A stretch of 64,000 bases of DNA from contig CANKIK010000007.1 of the NCBI GenBank assembly GCA_947481985.1, positions 2,331-66,330 of the forward strand. Reading direction: 5' to 3'. Both the position numbers and the translations under genes were made by a program. Below the pieces are notes generated by a model, which was not told the origin of the DNA, did not search any database, and saw only the letters and a program-made list of their open reading frames with translations. Each line of letters starts with the position of its first letter. The first letter of the stretch is position 1. This DNA is from Planctomycetaceae bacterium (GTDB taxonomy: Bacteria; Planctomycetota; Planctomycetia; Pirellulales; UBA1268). This document shows, one piece after another, positions 1 to 64,000 of the stretch.

Positions 1-11
1 AATGGGGACAG

Positions 12-1019
12 TCAGCCGCGGCCCTTGAAGAACTTCCGTCCCAGCGACTGCTGGTACTGCGTCCAACCGCCGTCGATCGCCGCCTCGTTTTGCATCAACT
101 GCAGGATTCCTGCCAGTTTGGCGTCCATGTGATCGAGGTGGTGCAGCGCCAGCGCCTCAAGCGTCATGGGCAACTTCGGGGCGCCGAACTCGTACTGTCC
201 GTGGTGGCTTGCCACCATGTGCTTGATTCTGACCACCAACTCATCCTCGATGGGGCGACCGATGCGGGCCTCCACCTGCTCTCGTTTCTTTTCCACGATC
301 TCGAGCCCGAGGAGCACATGACCGAGCAACTGGCCAGCATCGGTGTACGAGAAGCCCCGCTCGCTCTCCAGTTCGATCGTCTTGCCGATGTCGTGGAACA
401 GCACTCCCACCAGCAGCAAGTCGCGGTCGATGGCGGGGTAGAGGGGGGCCACGCAATGCGCCAATCGGAGGAGATTGACGACATGCTCGAGCAATCCGCC
501 GGCGTGAGCATGGTGGTGTTTGACCCCCGCGGGGCTGCGACAGAAGGCCGTCATCAGTTCGCCGTCGGCCAGCGTCTCGTCGCACAGTTCGCGGAGCGGA
601 CCGGGGGGAATCGTCCCCAGTAATTCTGCCAACTCGCCGCGGAGCCGGGCGACATCGGCAGCCGAGAGCACCTGAAACTCACGCTCGTCGATGCCCCGCG
701 GATCGACCCGACCGATCCCCTGAATGATGATCTGGAGATTGCCTGAGAAGAGTTGCGTCATCCCTTCGACACGGACGTAGTCGCCGTCATCAAAGGCCTC
801 GAATTCGGCATCGGAGGCGTTCCACATCCGTCCCGTGATCGCCCCACTGCGATCGGCCAGCTCGACCTGCAGATAGAGCTGCCCGTTGCGGTTGGGGCGG
901 AGCTGTTTGTGCGTTGCCAGAAACACCTGCTCGACCGCCGTCTGGGGGGAGAGTTCGGTGACGCAGCGGCGCGGGGAGGAGGGTCGGCCCGCTCGGCTGG
1001 GAGGATCGGCTGGCGGCAT
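12..1019 (-). CDS. YhaM/CBF1-like 3'-5' exoribonuclease (OB-fold + HD domain)
   Basis: N-terminal OB-fold-like segment (YLQVELADRSGAITGRMWN), then HD-domain motifs HHHAHAGGLLEH, HDIGK, SHHG, HHLDHMD. Start re-chosen at ATG 1019 (ORF extends to 1103). Confidence 0.85.
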   Translation of the reverse strand: MPPADPPSRAGRPSSPRRCVTELSPQTAVEQVFLATHKQLRPNRNGQLYLQVELADRSGAITGRMWNASDAEFEAFDDGDYVRVEGMTQLFSGNLQIIIQGIGRVDPRGIDEREFQVLSAADVARLRGELAELLGTIPPGPLRELCDETLADGELMTAFCRSPAGVKHHHAHAGGLLEHVVNLLRLAHCVAPLYPAIDRDLLLVGVLFHDIGKTIELESERGFSYTDAGQLLGHVLLGLEIVEKKREQVEARIGRPIEDELVVRIKHMVASHHGQYEFGAPKLPMTLEALALHHLDHMDAKLAGILQLMQNEAAIDGGWTQYQQSLGRKFFKGRG

Positions 1020-1308
1020 GCGTGAACCGGGAAGGGCGTCGTCCGGAAAGGGGGCAGCGGCACAGGCGTCCCGCGCTCGGTGAGACCGCAGTCTACCATT
1101 CATGAACTGTATCCCGCTTGGAAAACATCAGGTTTTCTCCCCAGCGGCCTCCGCATGAATCCCGCCGCCGGTCCCACGCGGAGTTTGTCCACAGCCCGCC
1201 GGCCCCCGCTGCCCGCAATCGAGGCGCAAGGACTACAATCTCCCCTTCGCTGCTTTGCCCCTTCGCTCAACGCTCCCGCCACGCTGACAGCATTTCACGG
1301 AGACCCCC

Positions 1309-2826
1309 ATGCCCGACCACGCGATCTCGCCCACCCGCGCCGAAGACTACCCCGAGTGGTATCAGCAGGTGGTGAAGGCCGCCGACTTGGCTGAACAGTC
1401 GCCCGTCCGCGGCTGCATGGTGATCAAGCCCAATGGCTACGCCGTCTGGGAGCGGATGCAGGCAATCCTCGACCGGATGTTCAAGGACACCGGCCATCAA
1501 AACGCCTATTTCCCCCTCTTCATTCCCCTCTCCTACCTGGAGAAGGAGGCGCAGCACGTCGAAGGCTTCGCCAAGGAATGCGCTGTGGTCACGCACCACC
1601 GGCTGGAACTCTCCCCCGAAGGCAAGCTTGTGCCCACCGGGAAACTCGAAGAACCGCTCATCGTCCGACCGACAAGCGAGACGATCATTGGCGCCATGTT
1701 CGCCCGTTGGATCCAATCGTGGCGTGACCTCCCGCTGCTCATTAATCAGTGGGCCAATGTCGTCCGCTGGGAGATGAGGCCGCGGCTCTTCCTCCGCACG
1801 ACGGAATTCCTCTGGCAAGAGGGGCACACCGCCCACGCTACCCGCGAGGAAGCGGTGGAGGAGACGCTGCGAATGCTCGACGTCTACGCCACGTTTGCGG
1901 AGCGGGATCTCGCGATGCCGGTGATCCGTGGCCCCAAGCCGGCGGCGGAACGTTTTCCCGGTGCCGTCGACACCTTCTCCATCGAGGCCATGATGCAGGA
2001 CGGCAAGGCGCTCCAAGCCGGCACTTCGCACTTTCTGGGGCAGAATTTTGCCCGTGCACAGGAGATGAAGTTCGCCAGCCAATCGGGGACCGAGGAATAC
2101 TGCTGGACAACCTCGTGGGGGGTGTCGACGAGGCTGATCGGAGCCGTGATCATGACCCATGCCGACGACGACGGGCTCGTGCTCCCGCCGCGGATCGCCC
2201 CCACCCAGGTGGTCCTGCTGCCGATCCACCGGACCCCTGAAGAGAAGGAATCGGTGCTGGCCTGCTGCCGCTCGCTAGAGGCCGAACTGGCCGCGGCCAG
2301 GTTCGGTGGCGAGCCGATCCGTGCCCGCACCGACACCCGTGAAATCCGCGGCGGCGACAAGACTTGGCAGTACATCAAGCAGGGGGTGCCGCTGAGAGTG
2401 GAGATCGGACCGCGGGATCTCGCCGCCGGCTCCGTCAGTCTCACCCGCCGGGACCGCCCGCCCAAGGAACGCACCAGTCTGCCGATCGCCCGATTCGCTG
2501 CCGAAGCACCGCGGCTCCTCGAGGAGATCCAGCAGGGGCTCTTCGATCGGGCCCGTGCCTTTCGCGACCGGCGGAGCGTCCGTCTGGCGAGCCTGGACGC
2601 GGTGCGGGAATTCTTCAGCAGTGGCGACGCGAGCCAGGATGGAGTGACGGCAGGGGGGGGATTTGCCCATGTCCACGTGGCCGACGACCCAGCTGTGGCT
2701 GCGGCCCTCGACCCGCTCAAGATCACCGTCCGTTGCATCCCCATGGAAGGGCCGGACGAACCGGGGAGGTGCGTGGTCACCGGCCAAGAGGTGGCTCGGC
2801 CGAGCGTCCTGGCCAAGTCTTACTGA
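1309..2826 (+). CDS. proS: Proline--tRNA ligase, archaeal/eukaryote-like type
   Basis: YPEWYQQVV, VRGCMVIKP, RPTSET, QWANVVRWE, FLWQEGHT, QAGTSHFLGQNF, SWGVSTR; C-terminal ..AKSY; no INS editing domain. Confidence 0.97.
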   Translation: MPDHAISPTRAEDYPEWYQQVVKAADLAEQSPVRGCMVIKPNGYAVWERMQAILDRMFKDTGHQNAYFPLFIPLSYLEKEAQHVEGFAKECAVVTHHRLELSPEGKLVPTGKLEEPLIVRPTSETIIGAMFARWIQSWRDLPLLINQWANVVRWEMRPRLFLRTTEFLWQEGHTAHATREEAVEETLRMLDVYATFAERDLAMPVIRGPKPAAERFPGAVDTFSIEAMMQDGKALQAGTSHFLGQNFARAQEMKFASQSGTEEYCWTTSWGVSTRLIGAVIMTHADDDGLVLPPRIAPTQVVLLPIHRTPEEKESVLACCRSLEAELAAARFGGEPIRARTDTREIRGGDKTWQYIKQGVPLRVEIGPRDLAAGSVSLTRRDRPPKERTSLPIARFAAEAPRLLEEIQQGLFDRARAFRDRRSVRLASLDAVREFFSSGDASQDGVTAGGGFAHVHVADDPAVAAALDPLKITVRCIPMEGPDEPGRCVVTGQEVARPSVLAKSY

Positions 2827-2926
2827 CAGTTCCCCGATGCCGGCAGGGGCTACAATCGATGGCTGGGGAGCCAGAGTTGCTCCAGCCGACATGACGATGG
2901 AGGCCGCTCAGACGGGCGGAATTGCG

Positions 2927-4114
2927 ATGCGGATGCCAGTCCCGAATGCTTGGCGCGTAGCCCTGTTCGCACTCTTGGTGGGAGGCACGCTGGGGGGCGG
3001 CTCGCGGGCGCTCACGGCGGCGCTGCGGCCTTGGCGACTCGGGGAGTTTGACCCAGCCAAGCCAGGGAACTCGGTGCCGCGGGTGGAGGCCCCCTCCACG
3101 CAGTATTCGTTCGGCACGATGGCCGAGGGAGCAGAGGAGACTCACGAGTTCATCATCGGCAACAGCGGTGAAGCCAACTTGACGATCACGCGCGGGGCGA
3201 CGTCATGCAGTTGCACCGTCAGCGATTTCGAAGATTCCGCCGGTGGCGATTCCGATGGCGAGAAGGCCGTCGCTCCCGGCGCAGCGGCACGGCTGCGGCT
3301 GCGCTGGCGGGGGAAACAGGGCGGACCGTTTCGGCAGCAGGCCACCGTGTTCACCAACGACCCGCGACGCCCAGAGATTGCTTTCGTCATCGAGGGAACA
3401 GTTGTTCCGGTCTGGAAGGCAGAGCCGAAGTCGATCGTCCTCACACGGATCTCCGCCAGCGGTGGCGAGCAGGCCTCGGCGCGGATCTTCACCTACGGCA
3501 AGGAGGCCCCGAGCGTCGACTCCGTCAGCAGTCCCGACTCCGAAAACTCCCAATTTGTCTCATTTACCACCGAGCCACTGCCTGCGGAGGAGGTGGCGAA
3601 GGAGGCGGGCGCCACGGGGGGCTTCACCCTCAACGTGGCGATTCTCCCCGGAGTGCCGATCGGCCCGCTGCGAAAGACCGTCAGCGTTGCCCTCCGAGTC
3701 CCTGAGGAGGTGACGGCGGAGGTGGTGGTCGAGGGAACGGTGACGGGTGATCTTGCCTTGGCGGGCCAGGGATGGGATTCCTCCCGTCAGGCACTGCAGT
3801 TGGGCACCGTGTCTGGCCGTGCCGGCCAGCACATCCAGTTGTTCATCACCGCCAAAGGTCCGCACCGCGACGCGGTCCGGCCCGTAGTCCGTGAAGTGGT
3901 GCCAGCGTCGATGCTCGTGGAGGTCGGTGAGAGTAAAGCGGTCGGCACCAGTGCTGTGGTGCGGATACCGCTGACGATCACCATCCCTGCCGGCAGCCCC
4001 CCGTGCAATCACATCGGCTCAAAACAGGCCCCGGCGGGCCGCATCATCCTCGATACAGGCCATCCCGATTCCCCCACGATGAGCATCCCGGTCTGCGTCA
4101 CCATCGGCCCTTGA
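2927..4114 (+). CDS. DUF1573 (Ig-like) domain exported protein
   Basis: Hydrophobic N-terminus, then FGTM..THEFIIGNSGEANLTI..TSCSCT and VFTNDP motifs typical of DUF1573. Start at ATG 2891, 2897 or 2927. Confidence 0.75.
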   Translation: MRMPVPNAWRVALFALLVGGTLGGGSRALTAALRPWRLGEFDPAKPGNSVPRVEAPSTQYSFGTMAEGAEETHEFIIGNSGEANLTITRGATSCSCTVSDFEDSAGGDSDGEKAVAPGAAARLRLRWRGKQGGPFRQQATVFTNDPRRPEIAFVIEGTVVPVWKAEPKSIVLTRISASGGEQASARIFTYGKEAPSVDSVSSPDSENSQFVSFTTEPLPAEEVAKEAGATGGFTLNVAILPGVPIGPLRKTVSVALRVPEEVTAEVVVEGTVTGDLALAGQGWDSSRQALQLGTVSGRAGQHIQLFITAKGPHRDAVRPVVREVVPASMLVEVGESKAVGTSAVVRIPLTITIPAGSPPCNHIGSKQAPAGRIILDTGHPDSPTMSIPVCVTIGP

Positions 4115-4165
4115 TTCGGCCGGGGACTCACGATTCGGGAATCCCCGTTCCCGGAAGCCACCGTC

Positions 4166-5806
4166 ATGCCCCAGCGTCGCTCTGTCAGCCTGCTCCCCCT
4201 CCTCCTCGCGATTCCCTTCCTCGCCGCCGTGCCAGCACGGGGTGACGATGGTGCGAGCCCCGCCACCGCCGCAACCACGGAGGGACCGCGGCCCGACCGT
4301 GGCCCGGGGGTGTCGGAAGAGACCGCCGCAATATTTCGTGGCAGAAACGGCGATCTGTTTCGCGACTGGGGGCGCCCCCGGGTGGCGCTGGTGTTCACCG
4401 GGGAACTCGACGGCTACATCGAGCCCTGCGGCTGCACTGGCAAGGAGAACCAGAAGGGTGGCCTGAGCCGGCGGCGGAACTTCTTCCAGGCCATGACATC
4501 CGCCGATTGGCCGATCGTGCCGATCGACCTAGGGGGGCAAGTCCGCCGCTTCGGTCGTCAGACAGAGATCAAATTCAATTCCATCGCCGATGGGCTCAAG
4601 ACGATGAAGTACGCCGGCATTGGCTTCGGGCCACACGACCTCCGCCTTCCCACCGAGGGCATCGTGGCTGCTGTGTCCTCCGTCGGCGACCAGCCAACAC
4701 CGTTCACCTCCGCCAATGTCGGACTCCTCGGGCTCGATACCGGGATCGTCCCCCGCTTCCAGATCGTCGAGGCCGGGGGCCTGCGGATCGGCATTGTCGC
4801 TGTCCTCGGCGACGAAGAGGCCAGCCAGGTCCGCAATGACCTCATCGAGGTCGCACCCGCGGCTGAGGCCATCGTGGAACCGGCTGCTGCCCTCGCCAAG
4901 GCCGACTGCGATCACCAGGTACTCCTGTCGTGGGCCGCTCCGGAGGAGACCGCCCGCCTCGCCGCCCTCTACCCGCAATTCGATCTCGTGGTGACTGCCG
5001 GGGGCGCCGAGGAACCGCCTGCGCAGCCGCGGAGTCTTCCGGTGCCAACCGCCACCACGGGCACTCCCCATTCCCCGAGGTACCTTCTCGAACTGGGACA
5101 CAAAGGGATGTTTGCGGTGGTGGTGGGGCTGTTCGATGACGATCTCGAACCGATGCGTTCGCAGCGGGTACCTCTGGATGCACGCTGGGGAGAGGCAGAC
5201 GACATGATTCGCCTCCTCGCCGACTATCAGGGGCAGTTGGAGACCCTGGGTCTGACTGGCCTGGGACTGGCGCCGTCGCGGCACCCCAGCGGCAGGCGGT
5301 TTGCAGGCAGCGCCGCCTGCGCCGATTGCCATGCATCATCGCATGAGGTGTGGGCCGATTCCGGGCACGCCAAGGCCCTGACGACGCTCGAAACACAGTC
5401 GCCCCGTCGCGACGGTGATCCGGAGTGCCTGTCGTGTCATGTCGTCGGCTGGGCGCCGCAGAAGTATCAGCCATTTGACGGGGGATTCATGGGGATCAAG
5501 GCCACGCCGCAACTCGCCCAACAAGGCTGCGAGAACTGTCACGGCCCAGCGGCTACCCATGCTTCGGCGGAGCGGGGCGATGTGCGGGTGCCGACTGCCG
5601 AGCGCGACCGCCTCCGGGCCGACATCCGCCTCTCGATCGACACCCCTCAAGGTCGGCAGAAGGTGATCAACAACTGCATGGAATGCCACGATCTGGATAA
5701 CAGCCCGCAGTTCGATTTCGACACCTACTGGCCGCAGGTGGAACACTCTGAGCAGCCGGGAGCGGCAGCCGCAGCCGCGGGCAAAACGCCCCCGCAGAGC
5801 CGGTGA
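4166..5806 (+). CDS. Exported multiheme c-type cytochrome (c554-like, 4 CxxCH) with N-terminal UshA/5'-nucleotidase-like domain
   Basis: Signal peptide; YIEPCGC..GGLSRR; heme motifs CADCH, CLSCH, CENCH, CMECH. Confidence 0.85.
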   Translation: MPQRRSVSLLPLLLAIPFLAAVPARGDDGASPATAATTEGPRPDRGPGVSEETAAIFRGRNGDLFRDWGRPRVALVFTGELDGYIEPCGCTGKENQKGGLSRRRNFFQAMTSADWPIVPIDLGGQVRRFGRQTEIKFNSIADGLKTMKYAGIGFGPHDLRLPTEGIVAAVSSVGDQPTPFTSANVGLLGLDTGIVPRFQIVEAGGLRIGIVAVLGDEEASQVRNDLIEVAPAAEAIVEPAAALAKADCDHQVLLSWAAPEETARLAALYPQFDLVVTAGGAEEPPAQPRSLPVPTATTGTPHSPRYLLELGHKGMFAVVVGLFDDDLEPMRSQRVPLDARWGEADDMIRLLADYQGQLETLGLTGLGLAPSRHPSGRRFAGSAACADCHASSHEVWADSGHAKALTTLETQSPRRDGDPECLSCHVVGWAPQKYQPFDGGFMGIKATPQLAQQGCENCHGPAATHASAERGDVRVPTAERDRLRADIRLSIDTPQGRQKVINNCMECHDLDNSPQFDFDTYWPQVEHSEQPGAAAAAAGKTPPQSR

Positions 5807-5885
5807 CGCCAGGAAAACTGCGCTCCGCGAAGCAACCGACGGGAGGCGAGAGCCGAAGGCCATGCGAGATGGTCCGGCACGCTCC

Positions 5886-6635
5886 TCAACCGAGTTGGGC
5901 CATCGCCTCGTCGGGGATGTTGAAGTTTGCGGACACGCTCTGGACATCGTCGTGGTCGTCGAGTCGCTCCATCAAGGCGAGCACCTTGCGGGCTGTGTCC
6001 ACGTCCTCGACGTCGACTGAATTGGTCGGAATACGGACGATTTCGTTCGATTCAACCGTCATTCCCGCCCCCTGCAACGCAGTCATCACCCCCACCATCG
6101 CAGACGGTTCGCAGATCACCTCCCAGCGGTCGCCGGCGGGCTTGACATCATCTGCGCCCGCCTCGAGAGCGACCTCCATCAGCCGATCCTCCGGGCAGGA
6201 AGCCAAGGGAAGACGAATCGCGCCCTTACGCTGGAAGAGGTAGGCCACGCAACCGGTGGCTCCCAGTTTGCCGTCACACATCTCGAAGATCTTGCGGATC
6301 TCAGGGGCAGTCCGGTTCTTGTTGTCGGTGAGGATCTCGCACAGCACCGCCACGCCCCCGGAGGCATAGCCCTCGTACATCGATTCTTCGAGGTTTCCCC
6401 CCTTGAGTTCCCCGATACCTGTTCGGATCGCCCGCTGGATGTTGTCCTTGGGCATGCTCACCGCCTTGGCGGCGTCGATCGCGTAACGGAGACGGAGGTT
6501 GGCGTCTGGGTCGGGGCCGCCATGCTTGGCAGCCACAATGATCGCCTTCGCCAACTTGCTCCACAACTTGCCACGTTTGGCGTCGATCAACGACTTCTTG
6601 CGGGAGATGTTGGCCCAATGGGAATGGCCTGCCAC
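5886..6635 (-). CDS. yebC: YebC/PmpR family protein
   Basis: GTG start gives MAGHSHWANI..K...DAKRGK; MPKDNI, YEGY, TDNKNRT, DHDDVQSV. Confidence 0.95.
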   Translation of the reverse strand: MAGHSHWANISRKKSLIDAKRGKLWSKLAKAIIVAAKHGGPDPDANLRLRYAIDAAKAVSMPKDNIQRAIRTGIGELKGGNLEESMYEGYASGGVAVLCEILTDNKNRTAPEIRKIFEMCDGKLGATGCVAYLFQRKGAIRLPLASCPEDRLMEVALEAGADDVKPAGDRWEVICEPSAMVGVMTALQGAGMTVESNEIVRIPTNSVDVEDVDTARKVLALMERLDDHDDVQSVSANFNIPDEAMAQLG

Positions 6636-6696
6636 CGTGTGCTCCGATGATTGGGCGTGACGTGGGGAGGATCCTTGGATGCTCGAAAACGGTGGG

Positions 6697-7977
6697 CTAC
6701 CTCGGCTTGCGGCGCGACAGATCGTCGGAGGGACGATCACCAGCCACCGGCTTTGGACCGGCAGCGGCCGAACGGGGCGGCAACTCACGTTTGCCCTTGG
6801 CTGATCCCCCAGTCGGCTTCGCGATCGGGGGCTTCGGGATCGGGGGCTTCGCAGGGGGTGCCTTCCGGCTACCGGCACCTCCATCTGCAGCGGGTGTGAC
6901 GGCAACTGTCCCCCCCTTGGGCGGCGGCAGGACCGATTTGGCGGCCGCCTTGGGAGCAGCAGGCTTTTTCGCTACCTCCCCCTTTTTGGCCATGACCGGG
7001 GCCGGTGCAACCGGCTCAGGAGGTTTGACGGCCGGGGGCCGCCCCACATTCGGCTTGACCACGAAAGGCTTCGGCCCGGGCTTACTTCCCGCCACGGGTG
7101 TCCCGTCGGCCGCCCGTTTCGGGCCGGATCCAGGCGGCGGCATGGGAGTCTTTCCAGCCGGCCTCGCAGCGGCCTGAGGCCCTGCGGGGCGATGCTCCTC
7201 AGCCGCTGTTTTGGCAGCCTCAGCGGCACGCAGGGAATCCTTGCTGACTGCCGCTGGCGGAGGGTTTGGCCGCGGCAACGGCTCACCGCGCTTCGGCAAA
7301 CGTTTCGCGTCGGGGTTGGTCGCCTGCAGGACCTTCTTGACGCCCGAGCCATGGAGATTGGCAAGAACATCGACGCCGAACTGGTGCAGCAACGAACCAA
7401 ATTCGAGGCTGGCCTTCTTGGGGATGAAGCGTTCGAGGCCGGGGGACTTATCCGCGTCATACTCCTCCTGGGAGATAATGCCCACGAGAAACAATCCCTG
7501 CATCGCTCCCATGTCGAGAGGGATGAAATGCCCTCCCAGACTCGTCGATCCAATGAACGCCACCACGAACGGAGGGATGCCGTGGATGTGTTCGAGGATC
7601 TTCATGCCGTGCGCGATTGAGTGCTTTTTGGCGTTCTCAAGCGAGAAACTGTAGGTCGACTCGAAGACCCCCTGCAGCACGCGGCGCAGCGCCAATGCCG
7701 CCCGGGAAGGATCGGGAAGATCGTGGAGCGTCTCGGCCAGTTCGGCCACGGTCGTGACCCGCACCTCGTTGAGGTCGAAGTAACTCTCCCCGAGCCGCTT
7801 CATCGATTGGGCAGCGACGTCGTAGGGGGTGTTCTCGAGGCAGCAGGCATACAACACCTGCTCCAGCAGGGGCCGCTGATTGTCGTGATCGACGGGCTTG
7901 TACGTGGCCCGCAGGGCCTTGTGCAGCTTGGCCACAAGCTGCTGCCTGTTGGGCTGCTGTCGGTTCGGTGTAGTCAT
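6697..7977 (-). CDS. Hypothetical protein: HhH-GPD/endonuclease III-like N-terminal domain + Pro/Lys/Ala-rich basic tail
   Basis: FDLNEVRVTTVAELAE and LEHIHGIPPFVV..IPLD resemble an HhH-GPD core; the C-terminal ~190 aa is low-complexity P/K/A; ATGA overlap with the rbfA stop. Confidence 0.65.
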   Translation of the reverse strand: MTTPNRQQPNRQQLVAKLHKALRATYKPVDHDNQRPLLEQVLYACCLENTPYDVAAQSMKRLGESYFDLNEVRVTTVAELAETLHDLPDPSRAALALRRVLQGVFESTYSFSLENAKKHSIAHGMKILEHIHGIPPFVVAFIGSTSLGGHFIPLDMGAMQGLFLVGIISQEEYDADKSPGLERFIPKKASLEFGSLLHQFGVDVLANLHGSGVKKVLQATNPDAKRLPKRGEPLPRPNPPPAAVSKDSLRAAEAAKTAAEEHRPAGPQAAARPAGKTPMPPPGSGPKRAADGTPVAGSKPGPKPFVVKPNVGRPPAVKPPEPVAPAPVMAKKGEVAKKPAAPKAAAKSVLPPPKGGTVAVTPAADGGAGSRKAPPAKPPIPKPPIAKPTGGSAKGKRELPPRSAAAGPKPVAGDRPSDDLSRRKPR

Positions 7978-8393
7978 GCCTCTTCCTGTGAATCCTCGCC
8001 CTGCACATCCCCCGAGGGGGCCTGTTCGACGGCATCCGCCGCCTCCGGTTCCCGAGGCAACACCTCGGCAAGCATGCGGGCAATCTCGATCGACTTCTTC
8101 ACGCCTCCGTCGAGCTCGAACTTCAGGCGGGGGGTGTAGCGGGTCTCGATCCGGTCGGCGATCTGCGCCTGGAGGAAACCGGCGGAGTTTGCCAGACCAC
8201 GCAGCGCCAGCGTCTGCTTCGCCTCATCACCCATCACGGAGACGCGGATGGTGGCGCCGCGCATGTCGGCGTCCATCTCGACGCCAGTCACGGTGACGTT
8301 ACGAACGCGTGGATCACGGACCTGCGTGAGGATGGCCATGCTCACCACCTCCCTCACCGCTTCCGCAGCCTTCAATTGACGGCGCGTGGTCAC
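7974..8393 (-). CDS. rbfA: 30S ribosome-binding factor A
   Basis: RRQLKAAEAVREVVS, VRDPRV, TVTGVEM..D, RYTPRLKFELD; GTG start overlaps the infB stop (GTGA). Confidence 0.95.
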   Translation of the reverse strand: MTTRRQLKAAEAVREVVSMAILTQVRDPRVRNVTVTGVEMDADMRGATIRVSVMGDEAKQTLALRGLANSAGFLQAQIADRIETRYTPRLKFELDGGVKKSIEIARMLAEVLPREPEAADAVEQAPSGDVQGEDSQEEA

Positions 8394-11300
8394 GACAGCG
8401 TCCGCGCGACTTCCTCGATCCGGTAGCACTCGAAGATATCGCCCTCCTTGATGTCGTTGAATCCGTTGAGTTTGATGCCGCACTCCAAACCATCGCGGAC
8501 CTCGCGGGCGTCGTCTTTCTCCCGCTTCAGCGATTCAAGTCCATAGTCCCCGAGGATGCGGTTGTCGCGGATCACCCGCAGCCGGCCGTTCCGGGCAATG
8601 ACCCCAGAGATCACACGGCAACCGGCGATCACGCCGATGCGACTGATGGAGTAGGTCCGCTGCACCAAGGCACGGCCCAGTTCTGTTTCCCGCTTCTCTG
8701 GCGCGAGCATTCCCTCAAGAGCATCCTTGAGGTCGTCGGTGACCTGGTAAATGATCTCGTAACGCCGCACCTGCACGCCGAGATCCTCGGCCAGCGACCG
8801 GGCACGTTCGTCGGGAACAACGTTGAAAGCGATGATCACCGCGTCTGAAGCATCCGCCAGTTGCACGTCCGCTTCGGTCACCCCACCCACCGTCGCCTGA
8901 AGAATTCGAATCTTGACCTCGGGATGATCGAGCTTGGTGAGTTCCTTGAGAATCGCCTCGATCGACCCACGCACATCCGCCCTGACAATAAGATTGAGCG
9001 TTGGAGTCTTCTGGGTACCGAGACGGTCGAGGAGATTCTCGAGCGTCACATGCACCGGCGTACTGGAGAGACTGCTGTGGCGGCGGATGCCACTGCGCTT
9101 CAGCGCCACCTCGCGTGCCATGGCGATCGAATCGACCACCTGGAAGCGGTCACCCGCCCCCGGGGCAATGTCGAGTCCACTGACCAGCACTGGCTGGGAG
9201 GGGCCGGCCTCGGTAAGCCGTTTCTTGCCAAGCGTGTCTCGCATTGCCTTGACGGTGCCGCTGGCCTCTCCGCAGACGATTGAATCACCGACCCGGAGCG
9301 TCCCCTTCTGGACAAGGAGACAGGCCGAAACACCTCGCCCCTCGTGGATCGACGCATCGAGACAGACGCCGGCAGCCGCCCGATCCTGATTGGCACGCAG
9401 GTCGTGCAGTTCAGCGATCGTCAGCAGCATGTCGAGAAGTTGGTCGACCCCCTCGCCGGTGAGGGCACTGGTCTTCACCACTTCCGTCTCGCCGCCCCAC
9501 TCCGTGGGGAGGAGGTCGCTGGCGGCCAGTTGCTGGTAGATCCGCTGGATATCGAAACCAGGAAGATCGATCTTATTGATGCAAACCACGATCGGCACGC
9601 CGGCCGCCTTGGCATGGCTGATTGCTTCCTCGGTCTGGGGCATGATGCCGTCGTCGGCGGCAATCACCACCACAGCGCAGTCGGTGACGTTCGCACCGCG
9701 AGCCCGCATCTGTGTGAAAGCCTCGTGGCCCGGCGTATCGACAAAGGTGATCGCCTTGTCGTTGCGGTGAACGCTATACGCCCGGATGTGCTGGGTAATA
9801 CCACCACTTTCGCGGGCGGCAACATTCATTCCCAGAATGCGGTCCAAGAGCGATGTCTTGCCATGGTCGACGTGACCGAGGAAAGTCACAACAGGAGCCC
9901 GCGACTCACGCTTGGCCGGATCCTCATCGATGGCGTCGAAGCCGGCAAGCAGATCTTTCTCGAGGTCTTCAGCCGTCTTCAGATCGAGTTGCACGCCCAA
10001 CTCGGCCGCCAGTAAATCGACCGTGTCGCGATCGAGCATCGAGCCCATGCTGGGCATCGACTGCATGCCGAAAGCGAGCAGTTTCTTGAGGACCGCACTC
10101 GCCGAGAGGCCGATCGCTTCAGAGAAGGCCCGCACGGTGCAGGGGACCTGAATGGAGGCATTGGTTTTTCGAGGAGCCGCCGTGGAGACCGTACTCCCGC
10201 GGCGCTGCCGTGCCCGACGGCGGCGGGCAGCACCATCGTCATCATCACCGCCGCCACGCGATTCAACGCGCTTGCGGTTGAGTTGCCTCGCCTCGCGGCC
10301 ACCGAGCAAATCGTCGCCTTGACCAGGCCCCTTGGCAGGGGTGCGGCGCGGACGAACCCCCGACTCCATCGGTGGCGGCACAGGAGCCATGCCGGGGCCA
10401 CCGCGGCCAGCGGGTCGGGCAGGGCCCCCCGGACCAGCCGTCCGTGCCCGAGCCACTTCGGCCTGCCGCTGTTCGTGCTTCCGCATGTGATCAGCAAGCG
10501 GCTTGGCGCCACCTGCCTTGGCGCTACGGATAGCATCCAGGGGAAGTTTGACGTCGGGCTTCTGCGCTGCCGGTTCTTGGGGACCACGAGTGACTGGCGG
10601 CCGACCCGCCGAGGGGAGCGGCGCTAGTTTGAAGGCTGGACGCGGCGCCGGCTTGGGACCGTCGCCGCCAGGGCGGAGACCAACCGGCCGAGGACGGGGC
10701 TCGGATGGCTTGCCGCCGATTTCGGGCGGCCTACTGCGGGCTACACCGCCCGGGGCGATGTAGTCCTCACGGCGCACCGGGCCAGCAGGACGGCTGATGG
10801 GGGGAGGCAGAGGGGCAATCGGCCGCTGCGGAGCGGGCAGGCTGCTACGGACAGGGGCAGAATCGCCAGAAGCATCGCTTCGACTACCAGCCTCGGCTCC
10901 ACGGGGTTGCTCCGCGGTACGGCGCAGCCCACCCCCATCACCAGGACGGGGAGTGACTGTTCCAGACGGACCACCCAACGAAGGACGAAGTGACGGACCA
11001 AGCGGTCGCTGGACTGGGCTTGCGCCAGCGGAACCTGCGCTGCTCACGCCAGCGGAACCCGGGCTTGCGGCAGCGGGCCCCGCAGAGACTGCCGGAAGGG
11101 CGCCTTCAGCGGGGGGAGATGGGGGCTGCTTGACCGTCGACGCAGCCGACGGCTTGGAGGGAATGACTGGGGGCCTTCCGGAGGTCGTTGGCCGACCAGC
11201 GGCGGAAGGACGGACCATCGTTGGTCCGGAAGCCGTACGCTCAGGAGCCTTGGCCTTACCGGCCATAAACTCCCTGAGCTTGGCAACCTCCTCGTCGGTC

Positions 11301-11413
11301 ATGCTGGCGAGGGCCGAGCCTTTGTCCTGGATGCCGGCGCGGGAACATAACTCGACAAGCTCCTTGCTGTCGAGTTTCAGTTCCTTCGCCAGGGTGTAAA
11401 TGCGAACTGCCAC
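8390..11413 (-). CDS. infB: Translation initiation factor IF-2
   Basis: N-terminal [10 protein letters not shown]; [30 protein letters not shown]; C-terminal [19 protein letters not shown] start at 11413 preceded by GAGGTGA. Confidence 0.98.
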
Positions 11414-11629
11414 GCTCACCTCGTCGGACGACCGCTCTCGTGACCACAGCCTCGGAAACACTCCGGGCACCAAGGGCCCAAGCTTCCGATCCAGAAAACC
11501 TAACCGGAATGCTCAACCTTGCAAAACAATACCAACCACATCCCCAACGCCAGCCATGCCAAACCGCTGGCAAAAGTGCGAAAAACGACCAAATCCCCAC
11601 TCCCGACAAGACATTTGCACGCCTGACCA

Positions 11630-12973
11630 TCACTCCGGCCCGCCCACCGTGGCAGCACCGCCATCCGCGGCGTCAGCCACACCGGCCTCCGCCGCACCAG
11701 CAGCAGCGGCCGCAGCTGCCCGCGTCTCATTGAGCACCCGCTCGACAGCATCTGCCTCCGCGGTCGCCTTGTCGATCCGATCCTGCTCACGGTGCTTGCG
11801 GCGCTCATCCGCGGCGGCCGCTTCGGCCTCCGTCGCTCGCGACTCTGCCACCAGAACGATCTGATCAACTGCTTCTGCGGTCAGCCCACCCATCTCCATC
11901 AGGTCATCGGGTTCGATCACCGACAGGTCGTCGTAGGAGAGAAAGCCCTCGCCGACGAGCTTCTCGGCCAGGGACTCATCAAGCCCCTCGATCGACGAGA
12001 AACCAGTGACAGCCCGTTCGATCTGCTGATCGAGCTCCTCGCGAGTCATGATCTCGATATCCCAGCCACAGAGCTTGCTCGCCAGACGGACATTCTGCCC
12101 GCGACGACCGATGGCTAGGGAGAGCTGATCCTCGCGCACCAAGACAATACCCCGTCCGAGCATCTGACAGAGGATCACCTCGTCCACCTCGGCAGGCTGC
12201 AGCGCGTTCGGAACGAGCACTTGGAGGTCGTCGCTCCAGCGGACGATGTCGATCCGTTCGCCGCCGAGTTCCTCAACGATATTCTTAATGCGGTTACCAC
12301 GGACACCGACACAGGCCCCGACGCAGTCGACACGGGCGTCGGAACTGATCACGGCGACCTTGCTGCGGTAGCCAGGCTCACGAGAAATGGCCCTGATCTC
12401 AATCACGCCATCAGCGATTTCGGGGATTTCCTGCTCAAACAGCCGCTGAACGAGTTGCGGGCGGATCCGGGAGAGAATGATCTTCACCCGGCTTCCAACC
12501 TTGCGGACCTCAAAGATGGTCGCCCGGATCCGTTCGTTGGGATGAAACGTCTCGCCGGGGATCTGCTCACTACGGGGCAGGATGGCCTCGGTGTTGGCGC
12601 CAAGCGTCACGGTGGCAGTGGCGCCCTCGAACCGGCTCACAACCCCCGACACCATCAGTCCGATCTGCTCTTCAAACTCATCGTGAATGGCGTCGCGTTC
12701 CGCTTCGCGGATCTTCTGGATGATGACCTGCTTCGCGGTCTGGGCGCCAATCCGTCCGGAGAGTTCCTGGGTGTCAATCTCCACCCCATCCCGGGTGCCG
12801 CTGACGCGACCATCGGCACGATCGATGCCAACTTGAATGTCGGCTGCCTCGCCGTACTGACGGGCCAGCGCCGTGGCCAGTGCCGCTTCAATCGCCTGGA
12901 AGACGATTTCCTTGTCGATGTTTTTATCGCGGTGGATCGCGTCGACGATGCGGAGGATTTCTTCTGGCTTCAT
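11630..12973 (-). CDS. nusA: Transcription termination/antitermination factor NusA
   Basis: [22 protein letters not shown]1 domain, [35 protein letters not shown]. Start at ATG 12973 (MKPEEIL). Confidence 0.97.
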
Positions 12974-13282
12974 GAATGTCTCAGACAGCGATTCCGGCAA
13001 TTTCGTGCGCGAACGGACCGTGGCAAGCCTGCGGACGGCTCTGCCTGGATGGCACTGCCGGCGAGCCGACGCCATACACGAACTGGTCGCCCGCCACACA
13101 AGCCCGCGTCTGGGGGGCGCACAAGCGTCTCCCGTACGCGCTTCTGAGACAGCGCACCCAAGAACCAGCAGCTTCTCCACGAGGCACAACCCGTGAAGGT
13201 ATGGGCACGGGCACCGACTGTCAAGGAGCCGCCCTTGTTCGGGCGACGGATCCCCCTCGGCGGTGAGCGGTAGAAGGGGGCC

Positions 13283-14608
13283 TTAAGCCCCTAGATTCCA
13301 GCCTCCGATGATGACGCAACCAGCTTGGCCCTGCGGTGTCACCGACGAGGAAATGAATGAAGTGCCAGCGTCTTCGCCCGAGACGGCGGCCCGAATCTGG
13401 CAATCCGGGTCGGGCGTACGGTAGTTGAGCAACGGAAACAGGGCCCCAGCCCGCATCGCCATCAGGCTGGCGATGCACTCCACCAACCCGCTGCCGGCTC
13501 CGAGATTTCCGAAGTGTCCCTTGGCTGCAACGGTGGGAATCCGCTCGACGGCATCGCCAAACACGTCGGCGAGGGCAGCCGCCTCATCGCGGTCGCCGGC
13601 CACCGTACTGACCCCATGCGCATGGATGTGGGAGGGGAGACCCATCGGCAATCGAGCCATTTCCACAGCCCGCCGCATCGCCAGCCCCAGCGCCCTGCGG
13701 CGGAGGCCGACACCGCGGGAGTCATTGGCACTGCGGGCAGCGTGGCCGAGGACCTCGCCGTAGATCCGCGCCCCACGGGCGGTAGCGTGGGAAAACTCCT
13801 CAAGGACCAGCACTGCGGCCCCTTCGCCGAGCACCATGCCCCGGCGCTGGCGATCAAAAGGTCGGCTCCAACTCCGCGGATCGTCATCACCAAAGGCCAC
13901 CTGCTCGCACTGCAACGCATGCACCGTCTTCATCGGATGCACCCGGGTCCCGGTCGCACCGGCCAGCATGACGTCGGCTGCGCCTCGCTGGATCGTCACT
14001 GTTGCCTCGCCGACTGCCAGATGGCCGCTGGCCTCCCGGAGCGTCAGCGAGTTACTCGGGCCGCGGAGGTCGTTGTAGATGGCGATGTGGCTGGCGGGCA
14101 TGTTGGGAAGATATTTGAGCAGCCACAGCGGGGTCAGTTGGGGCATGCCATCACTGGCCCAGCGATCGAATTCAAAACCGCCGTCGGCACCGCGGCAACG
14201 GGCCACGCTGGCGGTGAAGTCCTCAGGCAGGGTCAGCATGTAATCCGAGCCGAAGACGCAGCCAAACCGCTCAGGCCCGTCGGCCGCTGTGGAGATGCCA
14301 CAGTCGTGCAGCGCCCGCTGGGCCGCTGCCACCCCCATCTGGCTCTCCCGGCACATCACCTTGAGGCCTTTGCGGATGGCCTTCTTGGTCTCCGGCTCGA
14401 GGGGGCCAAAGTTGTCGATCTCTCCGGTGAATCCCCGCGCCTCCGCCGCGTATCGCAGTGGCAACCCACCGGCATCGAACGATTCCAGAGGGCCGATGGC
14501 ACTCCTCCCCGTCACCAACCCCTGCCAGACATCCTCCAGCCCCAAGCCCAGCGGGCTGACCAGCCCCATGCCGGTGATCACGACGCGACGAACGGGTGCT
14601 GAACTCAT
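13283..14608 (-). CDS. Beta-ketoacyl-ACP synthase family protein with substituted catalytic residues (Cys->Glu, second His->Asn)
   Basis: RRVVITGMGLVSPLG, SRPFDRQRRGMVLGEGA and HAHG are KAS II motifs; GPSNSLTLREASG replaces GPNFAVATACAS; KGHFGNLG replaces KSQLGHTLG. Confidence 0.85.
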   Translation of the reverse strand: MSSAPVRRVVITGMGLVSPLGLGLEDVWQGLVTGRSAIGPLESFDAGGLPLRYAAEARGFTGEIDNFGPLEPETKKAIRKGLKVMCRESQMGVAAAQRALHDCGISTAADGPERFGCVFGSDYMLTLPEDFTASVARCRGADGGFEFDRWASDGMPQLTPLWLLKYLPNMPASHIAIYNDLRGPSNSLTLREASGHLAVGEATVTIQRGAADVMLAGATGTRVHPMKTVHALQCEQVAFGDDDPRSWSRPFDRQRRGMVLGEGAAVLVLEEFSHATARGARIYGEVLGHAARSANDSRGVGLRRRALGLAMRRAVEMARLPMGLPSHIHAHGVSTVAGDRDEAAALADVFGDAVERIPTVAAKGHFGNLGAGSGLVECIASLMAMRAGALFPLLNYRTPDPDCQIRAAVSGEDAGTSFISSSVTPQGQAGCVIIGGWNLGA

Positions 14609-14766
14609 GAAGGATTCCTAGACTCTGGCGACGGGGAGCGGCGGACGAATCAGCCAGGCGTGACGGGATCCACCCCGACAGAAGTGATTCGTCTGGTGTG
14701 CCCCACTGGTGTTGATCGACCTTGAGAAAAAGGCGGCCGGGAGGAACCGGCGTCGGGAAGACAGAT

Positions 14767-15804
14767 TCATTGTGCACCGCGGAGCCTGGGCTCCACCAGG
14801 ACGACCACATCGGTCCGCTTGGCGTCGGTGAGCAGGGCGGCGGTGCTGGCGGTATTGTTGCCAGGCACCGGCCAGGGCACCAACCCCAGCCCGACGACCA
14901 GGACCTGGGACACCGGCCATCGGAACCGCTCGCCGATACGGACTGCGGACACCTGCGGAACCTCGATCTGCACTCTCTGGCGTTCAGCAGTGGCCAGTGT
15001 CACCGGCACCGAGGCCATCCGCTCCACCTGATCGATGCGGCAGCGGAGCACTGCCTCCACCGCAGCGCCGTCACGTGTCAGCAGCGGCTGGAGGTCGAGC
15101 GTGATTCCCTCGTCGCACACCCCCGGAAGCGACTGCCATCCGGGCCACGCCGGAGTCAAGGCGACGTCCTGAACATAGGACCTCCGCCGGCCTCCAGAGA
15201 GCACTGCCGGCAAGCCGTTGCCGGCCTGCACCGGTCCGGTGGGGAGCTCTGCGCAGTCACTGCGCTGGCGGAGGAGGGCGGTGAGGTAGGCCGCCTCCTC
15301 GCGGGACATGATCCAGGCCTGAACTCCGGGGGTCGCTGCCGGGATCGACCGCAGCATTTTTCGAGCATCGTTCCGCCATGACGGGCTCCCGACCCCCAGG
15401 ACGCGAACCGTAAAGCGGTGGGGCGAAGAGGCGTCAGACACGAACCGAGCCACGATCTCCTCGACACGGGCCTGCATCTCGGGGACGTGAAAGGAACGCA
15501 GCGTCTCCTCATCAGCAGAGAGCGAGGCCGGGGTGGCTCCATGCCAGGCAGCGTATCCAGTCTCTTGGAGTACCCAATCAACGATGTGCTTTTGGCTGCC
15601 AGCTCCGGCCTGCTGCACCCACGGGCTGATGTCGTGGGACTTCCATGTCTGGCCAGATTCTGCGGGCAACTGGCCCCGGGCTTGCTGCACAAGCCCCCCC
15701 CAAACAACCAGCGCGCAGACCAGTATCGAGCAGGGAACCGCTATCGAGGAGGGAACCGCCAATAGGGAGCCTGCGCGAAAGAGTTCTCGGGGGAAGATTC
15801 GCAT
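14767..15804 (-). CDS. Exported hypothetical protein; C-terminus loosely resembles secretin/GspD-like beta-strand patterns
   Basis: Signal-like N-terminus ending ..QARG; fills the gap between fabF and the atypical KS on the same strand. Confidence 0.55.
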   Translation of the reverse strand: MRIFPRELFRAGSLLAVPSSIAVPCSILVCALVVWGGLVQQARGQLPAESGQTWKSHDISPWVQQAGAGSQKHIVDWVLQETGYAAWHGATPASLSADEETLRSFHVPEMQARVEEIVARFVSDASSPHRFTVRVLGVGSPSWRNDARKMLRSIPAATPGVQAWIMSREEAAYLTALLRQRSDCAELPTGPVQAGNGLPAVLSGGRRRSYVQDVALTPAWPGWQSLPGVCDEGITLDLQPLLTRDGAAVEAVLRCRIDQVERMASVPVTLATAERQRVQIEVPQVSAVRIGERFRWPVSQVLVVGLGLVPWPVPGNNTASTAALLTDAKRTDVVVLVEPRLRGAQ

Positions 15805-15951
15805 GCCGAATGCCCCGACGAACGGTGGGCTGGTCGCGGCGGGACTCTAGAAATCGAGCCGAGTGCGTGGCAAGTGGAATCGGGAACAAAAGCCTGGAAA
15901 GTTGCCAGGCAGATCAAAAAAGCGACTCAGACCGCGACCATCGGGAAACGC

Positions 15952-17193
15952 TTATCGCAGCTTTGCGAGAACCAACGATGCATTGTGTCCGCCGAACCCG
16001 AAACTGTTGCTCATCGCAACATCAACCGTGCGCTCACGGGCCACACGGGGCGTGTAATCGAGGTCGCAATCAGGGTCCGGGTTGTCGAGATTGATCGTCG
16101 GCGCGATCACCCCCTTCGAGACAGTCAGTGCACAGACCACCATCTCGATGCCACCGCTGGCCCCGAGAGTGTGGCCGAGTTGGCTCTTCGTGCTGGAGAT
16201 CGCCAGCCGTGAGGCGTGGGCTCCGAAGACCCGCTTCATCGCCATCGTCTCGGCTTTGTCGCCCAGCGGGGTGCTTGTTCCATGGGCGTTGATGTAACTG
16301 ATCGCGTCGGGCGAAAGCCCGGAATCGGCGAGAGCCAGCGCCATCGCCTTGGCGGCCCCGCGCCCCTCCTCATCAGGCTGCGTAATGTGCCCGGCGTCGC
16401 CGGTGGCGCCGTAGCCGAGCAGTTCACCGTAGATCCTGGCACCGCGCCGGCGGGCGTGTTCCAGCTCTTCGATCACTACCACGCCAGCCCCCTCCGCGAG
16501 GACAAATCCATCACGATCACGGTCGAAGGGACGACTGGCCTGTTGCGGGGCGTCGGCGCGGAATGAGAGGGCACGCATGTTCTGGAATCCCGCCAGCCCC
16601 ATCGGTGTCAGTGCCGCCTCGCTGCCCCCAGTGACCATCACGTCGGCGTCACCAGACTGGATCGCCCGCAAGGCACAGCCGATTGAGTTGCCGGCACTGG
16701 CACAAGCCGTGGCAACCGCGAAATTCGGCCCCTTGATGCCGTACATCGTGGAGACGTGACCACTCGCCGAGTTGACCATCAACTTGGGGATCGTGAATGG
16801 GGAAACCTTGTCGATCCCCTTGGTCAACAACCGCTCGTGCTGTGACTCGAATTCCGCAAGGCCACCGATCCCCGAGCCGATCACCACTCCGCAGCGGTAC
16901 GGGTCTTCGCGAGAGAAATCCAATCCTGAGTCTTTCACGGCATCTGCCGCGGAAGCCATCGCAAACTGGGTGAACCGGTCGAGTCGGCGGAGTTCCTTGG
17001 GATTGGCGATCCCCTGTTCCTCGGCGGCCCAGGACACCTCTCCGGCGAACTGCACCTTGAACGCACTCACGTCAAACAACGTGACCGCACCAACGCCACT
17101 GTCCCCGCGGACAAGGCGCTCCCAGAAAACATCCACGGGGCGGCCCAGTGACGTAACCACGCCCAGACCGGTAACGACGACGCGACGCTTCAT
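15952..17193 (-). CDS. fabF: 3-oxoacyl-ACP synthase II
   Basis: ATACAS (catalytic Cys), INAHGTST, KSQLGHTLGA, SNSFGFGGHNA. Confidence 0.97.
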   Translation of the reverse strand: MKRRVVVTGLGVVTSLGRPVDVFWERLVRGDSGVGAVTLFDVSAFKVQFAGEVSWAAEEQGIANPKELRRLDRFTQFAMASAADAVKDSGLDFSREDPYRCGVVIGSGIGGLAEFESQHERLLTKGIDKVSPFTIPKLMVNSASGHVSTMYGIKGPNFAVATACASAGNSIGCALRAIQSGDADVMVTGGSEAALTPMGLAGFQNMRALSFRADAPQQASRPFDRDRDGFVLAEGAGVVVIEELEHARRRGARIYGELLGYGATGDAGHITQPDEEGRGAAKAMALALADSGLSPDAISYINAHGTSTPLGDKAETMAMKRVFGAHASRLAISSTKSQLGHTLGASGGIEMVVCALTVSKGVIAPTINLDNPDPDCDLDYTPRVARERTVDVAMSNSFGFGGHNASLVLAKLR

Positions 17194-17204
17194 TCAAGGC
17201 ACCG

Positions 17205-17441
17205 TCAGGCCTGGTGCTTCTCGATGAACTCCACCGCCTGACCCACAGTCTGGATCTTTTCGGCAGCGTCATCGGGGATGTTGATCTCGAACTCTTCCTC
17301 GAGTTCCATGACCAGTTCGACCGTATCGAGCGAATCGGCCCCCAGGTCGTTGATGAACGACGTCTCCGGGGTGATCTGCTCCTTACTCACCCCCAACTGG
17401 GACGCGACGATGTCGATCACGCGGTCTTGGACGGAAGCCAC
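17205..17441 (-). CDS. acpP: Acyl carrier protein
   Basis: [20 protein letters not shown]; GTG start with GGAGG RBS. Confidence 0.97.
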
Positions 17442-17653
17442 CTTATGAATCCTCCTGGCACACCATCCACCAAAGCGTGGACGGAACAAACGGGCTGAAA
17501 AAAATAACGGTTTTGGTCGGAATGCTTAACGATACCAGCGGAACGACCGCCTGCGGAACCAACGCTCTGCTGGGAACATGACCAAACGGCCTGGAATACT
17601 TCGCTGCCGCGTCGGACCGATGCTGCAGTCAGGGCAACGCAGGATCCCGGGGG

Positions 17654-17683
17654 ACTCTACTCGCTCGAGAACTTTACGCTCAA
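17654..17683 (-). promoter_or_regulatory. Putative sigma70-type promoter for acpP-fabF (TTGAGC-N18-TAGAGT)
   Basis: Minus strand reads TTGAGC gtaaagttctcgagcgag TAGAGT, about 210 bp upstream of acpP in a less GC-rich spacer. Confidence 0.4.
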
Positions 17684-18060
17684 GACTTTTTACGGGGGGG
17701 AACTCTCCAAGCACGTGCACTTTACACGCAGGGACTCCTTGGAGCGGAGAATAATCGCAGAGGAATTTTCTCGTAGAAGAACTTTCGGGTGATTCCCGCC
17801 TGAGTCTGCAATTGTCTCGCAAAGACTATCCGCTGACGCCGTTCCAGGATCTTTTCGGGCACGTTTCCGGACTGTTTTTTGATGCTGTGAGCCGAGGATC
17901 TCCAGCCGGACCGGGCAAAAAAGCCCCGCTCCACAAGGACCAGATCAGACTCCGAAGATATACCCGCTTCGCCCCCAAACTGTCCAGACCGAATGAACCT
18001 GCCTGTCTCCCTATCCTGCCGAGACATGAAAGCCAATTCCGGCTCTCCGCCCCGAGGTCG

Positions 18061-18855
18061 TCAGCCTATCAGCCCGCCGTCGATCGTCACCACCTGGGCA
18101 GTGATGTATCCAGAGGAAGGCGCCACGAGGAACAGCACGGCCTCTGCGATCTCCCAAGCCTCGCCCAGCCGTTTCGCCGGCACTCGCTTCTTGACCTCGT
18201 CGAGCAACGCCGGGCCGAGGGCGGCTGTCATGTCGCTGGCGATGAAACCCGGGGCGACGGCGTTGACCGTCACCTTCCGGCCGGCCAGTTCCTTTGCCAC
18301 AGTCCGAGTGAGGCCCACGAGACCGGCTTTCGATGCGGAATAGTTGGCTTGCCCAGGGTTTCCGATCAGACCGGAGACGCTGGAGACGTTGACGATCCGG
18401 CCGTACCGCTGCTGCATCATCGGCCTGCTCACCGCCCTCATGAACAGGAACGGCCCACGGAGATTCGTCGAGAGCACTTCGTCCCACTCCTCATCGCTCA
18501 TCCTCGGGAGGAGCGTGTCTCGGGTGACGCCGGCATTGTTGACGAGGATGTCGATCCGCCCGAGTTTCTCAACCACCGCATCGACCGTGGCCGTCACGCT
18601 CTCGGCCTTGGAAACGTCGCTGGGAAACTCCTCCACCTTGCCGCCAACGGCCCGGATGCCAGCGGCCACCTCGGCCAGTTTGGCAGCGTTGCGGGCCACG
18701 ATGGCCACGGTGGCCCCGTTGGCTGCGAGGGTCTCGGCGATTGCCCGTCCGATGCCCTGCGATGCCCCGGTGACGATCGCCACCTGTCCGGTCAGATCAA
18801 CCCGCAACCGTGCCGGGACTGTTGGGGAAGTTTTGTCGCCACTTGCCGCGCTCAT
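18061..18855 (-). CDS. fabG: 3-oxoacyl-ACP reductase
   Basis: TGASQGIG, NNAGVTRD, NYSASKAG, VNAVAPGFI; GGAGG RBS before ATG 18855. Confidence 0.95.
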   Translation of the reverse strand: MSAASGDKTSPTVPARLRVDLTGQVAIVTGASQGIGRAIAETLAANGATVAIVARNAAKLAEVAAGIRAVGGKVEEFPSDVSKAESVTATVDAVVEKLGRIDILVNNAGVTRDTLLPRMSDEEWDEVLSTNLRGPFLFMRAVSRPMMQQRYGRIVNVSSVSGLIGNPGQANYSASKAGLVGLTRTVAKELAGRKVTVNAVAPGFIASDMTAALGPALLDEVKKRVPAKRLGEAWEIAEAVLFLVAPSSGYITAQVVTIDGGLIG

Positions 18856-18937
18856 TGCTGTCCTCCGTGGGAATCTCTTCGGGGGTCCGTGATCGGTCGA
18901 TCGGCAGGCAGGCCTGGGGCGTTTCTCGCCAAGAATT

Positions 18938-19963
18938 TCACTCGACAACACCCGCACAGGGGAGGCGTCTGTCGATCCTCTTCATCAATCCCCGCAGGAC
19001 GCGTCCCGGCCCCACCTCCCACGCCTCTCCGACGCCATGGCCACCGGCTTGCGGCGAGGCCAGGAGCCGCTCCATAGAGGCCTGCCATTGCACCACTTCC
19101 ACCACCTGCCGTGCCAGGAGGCGACGGATCTCGGCAGGGTCGACATGCGGAAGCGCATCCACATTGCTCACCACCGGAATTCGCGGCGGCCGTATTTCGA
19201 CACTCTCAAGCGCCGCAGAAAGTTTCGACACCGCAGGCTTCATCAACGCCGTATGAAAGGCTCCGGCGACACCGAGCAGCACGCATTTCATGGCGCCGGC
19301 AGCGCTTGCTGCCAAGCGGAGACGCTCGCACGCGGCAGCCGATCCGGAGGCGACGACGTTTCCGGGGCAGAGGATATTGGCGACCTCGAGGACGTCCGTT
19401 CCACGGACCGTGGCACACAGTTGGGCAACCCGGTCCGACTCGAGGCCGAGAACGGCGAGCATGGCCCCCGGGCTCGCTTCGGCACAGGCCTGCATGGCCC
19501 GGCCACGGACGTCGACCAGCCTCACGGCATCGTCGAACGACAGCGCTCCGGCAAAGACCAGAGCCGTATATTCGCCAAGCGACAGTCCCGCGGTGACGGT
19601 GGCCCGGTCGAGGGGATGGTCGCCACTTTGATCACGTGGCCGGGAGCGAAACACCTCGAGCATTGCCAAACTGGTGACGAGAATCGCTGGTTGGCTGACT
19701 GCGGTGGTGTCGAGCGTCGCCGCCGGACCTGCCCGGCAGACCGACGCCAAGTCATAGCCCAGCAACTCGCTGGCGCGTCGAAACATTCCAGCCGCGAGAG
19801 GGTGGCCGTCAATCCAAGCGCCAAGCATGCCCACCGACTGGGCTCCCTGGCCGGGAAAGAGGATGGCCACCAGAGTCCGGGGATCGATGGACAAACCATC
19901 AGCCGCAGCGGCACCGGAAGGCCTGTCTTCAGCCGCGTCGCCTCCTGCCGAGGGGCGTACCAA
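18938..19963 (-). CDS. fabD: Malonyl-CoA:ACP transacylase
   Basis: FPGQGAQ, SQPAI, GLSLGEY (active Ser), GAFHT; start uncertain. Confidence 0.93.
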   Translation of the reverse strand: MVRPSAGGDAAEDRPSGAAAADGLSIDPRTLVAILFPGQGAQSVGMLGAWIDGHPLAAGMFRRASELLGYDLASVCRAGPAATLDTTAVSQPAILVTSLAMLEVFRSRPRDQSGDHPLDRATVTAGLSLGEYTALVFAGALSFDDAVRLVDVRGRAMQACAEASPGAMLAVLGLESDRVAQLCATVRGTDVLEVANILCPGNVVASGSAAACERLRLAASAAGAMKCVLLGVAGAFHTALMKPAVSKLSAALESVEIRPPRIPVVSNVDALPHVDPAEIRRLLARQVVEVVQWQASMERLLASPQAGGHGVGEAWEVGPGRVLRGLMKRIDRRLPCAGVVE

Positions 19964-19966
19964 CGG

Positions 19967-20146
19967 TCATTCCCCGGTCTTGATGACCGGACGTCCCATG
20001 TAGTGGCCGCAAGTGCCACAGATGTGGTGCGTGGGGACGGCCTTGCCGCAGTTGGAGCAGAATGTCAGCTGCCGCGGGGTGAGGAAGTCGTGGGCCCGAC
20101 GTGAGCGGGTCTTCTGATTCGATTGGCGTCGCTTTGGAACGGCCAT
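19967..20146 (-). CDS. rpmF: 50S ribosomal protein L32 (Zn-ribbon form), absent from the supplied ORF track
   Basis: Manual translation gives MAVPKRRQSNQKTRSRRAHDFLTPRQLTFCSNCGKAVPTHHICGTCGHYMGRPVIKTGE (59 aa), directly upstream of fabD. Confidence 0.95.
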   Translation of the reverse strand: MAVPKRRQSNQKTRSRRAHDFLTPRQLTFCSNCGKAVPTHHICGTCGHYMGRPVIKTGE

Positions 20147-20241
20147 GGGATCACCTTGGTGCCAGGAACTGTCGAGCCCAAGACTCTAGCCGCACTGGGC
20201 CTTCCGGGTCAATCGCCACATGGGAGGGGGGGGCAGGGGAG

Positions 20242-21267
20242 TCAGAAAAGCCTGCTCTGAGCCGCTGGCGGAGGAGCCCCCCCGAGATGCTCCTCCCCGC
20301 GGGAGGTGAGACGGCGGCCACGGGGAGTCCGGACCACGAGTTCGCAACGGAGCAAAAAAGGCTCCACGTCGTCCTCAAGCGTGTCGGTGGCGCTGCTCAT
20401 GGTGTGAGCAATCGCCTCGATTCCCACCGGCCCCCCGCCGAACACCCGCTGGATCGTCTCCAAATAGCGCCGATCGAAGCCGTCGAGCCCCAGCCCGTCG
20501 ATCCCCTGCATCTCGAGCGCCGTCCGCGCGATGCCGATATCGAGCCTGCCGTCCGCTCGACTGGTGGAATAGTCGCGGATCCAGCGGAGGCGGTTGTTGG
20601 CTAACCTGGGAGTGCCCCGGCTGCGGCGGGCGATTTCGTCGGCGGAGACATCGTCCATTGGCATCTGGAGCTTGACTGCGGATCGACGGACGATCTCGGC
20701 AAGTTCCTCGATTTCATAGAAATCGAGGTGCTCACGCATCTGAAAGCGATCGCGGAGGGGGGCTGAGAGCAGCCCCGGGCGGGTGGTTGCTCCAATGAGC
20801 GTGAACGGCCGCAGCGGCATGTTGATCGTCCGCGCGGCCACACCGTCTCCAAGCGTGATGTCGATGCGGAAATCCTCCATCGCCGGATAGAGGAATTCCT
20901 CCACCGCGATCGGCAAGCGGTGGATTTCGTCGATAAACAGCACCGATCCCTCGGCGGCGTTGCTGAGATACGGGAGCAGGTCTTTGGGTGCGGCCAGCGA
21001 CGCACCACTGGCAATCTGCAGCGTGACTCCCAACTCACGGGGAATGCAGGTGGCGAAGGTGGTCTTGCCGAGGCCGGGAGGACCGTCGAGGAGAATGTGG
21101 CCGAGCACCTCGCCCCGCTTGCGGGAGGCATCGACGGCGATCATCAGCCGCTCATAGACAGCCTGCTGGCCGACAATGTCGGTCAGTCGCTGGGGGCGCA
21201 GGGCCCGATCTTCGCCCGGTTCAGAGGCGTCGTCGGGCCCGATCGTCGGCTCGCGGAAACTGCTCAT
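20242..21267 (-). CDS. ruvB: Holliday junction branch migration helicase RuvB
   Basis: ALRP..L.DIVGQ, GPPGLGKTT, FIDEIHR, GATTR, RDRF, RGTPR. Confidence 0.97.
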   Translation of the reverse strand: MSSFREPTIGPDDASEPGEDRALRPQRLTDIVGQQAVYERLMIAVDASRKRGEVLGHILLDGPPGLGKTTFATCIPRELGVTLQIASGASLAAPKDLLPYLSNAAEGSVLFIDEIHRLPIAVEEFLYPAMEDFRIDITLGDGVAARTINMPLRPFTLIGATTRPGLLSAPLRDRFQMREHLDFYEIEELAEIVRRSAVKLQMPMDDVSADEIARRSRGTPRLANNRLRWIRDYSTSRADGRLDIGIARTALEMQGIDGLGLDGFDRRYLETIQRVFGGGPVGIEAIAHTMSSATDTLEDDVEPFLLRCELVVRTPRGRRLTSRGEEHLGGAPPPAAQSRLF

Positions 21268-21416
21268 GCGTCCAGTCCTGGCGAAAGAGCCCACAGCCTA
21301 GCAGACATGCGGCCCCCCACACCGATCGGTTTCCGGGAGGTGGTGGAGTGGAGAAAAACGCTTTCGGTGCCGAGGCAACACCCCTCCTTGGCCGGTTTGT
21401 GGGCGCGGCGTGGCCG

Positions 21417-22043
21417 TCACCGGGGCTTGTGCATCTGGCGGTAAATCGTCTCCAGAGCGTCCTGCACATCCTTGACCTTCTTCTTCTCCCCGCGGAGCGT
21501 ATCGCACAGCCGGCGGGCCTCGGTGTCGGAGTGACCGAGCGATCGGAGAACGTCGAATGTCTCCGCCAGCACGTCCCCCGCCGCTGCCTCGCCCGGTGCA
21601 TCGCGGGCCACAAGCAGGGCAAATTTCGGCATTCTTCTCCGCAACTTGGCGATCATCCGCTCGGCGGTCGCAGCACCGATTCCGGGGAGCGTGGCCAGCA
21701 GAGCGGCGTCTTGCTCCTCGATTGCCCGCGCAATCTCGCCAACGGGCCTGACCATCGCGCGGAGGGCCTTGCGGACACCGACACCGTCCACTTCGCAGAT
21801 CAGGTCGAAAAACTCCCGCTCCACTTCCGAGAGGAATCCCACCACCCTGGGCACGAGGTTGCCACGGCCTGGGGTGCCCTCGAGGAACTCCAGCGTATGG
21901 AGCGTGATCGATTGGCCGACCTTGGTCTGGAGGTCGCGGCGCACCAGTTCCGGTACCAGCACCTCGTGCACCACCGGCCCGAGGACAAGCTCGAGGGCGC
22001 CGACGCCAACATGCCCCAGTGTTCCGGAAAGTCGCTTGATCAT
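21417..22043 (-). CDS. ruvA: Holliday junction branch migration protein RuvA
   Basis: MIKRLSG, HhH motifs VDGVGVRKA and LPGIGAATA, C-terminal LRSLGH; located between ruvC and ruvB. Confidence 0.92.
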   Translation of the reverse strand: MIKRLSGTLGHVGVGALELVLGPVVHEVLVPELVRRDLQTKVGQSITLHTLEFLEGTPGRGNLVPRVVGFLSEVEREFFDLICEVDGVGVRKALRAMVRPVGEIARAIEEQDAALLATLPGIGAATAERMIAKLRRRMPKFALLVARDAPGEAAAGDVLAETFDVLRSLGHSDTEARRLCDTLRGEKKKVKDVQDALETIYRQMHKPR

Positions 22044-22627
22044 GTGGTGCCTCCGGCAGAACGATCCGTCCGGCGGAGGAGCAGATGCATGCCCCCCTGA
22101 CGGATCCTGAGATGGTAGTCGGCCAGTGCGATGGCCAGGGCATCGGCGGCGTCGGCTGGTTCCGGGCGCGTGGTGAGCCCCAACTCCCGCTGGACCGCCG
22201 CCTGCATCTGTTCCTTCCCCGCCTGACCGCTGCCGGTAAGGAGGCTTTTGACGCGTGCCGGGGGATAATCGTAGACCGTCAAACCTGCCTGGGCTGCAGC
22301 CAAGCAGATCACCCCCCTGGCATGCCCCATGAGGATCGCCGTCCGCGGAAAGCGGGCGTGGACGAAAATCTGTTCGATCGCCATCACCGTTGGCCGACAG
22401 GCCTCCAGCACCTCCACAACTCCCGCATGAATCGTTGCCAAGCGTTCGGCGAGTGACGCGCCTCGGGAACGGACGGTGCCGGCCTCAACCAAGCGGACGG
22501 TGCCTCCGCGGACCTCAATCACGCCATATCCGGTGACATTGAGCCCCGGATCGAAGCCGACCACACGATGGTCCACCGGCGACGCACGAGGATCGATCGG
22601 GGGAGTGGCCGGGGTGGGGCGGGGCAT
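22040..22627 (-). CDS. ruvC: Crossover junction endodeoxyribonuclease RuvC
   Basis: VGFDPGLNVTGYGVI, AIEQIF, GHARG, TGSGQAGKEQM, DAADALAIA; ATGA overlap with ruvA. Confidence 0.95.
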   Translation of the reverse strand: MPRPTPATPPIDPRASPVDHRVVGFDPGLNVTGYGVIEVRGGTVRLVEAGTVRSRGASLAERLATIHAGVVEVLEACRPTVMAIEQIFVHARFPRTAILMGHARGVICLAAAQAGLTVYDYPPARVKSLLTGSGQAGKEQMQAAVQRELGLTTRPEPADAADALAIALADYHLRIRQGGMHLLLRRTDRSAGGTT

Positions 22628-22783
22628 GCCCGCAGGGTACCCGTCGGCGAAGGAGTGACCCAAGGCCAGTTCAAAGACCAGCCGCGGAAGGGGGAAACCG
22701 CGTGCCTGCCAATCGGTCGCGGAGCAAGGCGAAGGGACGCCACCCTCCCCTCGGAGCGACAAGGGACAGCACCTCAAGACAAC

Positions 22784-22857
<74 letters not shown>

Positions 22858-22949
22858 ATGTGCAACGCACGGTGTCAGGATACCGCAAGAACCGGTTTCG
22901 ACCAAGATTATCCCTTTCCGCCCCCCGATCCCCAGCGTTCCGCAGCGGA

Positions 22950-25946
22950 TCAGGCGGCGGCGGGGGGCAGTACAAAGCCATCGTCGTCGACCAAGTGCCC
23001 CACGCCGAGCGTGCAGGCGACCGGGGTCGAGGAATCAGTTTCCCCTGCCGGACGCGAACAGACAGCCCCGATCAGCAGCGGCAGTGACAAAGCATCGCCG
23101 TCAATGGGAACGCATTCCATGGGCCGCCGGCCCAGCCGCCGCCGCTGGATCGCATCCTGCCAGAGCACCGCACCGTTCACGATCCTCCCCAGCGTTTCAG
23201 GCTTGTTGGTCAACTCATGATCCACGGTGGACCGTGCCGGAGGCGAGTTCATCGCCACCAGCCCCGCCGCCGCCGAAGGAGCGAAGGCCACAACCGGCTC
23301 GATGCCAAACGTCGCCCGAAACAGTTCCGCGGCCCTCCGTGCGGCAAGGAGATCGTCCGCCGTAGCCACAGGCATCACCACGGCTTGGAGTTGATCACCG
23401 GGACGTTCCTCGCTCGCCGCGGCTTGCAGCACTTGATCAATCCGCGCCAGCCAGATCGTGGCCCGCTCCTCGCGGATAGCACGGAGGATCCTCGGTGCAG
23501 GCAATCCGGGATCGGCCACCACCGCTCCAATGCCAAGCAGGGGCCCCCCCAACAGTCCGAATTGAATGGAGAGTGGATCGCCGGCGGCCAGCGATCCCAG
23601 CAGCCTGTCTTCACGACGCACCAGACAACAGCCATCGAAGGCCTCGGCCCCTGCTGCAAGGGTGGCCCAGTCGAGCCACCTGCCAGTCTGATCATCGACG
23701 GCGATCGGGCGATTCCCCCGACGACCGCCAGGAATTTTCTCCACGCTCCCAAGTAGGGGACGGCCGGAGCGGAGATCGAGCGGTGTTCCCCCGCCAATCG
23801 CGGCCAACGCCGCCGCCAGCCGGTGGACAGCGTCGGGACGGAGGTCGAGTCCGCGTCCTGTGGTCGTGGTGCCGTCGGCCGCGATGGCGACGTTCCGGCC
23901 ACGATTGGCCCGCAGCCAGGCGGCCAGTTCCCGGTCGGGATCGCGCGTGGCAAGCATCCGGGAGCGGACAGCGACGGCAGTCAACTCCTGGAGGGCCAGC
24001 CGAGCCTCGTGCGGAGGCGTCCCCACCGGCAGCGGGTCGCCAAAAGAGATTGTCAGCGACCTGCGGAACCCGCGCGGCCATTTGGAGAAGAACCGCCCCT
24101 CGGAGTAGGAGAGCACGCTGCCCCACATCCCATCAATGTGTGCCGGCACGATCGGCGCCTCAACCCGTCCGAGGATCCATTCCAGGCCCCGCTTGAAGCC
24201 GAGTATCTGTCCGGTTCGGGAAATGCCCCCTTCGGAAAAGATCCCGACCACGTCGCCTGCCGCCAATCCCTGCTGCATGGTGCGGAGCGCCTGGCCGATC
24301 GATTTGGGACGCGGATCAAAGAGGATGAAGCGCCACTGCCGGGCCAGCATGCGGAGAAAACGGCCGCGGATATTGGGGCCGAAGACCAGCATCCGCAGTG
24401 GCCGGGGCGTGGCCAGCACCAGCGCGAACCCATCGAGCCAGGAGAGGTGATTTGAGACCACCACAACGGGCCCCTCGGCAGGCAGCCGGTCCTCATCCCG
24501 CACCCGCCAGCGCCACACTCCGGAGACGATCCCTGCAACGAGGGTCCGCAGCGAGGCCCGCGGCGCACACCATACGGCAACCGCCGTCGCCAGCAGCCCC
24601 ATCAGCGCAAACCCGCCGAACACTCCCCGGGCGGAGAGCAGGGGGGTGGAAGGGTCGCCCACGGGAGTCCTGGCTGCGCCGTAGACCAGTGACGCCAGGA
24701 ACATCGCTGCGAACACCAACAGATTGAGACTGGCAAGCAACGCTCCCCGCCGGGCCGGTGGGCTCTGCTGCTGAAAGTGGGCCTCCAGCGGCACGTCGAA
24801 CATCCCTGCCCCCAGGCCGAGGACGAGGAGTGCAGCCAGAGCCGGCCACCAGGCCCACCCATGCGCGAGGCCATCCACGAACAGGGGCCGCGGACCGAGC
24901 CACAGGCCCACCGACGCGATCGTCATCAGGATCGCGCCACAGGGCACCAAACCGAGGTTGACTCCGCGTGCAGACAACCTGCCGGCCAACAGGCTCCCGG
25001 CCCCGATACCGGCCCCCAAAGCGCACAGGAAGGGCACCACCTGTGATTGCGACGAGGAGCCCCCCTCGGCAACGAACTGGTCGACGTTGAGGTTGGCCAT
25101 CGCCCCCAGCGCCCAGAAGAAGGCACTGCCAGCCGCTGCGGCGGAAAGATCGGGGGAGGAGAACAGTTCGCGGAGATCTGTCCACGTGCGGCCCAGCGCA
25201 TTGACTGGGGGCCGGGCGGTGGGGTCGGCCGCCGGCCGTCTCACGAGGAGGAACGACGCTCCCCAGCCTGCCACTGCCACCCCGATCAGGCTCAGCGCCG
25301 CCGGGAGGGCTGCCCGCCATTGCTCTCCAGCGACCACCGCCGCTGTGGAAACAGACAGCGGCGTCGCGTCCGCCAGCCAGTTGCCGCCAGCGGTGCCCAC
25401 CAGCGTCGCCACCAGCGTCAGCATGGCAAACATGCCGTTGGCAGCCGAGAGTCGTTCCGGGGGCACCGACTCCGGGATCGTGCCCAGGATCGCCGGCGCC
25501 AGCAATGCCGCCTGACAGCCGATCGCGATCAGCGTTCCGAGGAGCAACCACAGCCCCAGCGGCCAGCCAGTGCCTCGGTCGGCTGCCGCGCCTCCGAGCA
25601 CTCCAAAAGCGATGACGGCTGCGGCCGCACCCGCGATCACGATCTCAGCAAATTTGCACCACTGGATCACCGCCCGCTTCGGATAGCGGTCGGCCAACCA
25701 GCCCGAAAGCCATGCCAAGAGTACGAAGGGGAGCACGAACCCTGCGGTGCCCAACATCAACACCAGCGATTGCTGTTCCTGAAGCACCACCCGCTTCCCC
25801 AGGCCGATCGCCAACCAGCGGAGGAGGTTGTCGTTGACCACGGTCAGCACCCGCAGTGCCAACAGGGCTGTAAAGCCGGTGGCAAACAGGCGTCCTCCCC
25901 GGGAGACAGCCGACGCGGTGGGGGAGTTGGCGACGGAAACGTCCAC
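22950..25946 (-). CDS. Aas-like fusion: LplT-type MFS + PlsC acyltransferase + degenerate acyl-ACP synthetase remnant
   Basis: NDNLLR and SGWLADRYPK MFS motifs with many TM segments; NHLSWLD and FSEGGISRTG acyltransferase motifs; eroded C-terminal domain. Start uncertain (25946-26045). Confidence 0.8.
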   Translation of the reverse strand: MDVSVANSPTASAVSRGGRLFATGFTALLALRVLTVVNDNLLRWLAIGLGKRVVLQEQQSLVLMLGTAGFVLPFVLLAWLSGWLADRYPKRAVIQWCKFAEIVIAGAAAAVIAFGVLGGAAADRGTGWPLGLWLLLGTLIAIGCQAALLAPAILGTIPESVPPERLSAANGMFAMLTLVATLVGTAGGNWLADATPLSVSTAAVVAGEQWRAALPAALSLIGVAVAGWGASFLLVRRPAADPTARPPVNALGRTWTDLRELFSSPDLSAAAAGSAFFWALGAMANLNVDQFVAEGGSSSQSQVVPFLCALGAGIGAGSLLAGRLSARGVNLGLVPCGAILMTIASVGLWLGPRPLFVDGLAHGWAWWPALAALLVLGLGAGMFDVPLEAHFQQQSPPARRGALLASLNLLVFAAMFLASLVYGAARTPVGDPSTPLLSARGVFGGFALMGLLATAVAVWCAPRASLRTLVAGIVSGVWRWRVRDEDRLPAEGPVVVVSNHLSWLDGFALVLATPRPLRMLVFGPNIRGRFLRMLARQWRFILFDPRPKSIGQALRTMQQGLAAGDVVGIFSEGGISRTGQILGFKRGLEWILGRVEAPIVPAHIDGMWGSVLSYSEGRFFSKWPRGFRRSLTISFGDPLPVGTPPHEARLALQELTAVAVRSRMLATRDPDRELAAWLRANRGRNVAIAADGTTTTGRGLDLRPDAVHRLAAALAAIGGGTPLDLRSGRPLLGSVEKIPGGRRGNRPIAVDDQTGRWLDWATLAAGAEAFDGCCLVRREDRLLGSLAAGDPLSIQFGLLGGPLLGIGAVVADPGLPAPRILRAIREERATIWLARIDQVLQAAASEERPGDQLQAVVMPVATADDLLAARRAAELFRATFGIEPVVAFAPSAAAGLVAMNSPPARSTVDHELTNKPETLGRIVNGAVLWQDAIQRRRLGRRPMECVPIDGDALSLPLLIGAVCSRPAGETDSSTPVACTLGVGHLVDDDGFVLPPAAA

Positions 25947-26216
25947 GTGTCTGCTCACAGGAGGATTCGGAATCGATCGCAGTCTGGCCGTTGCGCGAAC
26001 TGGGGCATCGCCCAGCAAGCCACACAACCACCCCCATCCACTCAATCCCCCCTAGGGTGGCAACGGATCCAGCGGATGCGGATGCCGATGGGCGTGGCGA
26101 AGACTACCAGACGATTGCACAACCGACTGCGGCGAACGTATTCTTGGCATGGCGTTGAAGCGGGCGGAAAATGCCCCCCTCCTGCGGCGCAGGCACTCAC
26201 AGACAAGGCCACTCCC

Positions 26217-26831
26217 ATGCTCTTTTCTCCGCTTTTCCCTCGGTTGCCGGCCGCTGTGAGGCCCTGCCTGGCTGCACTGATCTCACTCTTCTTGGCAGGC
26301 CCCGGCGATCTGACCGCCACGGCTCAGGAAATCGTCTACCGGCCAATGGTCCCAATGTTCGCCCCGGCAGCAGGCCCCTCCGTTGCCAATTACACCCCCT
26401 CGGGCAACTACGCTGCCGTGACGGCCTATTCACCGCCGGTGATCCAGCCGTTGCCCATTGCAGCCGTTGCAATGCCGGTCACCACATTCATGCCGGTCAG
26501 TCCCACTGTCACCACCTATTCCCTACCGGCGGCGACCACCGTGGCTCGCCCTGTGACTGCGTATTACGCCCCCACATACGCCGCAGCGGCGCCGTACAGC
26601 GTGAATTACGCACCGAGTTACGCCGGCGGCTACGCCACCACCGCTTTCTACGCCCCTGCAGCGGTGCCGATGGCCCAGGCCCCTGTGGCGGTGACCTCGT
26701 ACTACGCCCCAGCGGCACAGGTCGTGGCTCCCATGACCGTCGTCCCGATGGCCCCCACAGCCGTGGCCGTTCCGCTCTATCGCCGCGGCCTCTTCGGGGG
26801 ATTGCGGCCTGTCCGCTACTGGCCGTATTGA
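26217..26831 (+). CDS. Exported low-complexity Ala/Pro/Val/Tyr/Thr-rich hypothetical protein
   Basis: Signal peptide ending ATAQ; repeated T(A/S)(Y/F)YAP units; basic C-terminus YRRGLFGGLRPVRYWPY. Start ATG 26217 lies inside the longer shadow ORF 25047..26831. Confidence 0.7.
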   Translation: MLFSPLFPRLPAAVRPCLAALISLFLAGPGDLTATAQEIVYRPMVPMFAPAAGPSVANYTPSGNYAAVTAYSPPVIQPLPIAAVAMPVTTFMPVSPTVTTYSLPAATTVARPVTAYYAPTYAAAAPYSVNYAPSYAGGYATTAFYAPAAVPMAQAPVAVTSYYAPAAQVVAPMTVVPMAPTAVAVPLYRRGLFGGLRPVRYWPY

Positions 26832-26844
26832 TCCGCCCCTTCTC

Positions 26845-26873
26845 AAAAAAAGCCCCTGTTTGCAGGCGTTTTT
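26845..26873. terminator. Possible bidirectional intrinsic terminator
   Basis: A7-GCCCCTG-TTTG-CAGGCG-T5 just after the stop at 26831; the stem is short and imperfect. Confidence 0.35.
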
Positions 26874-26920
26874 CGTCCTCGCTGGGTGCTGGGAGGGGAG
26901 TTGATCTTAGCCGGACTTGG

Positions 26921-26971
26921 CGACCATCTCCGCTGGTCATTTCTTGACCACTTGGGGTGGTCACCTATAGT
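26921..26971 (+). promoter_or_regulatory. Carotenoid operon promoter (TTGACC-N16-TATAGT) overlapped by tandem palindromic operator (T)GACCA-N7-TGGTCA x2
   Basis: -35 TTGACC at 26944-26949 and -10 TATAGT at 26966-26971; half-sites CGACCA 26921, TGGTCA 26934, TGACCA 26945, TGGTCA 26958. Confidence 0.65.
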
Positions 26972-27122
26972 ACGGGCGGATTGACCGGTGGCGGATCGTC
27001 TCCCCGGTCACGTCTCCCCGGTCGCTTGGAGGCGGCGGTTCCCGCATCCTGCCCGACCACGCCCCTTCCCCGCGGCCTGCACTTACCGGCCGCCGCTCCT
27101 CCCCGCCCCGAGTTCCCTGCGG

Positions 27123-28673
27123 ATGTCGCGAACTGTCAACATCATTGGCGCCGGCCCTGGCGGACTTGCCTGCGCCATGTTGCTAGCTGCCGCCGGCGTC
27201 CGGGTGCGGATCCTTGAGCGGCTGGCCTTCCCCGGGGGACGGACAAGCACGATCACAACGCCGGAGGGCTTCCGCTTCGACCTCGGCCCGACGTTCTTTC
27301 TCTACCCACGCGTGCTCGAGGACATCTTCACCGCCTGTGGCCGTGACCTGCGACGCGAAGTGGACATGGTGCGGCTCGACCCGCAGTACCGGCTCGTGTT
27401 CGGCTCCGGCGGCGAACTCCTCGCTACCCCCGACATCGAGCGGATGGAAGCGGAAGTGGCGCGGCTCTCGCCCGCCGATGCGGGGTCGTTCACGAGGTTT
27501 ATGGACGCCAACCGGGAGAAGTTCTGCCGCTTTGCCCCGTTCCTCGAACAGCCCTTCGAGAGTTGGCGAGACCTGGCCAAAACTGAACTGCTCAAACTGA
27601 TGCCGCTGCTCAAGCCATGGCGGAGCCTCGACAGCGAACTGGGGCGTTTCTTTCGCGACGAGCGGGTCCGGCTGGCATTCACATTCCAGTCGAAGTATCT
27701 GGGAATGTCGCCGTTCCGCTGTCCGAGCCTCTTCTCCATTCTCTCGTTTCTCGAGTACGAGCATGGTGTCTACCACCCCATCGGTGGTTGCGGTGCCGTC
27801 TCCACTGCCATGGCGCGGATCGCCACCGAGATGGGGGTCGAGATTCATTACGGGGAGCCGGTGGAATCGCTGCGGTTCGAAGGGCGAAAGGTGGTGGCGG
27901 CCCAGACTGGCAACGGCGAATACGAGGCGGACGCCACGGTCGTCAATGCAGATTTTGCCCGGACGATGACCACGCTGGTGCCGAACCGGCTGCGGCGGAA
28001 ATGGAGCGACCGAAAGATCGCTTCGAAGCGGTTCTCCTGCTCGACATTCATGCTCTATCTGGGGATCGACGGGCGGTACGACAACACCCCCCACCACACG
28101 ATCTACCTTTCCGAGAAATACCGAGAAAACCTGGCCGACATCGAAACCCGCCACACCCTTGGCAGCGATCCCTCGATGTACGTGCAGAATGCCGGAGTCA
28201 CTGATCCGACCCTGGCCCCCGAGGGACAAAGCACCCTCTACCTTCTCATCCCCGTGACGCATCGTCATCCCAACGTGGACTGGCGGCGTGAAGCGCCGCG
28301 CTTCCGCGAGGTGGCGCTCGACCAGTTGGAGCGGATGGGGATCAATGGCGTCAGGCAGCGGATCCGCTACGAGAAAATGATCACTCCGGACGACTGGCAA
28401 GACGACTACCAGATCTACAGGGGCGCGACATTCAATCTCTCCCACGATCTCGGGCAGATGCTTCACATGCGCCCCCACAACCGCTTTGAGGACCTGGAGC
28501 GGGTGTATCTCGTCGGCGGCGGAACCCATCCCGGCAGCGGACTGCCGGTGATCTACTCCTCCGCACGGATCACCGCCGAGTTGTTGCTCGGTGACCTCGG
28601 TCTTTCCTCCGCCGACTCCCCCCCCAGACGGGCCCTGGTCCACAAGCAGACTGCGACCGCCGCCGGGGTGTGA
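27123..28673 (+). CDS. crtI: Phytoene desaturase family protein (CrtN-like C30 desaturase)
   Basis: IIGAGPGGLA FAD motif, FDLGPTF, FQSKYLGMSP, GVYHPIGG, LVGGGTHPGSGLP; ATG 27123. Confidence 0.9.
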   Translation: MSRTVNIIGAGPGGLACAMLLAAAGVRVRILERLAFPGGRTSTITTPEGFRFDLGPTFFLYPRVLEDIFTACGRDLRREVDMVRLDPQYRLVFGSGGELLATPDIERMEAEVARLSPADAGSFTRFMDANREKFCRFAPFLEQPFESWRDLAKTELLKLMPLLKPWRSLDSELGRFFRDERVRLAFTFQSKYLGMSPFRCPSLFSILSFLEYEHGVYHPIGGCGAVSTAMARIATEMGVEIHYGEPVESLRFEGRKVVAAQTGNGEYEADATVVNADFARTMTTLVPNRLRRKWSDRKIASKRFSCSTFMLYLGIDGRYDNTPHHTIYLSEKYRENLADIETRHTLGSDPSMYVQNAGVTDPTLAPEGQSTLYLLIPVTHRHPNVDWRREAPRFREVALDQLERMGINGVRQRIRYEKMITPDDWQDDYQIYRGATFNLSHDLGQMLHMRPHNRFEDLERVYLVGGGTHPGSGLPVIYSSARITAELLLGDLGLSSADSPPRRALVHKQTATAAGV

Positions 28674-28747
28674 TCCGTTGGCACCTCGCCCGCCCCCGAA
28701 CCAACTCCCCCCCCGATTTCCCCCTCCACCCCGCCGAGGAAGGCACG

Positions 28748-30313
28748 ATGAAAGTGGCCAGTGAACGTAATCGGGTGGTGGTGGTCGGAGCCGGCTTAGG
28801 GGGGCTTGCCGCTGCCTGTACGCTCGCTGCCCGCGGGTACGCAGTCACCCTCTGCGACAAGAATCCCTGGGTGGGTGGGAAGGCGGCGATCCTCTCGGAG
28901 CAGGGCTACCGCTTCGATATGGGGCCGACGATCCTCACGATTCCTGGCGTTCTCAAGCGGATTTTCGCCGAGGCTGGCCGCGACCTCGAGCAGGCAATTG
29001 ACCTCATCCCCCTCGACCCGCAATGGCGGAGTTTCTTCACCGACGGCTCGACGCTTGACCTCGTCGCCGACATCCCGCAGATGCAGGCCACCCTCGATGC
29101 CTATTCGCCGGGGAGCGGTTCTGGCGAGGGCTACGGCCGTTTCATGGCCCTCTCGCAGCGGCTCCACCGGCTCTCCGATGAATACTTCTTCTGGAGGCCT
29201 GTCGGGGGCCTGGGAGACATGTTCGACCCAAAGCGTTCCTTTCACATGGGGATCGTCAGGGAGGTGCTGGGGATGCGCCCTGGGCACTCTGTCGCCGGGA
29301 CCGTTCGGGCCCACGTGACTGACCCGCGGGCCGCCCAGATGTTCGACCACTTCACGCAATATGTGGGGAGTTGCCCCGAATCCTCTCCGGCAGTGCTCTG
29401 CGGCATTGCACACATGCAATCACGGGACGGCGTCTGGTACCCACGTGGCGGCACTGGGGCCGTACCGCGGGCCCTGGCGAGCCTGGCGGTCGACCTGGGG
29501 GTTGAGATCCGGACCCGCACCGCCATCAGCCGGATCGTGGTTGAAGGGGGCAAGGTCTGCGGCGTCGTCACCGCAGAGGGGGAGACGATCCCCGCCGCCG
29601 CGGTCGTGAGCAACTCCGACACCGTCCGCACCCACCGCGAATTGATCGATGGGCGACCGGCGAGCCGATTCCTCAACCGGCGGAAGTACGAACCGGCCTG
29701 CTCCGGCGTCGTCCTCTACCTGGGACTCGACCGGCGCTACGAGCAACTCATCCACCACAATTTTATCTTCTCCGCCGATCCGCACGAGGAGTTCGACTTT
29801 ATCTACCGCCGCGGTGAGCCGGCCCCTGATCCAACCTGCTACGTCTGCGCTCCAGCCGTCAGCGAGCCGGAAGTGGCGCCACCGGGGGGAGAGGCGTTGT
29901 ATGTCCTCGTCCATACTCCCTACCTCCGTCCCCACCACGACTGGTCGAAGATGTTCGCCCCCTACCGAAAGCGGATCATCGACAAGCTTGTCTCGACGGC
30001 CGGGCTGAAGGACCTCGAGAAACACATCGTCGTTGAGCGGTTTCTCACCCCGCAGGACATCAACGACCGCTACCACGTTCTCAACGGCGCGATCTACGGG
30101 CTGGCCAGCCACGGGAGGTTCCTGGGCGCATTCAAACCGTCCAACCGCTCGCCAGATATCCAAGGGCTCTACATGGCTGGCGGTTCAGCGCATCCGGGGC
30201 CGGGAATGCCGATGGTGATGATGTCAGGCTGGATCGCCGCCGATGCACTCGACAAGGACAATCTCGTTGAACAGGCCGGCCCCGCGTGCCGTCCGACTCC
30301 CTGCGCAGTCTGA
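28748..30313 (+). CDS. crtI: Phytoene desaturase family protein (CrtP/CrtNb-like diapocarotenoid oxidase)
   Basis: VVGAGLGGLAAA, FDMGPTILT, HFTQYVGS, LNGAIYG, GGSAHPGPGMPMV; ATG 28748 with GAGGAAGG upstream. Confidence 0.85.
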   Translation: MKVASERNRVVVVGAGLGGLAAACTLAARGYAVTLCDKNPWVGGKAAILSEQGYRFDMGPTILTIPGVLKRIFAEAGRDLEQAIDLIPLDPQWRSFFTDGSTLDLVADIPQMQATLDAYSPGSGSGEGYGRFMALSQRLHRLSDEYFFWRPVGGLGDMFDPKRSFHMGIVREVLGMRPGHSVAGTVRAHVTDPRAAQMFDHFTQYVGSCPESSPAVLCGIAHMQSRDGVWYPRGGTGAVPRALASLAVDLGVEIRTRTAISRIVVEGGKVCGVVTAEGETIPAAAVVSNSDTVRTHRELIDGRPASRFLNRRKYEPACSGVVLYLGLDRRYEQLIHHNFIFSADPHEEFDFIYRRGEPAPDPTCYVCAPAVSEPEVAPPGGEALYVLVHTPYLRPHHDWSKMFAPYRKRIIDKLVSTAGLKDLEKHIVVERFLTPQDINDRYHVLNGAIYGLASHGRFLGAFKPSNRSPDIQGLYMAGGSAHPGPGMPMVMMSGWIAADALDKDNLVEQAGPACRPTPCAV

Positions 30314-30395
30314 AGCCTCCGGGCCCGTGGCCTCGACACTCCGGCGGATGACGGGTCGTCCTCGCCGCCATCGCGGATCAATCGCTGAGCACTTG

Positions 30396-31223
30396 ATGGC
30401 AGCCAAACAACGGGACGCTCCGGATCACGAGGAGGGGCTGCCCCCCTTCTCGCACTGGCTCCACCACTGGTTCATGCTGTTTGTGCGCCGTTTTATCAGG
30501 CGCCACTTCCATGCCCTCCGCTTGCTGCGCGGAGGCGATGCGGGGCTCCCCGATCACCCCGACATCGGCCAGGGGCCGGTGATCATCTACACCAACCACC
30601 CCGGCTGGTGGGACCCACTGGTGTTCTTTACCACCGCGGATCAACTCTGGCCCGAGCGCCTCAACTACGGGCCGATCGATGCCGCCGCGCTGGAAAAGTA
30701 CCGCTTCATGGAGCGGATCGGATTCGTGGGAGTTGAGCATGGCACTTGGCGGGGATCGGCTCGGTTCCTCCGCGTCGCCAAGGCAGCAGGGAAACGTGGC
30801 GATGTCATCTTCTGGGTGACTGCCCAGGGCGAGTTCGCCGATCCGCGACAGCGGCCAGTGGAGATCCGCGCCGGCGTCGGACACGCCGCCCACACCAACC
30901 GCGGCGGTGTGATCGTGCCGATGGCGGTGGAGTATCCGTTTTGGTCGGAACGGCTTCCCGAGGCGCTGGTGGGCTTTGGCCCGGCACTCCCCATGGGACC
31001 GCAGTTCGACGCCCGCGAGTGGACCCAGATCCTGGCGGAGCACTTGGAACAAACCCAGGATCGGCTCGCTGCGGCCGCCCGCCGCCGCGATCCCGCCGCC
31101 TTCCGCTCCCTCCTCACCGGGACAGTGGGGGTGGGGGGTGTCTATGACTTCGGGCGGAAGTTGCGGGCCTGGGCCCGCGGCGAGCAATTTGACGCCTCGC
31201 ATGGGGGCCGCGATGGGGATTGA
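30396..31223 (+). CDS. PlsC-family acyltransferase, probable carotenoid ester acyltransferase
   Basis: NHPGWWD (HxxxxD), WVTAQGEF, YPFWSERLPE; lies between the desaturases and the GT2 gene. Confidence 0.8.
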   Translation: MAAKQRDAPDHEEGLPPFSHWLHHWFMLFVRRFIRRHFHALRLLRGGDAGLPDHPDIGQGPVIIYTNHPGWWDPLVFFTTADQLWPERLNYGPIDAAALEKYRFMERIGFVGVEHGTWRGSARFLRVAKAAGKRGDVIFWVTAQGEFADPRQRPVEIRAGVGHAAHTNRGGVIVPMAVEYPFWSERLPEALVGFGPALPMGPQFDAREWTQILAEHLEQTQDRLAAAARRRDPAAFRSLLTGTVGVGGVYDFGRKLRAWARGEQFDASHGGRDGD

Positions 31224-32367
31224 CGGCATCCCACTGGCGGCATGGCTGGGAGTCGTGGGACTGCCGCTGGCGACGCTGCCGGCAGCCCTTTCGGTCGCCA
31301 ACCTACGATGCTTCCGTCGCGCACCGCAGGCCGGAGTATCGCCACCGGTGTCGGTGCTCGTGCCGGCGCGCGACGAGGCGCAGGCCATCGCCCGACTGGC
31401 CGCCGCGGTGCTTGCCAGCCGCGGCATCGAGTTGGAACTGGTGATCCTCGACGACGACAGCCGCGATGCCACCGCGGCGATCGTGGCGGCGCTGGCCGCA
31501 GCCGATCCGCGAGTCCGTCTGGTCCGCGGCCGTCCGCTCCCGGATGGCTGGTGCGGAAAACAGCACGCCTGCTGGCAACTCGCCCACGCAGCCCGCCACG
31601 ACCTGCTGTTGTTTCTCGATGCCGACGTGACCCTGACGCCCGATGGCGTGGCCCGCGCGGTCGCTTTCCTCGACGAGCGCAGCGTCGATCTGGCCAGCGG
31701 ATTCCCCAGGCAGGAAACCAGTTGCCTGCTCGACTGGCTCCTGCTGCCTCTGATCCATTTTGTGCTCCTGGGCTACCTGCCGCTGGCACTGTCCCGCACC
31801 GACAACCGGCCCGGCCTCGCCGCAGGCTGCGGGCAGTTGTTCATCACCCGCCGCTCCTCGTACGACCGCAGCGGCGGCCACGCCTTGATCCGTGGCTCTT
31901 TGCACGACGGCATCAAACTGCCCCGGGCCTACCGCGCCGCTGGTCTCTCTACCGACATCTTCGATGCCGGCGATATCGCCCGCTGCCGGATGTATGCCCG
32001 CAACACCGAGGTCGTCCGCGGTCTGGGAAAGAACGCCACCGAAGGGATCGCCTCCCGAGCAACGATCCTCCCGTTCACCGTCCTCCTCGTCGGCGGCCAG
32101 ATCCTGCCGGCAATCGCGTTGGTGTTGGGGCTGCTTGGCCAGTGGCAGGGCTGGCCGGCGTGGACGATCGTCGTTTCGCTTTCCGCTGCCACCTGCGCCT
32201 GGCTGCCGCGGGTGCTGGAGGTGATCCGTTTCGGACAGAGTCCTTTCAGCGCCCTCGCTCATCCGCTGGCGGTGGTGGTGTTTTTGGTCATCCAGTGGAC
32301 CGCCTTCGCACGCCGGGCACTCGGTCTGAGGACGAGTTGGCGGGGGCGAAGTCTGTCGCCCCCATGA
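31213..32367 (+). CDS. Family 2 glycosyltransferase, CrtQ-like (diapocarotenoate glycosyltransferase)
   Basis: VSVLVPARDE, DDDSRD, GWCGKQHAC, FLDAD, CGQ, CRMY; C-terminal TMs and WRGR; overlaps the upstream acyltransferase. Confidence 0.8.
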   Translation: MGIDGIPLAAWLGVVGLPLATLPAALSVANLRCFRRAPQAGVSPPVSVLVPARDEAQAIARLAAAVLASRGIELELVILDDDSRDATAAIVAALAAADPRVRLVRGRPLPDGWCGKQHACWQLAHAARHDLLLFLDADVTLTPDGVARAVAFLDERSVDLASGFPRQETSCLLDWLLLPLIHFVLLGYLPLALSRTDNRPGLAAGCGQLFITRRSSYDRSGGHALIRGSLHDGIKLPRAYRAAGLSTDIFDAGDIARCRMYARNTEVVRGLGKNATEGIASRATILPFTVLLVGGQILPAIALVLGLLGQWQGWPAWTIVVSLSAATCAWLPRVLEVIRFGQSPFSALAHPLAVVVFLVIQWTAFARRALGLRTSWRGRSLSPP

Positions 32368-32403
32368 CAGGGCATTGGCCCATGACAGGGAGCGGGGCAA
32401 TGA

Positions 32404-33627
32404 TCAAACGACGGCCCCGCGACTGGCACGGGATCTGGCCAATCGAGCCGCAGCCAGAGCCTCGTCCACCGTGGCAGCAACCGCCGTAAGATGCCCCATT
32501 TTCCGTCCCGCCCGGGGGGACGATTTGCCGTAGAGATGCAGGCTGACTCCCGGCACTGCGAGCGCCGCGGCCCAGTCAGGTTCGCCCCGTTCCCAGCAGT
32601 CGCCGAGGATATTGGCCATCGCCGCGGGGGATGTCTGCCGTGTCGAGCCCAGCGGCAAGCCGCACACCGCGCGGACCTGCTGCTCAAACTGCGATGTCTC
32701 ACAAGCCTCGATCGTGAGATGACCGGAGTTGTGCGGCCGGGGAGCGATCTCGTTGACGAGCAGGCGACCGTCGCGGGTGACGAAGAACTCAACGCACGCC
32801 ACTCCCACGACACCGAGGGCCTCGAGGATCGCCGATGCCGTCCGGCGGGCCTCGGCAACGATCCCGGCAGGCAGACCAGAAGGCGCCACCGACAGGTCGA
32901 GGATGTGTCGGTGGTGGAGATTCAGTGAGGGTTCAAAGACCGCCGTGGCACCATCGAGTCCGCGGGCGGCAACGACCGAGATCTCGCAGTCGAAATCGAT
33001 CCAGCCCTCCAAAACAAGCCCCGCTGTGCCAACCATGCTTGCCCCGAGGGCCGTCCATGCTTCTTCCATGTCGGCAGCGACACCGAGCCGCACTTGTCCT
33101 TTACCGTCGTAGCCGGAGGCTGCCGTCTTGAGGACCGCCGGCAGACCGATCGCCGCCACCGCCGCATTGAATTCCGCTGCCGAGCGAACCATTCGATTGG
33201 AGACACACGCGAAGCGGTGGCGGTCGAGGAACGCCTTCTCCCGCCCCCGATCCTGGGTGGTGAAAAGCACCTCCGGACCAGGCCTCACCGGCACCACCGC
33301 AGCCAGCGCCCGGGCGGCAGCAACAGGGATGTTCTCAAACTCATACGTGGCCGCCGCAAATGATCGACCGATGGCCACCAGGCGGCCAGGGTCATCCAGG
33401 GAATCGACATGCACCCGGTCGCAGGTGCGGGCGGCCGGGCAATCGGCATGATCGGAGACCGCCTCAACCCGGTACCCCATGCGGCGTGCAGCAGCGGCGA
33501 ACATGGCGCCGAGTTGTCCGCCACCAAGCACACCGAGCGTGCGGCCCGGAAGGACTGGCGCCGTCGCTGTGGATACCGCGTCGGGCGCCACGTTCGCTGG
33601 AATTGTCAGACTGCTCACGCTGTTCAC
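32404..33627 (-). CDS. purK: N5-carboxyaminoimidazole ribonucleotide synthase
   Basis: LGVLGGGQLG, TYEFENI, GYDGKGQ, NEIAPRPHNSGH, LYGK..RAGRKMGH; start approximate. Confidence 0.95.
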   Translation of the reverse strand: MNSVSSLTIPANVAPDAVSTATAPVLPGRTLGVLGGGQLGAMFAAAARRMGYRVEAVSDHADCPAARTCDRVHVDSLDDPGRLVAIGRSFAAATYEFENIPVAAARALAAVVPVRPGPEVLFTTQDRGREKAFLDRHRFACVSNRMVRSAAEFNAAVAAIGLPAVLKTAASGYDGKGQVRLGVAADMEEAWTALGASMVGTAGLVLEGWIDFDCEISVVAARGLDGATAVFEPSLNLHHRHILDLSVAPSGLPAGIVAEARRTASAILEALGVVGVACVEFFVTRDGRLLVNEIAPRPHNSGHLTIEACETSQFEQQVRAVCGLPLGSTRQTSPAAMANILGDCWERGEPDWAAALAVPGVSLHLYGKSSPRAGRKMGHLTAVAATVDEALAAARLARSRASRGAVV

Positions 33628-33658
33628 GTCACCTACGGGAGGCGGAAGACGGGGGGAG

Positions 33659-34228
33659 TCACCGGGGGGCGGGGGGCGGGACGGCAGGACGTGAAAGGTC
33701 ATCGGCGAGCACCCGCTGTGTCTGTTCCGCCCGGTAGATCCGCAGTTTCTCCGCGAGTCCGGGGTCACGCAGCGCCAGCACTGCGATCGCCAGGAGGGCG
33801 GCGTTGGCGGCACCGGCCGGACCGATCGCCAGTGTGCCGACCGGAATCCCGGCCGGCATCTGCACGATGGAGAGGAGTGAATCGACTCCCCGGAGGACCG
33901 CCGATTCCACCGGCACGCCAAACACCGGCAACAGTGTCTGAGCGGCCATCATTCCCGGGAGATGTGCCGCCCCTCCGGCACCGGCGATGATCACCTGCAA
34001 TCCGCGCCCCTGTGCCGTGGCGGCGTAGTCGGCAAGCTTGTCCGGTGTCCGGTGGGCCGAGACAATCTCGCACTCATGCGCTACGCCGAATTCCTGCAGA
34101 ACGAGCGCTGCCCGTTCAAGCGTGGCCCAATCGGAACGGCTCCCCATCACGATCCCCACCAGCGGAGGCTGGGCCGCAACGGATGAGGCTGCCGGCAGGG
34201 CAGGGGAGGGGGTGGGGGTATGGGACAC
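33659..34228 (-). CDS. purE: N5-CAIR mutase
   Basis: [37 protein letters not shown]; start approximate. Confidence 0.96.
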
Positions 34229-34475
34229 GGGATCAAGACTCCGCGGGGGGAAAGGGGTATCTTCCGTTCGTCCGCCGGAGGTTGCAACGCCCAACCGCAA
34301 TCATCGCAGCCCCGGCGGGTCGGCGACATTTTCCCCCGGGCGTGGCCCCTCCCCGCAGGCCCGCCCCTGGCAACGCGCTGCAGGCAGTGTCTCCACAGCC
34401 TGCTAAAACTGCCACGCATGCAACAGCACGCGTCTGGTCTGTTCTCAAGGCAATCCGGAAGGAGTCAGTGTCCCG

Positions 34476-35552
34476 ATGGTGATGGACCACGCCCTGCCAG
34501 AGACGCTGTCGATCCGTTGGCCAGCGGAGTCACCCCAACCGCCGGCCGACACCGAAGCGGCCCTCGCTAGGGCCGCCGCTCTGTTGGCAGCCGGCCGACT
34601 GGTGGCGATTCCCACCGAGACCGTGTACGGGTTGGCAGGCCTCGCCTTGGACACCGCGGCGGTGGAACGGATCTTTATCGCCAAGGGGAGGGCCGCCACC
34701 AACCCGCTCATCCTCCATGTCGATGGAATCGCCATGGCGCGGTCGCTGAGTTCGGCATGGCCGGATGCGGCCGAACGAATCGCCGCGGAATTTTGGCCGG
34801 GACCGGTGACGGTCGTGGTGCCGAAGGCGGCGCATGTGCCCGATGCCGTCACCGCCGGCGGCCCCACCGTGGCAATCCGCTGTCCCGATCAGCGTCTCAC
34901 GCGACTGCTGATCAGTCGGCTCGGGCAACCGTTGGCGGCCCCCAGCGCCAACCGTTCATTGCGTCTTTCCCCCACGACAGCCTCCCATGTGCTGGAGAGC
35001 CTGGGGGCAAAAGTCGATCTGATCCTCGATGCCGGTCCCTGCGGCCACGGCATCGAATCGACGGTCGTCGACTGCACACTTCCCACGCCGGTGATCCTCC
35101 GTCCCGGCCCGCTGGGAGCCGCAGCGCTGGCTGTCGCACTTGGCGCAGCACCCCTGACTGCCACCCCCGCCGCGAGTGCCGATCCCTCCGGGAGCTGCCG
35201 ATCTCCCGGCCAGGCTGCCCGTCACTACGCGCCACTGACGCCCCTCGAAGTGACGCCTGACGGGGCGGCACGGGTGCGGAGCCTGTCGCACAGCGGCCGG
35301 AGGGTCGGCTGGCTCACCACCCGGTCACAGGAAAACCAGACCAGGCAAATCGCTGCCTCGCCGCATGTGGTGGTCGTGCCGATGCCGGACGATCCGATTA
35401 GATTTGCAGCGCTGCTCTACGCGGTGCTGCACGCCGTCGACAAGCGGTCGCTCGATGCGATCGTGGTCGACGAGCCTCCGGCGACAGAGCCCTGGCGGGC
35501 GATCCGAGACCGGCTCGCACGGGCCTGTGCAGCGGATACGCCCGGGGACTGA
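34476..35552 (+). CDS. sua5: L-threonylcarbamoyladenylate synthase (Sua5/TsaC2)
   Basis: PTETVYGL, KGR...NPLILH, FWPGPVT, AAPSAN, GIESTVVD, SPGQ..RHYAP plus C-terminal SUA5 domain. Confidence 0.93.
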   Translation: MVMDHALPETLSIRWPAESPQPPADTEAALARAAALLAAGRLVAIPTETVYGLAGLALDTAAVERIFIAKGRAATNPLILHVDGIAMARSLSSAWPDAAERIAAEFWPGPVTVVVPKAAHVPDAVTAGGPTVAIRCPDQRLTRLLISRLGQPLAAPSANRSLRLSPTTASHVLESLGAKVDLILDAGPCGHGIESTVVDCTLPTPVILRPGPLGAAALAVALGAAPLTATPAASADPSGSCRSPGQAARHYAPLTPLEVTPDGAARVRSLSHSGRRVGWLTTRSQENQTRQIAASPHVVVVPMPDDPIRFAALLYAVLHAVDKRSLDAIVVDEPPATEPWRAIRDRLARACAADTPGD

Positions 35553-35564
35553 GGCTGGCTGCTG

Positions 35565-36473
35565 TCAGGCGGCGGGAGCCAGGATCGCCTTCAGCGCCAC
35601 AGCGATATCGGGGTACTGGTAGACGAATCCACTCTCGATTGCCACCCGGGGAATGACCCGCTGCGAATCGAAGAGCACGCGGGCAAACTCGCCAAACAAC
35701 ACGCGAAGACCGATGTAGGGCGCCGGCATGAACGCTGGGCGATGGAGTTGCTTCCCCAAAGCTCGGGTGAACTCCAGATTCCGCAGCGGTTCGGGGGAGA
35801 CGGCGTTGAGAGGGCCATCGATCCCGGCTGTCGCGGCGTGGATGTAGAGCCGCGCCAGATCAGCGACATGGATCCAAGGCATCCACTGGCGGCCATTTCC
35901 CAACGGACCACCTGCCCCGAGACGGAAGGGAAGTAGCATCCGCTCCAGTGCCCCGCCGCCGGAGCCAAGGACGATCCCCGTCCGGGCCGTCGCCACGCGG
36001 ACGCCGAGCGACCGGGCGGCGAGTGCCTCCTGTTCCCAGGCCACACAAACCTCGGCCAGGAAGTCGTGCCCCGGGGTGGCACTCTCGGTGAGTTCCTCTT
36101 CGCCACGGTTGCCGTAATACCCCACAGCCGAAGCCGAGACGAGCGTTGCCGGGCGGGAGCTCATCTGGGCGATGCCCTGCACCAGATGGCGAGTGCCAAC
36201 GACCCGGCTGTCGCGGATCCGCTGCTTCTGGGCTGCCGACCAGCGCCCCTCGGCCACCGATTCCCCTGCCAGATGGAACACCGTGTCGACACCGTCGAAC
36301 GCAGTCGCTCCCGGAGGCCCCTGGAGCGGATCCCAGGCGATGATCCGGCCTGCCAGATGGCCGATCCTGCTCCGGGCCCGATCCGGATTCCTGGTCAGCA
36401 CCACCGGACGGTCCAGCAGTCGCAGCAGCCGCGGCCCCAGAAACCCCGTCGCCCCAGTCACTAGTGCGGTCAT
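35565..36473 (-). CDS. TIGR01777 (YfcH-like) NAD-dependent epimerase family oxidoreductase
   Basis: VTGATGFLG, HLAGE, RDSRV, SASAVGYYG, GNGRQWMPWIH. Confidence 0.9.
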   Translation of the reverse strand: MTALVTGATGFLGPRLLRLLDRPVVLTRNPDRARSRIGHLAGRIIAWDPLQGPPGATAFDGVDTVFHLAGESVAEGRWSAAQKQRIRDSRVVGTRHLVQGIAQMSSRPATLVSASAVGYYGNRGEEELTESATPGHDFLAEVCVAWEQEALAARSLGVRVATARTGIVLGSGGGALERMLLPFRLGAGGPLGNGRQWMPWIHVADLARLYIHAATAGIDGPLNAVSPEPLRNLEFTRALGKQLHRPAFMPAPYIGLRVLFGEFARVLFDSQRVIPRVAIESGFVYQYPDIAVALKAILAPAA

Positions 36474-36599
36474 GCGAATTCCTCAGGAGACCAGGGATAA
36501 TGGCGCGCGCAGAAAACCATCTGCCGTCCGACTGGCCCGACGAAGTATAAACAAGGCCCCTCCCTCCAGCCTGCCTCCCTCAGCGACACGGACCCCCAC

Positions 36600-38015
36600 T
36601 TGTCCTCCCGCCCCACGAGGGTGGTGGAATTCCTCGCCCGCTGCATGCTGCCGCGGGCCGGTCTCCGCCGCGACCTTTGGATCTCCACCGCTGACGCAAC
36701 CGCCTACAGCGTGATGGTGGGGTGCGGCGAGACCTACATCCCCGCCTTCGCACTGGCGCTCGGAATGGGACCGGTGGCCGCCGGACTCACTGCCTCGGTG
36801 CCACTGTTTGTCGGTGCGGTGCTGCAACTGGTCACCCCGCTGGCAGTTGCCCGGCTGGGGACCAACCGTGGATGGGTGGTGGCGACCACCGCCGTTCAGG
36901 CGGCCAGTTTCCTGCCGCTGATCTGGTGGGCGATCCGCGGGCACGCGCAGCTGTGGGAATTGCTGGTGGCGGTGAGTGTCTATTGGTCGGCGGGGATGGC
37001 TGGTGCGCCGGCCTGGAATGCCTGGATCGGAACGCTCGTTCCCGAAAGGATGAGAACGCCGTACTTCGCCCATCGCAGCCGGCTGGGACAGTTTGCCGTC
37101 CTGTTTGGATTCGTGCTTGGTGGCCTGCTCCTCCAATGGGGTGCACAGCACGGCGTCACGCTCCGGACGTTTGCGGTGCTGTTTGGATTGGCGCTGGCCT
37201 GCCGCGTCGTCTCGACGCTCTGTTTGGCAGCCTGCCGGGAGCCCAAGCCACCGGGCTCAGCCGCCGCCGAGGCGGCCCGGGACCACGCTGCCCACTCCGT
37301 GGCGAGCCAGACTGTGACTGCCGGAGCAGTGGCCACGTTCCTGGGGCGGCTCCGGGGACTGGCCACCGCTCCGGCAGGCACGCTGGTCACATACCTCTGG
37401 GCGACGACCTTTGCCTGCCAGTTCTCCGGCCCCTACTTCACCCCCTACATGCTGCGGGAGATGGAGTTCTCGTACTGGTCCTACATGCTCGTTGTGGCCA
37501 CAAGCTTCCTCGCCAAGGCGCTGGCGCTGCCGACGCTGGGGAGGTTGGGGAGCCGGATCGGCGCTTTGGGACTGCTGTGGCTGGGGGGGCTGACGATTAT
37601 CCCCCTCACGCTCCTCTGGTTGCCTTCGGCCTCGGTGCCCTATCTCGTCGGCGTGCAGACGGTCGCCGGCTGTTGCTGGGCGAGTTACGAGTTGGCGGTG
37701 GTGCTGCTGTTCTTCGAGGCGGCCAACCACCAGGAACGGACCGGCGTCGTCACGGTCTACAACCTCGGGCACGCCATCGCCACGCTGGCTGGCGCGGCAA
37801 CCGGCGGACTCGTCCTCCGCTCGCTGGGAGAGGATCGCTCAGCCTATTTCACCGTCTTTGTGATCTCGTCCATCCTGCGGTTGTCGGCCATGCCGCTCCT
37901 CCGCCGCGTGCACGTCATCCGGACCGCGGTCGCAGGTAAGGAGGGCCATTCGAGGAGCCCGATCCCTCATGGCCCAGCCAGTGGCCCAGCCAGTAGCCCA
38001 GACAACCTCGAATGA
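36600..38015 (+). CDS. MFS transporter
   Basis: About 12 hydrophobic segments; DATAYSVMVGCGETY, WNAWIGTLVP, GPYFTPYML. Start at TTG 36600 or ATG 36645. Confidence 0.85.
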   Translation: MSSRPTRVVEFLARCMLPRAGLRRDLWISTADATAYSVMVGCGETYIPAFALALGMGPVAAGLTASVPLFVGAVLQLVTPLAVARLGTNRGWVVATTAVQAASFLPLIWWAIRGHAQLWELLVAVSVYWSAGMAGAPAWNAWIGTLVPERMRTPYFAHRSRLGQFAVLFGFVLGGLLLQWGAQHGVTLRTFAVLFGLALACRVVSTLCLAACREPKPPGSAAAEAARDHAAHSVASQTVTAGAVATFLGRLRGLATAPAGTLVTYLWATTFACQFSGPYFTPYMLREMEFSYWSYMLVVATSFLAKALALPTLGRLGSRIGALGLLWLGGLTIIPLTLLWLPSASVPYLVGVQTVAGCCWASYELAVVLLFFEAANHQERTGVVTVYNLGHAIATLAGAATGGLVLRSLGEDRSAYFTVFVISSILRLSAMPLLRRVHVIRTAVAGKEGHSRSPIPHGPASGPASSPDNLE

Positions 38016-38041
38016 GCCCCGGAGGCGATCTACGATCCCGA

Positions 38042-38752
38042 TCACCCCGCAGGGAACTTCGATTCGTGTGCCAAGCTGTCGAGAAACGTCCGAGCCTTGC
38101 CGTAGTCTCCAGCAGAATAGCGTTCGACGTTCACCTTCAGGGCCTCGATGAACTTGTTCACGGTCCCCTGAATCTTCTGGAAGTCCTCGTACTGCAACGA
38201 GCCTCCGGAGGCGGCACGGTCGGCAAAGAGTTTGTCCAGATCGGTGCGGTAGGCGGAGTATTCGCGGTCGGTGAGGACCAAGGGATACTCGATGTGACCG
38301 GTGACGGGATCGAGTTGGGAAGATGGCAGCCGCGGCGGTGCAGCAGACTTGGCAAACCGGATCGCCTGATCGTGCGTCACCGCAGGACCGGCCTCCGTCT
38401 TACGGGCCTCCCGGTTGTTCCGCCGCATGTCGAAATAGGTGTTCGTCCAGAGATCGCGGTTTTGGATTTCGAGGGTCTTCGCGCCCTCCCAATTCTTGGC
38501 CGCCTCCGAGTTTTGGAGGTTGGCGTACCCTTGAGAGCGGATGACGTCCGACATCCCATAGGCGGCAGCTTGGCCGGCGGTGCTCGCATAGCCCCCTCCA
38601 CCCCCCATGCCGCCGTACCCAAATCCACCCCACTGCGCCTGAGCGGAAACAGGGGCACCAAACAGCATCCAGGCACCAGTGGCCGCCCACACGGCGGCCG
38701 CACCCAGGACCGGAGTCACCAACCGGGAAACCGCCACAACGCGACGCCTCAT
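38042..38752 (-). CDS. Exported hypothetical protein (planctomycete-type)
   Basis: Signal peptide ending AQAQ, Gly-rich linker, GMSDVIRSQG..TYFDMRRNN helical segment; strong codon bias. Confidence 0.7.
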   Translation of the reverse strand: MRRRVVAVSRLVTPVLGAAAVWAATGAWMLFGAPVSAQAQWGGFGYGGMGGGGGYASTAGQAAAYGMSDVIRSQGYANLQNSEAAKNWEGAKTLEIQNRDLWTNTYFDMRRNNREARKTEAGPAVTHDQAIRFAKSAAPPRLPSSQLDPVTGHIEYPLVLTDREYSAYRTDLDKLFADRAASGGSLQYEDFQKIQGTVNKFIEALKVNVERYSAGDYGKARTFLDSLAHESKFPAG

Positions 38753-38994
38753 GGCCTGCCTCTTGGGAAACGGAGAACGGATCGTGCACCCTGGAACCTG
38801 ACCGCCAGGAACTTTCGGGGCTTGCGTTGGCTGCGAACCGACGGAAACTCCGATGGGACAAAATCATTCCGGAGTATACTCTCCCTTTGCCGGAGGGGCG
38901 ACATTGTTTTCCCCGCTCAAGTTCGCCCCCCGCCCGGTACGAGTTGTGCGGATTGTCCGGCGCAGGGGAGGGCCGCCGCCCCACGCTTCCAAAC

Positions 38995-39024
38995 ATAGAT
39001 GCTATTGGAATAGATGCTACTGGT
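38995..39024. repeat. 15-bp tandem direct repeat ATAGATGCTA(T/C)TGG(A/T) x2 in divergent intergenic region
   Basis: atagatgctattgga / atagatgctactggt. Confidence 0.7.
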
Positions 39025-39127
39025 TGGTGATGGTATCGGTTGGTTTGGGCTGGATCGGTTGGGCGTTGAAAGGTCATGTGGCGACGGTCGGCTGCACCGT
39101 CCTTGGCACTCCCTGGAGCATATCGAG

Positions 39128-41101
39128 ATGAGGTACGCGGTATCGTGGATGGTCGTGGGAGTTGTCGGGCTCGCGGCGACGCTCGGGTGCACCAAGACAA
39201 AGCCCGCCGCTGACGCAAGCGCGCAGCAGCCCCCCAAGATCGAGTTCGAAAAGCCCCAGGACTCCACTGCGGCCGTCGACCGCGCCAATCCCGCCGTCCC
39301 AAACCGCCCCGCGCCACCAGCGTCTTCCCCCACCGCGAAGACCTCTGGTGACGGTCCCCCCGGCGCCGGCAAGTTGCCGGAACTGAGGGCCGCACTCGCT
39401 GCTGCCGCTGATGAAGATGGCCGTGTGCTGGCAGTGGATGCGATCGCCGACCTCGGACAGAGCGCCTTTCCTGCACTCGACGACCTCCTCAAGGCCATGT
39501 CCGACGAGAACATCCGACTCCGCTGGCATGCGGCACGGGCCGTCGGTCAGATCGGCGAGGATGCGATCTCCGCGCTGCCGAAGCTCGTGGCCCTCCTCAA
39601 GGACGCCGATCCGGTCGTCGCCACGCAGGCCACCGCCGCCATCGCTGCGATCCGGGCCGATGACAACCGCAAGACCTTCACTCCCGAGCAGTCCAAGCCC
39701 TACAGCGACGCTCTCGACGCCCTGGCAGAATCGACCGTCCACCCCGATGCCAGGGTCCGCCGCGGTGCCCTGCGGGCAATCACCGTCCTCCAACCCGATC
39801 CGGCAAAATTGGCGGAACTGTTCAACCGTCAGTTGAGCGATGCCGATCCGTCGGTGATCATGCCGGCTTTGATGTCGCTGGCGGACCTCGGCCCCCAGGC
39901 TGTACCCCAGTTGATTGAATCTCTCAAAGACCCCAAGGCCCGCTACTGGGCAACCGTGGCCCTGACCGAGATCGGCGCAGATGCCGCCCCAGCAGCCGCC
40001 GCGCTCACCTCCGCAGCCATGAACGGCGAACCGGAGGAGCGGATGCAGGCCATGCTGGCTCTGGCCGCCATCGGTGAGCCGGCCGCAGAGGCCGCCGACG
40101 AACTCGCCACGGCTCTGGAATCGTCCGATACCGCTGTTCAATCGTCCGCGGCCTATGCACTTGGCCGGATGCGTGTGGCATCCGCAGATGCAGCTCTCGA
40201 GAAGGCCTCGACCAATTCCGACGCCTTCCTGGCCAGCATTGCGGCATGGGCCAGAGCGCGGATTCACCCCGACGACAAGGCCCTGGTGGGTGCTGCAGCG
40301 CAGACGCTGACCGCTGCCCTGGGAAGCGATCGGGCCAACACCCGCGTCGCGGCCATGTCGGCACTGGCCGATCTCGCCGGCAGCATCGATGACGCGGAAG
40401 AGCACCTGCTCGCCGAGAAGTTCGTCACGCTCTTGGAGGACGACAACCCCGGTGTCCGGGCCGCTGCGGCAACGTCGCTTGTTCGCCTTGGACCGACGGC
40501 GATGGCCGCTCTCGAGGGAGCCCTTGAGAAGCCGTCGATCCGCACCCTGGTGATGGAACTCCTCGCCGCCGGTGGCTCCAAGGCCAAGCCTGCGGTCGAC
40601 ACGTTGATCAAGACGCTTTCCGACACTGATCCGGAGGCCCGCGGCAACGCTGCGGTGGCCCTGGCATCAATCGGTACTGATGCCGCCGAGGCCGTGCCGG
40701 CCCTCGCCGCACTCCTCGCGGAAAAAGAGGAGGTGAGCGTTCGCTACGCCGCAGCCTATGCCCTGGGGAGCATCGGTCCGGCTGCCTCATCCACCGCCGA
40801 GAGCCTCCGCGGCCTGGCCAAGTCGTCCGACACGCTGATGGCCTCCGTGGCAGTCTGGGCGCTGCTCAAGATCGAACCCGGCAACGTTGCTCAGTTCGAA
40901 ACGGCAGTCCCAGTGCTCCGCAAGGCGCTCCGCAGCGATCGTGATCTCGCCCGTGTGGAGGCCGCCGCGGCCCTCGGTGACATCGGCAAGGCGGCTTCCA
41001 GCGCCATACCGATCCTGGAACTGGTCTGCGAGGACGACCCGGTGGGAGCGGTTCGCAAGGCCGCTGCCGAAGCCTTGGTGAAAATCAAAGCCGCCCGCTG
41101 A
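39128..41101 (+). CDS. HEAT/PBS-lyase repeat lipoprotein
   Basis: Lipobox-like ATLGC after a hydrophobic stretch; many ..VR..AA.ALG.IG repeats. Confidence 0.85.
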   Translation: MRYAVSWMVVGVVGLAATLGCTKTKPAADASAQQPPKIEFEKPQDSTAAVDRANPAVPNRPAPPASSPTAKTSGDGPPGAGKLPELRAALAAAADEDGRVLAVDAIADLGQSAFPALDDLLKAMSDENIRLRWHAARAVGQIGEDAISALPKLVALLKDADPVVATQATAAIAAIRADDNRKTFTPEQSKPYSDALDALAESTVHPDARVRRGALRAITVLQPDPAKLAELFNRQLSDADPSVIMPALMSLADLGPQAVPQLIESLKDPKARYWATVALTEIGADAAPAAAALTSAAMNGEPEERMQAMLALAAIGEPAAEAADELATALESSDTAVQSSAAYALGRMRVASADAALEKASTNSDAFLASIAAWARARIHPDDKALVGAAAQTLTAALGSDRANTRVAAMSALADLAGSIDDAEEHLLAEKFVTLLEDDNPGVRAAAATSLVRLGPTAMAALEGALEKPSIRTLVMELLAAGGSKAKPAVDTLIKTLSDTDPEARGNAAVALASIGTDAAEAVPALAALLAEKEEVSVRYAAAYALGSIGPAASSTAESLRGLAKSSDTLMASVAVWALLKIEPGNVAQFETAVPVLRKALRSDRDLARVEAAAALGDIGKAASSAIPILELVCEDDPVGAVRKAAAEALVKIKAAR

Positions 41102-41245
41102 CCGAACACTCCCTCGGGAGTGGCCCCTTCTGTCAATTTCTGACGCCGCCGAGGCAGCGGATTGAAGACGGCCCGATGAGAATCCGATCTCTCCGGTGTG
41201 GTCCGGGTTCTTTCCGGACCCGAAAAGCCTGCGGGGGGGTTTGCG

Positions 41246-41800
41246 ATGGCCAAAATGGGGTGGTTTGGGAAACTCTGGTTGACCCGTTTTTCGAAGCCTG
41301 TCGGCGAGCGACCGCTCTACCGCCAGATATTCGACCGCCCCCCGCACCGGATTCTTGAGATCGGCATCGGCACCCTTGCCCGGACCGAACGGCTCCTCAA
41401 ACTGCTCCGCGGTTTCGGTGACGATTCGCTCCAGTACGTCGGTCTTGATCGATTCGAGGGCCGTTTGCCAACCGATCCGTCCGGTGTCTCCCTCAAGCAG
41501 GCCCACCAGCGCCTCAGCCCGTTGGCGAAAGTGCAGTTGGTGCCGGGGAACGCCGATTCGGCGCTGTCCCGCGTCAGCAACCATCTCGGCACCTTTGATC
41601 TGGTGCTGGTGTCTGCCGACAACGACCAGCGGCACATGGAGCGCTCTTGGTTCTTTCTCCAACGCCTCGTGAGGCCGGAATCGGTGGTCTTCATCGAACC
41701 GCTCTCCGCCGCCGGTATCCGACTGGCGTGGCAGCCGCTCGAGCAATCGCGGCTGGCTGATTTGGCATCCCGCTCGGTGCAGCGCCGGGCTGCCGCCTGA
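41246..41800 (+). CDS. Hypothetical protein, class I SAM-dependent methyltransferase-like fold
   Basis: [17 protein letters not shown] and FDLVLV motifs. Confidence 0.6.
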
Positions 41801-41961
41801 CGGGAATTCCCCGCCACAAAGCAGCGTGGCAGGGCCCCGTGGATCGTCGCGGGAACGGCGGATACATTGCAGGTCTTGGCGTCCGTTCTGAGGCCGCCTG
41901 GCCCCCCGTCTTTCCCTTACCGGCCCCCGTCCTTCCCTCACCGGACCCCGGTCCCCACATC

Positions 41962-43371
41962 ATGCCCGCTCCCGCCCGCACTCTGCTCGACAAGATCTGG
42001 GATCACCATCTCGTCTGTGCCCCCGATGGAGAGCAACCGCTGCTCTACATCGACCGCCATCTCGTGCACGAGGTCACCAGCCCGCAGGCCTTTGAGGGGC
42101 TGCGTGTGGCGGGGCGCCGGGTCCGCCGCCCCGAGGCCACCTTCGCCACCCCCGATCACAATATCCCGACCACCGACCGCCGGCTCCCGATCGCCGATCC
42201 GATCTCCAAGCAGCAGATCGACACACTCCGCTCCAACTGCCGTGATTTCGGGATCCGGCTGTTCGATCTGGGGGACGCTGACCAAGGGATCGTGCACGTC
42301 ATCGGCCCTGAATTGGGAATCACACAGCCGGGGATGACGATCGTCTGCGGCGACAGCCACACCGCCACACATGGCGCGATGGGGGCCTTGGCATTTGGCA
42401 TCGGCACCAGCGAGGTGGAGCACGTCCTCGCCACGCAGACCCTGCGACAGTCGAAGCCGCGGTCGTTCGAGGTCCGCGTCGATGGCGCACTCCATCCCGG
42501 CATCACCGCCAAGGATCTCGTCCTCTACCTCATCGGTCGGCTTTCGACCGAGGGGGGCACCGGCTACGTCATCGAATACACCGGCCCCTGCATCCGCCGC
42601 CTGGGAATGGAAGAGCGGATGACCGTCTGCAACATGTCGATCGAGGCTGGCGCCCGCGCCGGGATGATTGCCCCCGATCAGGTGACATACGACTACCTCC
42701 GCGGCCGCGACCTGGTTCCGAAGGATTTTGATGCTGCCGTGTCGCGCTGGGAGACGCTGCCGGGCGATCCGGGGGCCGTCTTTGACCGGGTGGAGGTGTT
42801 CTCCGGTGGGGATGTGGTTCCACAGGTGACTTGGGGGACCAATCCAGCCCAGGTCGTCGGTATCGACGCCACGGTGCCAGACCCCTCACGGCTCGCCGAT
42901 CCCAGCGATCGGGCCAGCGCCGCGCGGGCGCTTGAGTACATGGGCCTGACCAGTGGCACCCCGATCGAGGCGATCCTCCTCGACCGGGTGTTTATCGGTT
43001 CGTGCACCAACAGCCGGATCGAGGATCTGCGGGCCGCTGCCCGCGTGGTCCGCGGACAGCGTGTCGCGGCCAGCGTCCGGGCCATGGTGGTGCCGGGCAG
43101 CGGCCGCGTAAAGCGGCAGGCGGAAGCCGAGGGGCTTGATCGTGTGTTCACCGACGCCGGGTTTGAATGGCGGGAGGCTGGCTGCAGCATGTGTCTGGGA
43201 ATGAACCCCGACACCCTCGCCCCCGGAGAGCGGTGCGCATCAACCAGCAACCGCAACTTCGAAGGACGCCAAGGGAAGGGGGGACGGACCCACCTCGTCT
43301 CCCCCGCCATGGCCGCCGCCGCTGCGGTCGCAGGCCACTTCACCGACATCCGCCAGTGGCGTTACCTGTGA
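41962..43371 (+). CDS. leuC: 3-isopropylmalate dehydratase large subunit
   Basis: [49 protein letters not shown]. Confidence 0.98.
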
Positions 43372-43452
43372 CCAGCGACCGGTGACCGGGGCCCTTGTCC
43401 CCACCGGAAGCGAGCGCCCGCCCAACCGTAGCCTTTTTAGGAGCCTCCGCCC

Positions 43453-44079
43453 GTGCAACCCTTCGTGACCCACACCGGGACCGTTGCCCCCCTCGACAGG
43501 GCCAACGTGGACACCGATCAGATCATCCCCAAGCAGTTCCTCAAGCGGATCGAACGCACCGGTTTCGGCCAGTTCCTCTTCTTCGATTGGCGCTACCTCC
43601 CCGATGGCAGCCCCAACCCGGCGTTTGAACTCAACGTACCCCGCCGCGCCGGCTCGAGTATCCTTCTGGCGCGGAAGAATTTCGGCTGCGGATCGAGTCG
43701 CGAGCACGCTCCATGGGCGCTTTCCGACTACGGTTTTCGGGTTGTCATCGCCCCCACGTTTGCCGACATCTTCTTCGCGAACTGCTTCCAAAACGCGATG
43801 CTCCCGGTGAAGCTCTCGGAGCAGGACGTCGATGAGCTGTTCCGCCGAGCTGCTGCCGCCGAGGCCTGTGGCACCCCCTACCAATTGACGGTTGATCTGG
43901 TGGGCTGCGAAGTCCGGGACGACGACGGCTTTACCAGGCCGTTCAGCGTCGATGGCTTCCGTCGGACCTGCCTGCTTGAGGGCCTCGACCATATCGCCCT
44001 CACCCTTCAGCACCTCGACCAGATCGCCGCCTGGGAGAATTCCCATCAACTCGCACCCCTGAAAGCACTCGATGAATGA
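43453..44079 (+). CDS. leuD: 3-isopropylmalate dehydratase small subunit
   Basis: [29 protein letters not shown]. Confidence 0.97.
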
Positions 44080-45142
44080 GTCGTCAACCACCCGCGGACA
44101 GCGTTCCGCCTTGGTGGAGCGGCTCGGGCTGCTGGGGTGGATGGTCTGTCTGGCTTGGGTGATCGCACCGCCGGCACGCGGCGGGCAGCCGGCAGATTTC
44201 GAGGCGGTGACGATTCTCGAGGGGCTGACGGGCCCCGTCCGGCTGGCTGCCTCCCCCACCGGCCAGACGCTGTATGTCTTGCAGGAGCAGGATGCTGCTG
44301 TGATTGGCGTCGATCTTTCCGATCCCTCCAAGCGTTGGACGGCGGTCCCAAAAACACCCGGGCTGACCGCGGTGGCGATCGGCTGCATCGATTCCAGCAC
44401 GATCGCGATCGTTGGCCACGGCAGCGAAGAATGGTCGCTTTGCACCCATCGGCTGACGGCACCAGGGACCGCCGTCGATGCCACGCCGGTGCAGTCGGTG
44501 CCGCTGGGGAAGTCCACGGCCAAGGCCTCACTGGTCCGGGTGGTCATCGGTGCAGCGCGAGACTCCCTCGCCGTTGCCGGGCTCCCGGCACCCATGGCCC
44601 CCATCCTCCGCGCCACCGTGACCGGTTCGCGTCTCGGATCGGCATCGACACGCCGTTGCCCACGGGGCTTCGCTGCCCGGCCAGTGGCGACGATACAGAG
44701 CGGATACGGCGAGTGGGGATTCCTGATCCCGGAAGCGGAGGGGGTGTTTTTCTCCTGGTATTCGCCGGGCGGCACCGAACGGCTCATGCATCTGGCCACC
44801 GGGCTCACGAACGTCCGTGATGCAGTCGCCTGCCGCGACAGCGGCCTGCTCTGGGTACTGGCGGGCGAGCCTGGATCACTTGAGCATCCCGAAGGGCTGT
44901 GGCGGCTGGATGCACGCTTCGCCGGCGGTCGTCAGGGAGCCGCTGCGGTGGCCGTCCTTCCTCTGCCAAACGCCCAATCGCTCGTCTGCCTCCCGAAGCA
45001 ATCGATCGCGGTGGCCCTCGGAGGCGACCCCGCGAGGGTGGTGCTGGTGACGCCCCATGACCAGTCCAACAAGTCCAACAAGTCCACCGAGCCCACCGAG
45101 CCCACTACCGGGACAGAGAGCCAGGAGGTCAAGAATCGATGA
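44072..45142 (+). CDS. Exported hypothetical protein, possible beta-propeller
   Basis: Signal peptide ending PARG; blade-like segments ([33 protein letters not shown]); overlaps the leuD stop. Confidence 0.55.
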
Positions 45143-45468
45143 CGATGACACGACGACAGAAGATTGAGGCACTCCTCCGCGATGATCCCGACGACATCTT
45201 CCTCCGCTACAGCCTGGGGCTGGAACTCGAGGGGGAAGGGGAGTGGGAAGCGGGGCTGTCGATCCTCGAGACACTCGCCCGCGGCACGCCACCCTACGTG
45301 CCCGCGTTCCAAATGGCGGCGCAACACCTCGCGAAGCGTGACCGCAACGACGAGGCCCGCGCCTGTCTCCGCGAGGGGATCGAGGCTGCCCGCGGACAGG
45401 GTTTGTCGCACGCCGCCGCGGAGATGGCGGAGATGCTCATGGGACTGGGAGAGGCCGGCGAGGGGTGA
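45139..45468 (+). CDS. Small TPR-like protein
   Basis: RRQKIEALL..DPDDIFLRYSLGLE..PPYVPAF..GIEAA...G..HAAAEM; ATGA overlap with the upstream gene. Confidence 0.75.
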   Translation: MTMTRRQKIEALLRDDPDDIFLRYSLGLELEGEGEWEAGLSILETLARGTPPYVPAFQMAAQHLAKRDRNDEARACLREGIEAARGQGLSHAAAEMAEMLMGLGEAGEG

Positions 45469-45492
45469 GCCCGCGCGGAATTGTCTCTCGAC

Positions 45493-46569
45493 CTACTCTC
45501 CGCAGAGCGGTTCGGCAGCCTCGGCGCCACGGGTGATCACGAACCCCAACTCCTCGATCATCCGGTAGTCGGACTCGGGGAGTTGTCCTTTGGTGGTCAG
45601 GTAGTCGCCGACAAACATCGAGTTGGCCGCGTACAACCCCATCGGCTGAAGGCTGCCGAGGTGGATTTCACGGCCTCCTGCGATGCGGATCTCCGCACCG
45701 GGGTTCACCAAACGCATCATCGCCAAGCCACGCAGGCAATCCCGGGGCGTGAGACGGCTCGATCCCTGGAGCGGCGTTCCGTCAATGGCATTGAGGAAGT
45801 TGAGCGGGATCGACTCCACGGCGAGGAGCCGCAACTCCATCGCCATGTCGACCAGATCGGCCTGCGTTTCCCCCATCCCCATGATTCCGCCGCTGCACAA
45901 CTTCAACCCTGCCGCCCTGCAGGCAGCCAGTGTCGCCACCCTGTCGGCATATCCGTGGGTGGTGCAGACCTCGGGGTAGAAGCGCTCCGAGGTGTTGAGG
46001 TTGTGGTTGACCTTGTCGACCCCGGCTTCCGCCAGCCGTGTCGCCTGCTCGGGCGTGAGAAGCCCCAGGCAGGCGCAGATATTGAGGTCGTAGCAGGCCT
46101 TGATTTCCGGCACGATCCGGCAGACGGCATCCATCTCCCGCTCCGTGGGGCCACGGGCGGAGATCACGATGCAGAACGTCTTCGACTGCCGCTCGACGGC
46201 CAGTCTGGCTCCTTCCAGAAGCTTTGGCGCCGACAGCAGGTTGTAGCGGGGGATCTCGGCATCGGAGACCTTGGACTGCGAGCAGTAACTGCAATCCTCT
46301 GGACAGAGGCCACTCTTGGCGTTCATCAGGAAGAACAACTGCACGGTGTTGCCGAAGTGCCGCTGACGGACCCGCCAGGCCGCTGAGAGCACATCGAGCA
46401 ATTCCTCGTCTGGCGACGCCAGCAGGGCCAAGGCCTCCTCCCGCGTGATGGCTCCTCCTGCGAGCACACGATCGGCGATGGCCCCCCAAGACTGCCGGCG
46501 CGGCACCGCAGCGGCAACCGGGGTTGCGGGGCGGGACGGGGCTGCTGCCCGGGGCGGGCGAGTGGACAT
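45493..46569 (-). CDS. bioB: Biotin synthase
   Basis: Radical SAM CPEDCSYCSQS, NHNLNTS, CSGGIMGMGE, SIPLNFL, RIAGGRE, GDYLTT. Confidence 0.96.
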   Translation of the reverse strand: MSTRPPRAAAPSRPATPVAAAVPRRQSWGAIADRVLAGGAITREEALALLASPDEELLDVLSAAWRVRQRHFGNTVQLFFLMNAKSGLCPEDCSYCSQSKVSDAEIPRYNLLSAPKLLEGARLAVERQSKTFCIVISARGPTEREMDAVCRIVPEIKACYDLNICACLGLLTPEQATRLAEAGVDKVNHNLNTSERFYPEVCTTHGYADRVATLAACRAAGLKLCSGGIMGMGETQADLVDMAMELRLLAVESIPLNFLNAIDGTPLQGSSRLTPRDCLRGLAMMRLVNPGAEIRIAGGREIHLGSLQPMGLYAANSMFVGDYLTTKGQLPESDYRMIEELGFVITRGAEAAEPLCGE

Positions 46570-46836
46570 GGGACGGACCTCTGGCAAAGGGGACTGGGCA
46601 GGGGGCAGATCGAGATCACGCGAATGTATGCGACTGGGCCCGATCCCGCCAAATCTCGGCTCTGGTGGCCGCAATCCCTCCGCTTCCCCCCCAGATCGCC
46701 CGGGAGTCGGCGTGGTCGGGGCAGGGAGGGAGGTTCACACCACCCCGGTGGTGGCTCAGCGAAATCTTTCCCCCCCGCACAACCGATATACCCCGGACGA
46801 CCCTCATCTGTCGGCTCTCCCGAGGAAGCGATTCCC

Positions 46837-49197
46837 ATGGTCCGCATCCGATCCTTCGAAGCCCCACTGGTCGGCCTCTTGGCAGCGCTGGCGACGTTCT
46901 GCGCCCTGGAAGCCCGTGGGGATCAGCCCTATTCAGTGGTTGGTCAGTCGAGCAGCGCCACGGCCGCGACCAACCGACGGCCGATCGCGGAACGGATCAA
47001 GGCGGCCAATCGCCCCATCGTTCTTTCGTCTGACGCCCAACTCGCCCCCGACCGCGGACTGATCGCGGCCCTCGGGGGAACATCAGTCCCTCTGGAGGCC
47101 GCGGCTCCCACGGCGCCGGCATTCGCAGAGCTCTCCACCGCCGTTCCCACGCTCGCACTCGACGCGTGGGCGGACGAGCCCTCGCTCGCCGACGCGCCCC
47201 TGATACTCCCTCCCCCGGCCGAGGAACCGCTCTCCTCCAACCCCACCACTGCCGACGACGAGAGTGTGGCCGAGGTGTCAAATCTTGACGCCCAGCCTGG
47301 CCTTGGCGAGAGCCCGGAAGGGATCGACAACACGGCGGTGACCGACGCAGGCAGTTTCGAATTGGAATCGATTTCCGACGAGGGTGAGTCTCCCGAAGAG
47401 ACGACGGCCCCGTCCTCTGCGAGCGGCGCAGAAGGAGCAACGCAGGCCGCGTCAACTCCACCGGCGCCCTTCCCCGGCCAGTCCAGCCAGTCGGCTGCCG
47501 GCGGACAGCGTCGCGGCAATGGCCAATCCGCTCCCCGGCAATCTGCTCGGGTAACACCGCAGCGGCGGGCAGCACTGCTCGACCGCTTGAAAACGGCTCT
47601 GGCCGCCATGCCTCGTCCCCTGGGACTGGTGCCGACCGCCCCGTCGCCAAGGCCACTTGCCGCCGGCCGGCGATCGACCGGCCAGCATGCGGTGGCTGCC
47701 CGACAGGCTCGGGTGCCCACGAAAGCCGTGGTGCTCAAGCCGGATGATACGACTCTGGATGGATTAAGGCCTGCTGATACCGAGAGCCCCGATACCTGCC
47801 AGGCCGCAGAAGAGAGTGGGGGTGGGGATGGCAGCGTCTCGTCGCTGACCCAGACCTCTGACAACACCCCGACCACGAACCAGCAGGAACCAGACTGTGA
47901 TCTGGTTGGAGTTCAGGGCTCCGATGAGTCGGTAGGCTTCTTGGATACTGACGACAACGCCGCCTGCAGCGAGGATGCCTGCCCCGCCGCCATCAGCCCG
48001 GATGGTGCAGAACTCTCCACCGAGCAGACCACCACCGAGACCTTGTCGGAGCTTGCGACCGTGACAGACCCGCTGACCACCGAGTCGGCGGAGGGGCTCT
48101 TCCTGAGCAGTACTCCAGTCGCGTCCGATGAGCAGAGCAGCCTCGATGAGCTCCCCGATGACACCACAAGCTCAAGTCCTTCCCAGAGCGATTCGACGTG
48201 GGCGGCGACCACACCTGCCGCCATGACCGACACCCCTGAGGCGACGGCCCCCCGTGAACTGGCCCCCAACCGGCCGGATCAGACTCAGAAAACGCTCCCC
48301 CCACAGGCAGTCCGCAAGACGCTCTCTCCGCAGCAACCGAGGTACCGGGCTCCGGCATCGGTGGTTCAGCGGCAGACTCCGCTCGACCGGCTGCAAGCCC
48401 GTCTCGAAAGCCTTCCCCGCCCCTTCGGCCTGCTGCCAGCGCCCCGTCCCTCGATGCGTAGCGGAGCCGCTCCTCGGACGCGTCAAGGAGAGACACCGCT
48501 TGTGACGGGGCAATTGGCTGGCAAACCGAAGGCGGCCCACGGATCGCCGCGGCCCCTCGCCGCCAACCAGCGGGCCTCGCGGCCGCTGGACGGCGCCGCC
48601 GCCGCCTCCGGCCCCGTCGCCCTGGCTCTGGCACCGCACGGTGACGACGAGGCCCAAGGATCATCGGAGACCACAACGCTCGCCTCGGGCAACGATGACG
48701 TCGAAGCCCGGCTGGCGGCTGACGATGACAGCACCGCTTCTGACAGTGGCACTGCGGGCGCACCGCCGTCGCTCTCCCCCCCCGGTTCCTCCCCACAGCC
48801 CGTCGGGCTGGTCGTCGAGATCCGCGGTCCCGGGGAGGCCGTCAGCCGCGGAGGCCGGGTGGAAATCCACTTCACGGTCCACAACGGCGGCGACACGGTC
48901 ATCGAGGCGGTCGCTCTGGCGATGCATTTCGCGCATGGGGTTGAACCACTCGCGGCGACAGGTCGGCCTTTTGTGATCACGAAGGACAGTTCGATGGTCT
49001 TCGAGACACTTCCACAACTCGCTCCGGGGGAATCCCTGGAGATCGATGTCGTCGCGATCTGCACCCGTGAGGGGAAAGTAGACTTCTTGGCGTCCGCACA
49101 CTGCGGAGGGAACACCGACCAACGCACCGCCGGAGGGGTGGTGAGCGTAGTCTCGGAAGCCATCGCCGACCATCCCACCGGGACCACGCGTCGCTGA
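46837..49197 (+). CDS. Exported, largely disordered protein with internal repeat and C-terminal DUF11/Ig-like domain
   Basis: Signal peptide ending EARG; acidic low-complexity blocks; C-terminal VEIHFTVHNGG..LPQLAPGES Ig-like domain. Confidence 0.65.
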   Translation: MVRIRSFEAPLVGLLAALATFCALEARGDQPYSVVGQSSSATAATNRRPIAERIKAANRPIVLSSDAQLAPDRGLIAALGGTSVPLEAAAPTAPAFAELSTAVPTLALDAWADEPSLADAPLILPPPAEEPLSSNPTTADDESVAEVSNLDAQPGLGESPEGIDNTAVTDAGSFELESISDEGESPEETTAPSSASGAEGATQAASTPPAPFPGQSSQSAAGGQRRGNGQSAPRQSARVTPQRRAALLDRLKTALAAMPRPLGLVPTAPSPRPLAAGRRSTGQHAVAARQARVPTKAVVLKPDDTTLDGLRPADTESPDTCQAAEESGGGDGSVSSLTQTSDNTPTTNQQEPDCDLVGVQGSDESVGFLDTDDNAACSEDACPAAISPDGAELSTEQTTTETLSELATVTDPLTTESAEGLFLSSTPVASDEQSSLDELPDDTTSSSPSQSDSTWAATTPAAMTDTPEATAPRELAPNRPDQTQKTLPPQAVRKTLSPQQPRYRAPASVVQRQTPLDRLQARLESLPRPFGLLPAPRPSMRSGAAPRTRQGETPLVTGQLAGKPKAAHGSPRPLAANQRASRPLDGAAAASGPVALALAPHGDDEAQGSSETTTLASGNDDVEARLAADDDSTASDSGTAGAPPSLSPPGSSPQPVGLVVEIRGPGEAVSRGGRVEIHFTVHNGGDTVIEAVALAMHFAHGVEPLAATGRPFVITKDSSMVFETLPQLAPGESLEIDVVAICTREGKVDFLASAHCGGNTDQRTAGGVVSVVSEAIADHPTGTTRR

Positions 49198-49204
49198 TCG
49201 AAAT

Positions 49205-49235
49205 TGATCCGGAGGCAGCGTGATCCGGAGGCAGC
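49205..49235. repeat. Tandem direct repeat TGATCCGGAGGCAGC x2 (16-bp period)
   Basis: 49205-49219 and 49221-49235 are identical; located between convergent genes. Confidence 0.75.
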
Positions 49236-49271
49236 CAGTGAACCTCATCCACACGCCATCGCGGTCGGAGT

Positions 49272-50411
49272 TCAGTCCTCGACGAGCGAGAGCGGGAACG
49301 GGCTGAGGAGTTCCAGGCCGCTGGCGGTGACGAGGTAGTCGTTCTCGATGCGGATCCCGACCTCGAGGTCGGGGCCGTAGAGTGCCGGCTCAACGGCGAT
49401 CACATCCCCCTCGGCCAGCACATCGTCCCAACTGGGGTTGAGATGCGGTGTCTCGTGGACAAAGAGCCCGATGCCGTGCCCCAGATGGCTGTCCCATGCA
49501 CCGAGCTTTGGCGTGGCGTTGAGCCAATCGTGCACCGCAGCGTAGATGTCCTGGCAGCGAACGCCGGGCCTCCCCATCCGCTCCACGATGGCAAACGCCC
49601 CGCAGACGCGCTTCCAGGCCTGGTACTGGGCATCCGTGGGGCGCCTGTCGACCGACAGCGTTCGGGCGTTGTCGGCGAAGTAGCCCCGGTAGGCGGGCCC
49701 TAGGTCGAGGATGTAGAGTTCGCCGGCCCGTGCCCCGCGCGGACGGGGCGCCCCGCCGCGGACACCAGATGCGTAGTCGTTGCCGGTGTCGGTGATCATC
49801 TCCCCGCACGACTCGACAGCCGCTGCCTGCAGGCTGGAGAAGACGGCCAGTTCGGACACCCCCGGTTCGATCATCGCCCGGGCGGTGCGGTACATCGCCC
49901 CAGTGGCGTCGATGGCCCGGCGTAACAGCGCCAGTTCATCGGCGTCCTTGCGACGACGCAGGTCCCAGAGCACGGGATCAACGTCCACCAGACTGGCATC
50001 GGGGAACAGCCTCGTGACGTGGGGACAGCAGGCGGAAAACTCCACGGCGACTTTGGATCGTGGTCCTCGTGACAACAACCAGTCACCGAGAAGGGCGGCC
50101 GAGGCCTGACGCTGGTCGAGCCGCAGCGTCGAACGCCACTTGCTCTGGTAGACGCGGAGGTCATCGGCCGCGGCCAACTCCACCTCCCGGTCGGGGCAAA
50201 CCAAGAGGACGCGGGCTTGGGAGTCGATAGCCACCAGCGGGGCCCGTGCCCAACGGTAGTCCCAGCGATGTCCGGTGAGGTATTGGACATGCTCGGGTGA
50301 GGTGAGCACCACCAGATCCGGGGCCCCACCGGGGGCCGCCGCGAGCCTGGAGAGCAGTCGCTGCTGCCTGGCACGGCACAGATCGAGGTCGAGCAAGGGG
50401 ATGCCGTTCAT
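49272..50411 (-). CDS. Xaa-Pro aminopeptidase (M24 family)
   Basis: RRRKDADE, ILDLG...GYFADNART, HLGHGIGL..HE, AVEPALY, GIRIENDYLVT. Confidence 0.92.
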   Translation of the reverse strand: MNGIPLLDLDLCRARQQRLLSRLAAAPGGAPDLVVLTSPEHVQYLTGHRWDYRWARAPLVAIDSQARVLLVCPDREVELAAADDLRVYQSKWRSTLRLDQRQASAALLGDWLLSRGPRSKVAVEFSACCPHVTRLFPDASLVDVDPVLWDLRRRKDADELALLRRAIDATGAMYRTARAMIEPGVSELAVFSSLQAAAVESCGEMITDTGNDYASGVRGGAPRPRGARAGELYILDLGPAYRGYFADNARTLSVDRRPTDAQYQAWKRVCGAFAIVERMGRPGVRCQDIYAAVHDWLNATPKLGAWDSHLGHGIGLFVHETPHLNPSWDDVLAEGDVIAVEPALYGPDLEVGIRIENDYLVTASGLELLSPFPLSLVED

Positions 50412-50441
50412 TCCAAGACTCCGCAGGGGGCACTGTGGGGA

Positions 50442-51239
50442 TTAGGTGAGTTTTGCCAGCAGCGTCGGATCGAAGGGGGGGAATTTCGGGTCGAGCCGCT
50501 CAAGGGTCTGCCGCACGAGCCTGGCGACGACGAGATTCCGGTACCACTTGCGGTTGGCGGGGACGATGTGCCAAGGCGCCTCAGGAGTGTTGCACTGGCT
50601 GAGTGCATCCTCATAGGCGGCCGTGAAGTCATCCCACAACTTTCGATCCTCTAAGTCCGCCGGCCCCAACTTCCACTGCTTCTTCGGATCCTTCAGCCGA
50701 TCCTCCAGGCGCTTGCGCTGCTCGTCGTGACTGATATGGAGAAAGCACTTCACGAACGTGATCCGTCCTTCGAGCAAGAGTTTTTCAAAGGCATTGATCT
50801 GGGAATAGCGTTCTTTCCAAATGTGCTTGGCCACCAACTTGCGGACGCGAACCACCACGACGTCTTCGTAGTGGGAGCGATTGAAGATGCCGATCCGTCC
50901 ATGGGCAGGCACCTTGGCATGAACTCGCCAGAGGAAGTCGTGGGACAGTTCCAGGGAACTCGGGGCCTTGAAACTGGCGACGTCTAGGCACTGCGGGCTG
51001 ATCCCGCTGGCGAGCATGCGGATCGTGCCATCCTTGCCTGAGGTATCGATCCCCTGGAGGACCACCACCACCGCCCGCTGCGACTCGGCAAACAACCGGT
51101 AGGCCAGTTCGTCGAGTTTCTCACAGTGGCCGCGAGTCTCCGCTTCTGCCGCCTCCTTCTCGAGGCCCTCGTGGAAGCCGGCATCGTAGTCGGCGAGCCG
51201 GCAGGGGGTGCCGGGGGAAAACTGCAGCGGTTGCGTCAT
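50442..51239 (-). CDS. ppk2: Polyphosphate kinase 2 family protein (class III-like)
   Basis: LQGIDTSGKDGTIR, FKAPS, HDFLWR, FNRSHYEDV, APWHIVPANRKWYR; ATG 51239. Confidence 0.92.
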   Translation of the reverse strand: MTQPLQFSPGTPCRLADYDAGFHEGLEKEAAEAETRGHCEKLDELAYRLFAESQRAVVVVLQGIDTSGKDGTIRMLASGISPQCLDVASFKAPSSLELSHDFLWRVHAKVPAHGRIGIFNRSHYEDVVVVRVRKLVAKHIWKERYSQINAFEKLLLEGRITFVKCFLHISHDEQRKRLEDRLKDPKKQWKLGPADLEDRKLWDDFTAAYEDALSQCNTPEAPWHIVPANRKWYRNLVVARLVRQTLERLDPKFPPFDPTLLAKLT

Positions 51240-51471
51240 GAAAGGCTCGTCAAGCGGCACCGGGAATATCCCCGGATCCACCCCGGGAAAACCGGGGCCG
51301 CGACGGCCACCCCGGCAGCGTTCAGCCGGTGAGTCTAGCAGGCCGGAGGGAAAGTCCTCCCGGGGGCGACCTCAGCCACCGCCGACGCCCCGTTCCAAGG
51401 TCGACTGCCGGCCCGACGGCGGACGAGCACGGCCTCGGGCATCGCGGCCGACTGGCGGAAAGCCGGTCGGC

Positions 51472-51519
51472 TCAGCCGCCATCAGCCGCCATCAGCCGCC
51501 ATCAGCCGCCATCAGCCGC
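51472..51519. repeat. 10-bp tandem repeat (ATCAGCCGCC) x~4.8
   Basis: tcagccgcc atcagccgcc atcagccgcc atcagccgcc atcagccgc; the last copy contains the stop codon of the 51512..51841 ORF. Confidence 0.85.
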
Positions 51520-51841
51520 GAGGAGCACCGAAGAACAGCGCCCGCGAACTGACGGCCCGCTGCCGGCGCCGAATTCTCGGGGCGGAAATCATCCCGGCGG
51601 AAAACACGTCGGAGGCGAGCACCGGATCGACCTCGCACTCCCCCGGCAGCACCTCGTCAATGGCGCCGAGCGCCTCCATCTCCTCAAACCCCAGCACATC
51701 GGCACCGGGAGCGGCCAGCACGTCGGCGATGGACCGGACCCCCGTCGCCCGGACGGTGCACTGGTCCCCCCCGACATTCACCACGAACGTGGCGGCGTGG
51801 GAGGCGGGACGGGTGTTGGCAGTGATCGGGGTGGCTGGCAT
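51512..51841 (-). CDS. Small hypothetical protein (109 aa)
   Basis: GGGAGA RBS before ATG 51841 and an upstream extended -10; acidic core (GFEEMEALGAIDEVLPGECEVD) and basic tail. Confidence 0.55.
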   Translation of the reverse strand: MPATPITANTRPASHAATFVVNVGGDQCTVRATGVRSIADVLAAPGADVLGFEEMEALGAIDEVLPGECEVDPVLASDVFSAGMISAPRIRRRQRAVSSRALFFGAPRG

Positions 51842-51975
51842 GGCATGGTCTCCCGTGGGAAAGGGCCCGCCCCTTTTTTTGTAGGCGTTCCCGGCATGGC
51901 ATCCTGGAGTGCAATCGCTGCGCCGAACCGAATCGAAAAATCGAAACCCCGCCTTGGCTGCTGAACATCTTCCCC

Positions 51976-51984
51976 ATTCTACCA
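51976..51984 (-). promoter_or_regulatory. Extended -10 promoter (TGGTAGAAT) for the small ORF
   Basis: Minus strand ttggtagaat, about 135 bp upstream of ATG 51841. Confidence 0.45.
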
Positions 51985-52175
51985 AGTCGTCCACCACGGG
52001 CCGTCATCCGGTGCCACCTACCAGCGTCCCGTGCAGATCCTGCAACAGGCCCGGAACATGGGCCGCTTGAGGGGAATAAGCGGCCTGCAATTTCTTCCAT
52101 CGTCACGACGGCACGCAATCCTGCAGAGCGGGCAAACGAGGGGGTGATGGTACCGGGAGCGCAAAGCCTGACGGC

Positions 52176-53051
52176 TCAATCGCCCGAGCCCGCACCATTC
52201 CCATCGGGACCAGCCCCCTCATCCCGGGAGAGGTCGCGCCGCTGCTGGGCTCCCGTTGGATCATCGATCAAGTCCTCGATCTCTGGGCCAATGCCCTGCG
52301 CGCCGGCCACCAGTCCATCGGCGGAGCGCGTCCGCATCCGATCCCGGAGCCTGGCGGCCAGTTCGTAGTCCTCGGCCTTCACCGCGTCGGTGAGCTGCTC
52401 CTCGAGTGTCCTCCCCACCTCATACCGCTCGCGAACGCTCTCCCGCATCTGTTCAAGCCTGCGGACGAGTTCGTCATCAGAGAACTGCTCGGCGGCGTCG
52501 TATTTGGCGAACAGGTCGCGGAATTGGTCGAGACCGACGTTGATCTCCCGGATCGCCGAGGCGGCATCCTTCTCTTCGAGCGTTGCCAAGGCGGTAGCCT
52601 GAACGCGATGAAACAGCACGAAGGGCCTGTACTGCTCGTGGGACAACGTCCACTCGTCGTCCGGGGAATGCTCGCGGACGAAATCCATGAATGACAGACT
52701 GTGGTCGGCATCCCTGGCGGCACGACGGTATTCGCGGAGTGACAGCCAACAGATCCGCCGATGGTAGTACTGAACGAACTCCCGATCGGCCTCGATACAC
52801 TGCTCCTTCGTCAGCCGGAACGACCCGCCGACCCGCACCGCCTCCCCGACGAGATAATCAAAGTAAGTCTCCGCACCGTGGGGGTGGAGTCCGTCGGGCC
52901 GCAGGTCGGTCTCCATCTGGAGAACCCCCATGTCGACGCGCATCTGGAGCACGTCGCGACCGTTGCGGGCCTTCACCAGGCGGGCGCTCACCTCACCAGG
53001 CTGGAACTCCCAGCCACGGAGCAGGGCATCGATGTCACGGGAAACTGCCAT
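52176..53051 (-). CDS. UvrB/UvrC (UVR) motif-containing protein, planctomycete-type
   Basis: GRDVLQMRVDMGVLQME..RPDG..PHG, DREFVQYYHRR, C-terminal L..AVKAEDYELAARLRD UVR motif. Confidence 0.85.
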   Translation of the reverse strand: MAVSRDIDALLRGWEFQPGEVSARLVKARNGRDVLQMRVDMGVLQMETDLRPDGLHPHGAETYFDYLVGEAVRVGGSFRLTKEQCIEADREFVQYYHRRICWLSLREYRRAARDADHSLSFMDFVREHSPDDEWTLSHEQYRPFVLFHRVQATALATLEEKDAASAIREINVGLDQFRDLFAKYDAAEQFSDDELVRRLEQMRESVRERYEVGRTLEEQLTDAVKAEDYELAARLRDRMRTRSADGLVAGAQGIGPEIEDLIDDPTGAQQRRDLSRDEGAGPDGNGAGSGD

Positions 53052-53105
53052 GAACGGTCACCTCGGGATTCGTCAGCCGGGAACTGACTCGTCCCAGCAC
53101 GGGTG

Positions 53106-53114
53106 ATTATAGCA
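53106..53114 (-). promoter_or_regulatory. Extended -10 promoter (TGCTATAAT) for the UVR-motif gene
   Basis: Minus strand tgctataat, about 55 bp upstream of ATG 53051. Confidence 0.55.
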
Positions 53115-53142
53115 ACGCCGCACCGGGCAACCGCCGCGTGGG

Positions 53143-53577
53143 TCAATCCGCCGGGCGACCTCGCAGCGCCTTGGTGGCGCCGCGACGCTTCTTTCCGTCG
53201 AGTCTTCTCGCGATCGCCCGCCGTGGCACCTTCGTCCGCCGGCGGACACGCGGCGGCCGCACAGCACGCTCCAGCAATGCGGACAGTTTCGCCAAGCAGT
53301 CGGCGATGTTCTGTGGTTGATCGCGGAACCGCTGGCTGGTGATGATCAGATGCCCCTCGTTGGTGAGTTGGGGCGCCACCAGTGCCAGAAACCGACGGCG
53401 GACGGCCTCCGGCAGGTGGGTGGTGTGCCGGGCGTCAAACCGCAGCATCGCCTTGGTACTGGTGCGGTTGACATGCTGGCCCCCAGGACCACTGCTGCGG
53501 GCGAACTGCCAGTCGAGGGCATCGGCAGGGATGACGATCGCCCCATCACCAAGCCTGATTTCCTTCTCGCGTGCCAT
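53143..53577 (-). CDS. arfB: Alternative ribosome rescue peptidyl-tRNA hydrolase
   Basis: FARSSGPGGQHVN (GGQ), SQRFRDQ..N, basic C-terminal tail RRRTK..RRLDGKKRRG..K. Confidence 0.92.
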   Translation of the reverse strand: MAREKEIRLGDGAIVIPADALDWQFARSSGPGGQHVNRTSTKAMLRFDARHTTHLPEAVRRRFLALVAPQLTNEGHLIITSQRFRDQPQNIADCLAKLSALLERAVRPPRVRRRTKVPRRAIARRLDGKKRRGATKALRGRPAD

Positions 53578-53674
53578 GTGGAGTACCCTGGGAATGTTCG
53601 CAATGGTGTACGCGATTCCCCGCCGGACGGGAATCTCCATCGAGGCTTTCGGCGTCCCCGAGCCAGGAAATGCC

Positions 53675-55087
53675 ATGGTCCACTCCCTTTCTCGAGCCGC
53701 CGCGATCCTCTGCCTCTGGCTTCCGCTCGCCGCCGCCGGGGCGCGGGCCGCTGACGACCCGCCGCCAGCCGCCGATCTGGCCAGCCGCAGCGGCGAGGAC
53801 TGGGGAACATTCCTCGGTCCTGAGGGGACGGGAAGGAGCAGCCTCACGGGGATGGCGGTGCCGTGGCCAAAAGAGGGACCGCGAGTCGTGTGGCATGCCG
53901 CGATCGGGGAGGGCTACTGCGGCCCGGCCGTGGCACTGGGGCGGGCGCTGCTCTTCGACCGCGTTGGTGACTCAATCCGACTCCGTGCGCTGGAGGCGGA
54001 GACGGGCCGGCCGCTGTGGGAACAGAGCCGGCCGGTGACATACCGCGATTCCTTCGGGTATGACGGCGGCCCCCGCTGTCAGCCGGTGGTGGCCGGCGGG
54101 CGCGTGCTGCTGTTTGGTCCCGATGGGCTCCTCGAATGCCGCGCCTTGGCCGACGGGCGGCTGCTCTGGGAGGTGGACACCGCGGCCACCTTCCACGTCG
54201 TGCAGAACTTCTTCGGAGTTGGCGCCGCACCGCTGGTGGTCGAGGCCGGAGGGAAGAGTCTGGTGATCGTGCAGGTCGGGGGGAGCCCCGCAGGAATCCT
54301 CCCGCCCGCCCCAGAGCGGCTCGATGCGGTCAAGGGGCTGGACAGTGGACTGGTGGCCTTTGATCTGGCCGATGGCAAGGAGGTCTGGCGAGCATCGGAC
54401 CAACTCGCCAGTTACAGCACGCCGGTGCTTGCCAAGCTCGGCGGAAAGGAGAGGATTCTGGCCTGGATGCGGAACACGCTGGTGGTCGTGGAACCGACCA
54501 GCGGCACGCTCCTGGACAGCTTCCGCTGGCGGGCCGATGAACTTTTCAGCGTCAACGCGGCAAGCCCCGTGGTGGCTGGCGAAAAGGTACTCCTCTCCGA
54601 GACATACGGCCCTGGGAGCGTCCTGTTGGCGGCCGAGAGTGGGGGGGAAGAGGGAGCCCTGCGGCTCCAGGAAGTCCGCCGTGATCGGGCCGGATCCCGC
54701 CCCCGGCAAGCGCTCAAGGCCCACTGGGCGACTCCAGTCCAATGCGACGGGTATGTCTACGGATCAAGCGGCCGCAATGCAGGGGACGCGTTGTTGGTGT
54801 GCGTCAACTTCAACAGCGGGGCCGTCGGTTGGAGTGCGCCTGGGCTGGGGCGGTCGAGTATCACCCTCGTCGACGGCCACCTGCTGGTGCTGGGCGAATA
54901 CGGCGACTTGGTACTGGTCCAGGCGACTCCGCAGCAGTACAGCGAAATCTCTCGCGCCCGTCCTCTCGATGCCACCAGCGGCAAGGAGTTGCTCGCACCT
55001 CCCTGCTGGGCAGCACCGGTGGTGGCCCGTGGTCTGCTCTATGTCCGTGGCGCCGGCAGGGTCGCCTGCCTGGAACTCACTCCATAG
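53675..55087 (+). CDS. PQQ-binding-like beta-propeller exported protein
   Basis: Signal peptide; EDWGTFLGP, GEGYCGP, ETGRPLW, ASYSTP, CWAAPVV; ATG 53675. Confidence 0.88.
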   Translation: MVHSLSRAAAILCLWLPLAAAGARAADDPPPAADLASRSGEDWGTFLGPEGTGRSSLTGMAVPWPKEGPRVVWHAAIGEGYCGPAVALGRALLFDRVGDSIRLRALEAETGRPLWEQSRPVTYRDSFGYDGGPRCQPVVAGGRVLLFGPDGLLECRALADGRLLWEVDTAATFHVVQNFFGVGAAPLVVEAGGKSLVIVQVGGSPAGILPPAPERLDAVKGLDSGLVAFDLADGKEVWRASDQLASYSTPVLAKLGGKERILAWMRNTLVVVEPTSGTLLDSFRWRADELFSVNAASPVVAGEKVLLSETYGPGSVLLAAESGGEEGALRLQEVRRDRAGSRPRQALKAHWATPVQCDGYVYGSSGRNAGDALLVCVNFNSGAVGWSAPGLGRSSITLVDGHLLVLGEYGDLVLVQATPQQYSEISRARPLDATSGKELLAPPCWAAPVVARGLLYVRGAGRVACLELTP

Positions 55088-55334
55088 CCCTCGCCGCCCG
55101 TGGAAAAAGTCTCCTCTCGAGCAGGCCACGCCGGGGAGTGAAATCTGCTTGGGCTCCGCATGCTGTCACGCTCCGCGGATCCCGTTTTTCGGCGCGGAGA
55201 GCGCTACTCTCGGCCGCCAGCATGTTCTCTTGCCACCGCTGGCGGTGCCGCCGCATACTTCGCCCCAGCCTGAAGGAAATCGCTCCGCCGCGGCACTCCG
55301 CGGGCTCCGTTGTTAGGAGACCGACTGGATCACC

Positions 55335-56243
55335 ATGTTGCACGCATCCATCAGCGAACTGACAACGCTCCGCTGGGATCTCGCCACGGAGATCGAGCAT
55401 CTCTCGAGACACTCGTTCAACGCGGTGTCCCTCTGGAGGACAAAGCTCTCCGACGTGGGAGCCGACGTGGGCCGGCGGCTCCTTCAAAACGCTGGCATCC
55501 GCGTCTCCAGCCTGCAATGGGCCGGCGGCTTCACCGGCAGCGACGGACGCTCCCACATTGAGAGCATCGACGATGCCTTGGAGGCAATCGAGACCGCCGC
55601 CGCCGTCGGGACCAGAGTGCTCCTCGTTCACACCGGCTGCCGCGGGGGCCACACGCTGCGGCATGCCAACAGACTGCTGCAGGGGGCGTTCAACGTGCTC
55701 GCGCCCGCGGCGTATGAGCGCGGAGTGACACTGGCCGTCAAGCCCTTCCATCACGGTGCGGCGGTGGGATGTGGCTTCCTCACCCGACTTCCCACCGCGA
55801 TTGAATGGGTGGAGCGTTTTGAGCATCCGGCAGTGCGGCTGGTGCTCGATCTTTGGCAGTTCGGTCACGACCCCGGCCTGCTGCAATCGCTCTTCCCCCA
55901 ACTGGTTCCCCTGTTGGCGCTGGTGCAGGTGGCCGACTCCCATGGAGCTCCTACCACCGACAGGGAACGGCTTCCCCCCGGACTGGGACAATTGCCGCTG
56001 GAAAACCTGGTCGCCGAACTGATCGAGTTTGGCTACAGAGGGGACATTGAATTCAAATTGGTCGGGGAGACCGTCGAGGCAATGGGCTACGACCAAGTGC
56101 TCCGGCAGGCCCGCCTCACCGCCGACCGATGGGCGCGGGCAGTGCGTCTGCCGGCGACGCGACAGGGGGATCGGACTGCGGACGGACACCGGGCGATCGT
56201 GGGGATGCACGACCTCCCGGCTGCGATCCGCGGCGTCGGCTGA
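55335..56243 (+). CDS. Sugar phosphate isomerase/epimerase (xylose isomerase-like TIM barrel), metal ligands apparently substituted
   Basis: SSLQWAGGFTGSDG, LAVKP, VLDLWQ, VQVAD, RLPPG.G..PL, GYRG; AGGAG RBS. Confidence 0.8.
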   Translation: MLHASISELTTLRWDLATEIEHLSRHSFNAVSLWRTKLSDVGADVGRRLLQNAGIRVSSLQWAGGFTGSDGRSHIESIDDALEAIETAAAVGTRVLLVHTGCRGGHTLRHANRLLQGAFNVLAPAAYERGVTLAVKPFHHGAAVGCGFLTRLPTAIEWVERFEHPAVRLVLDLWQFGHDPGLLQSLFPQLVPLLALVQVADSHGAPTTDRERLPPGLGQLPLENLVAELIEFGYRGDIEFKLVGETVEAMGYDQVLRQARLTADRWARAVRLPATRQGDRTADGHRAIVGMHDLPAAIRGVG

Positions 56244-56264
56244 GTCTGGGGCCGCCGCATCCGC

Positions 56265-57278
56265 TCAGCGTTCACCGGGGATGCGGAGATCCCATGCTTC
56301 CAGCCATTCCACTTCCACCGGCTCCATGCTGAAATCGTTCCGCAGACGGTGGTCGAAGTCGTCCATGTGGGCCGCTCCGTAGAAGATTGCCATTCGCTCT
56401 TGGCCGGCGGCGATCTGCTCGGAAAGGACCTCGATGGCCGCTCCATTGCGGTCGGTGATCAGGGTCGATCCGTCCTCCCCTCCGAAGGCCGCGGTCAGCA
56501 CCTCCATGTCGGTAAACTGCTCGGCCATGATCCGGCGAAGTTTCACCTCGCGATCCTTGCCGAAGAACAGCCCCCACAAGTCACCGAAGCCCACTTCGGG
56601 CCCCGTCTGCTTGCCCCGTTGGGAGCGTTCCACCGACTCGCTCATCAGCCGGGTGAACATCGTCCACCACGATTCCCCCCGTCTGGCCATCGCCGCGTCG
56701 AATTCCTTTGGCGACATGTCGGCGTGGACGAAATTCTCCGCCGAGTAGTCGATCTGGTCGAGTTGGAATTCGAGCCCCAGCATCTTGGTCATACCGCTCT
56801 GCGCAGTACCGATAGCGCCCCCCGACTTGCGGCCCGGCTTGGGGACGCGGGCGTTGTCGGGGGCCACCAGTTCATAGAGGACCGCGTCGTAATCCTCAAA
56901 CAGCCGGTCGAGGGTGTCGTAATAGGCCCTGCTACCGAGATGCACCGCCCCCACCAGATCGACCTCGAGGGGCCTGGAACGACCGGCCGCCCGGGCTGAT
57001 TCGGCAGTTTCCCGGTAGTGAACGATCGAGGTATCAAGCGACTGCGGCCGGCGACGGGCATCGCGCGAGACGCGGAGAAACGCCACCGCATCCACCACAG
57101 GGGGAGCGGCCTCTTCGGCCTCCGCAGGAAGCGTTCCCTGCCGGGCCGCTCGAGGCCGCGACTCATCGGCCGCCAGCGGGCTCGATGCCAGGAACAGTGT
57201 TGCCAGTGTTGCCCCAACAAGGAGCACTCCCGCCCGCAGGGGCCACCGGCGGACATCCCATCCCCCCTGGATTTCCAA
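56265..57278 (-). CDS. Exported hypothetical protein, TraB/GumN-like
   Basis: VDLVGAVHLG, VLYELV, LITDRN and IFYGAAHM match the H/E/RN/H pattern of the TraB/GumN superfamily; start uncertain. Confidence 0.65.
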   Translation of the reverse strand: MEIQGGWDVRRWPLRAGVLLVGATLATLFLASSPLAADESRPRAARQGTLPAEAEEAAPPVVDAVAFLRVSRDARRRPQSLDTSIVHYRETAESARAAGRSRPLEVDLVGAVHLGSRAYYDTLDRLFEDYDAVLYELVAPDNARVPKPGRKSGGAIGTAQSGMTKMLGLEFQLDQIDYSAENFVHADMSPKEFDAAMARRGESWWTMFTRLMSESVERSQRGKQTGPEVGFGDLWGLFFGKDREVKLRRIMAEQFTDMEVLTAAFGGEDGSTLITDRNGAAIEVLSEQIAAGQERMAIFYGAAHMDDFDHRLRNDFSMEPVEVEWLEAWDLRIPGER

Positions 57279-57689
57279 GTCCCCGCTTCCAGCACCGAAG
57301 CCATCACACTCGCAGCCACCAATGCCGGTTGTGGTGGTGCCAAGATGGGGGGCACCGCAGGCAGCGGAAGGGGCGACGGAAGCCGACCGGCAGGATCGTG
57401 GGGCCACGGTCCGGAGGTGTGAGCGGGCAGTTGGCATCGGTGTTTTTCCCGTGATTCCCTGAAAAATGAGCCCGTTCCCCGACGGGCCAAGAGCCTCGCT
57501 CCGGTGGGCTCTTGCAGGATACCCGAGGTTGCCGAGCCTGCCACCATCCGAAACGGCAATACCGGTGCGGGCCCCCGAGCCGTCAGGGTTTTCCAAGATT
57601 CGTTAATTCGGACCACCGGCAGGACCGATACCAAATGAGCAATCCGCAACAGCGGAACAAACGGCTCCTGCTCCCCAGGACACATAGCG

Positions 57690-59567
57690 ATGGCTACCCC
57701 CCCCCGTGTCAAGCGTGTTTCGGGACTCGTCTCCAGACTGGCGACGATCCTCGCTCTGGCGGCACCGATCGCCCCGGCCCATGCCGGTGACTGGATGCCC
57801 CTCCTGCCGGATCAGGATTTCTACGACTTCCAACTCTTCGCTCCTCCCGATCTCCAGGAATACGAGATCTACCCCGAGCCGAGCGAGGGGATCTTCTTCT
57901 CCTACGACCGGCTGGCCTACGGCATCACCGTGCCGCGGGTGACTGGGGTGGGCACGACGCAGACCGGCCACTACATCATTCCGGTGCAGCCGATCTCGCC
58001 TGAGACCCTCGTGCAGCTCAACAACGGCAACATCCAGGCCGGGGCGGCGACCGGGGCCTCCAACGGGAGCGTGATCGGAGGTATCTACACCTTCGGGTCC
58101 GATCCGATGCAGCTCGACCTCAACACCAGCTGGATGCGAACCAAAATCTCGTGGGGCAACCGCTACGAAGGCGGCTGGATCTATGACAACCGCGGCGTGC
58201 TGCTGACCTACGCCGACCTGGGAAGCCAGTCGCAGAGTTATCAGACCAACAGCGAATTTGCCGCATCCTCCCCCACGCAGACATTCACGCAGCAGTCGGC
58301 CTCGGGAACCGGAACGACCGGCGGCATCGGCAACGCGCTGATCACCACCACGATCACCTCCACCAGCCCCCCGCCCGATCATCTCATCTCTCAGAAGCTG
58401 ATTCAGACCAACAACACCGAGATCCAAAGCGGCGGTGCGGCAATGATGATCCGCCGCGAGTTGGGCCGCCGGGGAAGCGGGACCACCGCCTCATTCACCT
58501 TCGGGCCGCGCTACGTGCAGGTCGCCGACCGCTACCACCTCGGCTATGAGAGCAATCAGTACGCCTTCAACCAATCCTCCACGGGTGGCAGCGGTGGCAA
58601 CACCAGCGGCGGCACCCAAGGCGGTGGCACCCAAGGCGGCGGCACCCAAGGTGGCGGTGGCACCCAAGGCGGCGGTGGCAACACCGGCGGCAGCCAGGGC
58701 GGCGGCAACACCGGCGGCAACCAGGGCGGCGGCCAGGGCGGCAACCAGGGCGGCGGCCAGAATGGAGCCTTTGGCAACACCGGGAACAACAACACCAGCA
58801 TCATCTATGACTCTGGCCCAGCCGGGAACGTCTTGGGAATCACCGGTGTCGATACGCTGACCGGCCAGGGCTACGGCACCGCTCTCCAGACCGGCCAGTG
58901 GCAGACCAACACCTACAACAACATGGTGGGCCCCGAGTTCGGCATGCTGTTTGAGAAGGACTGGGGCCGGTGGAGCTTCACCAGCCAGTTCAAGTTCACG
59001 GCGGCCTTCAACTGGCAGAACAACCTCTACCAGGGCTCAAACTTCCCCTCGTCGATGGGGGCCGACTACCTCCGGGCCACGTTCACGCCTTCCACGACTT
59101 ACACCTCCAGCGGCACAACGGGTGGTGCCGACGGAGGTGTCCAAAACCTCTCCGGACCGCCGCTGTTCCTGCAGATCTATGGTGTCGGCCAGAGCAACGC
59201 GACCAACGCCGCCAGCCACCAGTTTGTCTTCTCGCCGATCGGCGAATGGCGGTTCGGCGGGCAGTTCAAGGTCAGCCAGGCAATCAACCTCCGGGCTGGC
59301 TACACCGGCATGTGGCTGGGGAGCATCGCTCGGGCCTCGACCAACACCGGGTACACCAGCACGCAGAAGCCAACGCAGTACGCCGAACCGCGTGATCCGA
59401 CGGCGCCCGCCAGCCTTACCAACCCCTGGATGGTGAAGACGACCACTCCGACCGGTGCCAACGGCACCCAGCAGAGCCCAACCTACAACCGGGTCGGACC
59501 GGTGGTCGGCGGCCAGGAGTATGTGTTCACCAACGGCGTCGACTTCGGTATCGAGGTCAAGTACTGA
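57690..59567 (+). CDS. BBP7-like outer-membrane beta-barrel protein with Gly/Gln/Asn/Thr-rich insertion
   Basis: Signal peptide ending AHA; WGNRYEGG, NNMVGPEFG, INLRAGYTGMW; C-terminal beta-signal NGVDFGIEVKY. Confidence 0.75.
   Translation: MATPPRVKRVSGLVSRLATILALAAPIAPAHAGDWMPLLPDQDFYDFQLFAPPDLQEYEIYPEPSEGIFFSYDRLAYGITVPRVTGVGTTQTGHYIIPVQPISPETLVQLNNGNIQAGAATGASNGSVIGGIYTFGSDPMQLDLNTSWMRTKISWGNRYEGGWIYDNRGVLLTYADLGSQSQSYQTNSEFAASSPTQTFTQQSASGTGTTGGIGNALITTTITSTSPPPDHLISQKLIQTNNTEIQSGGAAMMIRRELGRRGSGTTASFTFGPRYVQVADRYHLGYESNQYAFNQSSTGGSGGNTSGGTQGGGTQGGGTQGGGGTQGGGGNTGGSQGGGNTGGNQGGGQGGNQGGGQNGAFGNTGNNNTSIIYDSGPAGNVLGITGVDTLTGQGYGTALQTGQWQTNTYNNMVGPEFGMLFEKDWGRWSFTSQFKFTAAFNWQNNLYQGSNFPSSMGADYLRATFTPSTTYTSSGTTGGADGGVQNLSGPPLFLQIYGVGQSNATNAASHQFVFSPIGEWRFGGQFKVSQAINLRAGYTGMWLGSIARASTNTGYTSTQKPTQYAEPRDPTAPASLTNPWMVKTTTPTGANGTQQSPTYNRVGPVVGGQEYVFTNGVDFGIEVKY
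58584..58760 (+). repeat. Intragenic degenerate tandem repeat encoding GG(G)TQ / GGNT / GGNQ units
   Basis: ggc acc caa gg x4 plus ggcaacacc and ggcaaccagggc units. Confidence 0.85.
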
Positions 59568-59606
59568 TCGCGACCTCCGTCGACGACCCACAATTCAGAT
59601 GCTGTG

Positions 59607-59651
59607 AGCGGGGTCGGAGCAAACGTGCTTCCGACCCCGCTTTCATTTTTT
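59607..59651 (+). terminator. Rho-independent terminator after the beta-barrel gene
   Basis: AGCGGGGTCGGA-loop-TCCGACCCCGCT 12-bp stem followed by TTCATTTTTT. Confidence 0.85.
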
Positions 59652-59726
59652 GCGTGGCCGTCGGTGCGGCCGGGACGGGCTGCAGGGCCGGTGAGGCCGG
59701 CGGCGGCGGCAGAGACTCGCGGTCGC

Positions 59727-60212
59727 TCAGGATCGATCGAGCCCAACGCCGATCCATCCCGCCGTGGCGCCCCGCGACTGCGAGAGCTTTTCCAGCCGGG
59801 CGGCCAGTGGCTGCCAGAGCCGCTCCCGTTCGGCGGTCGGAATTCCCCCCGGCAACTCGGCCGGCGCCCCAGCGGCATCGACTTGGACGAATCCCATCAG
59901 GCCATCCATCCAGGGCAGGTCGTGGCCTTCCAGCGGCATCCCCACGACACCCACCACGAGGTAGCACTGCCGGACCTGGAGGATCGCACCACGGAGCTCA
60001 ACCAGCGCTCCCACAGGAACGCTCCGCCGGCACTCGAGCGTCACCACGCGGCGGAGCATGAGGTTGGCCGCCGTCCCCACGCCCCGGGAGCCGGAAGCAT
60101 AGGCGGTCTCGAGCGCATAGCGCAGCAAACTGCCGGCGTAGAGCGTGCCGTGGTGATTGGCATCGGCGGGCAAGACCAGCCGGTGACTGACAGTCTCAAG
60201 AGAACCTTGCAT
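59727..60212 (-). CDS. Hotdog-fold acyl-CoA thioesterase
   Basis: VLPADANHHGTLYAG, SVPVG..VEL, FVQVD..G.P. Confidence 0.8.
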   Translation of the reverse strand: MQGSLETVSHRLVLPADANHHGTLYAGSLLRYALETAYASGSRGVGTAANLMLRRVVTLECRRSVPVGALVELRGAILQVRQCYLVVGVVGMPLEGHDLPWMDGLMGFVQVDAAGAPAELPGGIPTAERERLWQPLAARLEKLSQSRGATAGWIGVGLDRS

Positions 60213-60221
60213 GGCCGCTTG

Positions 60222-60230
60222 TTATAGCAG
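60222..60230 (-). promoter_or_regulatory. Possible extended -10 (TGCTATAAC) giving a near-leaderless thioesterase transcript
   Basis: Minus strand tgctataac ends about 10 nt before ATG 60212; no obvious RBS. Confidence 0.4.
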
Positions 60231-60270
60231 CCACCAGCGTGGGCAGGTGCCCCGCCGCCGCCACACCTGA

Positions 60271-63200
60271 TCACCACCCCGACACCGCCACACCACGGGG
60301 CGGATTCTGCCGGGAGAACGAGGGATCGATCTTCAGCAGTTCCTCGCGCATCACCGTGATCGTCCGCCGGATCTGATCGGCGGTGTGGCGGGATGTGATG
60401 AAGAACCGCAGCCGGGCCGCCCGCTCCTCGACGGCCGGATAGAGGATCGGCTGGACGCTGATCCCCCGGGCGAACAGCCCTCTCGACAGTTTCAGACTGT
60501 TGATCGAGTTGCCGAGGATCACCGGGATGATCGCCGTTCCACCGGCGGAGCCAGTATCGAGACCAGCTTCGCGGGCCAACTGGAGAAACAACCGGGCATT
60601 GGCATGGAGCTTGGCCACCCGGTCTGGCTGGCGCTCAAGCATCCGCATTGCCCCCAGCGCCGCTCCCGCCGCTGCCGGGGGTAGACCGACGCTGTAGACG
60701 AAGCCCGGCACGGTGTATTTGAGCCAGCGGACGAGGGTCTTGGTGCCGGCGATGTAGCCGCCGCAACTGCCGAGGGCCTTGGAGAGCGTCCCCATCCACA
60801 GATCGACATCGGCCGGATCGACGCCAAAGTGCTCTCCCATGCCCCGGCCGCGCGGTCCCATGACGCCGACCGAGTGCGCTTCATCGACCATCAGCAGCGA
60901 CTTGTGTTTCTTGGCCAGGGCGACAAACCGGGGCAGGTCGGCGAAATCACCGTCCATGCTGTACACCCCCTCGATCACCACCAACACCCGGCGGTACTGC
61001 CCTCGGACCTGCCGCAGCAACTGCTCGGCCGCCTCGAAGTCGTTGTGCGGGAAGGGCCGCCGTCGGGCCCCGGAGAGGATCGCCCCTTGGAGGAGACTGT
61101 TGTGGGCCAAAGCGTCGTGGAGCACGAGGTCGCCCGGGCCAACCATATGACCAATGACAGTCTCGTTGGTGGCATGCCCGCCGACGAACGTCACCGCATC
61201 CTCGGTACCGATCAGCCGGGAGATTGCCTGCTCGAGTTCCCTGTGGATCACCTTCTCGCCCGACACCAATCGGCTGGCGGAGACACTCGTGCCGTAGCGG
61301 TCGATGGCTGCCTTGGCAGCGGCATTCACCTCCGGCTCCCCCGACATCCCCAGGTAGTTGTAACTGGCCCAGCTGATCATCTCCCGGCCACCGATCTGCG
61401 TCCGGTCGTTGGTCAGCCCCTCATGGACACCGAAGTAGGGGTCCTCGAGACCGGCATCGCGCACCAGTGCGAAATTCTGCTCGAGCGCCCGCACCTCGGG
61501 AAACTCACTGATATCCCAGGCCTCGCGGGGAATCTCGCTGGTGACGCTGGCCGCTACGGCCAGATGCTGGGTGCGGCCAGCCGCGGGGAGCCCCGCGGCA
61601 GGGAGATTGTGCGTCGGCATGTGATCGAGAATCGCCTCGACCACCTCGCGGCAGGTCTCGATCTGCGGCAGCACCTGCTCGGGGAATCTGCCGCCGTACG
61701 TCTCCTCGAGGCTAGCGACAATCTCCATTCGCTCCAGCGAATCGAGTCCCAATTCGACAATGTTGCTGTCGAGCGCCAGGTTGCCGGCCCGCTCCTTGGC
61801 AATCCGCCGCACGTGATCAAAGACAGCGTCGACCACCTCGCGGGGCAGTTCCCGCTCCGGCCGGCCGCTGCGGGTGGCCTCCCCGATGGGACGCTGCCTG
61901 GCCAGCCGCGGCGTCTCGCCGCCGGTGCGCACCGGAGACTGCCGCGGCGTCTCGGTGACCGTCGAGCCAGCGATCCCCGGCTGCAACCATCCGATCTGCT
62001 GCTCCACCACCTCAAGGGTGCTGTCGAGAAACTGCCGCTTGCAGGCATGCCGCTGGATCTTGCCGCTGGAGGTCTTGGGAATGCTGTTGGGACGGACCAA
62101 GACAATCGCTTCCAGTGCGATCTCATGCTCGATCGCCAGTTGGCGACGGATGCGGTCGAACGATTCCGCCAATTCATCGCTGTCCCGCTTGCCGCGCTCC
62201 ACTTCCGCCACGACGACGACCCGTTCGCGTCCCTCCACTTCGACGGAGAACGCGGCCACGGAGCCGGCGCGGATCAGCGAGCAGGCGGTCTCCACCGAGA
62301 GTTCGATATCCTGCGGGTAGTGGTTGCGGCCACGGATGATGATCAAGTCCTTGAGCCGGCCGGTGACGAACAACTCGCCGTTGTCGAAGAAGCCGAGATC
62401 CCCGGTGCGAAGATAGGGGCCCGGGTTGGGCTGCCAGGCCTTGAGCGACTGCTTCTCCGAGCCACGATCAGGACGGGCAAGCATGGCACCGAATGTGGTC
62501 TGGGTCTCGTCGGTGCGGTTCCAGTAGCCCTGGGCGACGCTCGGTCCACTGACCCAGATTTCACCGATCATTCCTGGGGGAAGGGCTTCGCTGGAGTGCG
62601 GATCGACGATCCGCACGTCCTGACCGTCGAGTTCACGGCCGCTGCCCACAAGTCGCCGCGTCCCAGGGGAGAAACCGGTGCGGGTCAGTGCCGAGCCAGT
62701 CTCGATCGACGCAGCGTCGAAGGCCCGGACCACAGGCGGCTCGAACTTCATCCCGCCGGTCACCATCAGCGTGCTCTCCGCCAAGCCGTAGCACGGGAAG
62801 AACGCCTCGCGGCGAAACCCGCAGCTGGCAAAAGCCTCCGAGAAGGCATCGATGGTCTCGGGCCGCACCGGCTCGGCGCCATTGAAGGCCAGCGTCCAAC
62901 TGGAGAGATCGAGTCCCCGGCGCTGCTCGGGAGTGATCTTTCGGACGCACAGTTCGTAGGCGAAATTCGGTCCGCCGCTAATCGTGGCCCGGTATTTGGA
63001 GATGGCTTGCAGCCAACGCAGCGGTTTCTGCAGGAACGCAACCGGAGACATCAGGACGTTGAACTTGCCGCCATAGAGCGGCACGAGGATGCCACCGATG
63101 AGCCCCATGTCATGGAAACTCGGCAGCCAGAAGACGCCCGACTGCGAGCGGGTGATCTCGAAGGCCTGCATGATCCGCAGGGAGTTGTGTAGGAGGTTAG

Positions 63201-63774
63201 CGTGCGAAAGCATGACCCCCTTTGGCGTCCCGGTGGAACCGCTGGTGTATTGGAGGAAGGCCAACGTCTCCCCGTCAATGTCGGGGCGTTCCCAGCGTTC
63301 GGCCCAGTCGGGCTCCAGTTCGCTGTCAACCTTCCAGAGCAAACGTTCCAGACTGGGGGCTGTGGCCCGCAACCCGTCGAAGCGGTCGAGGACATCGCGT
63401 GTGGTCAACGCCACTGCGGCCTCGGCGTCGGCGGCGATGGCCTCGATCCGCTCCACCGAACGGTTCTTCCGCGGCGGGTAGGCCGGGACGGCGATCGCCC
63501 CGCCGTACAGGCAGCCCATGAAGGCGGCAATGAAATCCAGCCCGGAAGGGAAGAGGAGCAGCACCCGCTTGCCGCTCATCCCCGACGCCTGCAACCAGGC
63601 ACCGAGCGCCCGGGCCTTCCGGTCGAGTTCGGCGTAGGTGATGTTGAGCTCTTCGTTCTCGCCGTCGACGAGAAACGTGAACGCCCGATCGTGGGGGCGG
63701 TAGGCCGCCCGCTGCCGCAGCAGATCGACGATCGTTTCGGCGAACGAGGCTTCGGTATTGGGATTGGGATTCAC
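60271..63774 (-). CDS. Fatty acyl-AMP ligase - acyl carrier protein - PLP-dependent alpha-oxoamine synthase (BioF/SPT family) fusion
   Basis: FAAL: LQYTSGSTGTPKG, WLPSFHDMGLIG, PCYGLAE, LRTGDLG, IRGRNHYPQDIE, PKTSSGK. ACP: LGLDSLERME. AOS: SYNYLG, EGVYSMDGD, DEAHS, GTLSKALG (PLP Lys). GTG start at 63774 (ORF extends to 63864). Confidence 0.92.
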   Translation of the reverse strand: MNPNPNTEASFAETIVDLLRQRAAYRPHDRAFTFLVDGENEELNITYAELDRKARALGAWLQASGMSGKRVLLLFPSGLDFIAAFMGCLYGGAIAVPAYPPRKNRSVERIEAIAADAEAAVALTTRDVLDRFDGLRATAPSLERLLWKVDSELEPDWAERWERPDIDGETLAFLQYTSGSTGTPKGVMLSHANLLHNSLRIMQAFEITRSQSGVFWLPSFHDMGLIGGILVPLYGGKFNVLMSPVAFLQKPLRWLQAISKYRATISGGPNFAYELCVRKITPEQRRGLDLSSWTLAFNGAEPVRPETIDAFSEAFASCGFRREAFFPCYGLAESTLMVTGGMKFEPPVVRAFDAASIETGSALTRTGFSPGTRRLVGSGRELDGQDVRIVDPHSSEALPPGMIGEIWVSGPSVAQGYWNRTDETQTTFGAMLARPDRGSEKQSLKAWQPNPGPYLRTGDLGFFDNGELFVTGRLKDLIIIRGRNHYPQDIELSVETACSLIRAGSVAAFSVEVEGRERVVVVAEVERGKRDSDELAESFDRIRRQLAIEHEIALEAIVLVRPNSIPKTSSGKIQRHACKRQFLDSTLEVVEQQIGWLQPGIAGSTVTETPRQSPVRTGGETPRLARQRPIGEATRSGRPERELPREVVDAVFDHVRRIAKERAGNLALDSNIVELGLDSLERMEIVASLEETYGGRFPEQVLPQIETCREVVEAILDHMPTHNLPAAGLPAAGRTQHLAVAASVTSEIPREAWDISEFPEVRALEQNFALVRDAGLEDPYFGVHEGLTNDRTQIGGREMISWASYNYLGMSGEPEVNAAAKAAIDRYGTSVSASRLVSGEKVIHRELEQAISRLIGTEDAVTFVGGHATNETVIGHMVGPGDLVLHDALAHNSLLQGAILSGARRRPFPHNDFEAAEQLLRQVRGQYRRVLVVIEGVYSMDGDFADLPRFVALAKKHKSLLMVDEAHSVGVMGPRGRGMGEHFGVDPADVDLWMGTLSKALGSCGGYIAGTKTLVRWLKYTVPGFVYSVGLPPAAAGAALGAMRMLERQPDRVAKLHANARLFLQLAREAGLDTGSAGGTAIIPVILGNSINSLKLSRGLFARGISVQPILYPAVEERAARLRFFITSRHTADQIRRTITVMREELLKIDPSFSRQNPPRGVAVSGW

Positions 63775-63861
63775 GTGCCGTGGGACCTCCGCCCACTCCC
63801 GTCGAGGCCGCTGCGTGGGAGTCCGGTTGACCCCCAAGGAGTGGCGTGCGTGTGTTGGCCA

Positions 63862-63900
63862 CATGTTCCCGCGAACATGCGTTGGAGGAACGCCCGTTCC
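63862..63900. promoter_or_regulatory. Two adjacent palindromes CATGTTC-N4-GAACATG and GGAAC-N4-GTTCC (candidate operator, LexA-box-like)
   Basis: catgttc ccgc gaacatg at 63862-63879; ggaac gccc gttcc at 63887-63900. Confidence 0.45.
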
Positions 63901-64000
63901 CTATGAGCGTGCGTTCCGAGCCGGGGACACCCCCGAGTCCTCCGGGGAAATCGGCAGGTTTCCCAGCCCGAAAACAGAGTCTACCCGGGTGTACCAGACA

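Follow-up and report, generated by a model that had tools for sequence, protein, structure and literature searches.

A candidate single-polypeptide long-chain-base synthase, formed by fusion of fatty acyl-AMP ligase, carrier and alpha-oxoamine synthase domains, in planctomycetes

The window analysed here, a 64,000-nucleotide stretch of contig CANKIK010000007.1 from a Planctomycetaceae bacterium, encodes a fatty acyl-AMP ligase (FAAL), a carrier protein and a PLP-dependent alpha-oxoamine synthase (AOS) in one chain, and we consider this fusion to be, with fair probability, a single-polypeptide long-chain-base synthase for a ceramide-like membrane lipid. Judged by sequence, it appears to be the fused equivalent, collinear from N- to C-terminus and matching part by part, of three separate proteins of Caulobacter crescentus and Escherichia coli BL21(DE3), namely the acyl-ACP synthetase AasR, the dedicated ACP AcpR, and Spt (PMC9386255). 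That system likewise puts a free fatty acid on a dedicated ACP without CoA (PMC9386255).

Results

The longest open reading frame of the fused FAAL-ACP-AOS gene is single and intact, encodes 1197 aa and occupies positions 60271-63864 of the window on the reverse strand, with an ATG start; an in-frame GTG at 63774, where the database-called form of 1167 aa (P0003) begins, is the likely true start of the fusion. Pfam places AMP-binding at residues 50-448 (232 bits), AMP-dom_DIP2-like at 506-621, PP-binding (PF00550) at 682-745 (36.7 bits against a cut-off of 20.8) and Aminotran_1_2 at 828-1169 (159 bits), and finds neither a ketosynthase nor a condensation domain in the protein. The FAAL domain (residues 50-621; 62002..63717, reverse strand) is assigned from Pfam, NCBIfam, matches to solved structures and motifs; the phosphopantetheine-binding carrier domain (residues 682-745; 61630..61821, reverse strand) from Pfam and the serine of a DSL motif, the attachment residue being Ser709 (codon 61738-61740, reverse strand); and the AOS domain (residues 828-1169; 60358..61383, reverse strand) from Pfam, NCBIfam and aligned catalytic residues, among them Lys1029 (codon 60778-60780, reverse strand). 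The motifs GLDSL (706-710), SYNYLG (834-839), DEAHS (994-998) and GTLSK (1025-1029) are kept in all nine aligned orthologues, as is Ser709 within its DSL motif. The first-pass annotation, made from the letters alone, had quoted these four motifs and had described three intact domains in one reading frame with no ketosynthase or condensation domain, all of which is borne out. Codon-position GC is coding-like both for the fusion (GC3 0.82) and for the 161-aa reading frame downstream of it (GC3 0.78).

The adenylation domain carries the core motifs YTSGSTG (206-212), YGLAE (359-363), GDLG (488-491), GRLKD (502-506) and SSGKIQR (599-605). Against solved structures it matches 7r7e (607 bits) and 3kxw (483 bits), followed by FadD32, FadD23, FadD28 and 3pbk, and the best 15 distinct solved sequences are all FAALs or FAAL domains. 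The highest NCBIfam models are likewise FAAL subfamilies, each scoring under its full-length cut-off. By sequence alignment, the region runs without a long gap along 7r7e, a FAAL with the insertion that blocks the use of CoA. The motifs and the structure and model matches place the domain, by sequence, in the FAAL branch of the ANL enzymes; characterised FAALs are nearer to it than acyl-CoA ligases are, in agreement with the FAAL type proposed at first reading.

With the E. coli BL21(DE3) cluster proteins as BLASTP queries against the fusion, AasR, which RefSeq names a 'fatty acyl-AMP ligase', matches residues 72-612 (32% over 552 aa, E 4e-66), AcpR matches residues 699-746 (31% over 49 aa, E 5e-6) and Spt matches residues 823-1169 (31% over 347 aa, E 2e-49). 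The roles of the cluster genes, which include epi and aca (yghO), are those given in PMC9386255. Both systems combine a FAAL-type ligase, a dedicated carrier and a PLP-dependent AOS that condenses, or in the fusion would condense, an acyl-ACP with an amino acid, and a YghO/aca homologue is present in the same genome as the fusion. They differ in that one polypeptide here corresponds to three proteins there, at identities of 31-32%; in that the AOS domain of the fusion scores under the SPT model cut-offs and aca is unlinked to the fusion in this genome; and in that an additional hotdog thioesterase is attached to the fusion in some families.

Lys1029, His921, Asp994 and His997 of the AOS domain are matched by identical residues in the aligned sequences of KBL, ThAOS and Arabidopsis LCB2a. 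The Schiff-base lysine, the ring-stacking histidine and the Asp and His of the DxxH motif are all intact, indicative of a fold-type I PLP alpha-oxoamine synthase. Among solved structures the domain scores highest with ThAOS (234 bits), LCB2a (227) and E. coli KBL (222), followed by bacterial and human SPTs (196-215), a cysteate-C-fatty acyltransferase (179) and, lowest, the BioFs (150-175). Around the PLP lysine there is a striking local likeness to the plant LCB2a (GVD.ADVD..MGT..K..GSCGGYIAG). NCBIfam scores do not discriminate the class of the domain, since bioF (353 bits), Kbl (300) and SPT (291) all fall under their cut-offs; the domain stays below the cut-off of every curated SPT model (SPT-CFB NF047600, 290.7 bits against 640; SPT BetaP NF047599, 258.2 against 500; SPT AlphaP NF047603, 225.9 against 670). 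In BLASTP, E. coli Kbl is a nearer match to the domain (36%, E 4e-63) than E. coli Spt is. The substrate-side loop, RPPATP-like in many SPTs, reads YPAVEE(S/R) in the fusion, an unusual acidic sequence kept in most fused orthologues, so that serine is no more than the probable amino-acid partner.

A phylogeny of the AOS domain, called for at first reading, was built from 21 rows with none left out; only three of these are labelled references, each from E. coli. All 17 planctomycete AOS sequences fall into a single clade (SH-aLRT 99). E. coli Spt is sister to this clade at an SH-aLRT of only 69 and on long branches, so the placement against Spt, Kbl and BioF is weak and the tree does not settle the function.

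Elsewhere in the genome, E. coli YghO/aca matches a gene on another contig (C21:5164-6273) at 36.6% over all 380 aa (BLASTP, E 1.6e-72), which points to a full-length homologue of this ceramide N-acyltransferase. The gene next to it, divergently oriented, encodes an extended SDR that is HpnA/3beta-HSD-like (241.6 bits against a cut-off of 367.65) more than it resembles E. coli Epi, to which BLASTP gives only a 92-aa match; this SDR accompanies the YghO-like gene at 8 of 9 loci in the family and at 4 of 12 loci outside it. The YghO-like gene lies beside the fusion or a stand-alone AOS relative at four loci in three genomes: in G434 it precedes the fusion by some 0.5 kb in the same orientation, and stand-alone AOS genes adjoin YghO-like genes at two loci of G519 and one of G492. 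An Epi-like SDR (27% identity with E. coli Epi across 329 aa, E 2e-24) is present as well at one of the G519 loci.

The fusion is near-universal in its order. It was found in 126 of 151 genomes at a threshold of E<=1e-200, with G454 in addition under that threshold, and the YghO-like gene in 133 of the 151. Both are present in 123 genomes, the fusion only in 4, the YghO-like gene only in 10 and neither in 14, a table that overstates the link between the two genes because kin are not independent. Two genera, g295 (0/4) and g312 (0/4), are without both genes, which their families otherwise have. Among the matches listed, at least 120 fusion clusters are at 79% identity or more.

The neighbourhood of the fusion is conserved, and no other recognisable biosynthetic gene was seen around it in this genome or its relatives, which fits a core lipid gene and not a secondary-metabolite island. 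Only 432 bp of contig precede the ATG of the fusion, and the upstream genes were therefore taken from relatives. A scan of positions 59400-64000 gave no promoter-like sites and four terminator-like sites where 2.4 are expected, an uninformative count.

Downstream of the fusion on the same strand, after a gap of 58 bp, lies a 161-aa reading frame (59727..60212, reverse strand), assigned as a hotdog-fold, acyl-CoA-thioesterase-like gene from its conservation, its profile and its predicted fold. Its coordinates confirm the co-oriented thioesterase gene of the first-pass annotation. Pfam and NCBIfam yield no family for it, even at E 10. A profile of 15 sequences matches solved hotdog acyl-CoA hydrolases (1vpm, E 7.5e-12), the AlphaFold model has a pLDDT of 82.3 and a pTM of 0.79, and Foldseek of that model finds 1vpm at E 2.2e-9 with a TM-score of 0.65-0.70. 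The hotdog label is supported by these three lines without help from the family databases, and the protein is predicted to have a hotdog fold and to be thioesterase-like. D17, N19 and E35 are invariant in 15/15 sequences, and in the alignment to 1vpm E35 falls opposite the Glu of a 'DE' pair; catalytic residues of solved hotdog enzymes are known here from entry titles only (Asn28Ala, Asp43Ala, Asp44Ala). We rejected the reading of this frame as a chance ORF opposite 59604..60227 on the forward strand, because the protein is conserved at 47-74% identity across 40 other genomes of the order. The gene occurs in 41 of 151 genomes and adjoins the fusion in 23 of the 32 that have both; tblastn did not find it beside the fusion in G190, G370 or G330. 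Present in only some families, the hotdog thioesterase is an accessory and not a constant partner of the fusion.

Discussion

We infer the substrates, the product and the role of the thioesterase from sequence, as follows. The N-terminal FAAL would adenylate a free medium- or long-chain fatty acid and pass the acyl group to the phosphopantetheine arm on Ser709 of its own carrier domain. The PLP enzyme, through Lys1029, would then carry out a decarboxylative condensation of this acyl-thioester with an amino acid (most probably L-serine) to give a 3-keto long-chain base, which the YghO/aca-type N-acyltransferase encoded on contig C21, together with a reductase, could convert to a ceramide-like envelope lipid. 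The hotdog thioesterase may supply the FAAL with fatty acids released from CoA or ACP thioesters, or it may clear a misloaded carrier. A lipid product had been proposed at first reading, and the anatomy, the FAAL type, the intact carrier serine and PLP residues and the co-occurring YghO/aca gene are in its favour; the accompanying claim, of a route distinct from that of stand-alone bacterial SPT, holds less well, as the route looks like a fused form of the known AasR/AcpR/Spt system (PMC9386255).

The same chemistry could run with a partner other than serine, for example glycine, alanine, cysteate or a charged amino acid, to give a non-sphingoid amino-ketone that is N-acylated into another aminolipid. 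We regard this as possible but clearly the less probable course. The SPT equivalog cut-offs are not reached, KBL and ThAOS, an enzyme of broad specificity, score no lower than the SPTs, the cysteate-C-fatty acyltransferase structure is among the matches, and the acidic loop is conserved in most fused orthologues; against these stand the LCB2a likeness around the PLP lysine, and the link to YghO/aca and the Epi-like SDR of G519, which mirror the ceramide gene set. A more specific form of this proposal, to which we give a similarly modest chance, is that the YPAVEE loop selects a non-serine amino acid, that members of the order build a core envelope lipid on a non-sphingoid long-chain amino-ketone base, which the single polypeptide makes from free fatty acid and the YghO-like enzyme N-acylates, and that in some families the thioesterase sets the chain length through release of the fatty acid.

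A small diffusible signal of the CqsA/LqsA kind (an alpha-aminoketone or alpha-hydroxyketone), or a specialised metabolite, is unlikely as the product in place of a membrane lipid. Carrier-fed AOS enzymes do occur in secondary metabolism, and the phylum has PKS-ACP-AOS megasynthases whose AOS domains belong to the same clade; however, the CqsA-type model gives 147 bits against a cut-off of 428, the fusion is near-universal and highly conserved in the order, and the genes around it resemble housekeeping genes and include no tailoring genes.

The alternative raised in the first-pass annotation, a pimelate-loading BioF in fused form that would supply 8-amino-7-oxononanoate to biotin synthesis, is very improbable: TIGR00858 (bioF) is the top NCBIfam model for the AOS part at 352.6 bits (356.5 in a six-frame genome search), JGI names relatives '8-amino-7-oxononanoate synthase/acyl carrier protein' and bioB (45541-46452, reverse strand) does lie 13.8 kb away, in agreement with the roughly 14 kb reported earlier, but the model's cut-off is 426.45, the adenylation domain is of long-chain FAAL type, bioA, bioD and bioB are scattered with none near the fusion, and the genome check proposed at first reading turned up a separate, more BioF-like candidate (C2:123569-124651). 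This gene scores 408.6 bits on TIGR00858, its top three solved matches are BioFs (275, 265 and 264 bits), and it has an IRPP(S/T)V loop in common with E. coli BioF; its presence in a genome that also holds bioA, bioD and bioB makes the biotin alternative unlikely. The fusion shares the AOS fold and catalytic residues with BioF but lacks the BioF-type loop, and solved BioFs are its lowest matches.

Returning to the long-chain-base synthase that we favour, the literature accessible to us describes a FAAL-ACP-AOS fusion only in a product-less catalogue of 2013 (PMC3870968). There, Milano et al. list A-CP-PLP2 'AOS' entries with product and cluster type given as '?', examples being A3ZWL3 of the planctomycete Blastopirellula marina and A1ZVW4 of Microscilla marina (PMC3870968); these have the same three-domain architecture, a likeness drawn from the catalogue listing alone. 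PfSgaAB of Pseudomonas fluorescens MYb115 also makes sphinganines outside the canonical acyl-CoA route, by handing a carrier-tethered acyl chain to an AOS with SPT activity (PMC12134224). In that system an iterative type I PKS (SgaA) builds the chain and the AOS stands as a protein of its own, whereas here the FAAL would load a ready-made fatty acid and all parts are fused.

If our reading is correct, a whole planctomycete order would make ceramide-like lipids as a core trait, and the fusion would offer a one-protein handle on long-chain-base formation from fatty acid, ATP and amino acid, and on the role of the lipid in the unusual planctomycete envelope. As a Rosetta-stone fusion it also lends independent support to the view that AasR, AcpR and Spt of Proteobacteria are functionally coupled. 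We found no report of sphingolipids measured in a cultured planctomycete, the accessible literature giving metagenome-based inference alone (PMC11334938). Spt-like genes are reported in that source for 138 Planctomycetota MAGs of the Black Sea (PMC11334938), and the fusion could provide their genetic basis.

The accessory 161-aa protein has its fold in common with the hexameric hotdog acyl-CoA thioesterases (1vpm, 2eis, 5egk of S. aureus, YciA HI0827 and ACOT7/12), as well as a PxDxNxxGxxxGG-type N-terminal motif. It differs from them in its low identity (16-27% among the Foldseek matches listed), in having no Pfam or NCBIfam match, and in being confined to a planctomycete clade.

Domain organization of the FAAL-ACP-AOS fusion

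The fusion gene occupies 60271..63864 on the minus strand and is listed as an ORF of 1197 aa; the database-called form of 1167 aa (P0003) begins at an in-frame GTG at 63774, the position that the first-pass annotation had given as the end coordinate. Pfam assigns AMP-binding to fusion residues 50-448, a FAAL/DIP2-type C-terminal subdomain to residues 506-621, PP-binding to residues 682-745 and Aminotran_1_2 to residues 828-1169, and detects no KS or condensation domain in the protein, bearing out the earlier description of three domains in one ORF. All of the motifs quoted in that description were located: GLDSL at residues 706-710 (carrier Ser709), SYNYLG at 834-839, DEAHS at 994-998 and GTLSK at 1025-1029 (Lys1029). 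Adenylation core motifs are likewise found, and these and the quoted motifs are conserved in 9/9 aligned fusion orthologues. A small ORF of 161 aa (59727..60212, minus strand) follows 58 bp downstream, as the earlier description had placed it, and the codon-position GC of both ORFs is compatible with real genes.

The fusion resembles a known three-protein sphingolipid system

The closest solved relatives of the adenylation domain are FAALs, headed by 7r7e-g (607 bits; deposited as 'polyketide synthase') and Legionella 3kxw (483 bits), with further matches to FadD32, FadD23, FadD28 and E. coli 3pbk; FAAL subfamilies are also its top NCBIfam models. The AOS domain scores near-equally across several solved families, namely ThAOS (234 bits), Arabidopsis LCB2a (227 bits), E. 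coli KBL (222 bits), bacterial and human SPTs (196-215 bits), ALAS and cysteate-C-fatty acyltransferase (179 bits each) and BioFs (150-175 bits), and reaches none of the NCBIfam equivalog cut-offs. The first-pass annotation had proposed an AOS phylogeny. In a tree of 21 rows, with E. coli Spt, Kbl and BioF as the only named references, 17/17 planctomycete AOS sequences (fused, PKS-attached and stand-alone) form one clade (SH-aLRT 99), which is placed weakly (69), with long branches, relative to those three E. coli proteins.

In E. coli BL21(DE3), the genes of the sphingolipid cluster are yghO, one that RefSeq labels 'fatty acyl-AMP ligase', an SDR gene of the epimerase family, an ACP gene and spt. 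The published account identifies these as aca (ECD_02850), aasR (02851), epi (02852), acpR (02853) and spt (02854), and demonstrates that SPT prefers acyl-AcpR as its substrate (PMC9386255). By BLASTP, AasR aligns with fusion residues 72-612 (32%, E 4e-66), AcpR with residues 699-746 (31%, E 5e-6) and Spt with residues 823-1169 (31%, E 2e-49). AasR, AcpR and Spt are thus three proteins in E. coli but collinear with successive parts of a single polypeptide here, which makes the fusion a Rosetta-stone form of the known three-protein system. Over the AOS domain, E. coli Kbl aligns slightly better in BLAST than Spt does (36%, E 4e-63), which counts against simple orthology of this domain with Spt. 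On balance we consider that the fusion is probably a long-chain-base synthase of a fused AasR-AcpR-Spt-like type, accompanied by an accessory hotdog thioesterase; the product of the synthase and the amino acid that it condenses are both putative. A 2013 catalogue lists the A-CP-PLP2 architecture for Blastopirellula marina, with the product entered as '?' (PMC3870968), and no published characterization of the FAAL-ACP-AOS architecture was found in the literature searched.

A role in biotin synthesis is not required

The first-pass annotation had also raised a fused, pimelate-loading BioF, and suggested checking the genome for a separate bioF. The fusion scores 356.5 bits against the BioF model TIGR00858. 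One of the three AOS paralogues in the genome, on contig C2, scores 408.6 bits, has BioFs as its top three solved matches and carries the same IRPP(S/T)V loop as the E. coli enzyme. This candidate is flanked by an EVE-domain gene and a flavin monooxygenase gene. The other biotin genes score above their cut-offs and are scattered genome-wide: bioB in the window (45541-46452, minus strand; 396 bits), bioA on contig C8 (474 bits) and bioD on contig C66 (152 bits). With a better BioF candidate alongside bioA, bioD and bioB, the fusion is not needed as the BioF of this genome and is unlikely to have that role; a long-chain FAAL would moreover be an odd loader for pimelate.

Co-occurrence with a YghO-like N-acyltransferase gene

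In keeping with the long-chain-base reading, E. coli YghO (aca), the ceramide N-acyltransferase, matches a protein encoded elsewhere in the genome (C21:5164-6273) over its full length (36.6%, E 1.6e-72); neither protein has a Pfam family. The divergent neighbour of this YghO-like gene encodes an extended SDR, assigned to Pfam Epimerase and resembling HpnA (241.6 bits, the cut-off being 367.65). This SDR accompanies the YghO-like gene in 8/9 loci of the source genome's family and is within 6 kb of it in 4/12 loci of other families.

Among 151 genomes of the order, the fusion was found in 126 at E<=1e-200 (105/119 when counted among genomes of good quality) and the YghO-like gene in 133; one genome counted as a miss at this threshold (G454) carries the fusion below it. 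Both genes occur in 123 genomes, the fusion only in 4 (completeness 72-97%), the YghO-like gene only in 10 and neither in 14; five fusion-less genomes were assigned by elimination. Two genera (g295 and g312) have 0/4 each for both genes, though the rest of their families has both. This co-occurrence is no more than suggestive of a link, since related genomes are not independent. Gene order connects AOS genes directly with YghO-like genes: in G434 the fusion is preceded at ~0.5 kb by a co-directional YghO-like gene, and stand-alone AOS genes are paired with YghO-like genes at two loci in G519 and one in G492. One of the G519 loci (L104, G519:C1:458000-472000) forms a compact cluster in which the YghO-like gene is accompanied by a stand-alone AOS (37% identity with E. 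coli Spt) and an Epi-like SDR (27% identity with E. coli Epi across 329 aa); no three-domain fusion was detected in this genome at E<=1e-200.

The small downstream gene encodes a hotdog-fold protein

The 161-aa protein has no family in Pfam or NCBIfam, though its earlier label as a hotdog thioesterase is supported as to fold. A 15-member profile, with D17, N19 and E35 present in every member, finds hotdog acyl-CoA hydrolases among solved structures, best 1vpm (E 7.5e-12), followed by 2eis, S. aureus 5egk, ACOT7/12 and YciA HI0827. The AlphaFold model (pLDDT 82.3, pTM 0.79) has the hotdog layout of a strand, a long helix and four strands, and Foldseek recovers the same enzymes (1vpm E 2.2e-9; TM 0.65-0.70).

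The gene occurs in 41/151 genomes with a clade-like distribution, in families f1 (8/9), f111 (9/10), f127 (3/3), f129 (6/6), f130 (8/8) and f131 (5/5), with a single weak match in f109. It lies immediately 3' of the fusion in 23 of the 32 genomes carrying both (f1, 8/8; f111, 9/9; f130, 4/6; f131, 2/3; f129, 0/6), and the two genes are maintained as an operon in at least four families. As adjacency is usual but not invariable, and G424, a complete genome, carries the small gene without the fusion (and without the YghO-like gene), the small gene is a genuine yet accessory partner of the fusion.

Genomic neighbourhood

Upstream of the fusion ATG the contig extends for a further 432 bp. In two same-family relatives the upstream genes are three ORFs whose N-termini, judged by eye, suggest a putative KsgA-type methyltransferase, riboflavin synthase and enolase; in G190 and G370 the N-termini agree for two or three of these ORFs. 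Downstream, three genes keep their order across f1, f111 and f2: a 625-aa secreted-looking protein (57690-59567, plus strand, convergent with the fusion operon), a 443-aa ORF and a xylose-isomerase-like TIM-barrel gene. The first two have no Pfam match; the 625-aa protein is rich in Gly, Thr, Gln and Asn with GGxQGG repeats, and its gene lies where the AT skew is strong (0.258). No other biosynthetic genes were seen among the neighbours read, a setting that fits a core lipid gene.

Related AOS, FAAL and YghO-like genes

The third AOS paralogue of the source genome (contig C117; L004:3484-5256, plus strand) is 43% identical to the fusion over 521 columns from the carrier domain onward, nests within the fused-gene clade in the 21-row tree and has an aconitase gene on one side and a convergent gene for an MMPL/sterol-sensing-domain transporter on the other. 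It has GIDEAD in place of GLDSLE, so that the carrier serine is lost and the carrier is dead; the gene is an ACP-AOS duplicate without a FAAL. On contig C4 (L006:7419-17661, plus strand), an 872-aa FAAL-ACP protein, whose FAAL is 48% identical to that of the fusion, precedes a type I PKS of 2524 aa (KS-AT-DH-ER-KR-ACP-TE). AOS domains of the same clade close frames of 2541-2589 aa in three other genomes (G370:C7:389180-390694, G176:C1:6663727-6665235 and G140:C175:13273-14487); these are presumably PKS-ACP-AOS megasynthases, which would resemble the logic of PfSgaAB but in fused form. YghO-like matches also fall within open frames of ~790-855 aa (G474:C166, G440:C1, G539:C737, G512:C2 and G502:C2), with two such matches in a single 800-aa frame in G474, which suggests putative tandem-fused double N-acyltransferases.
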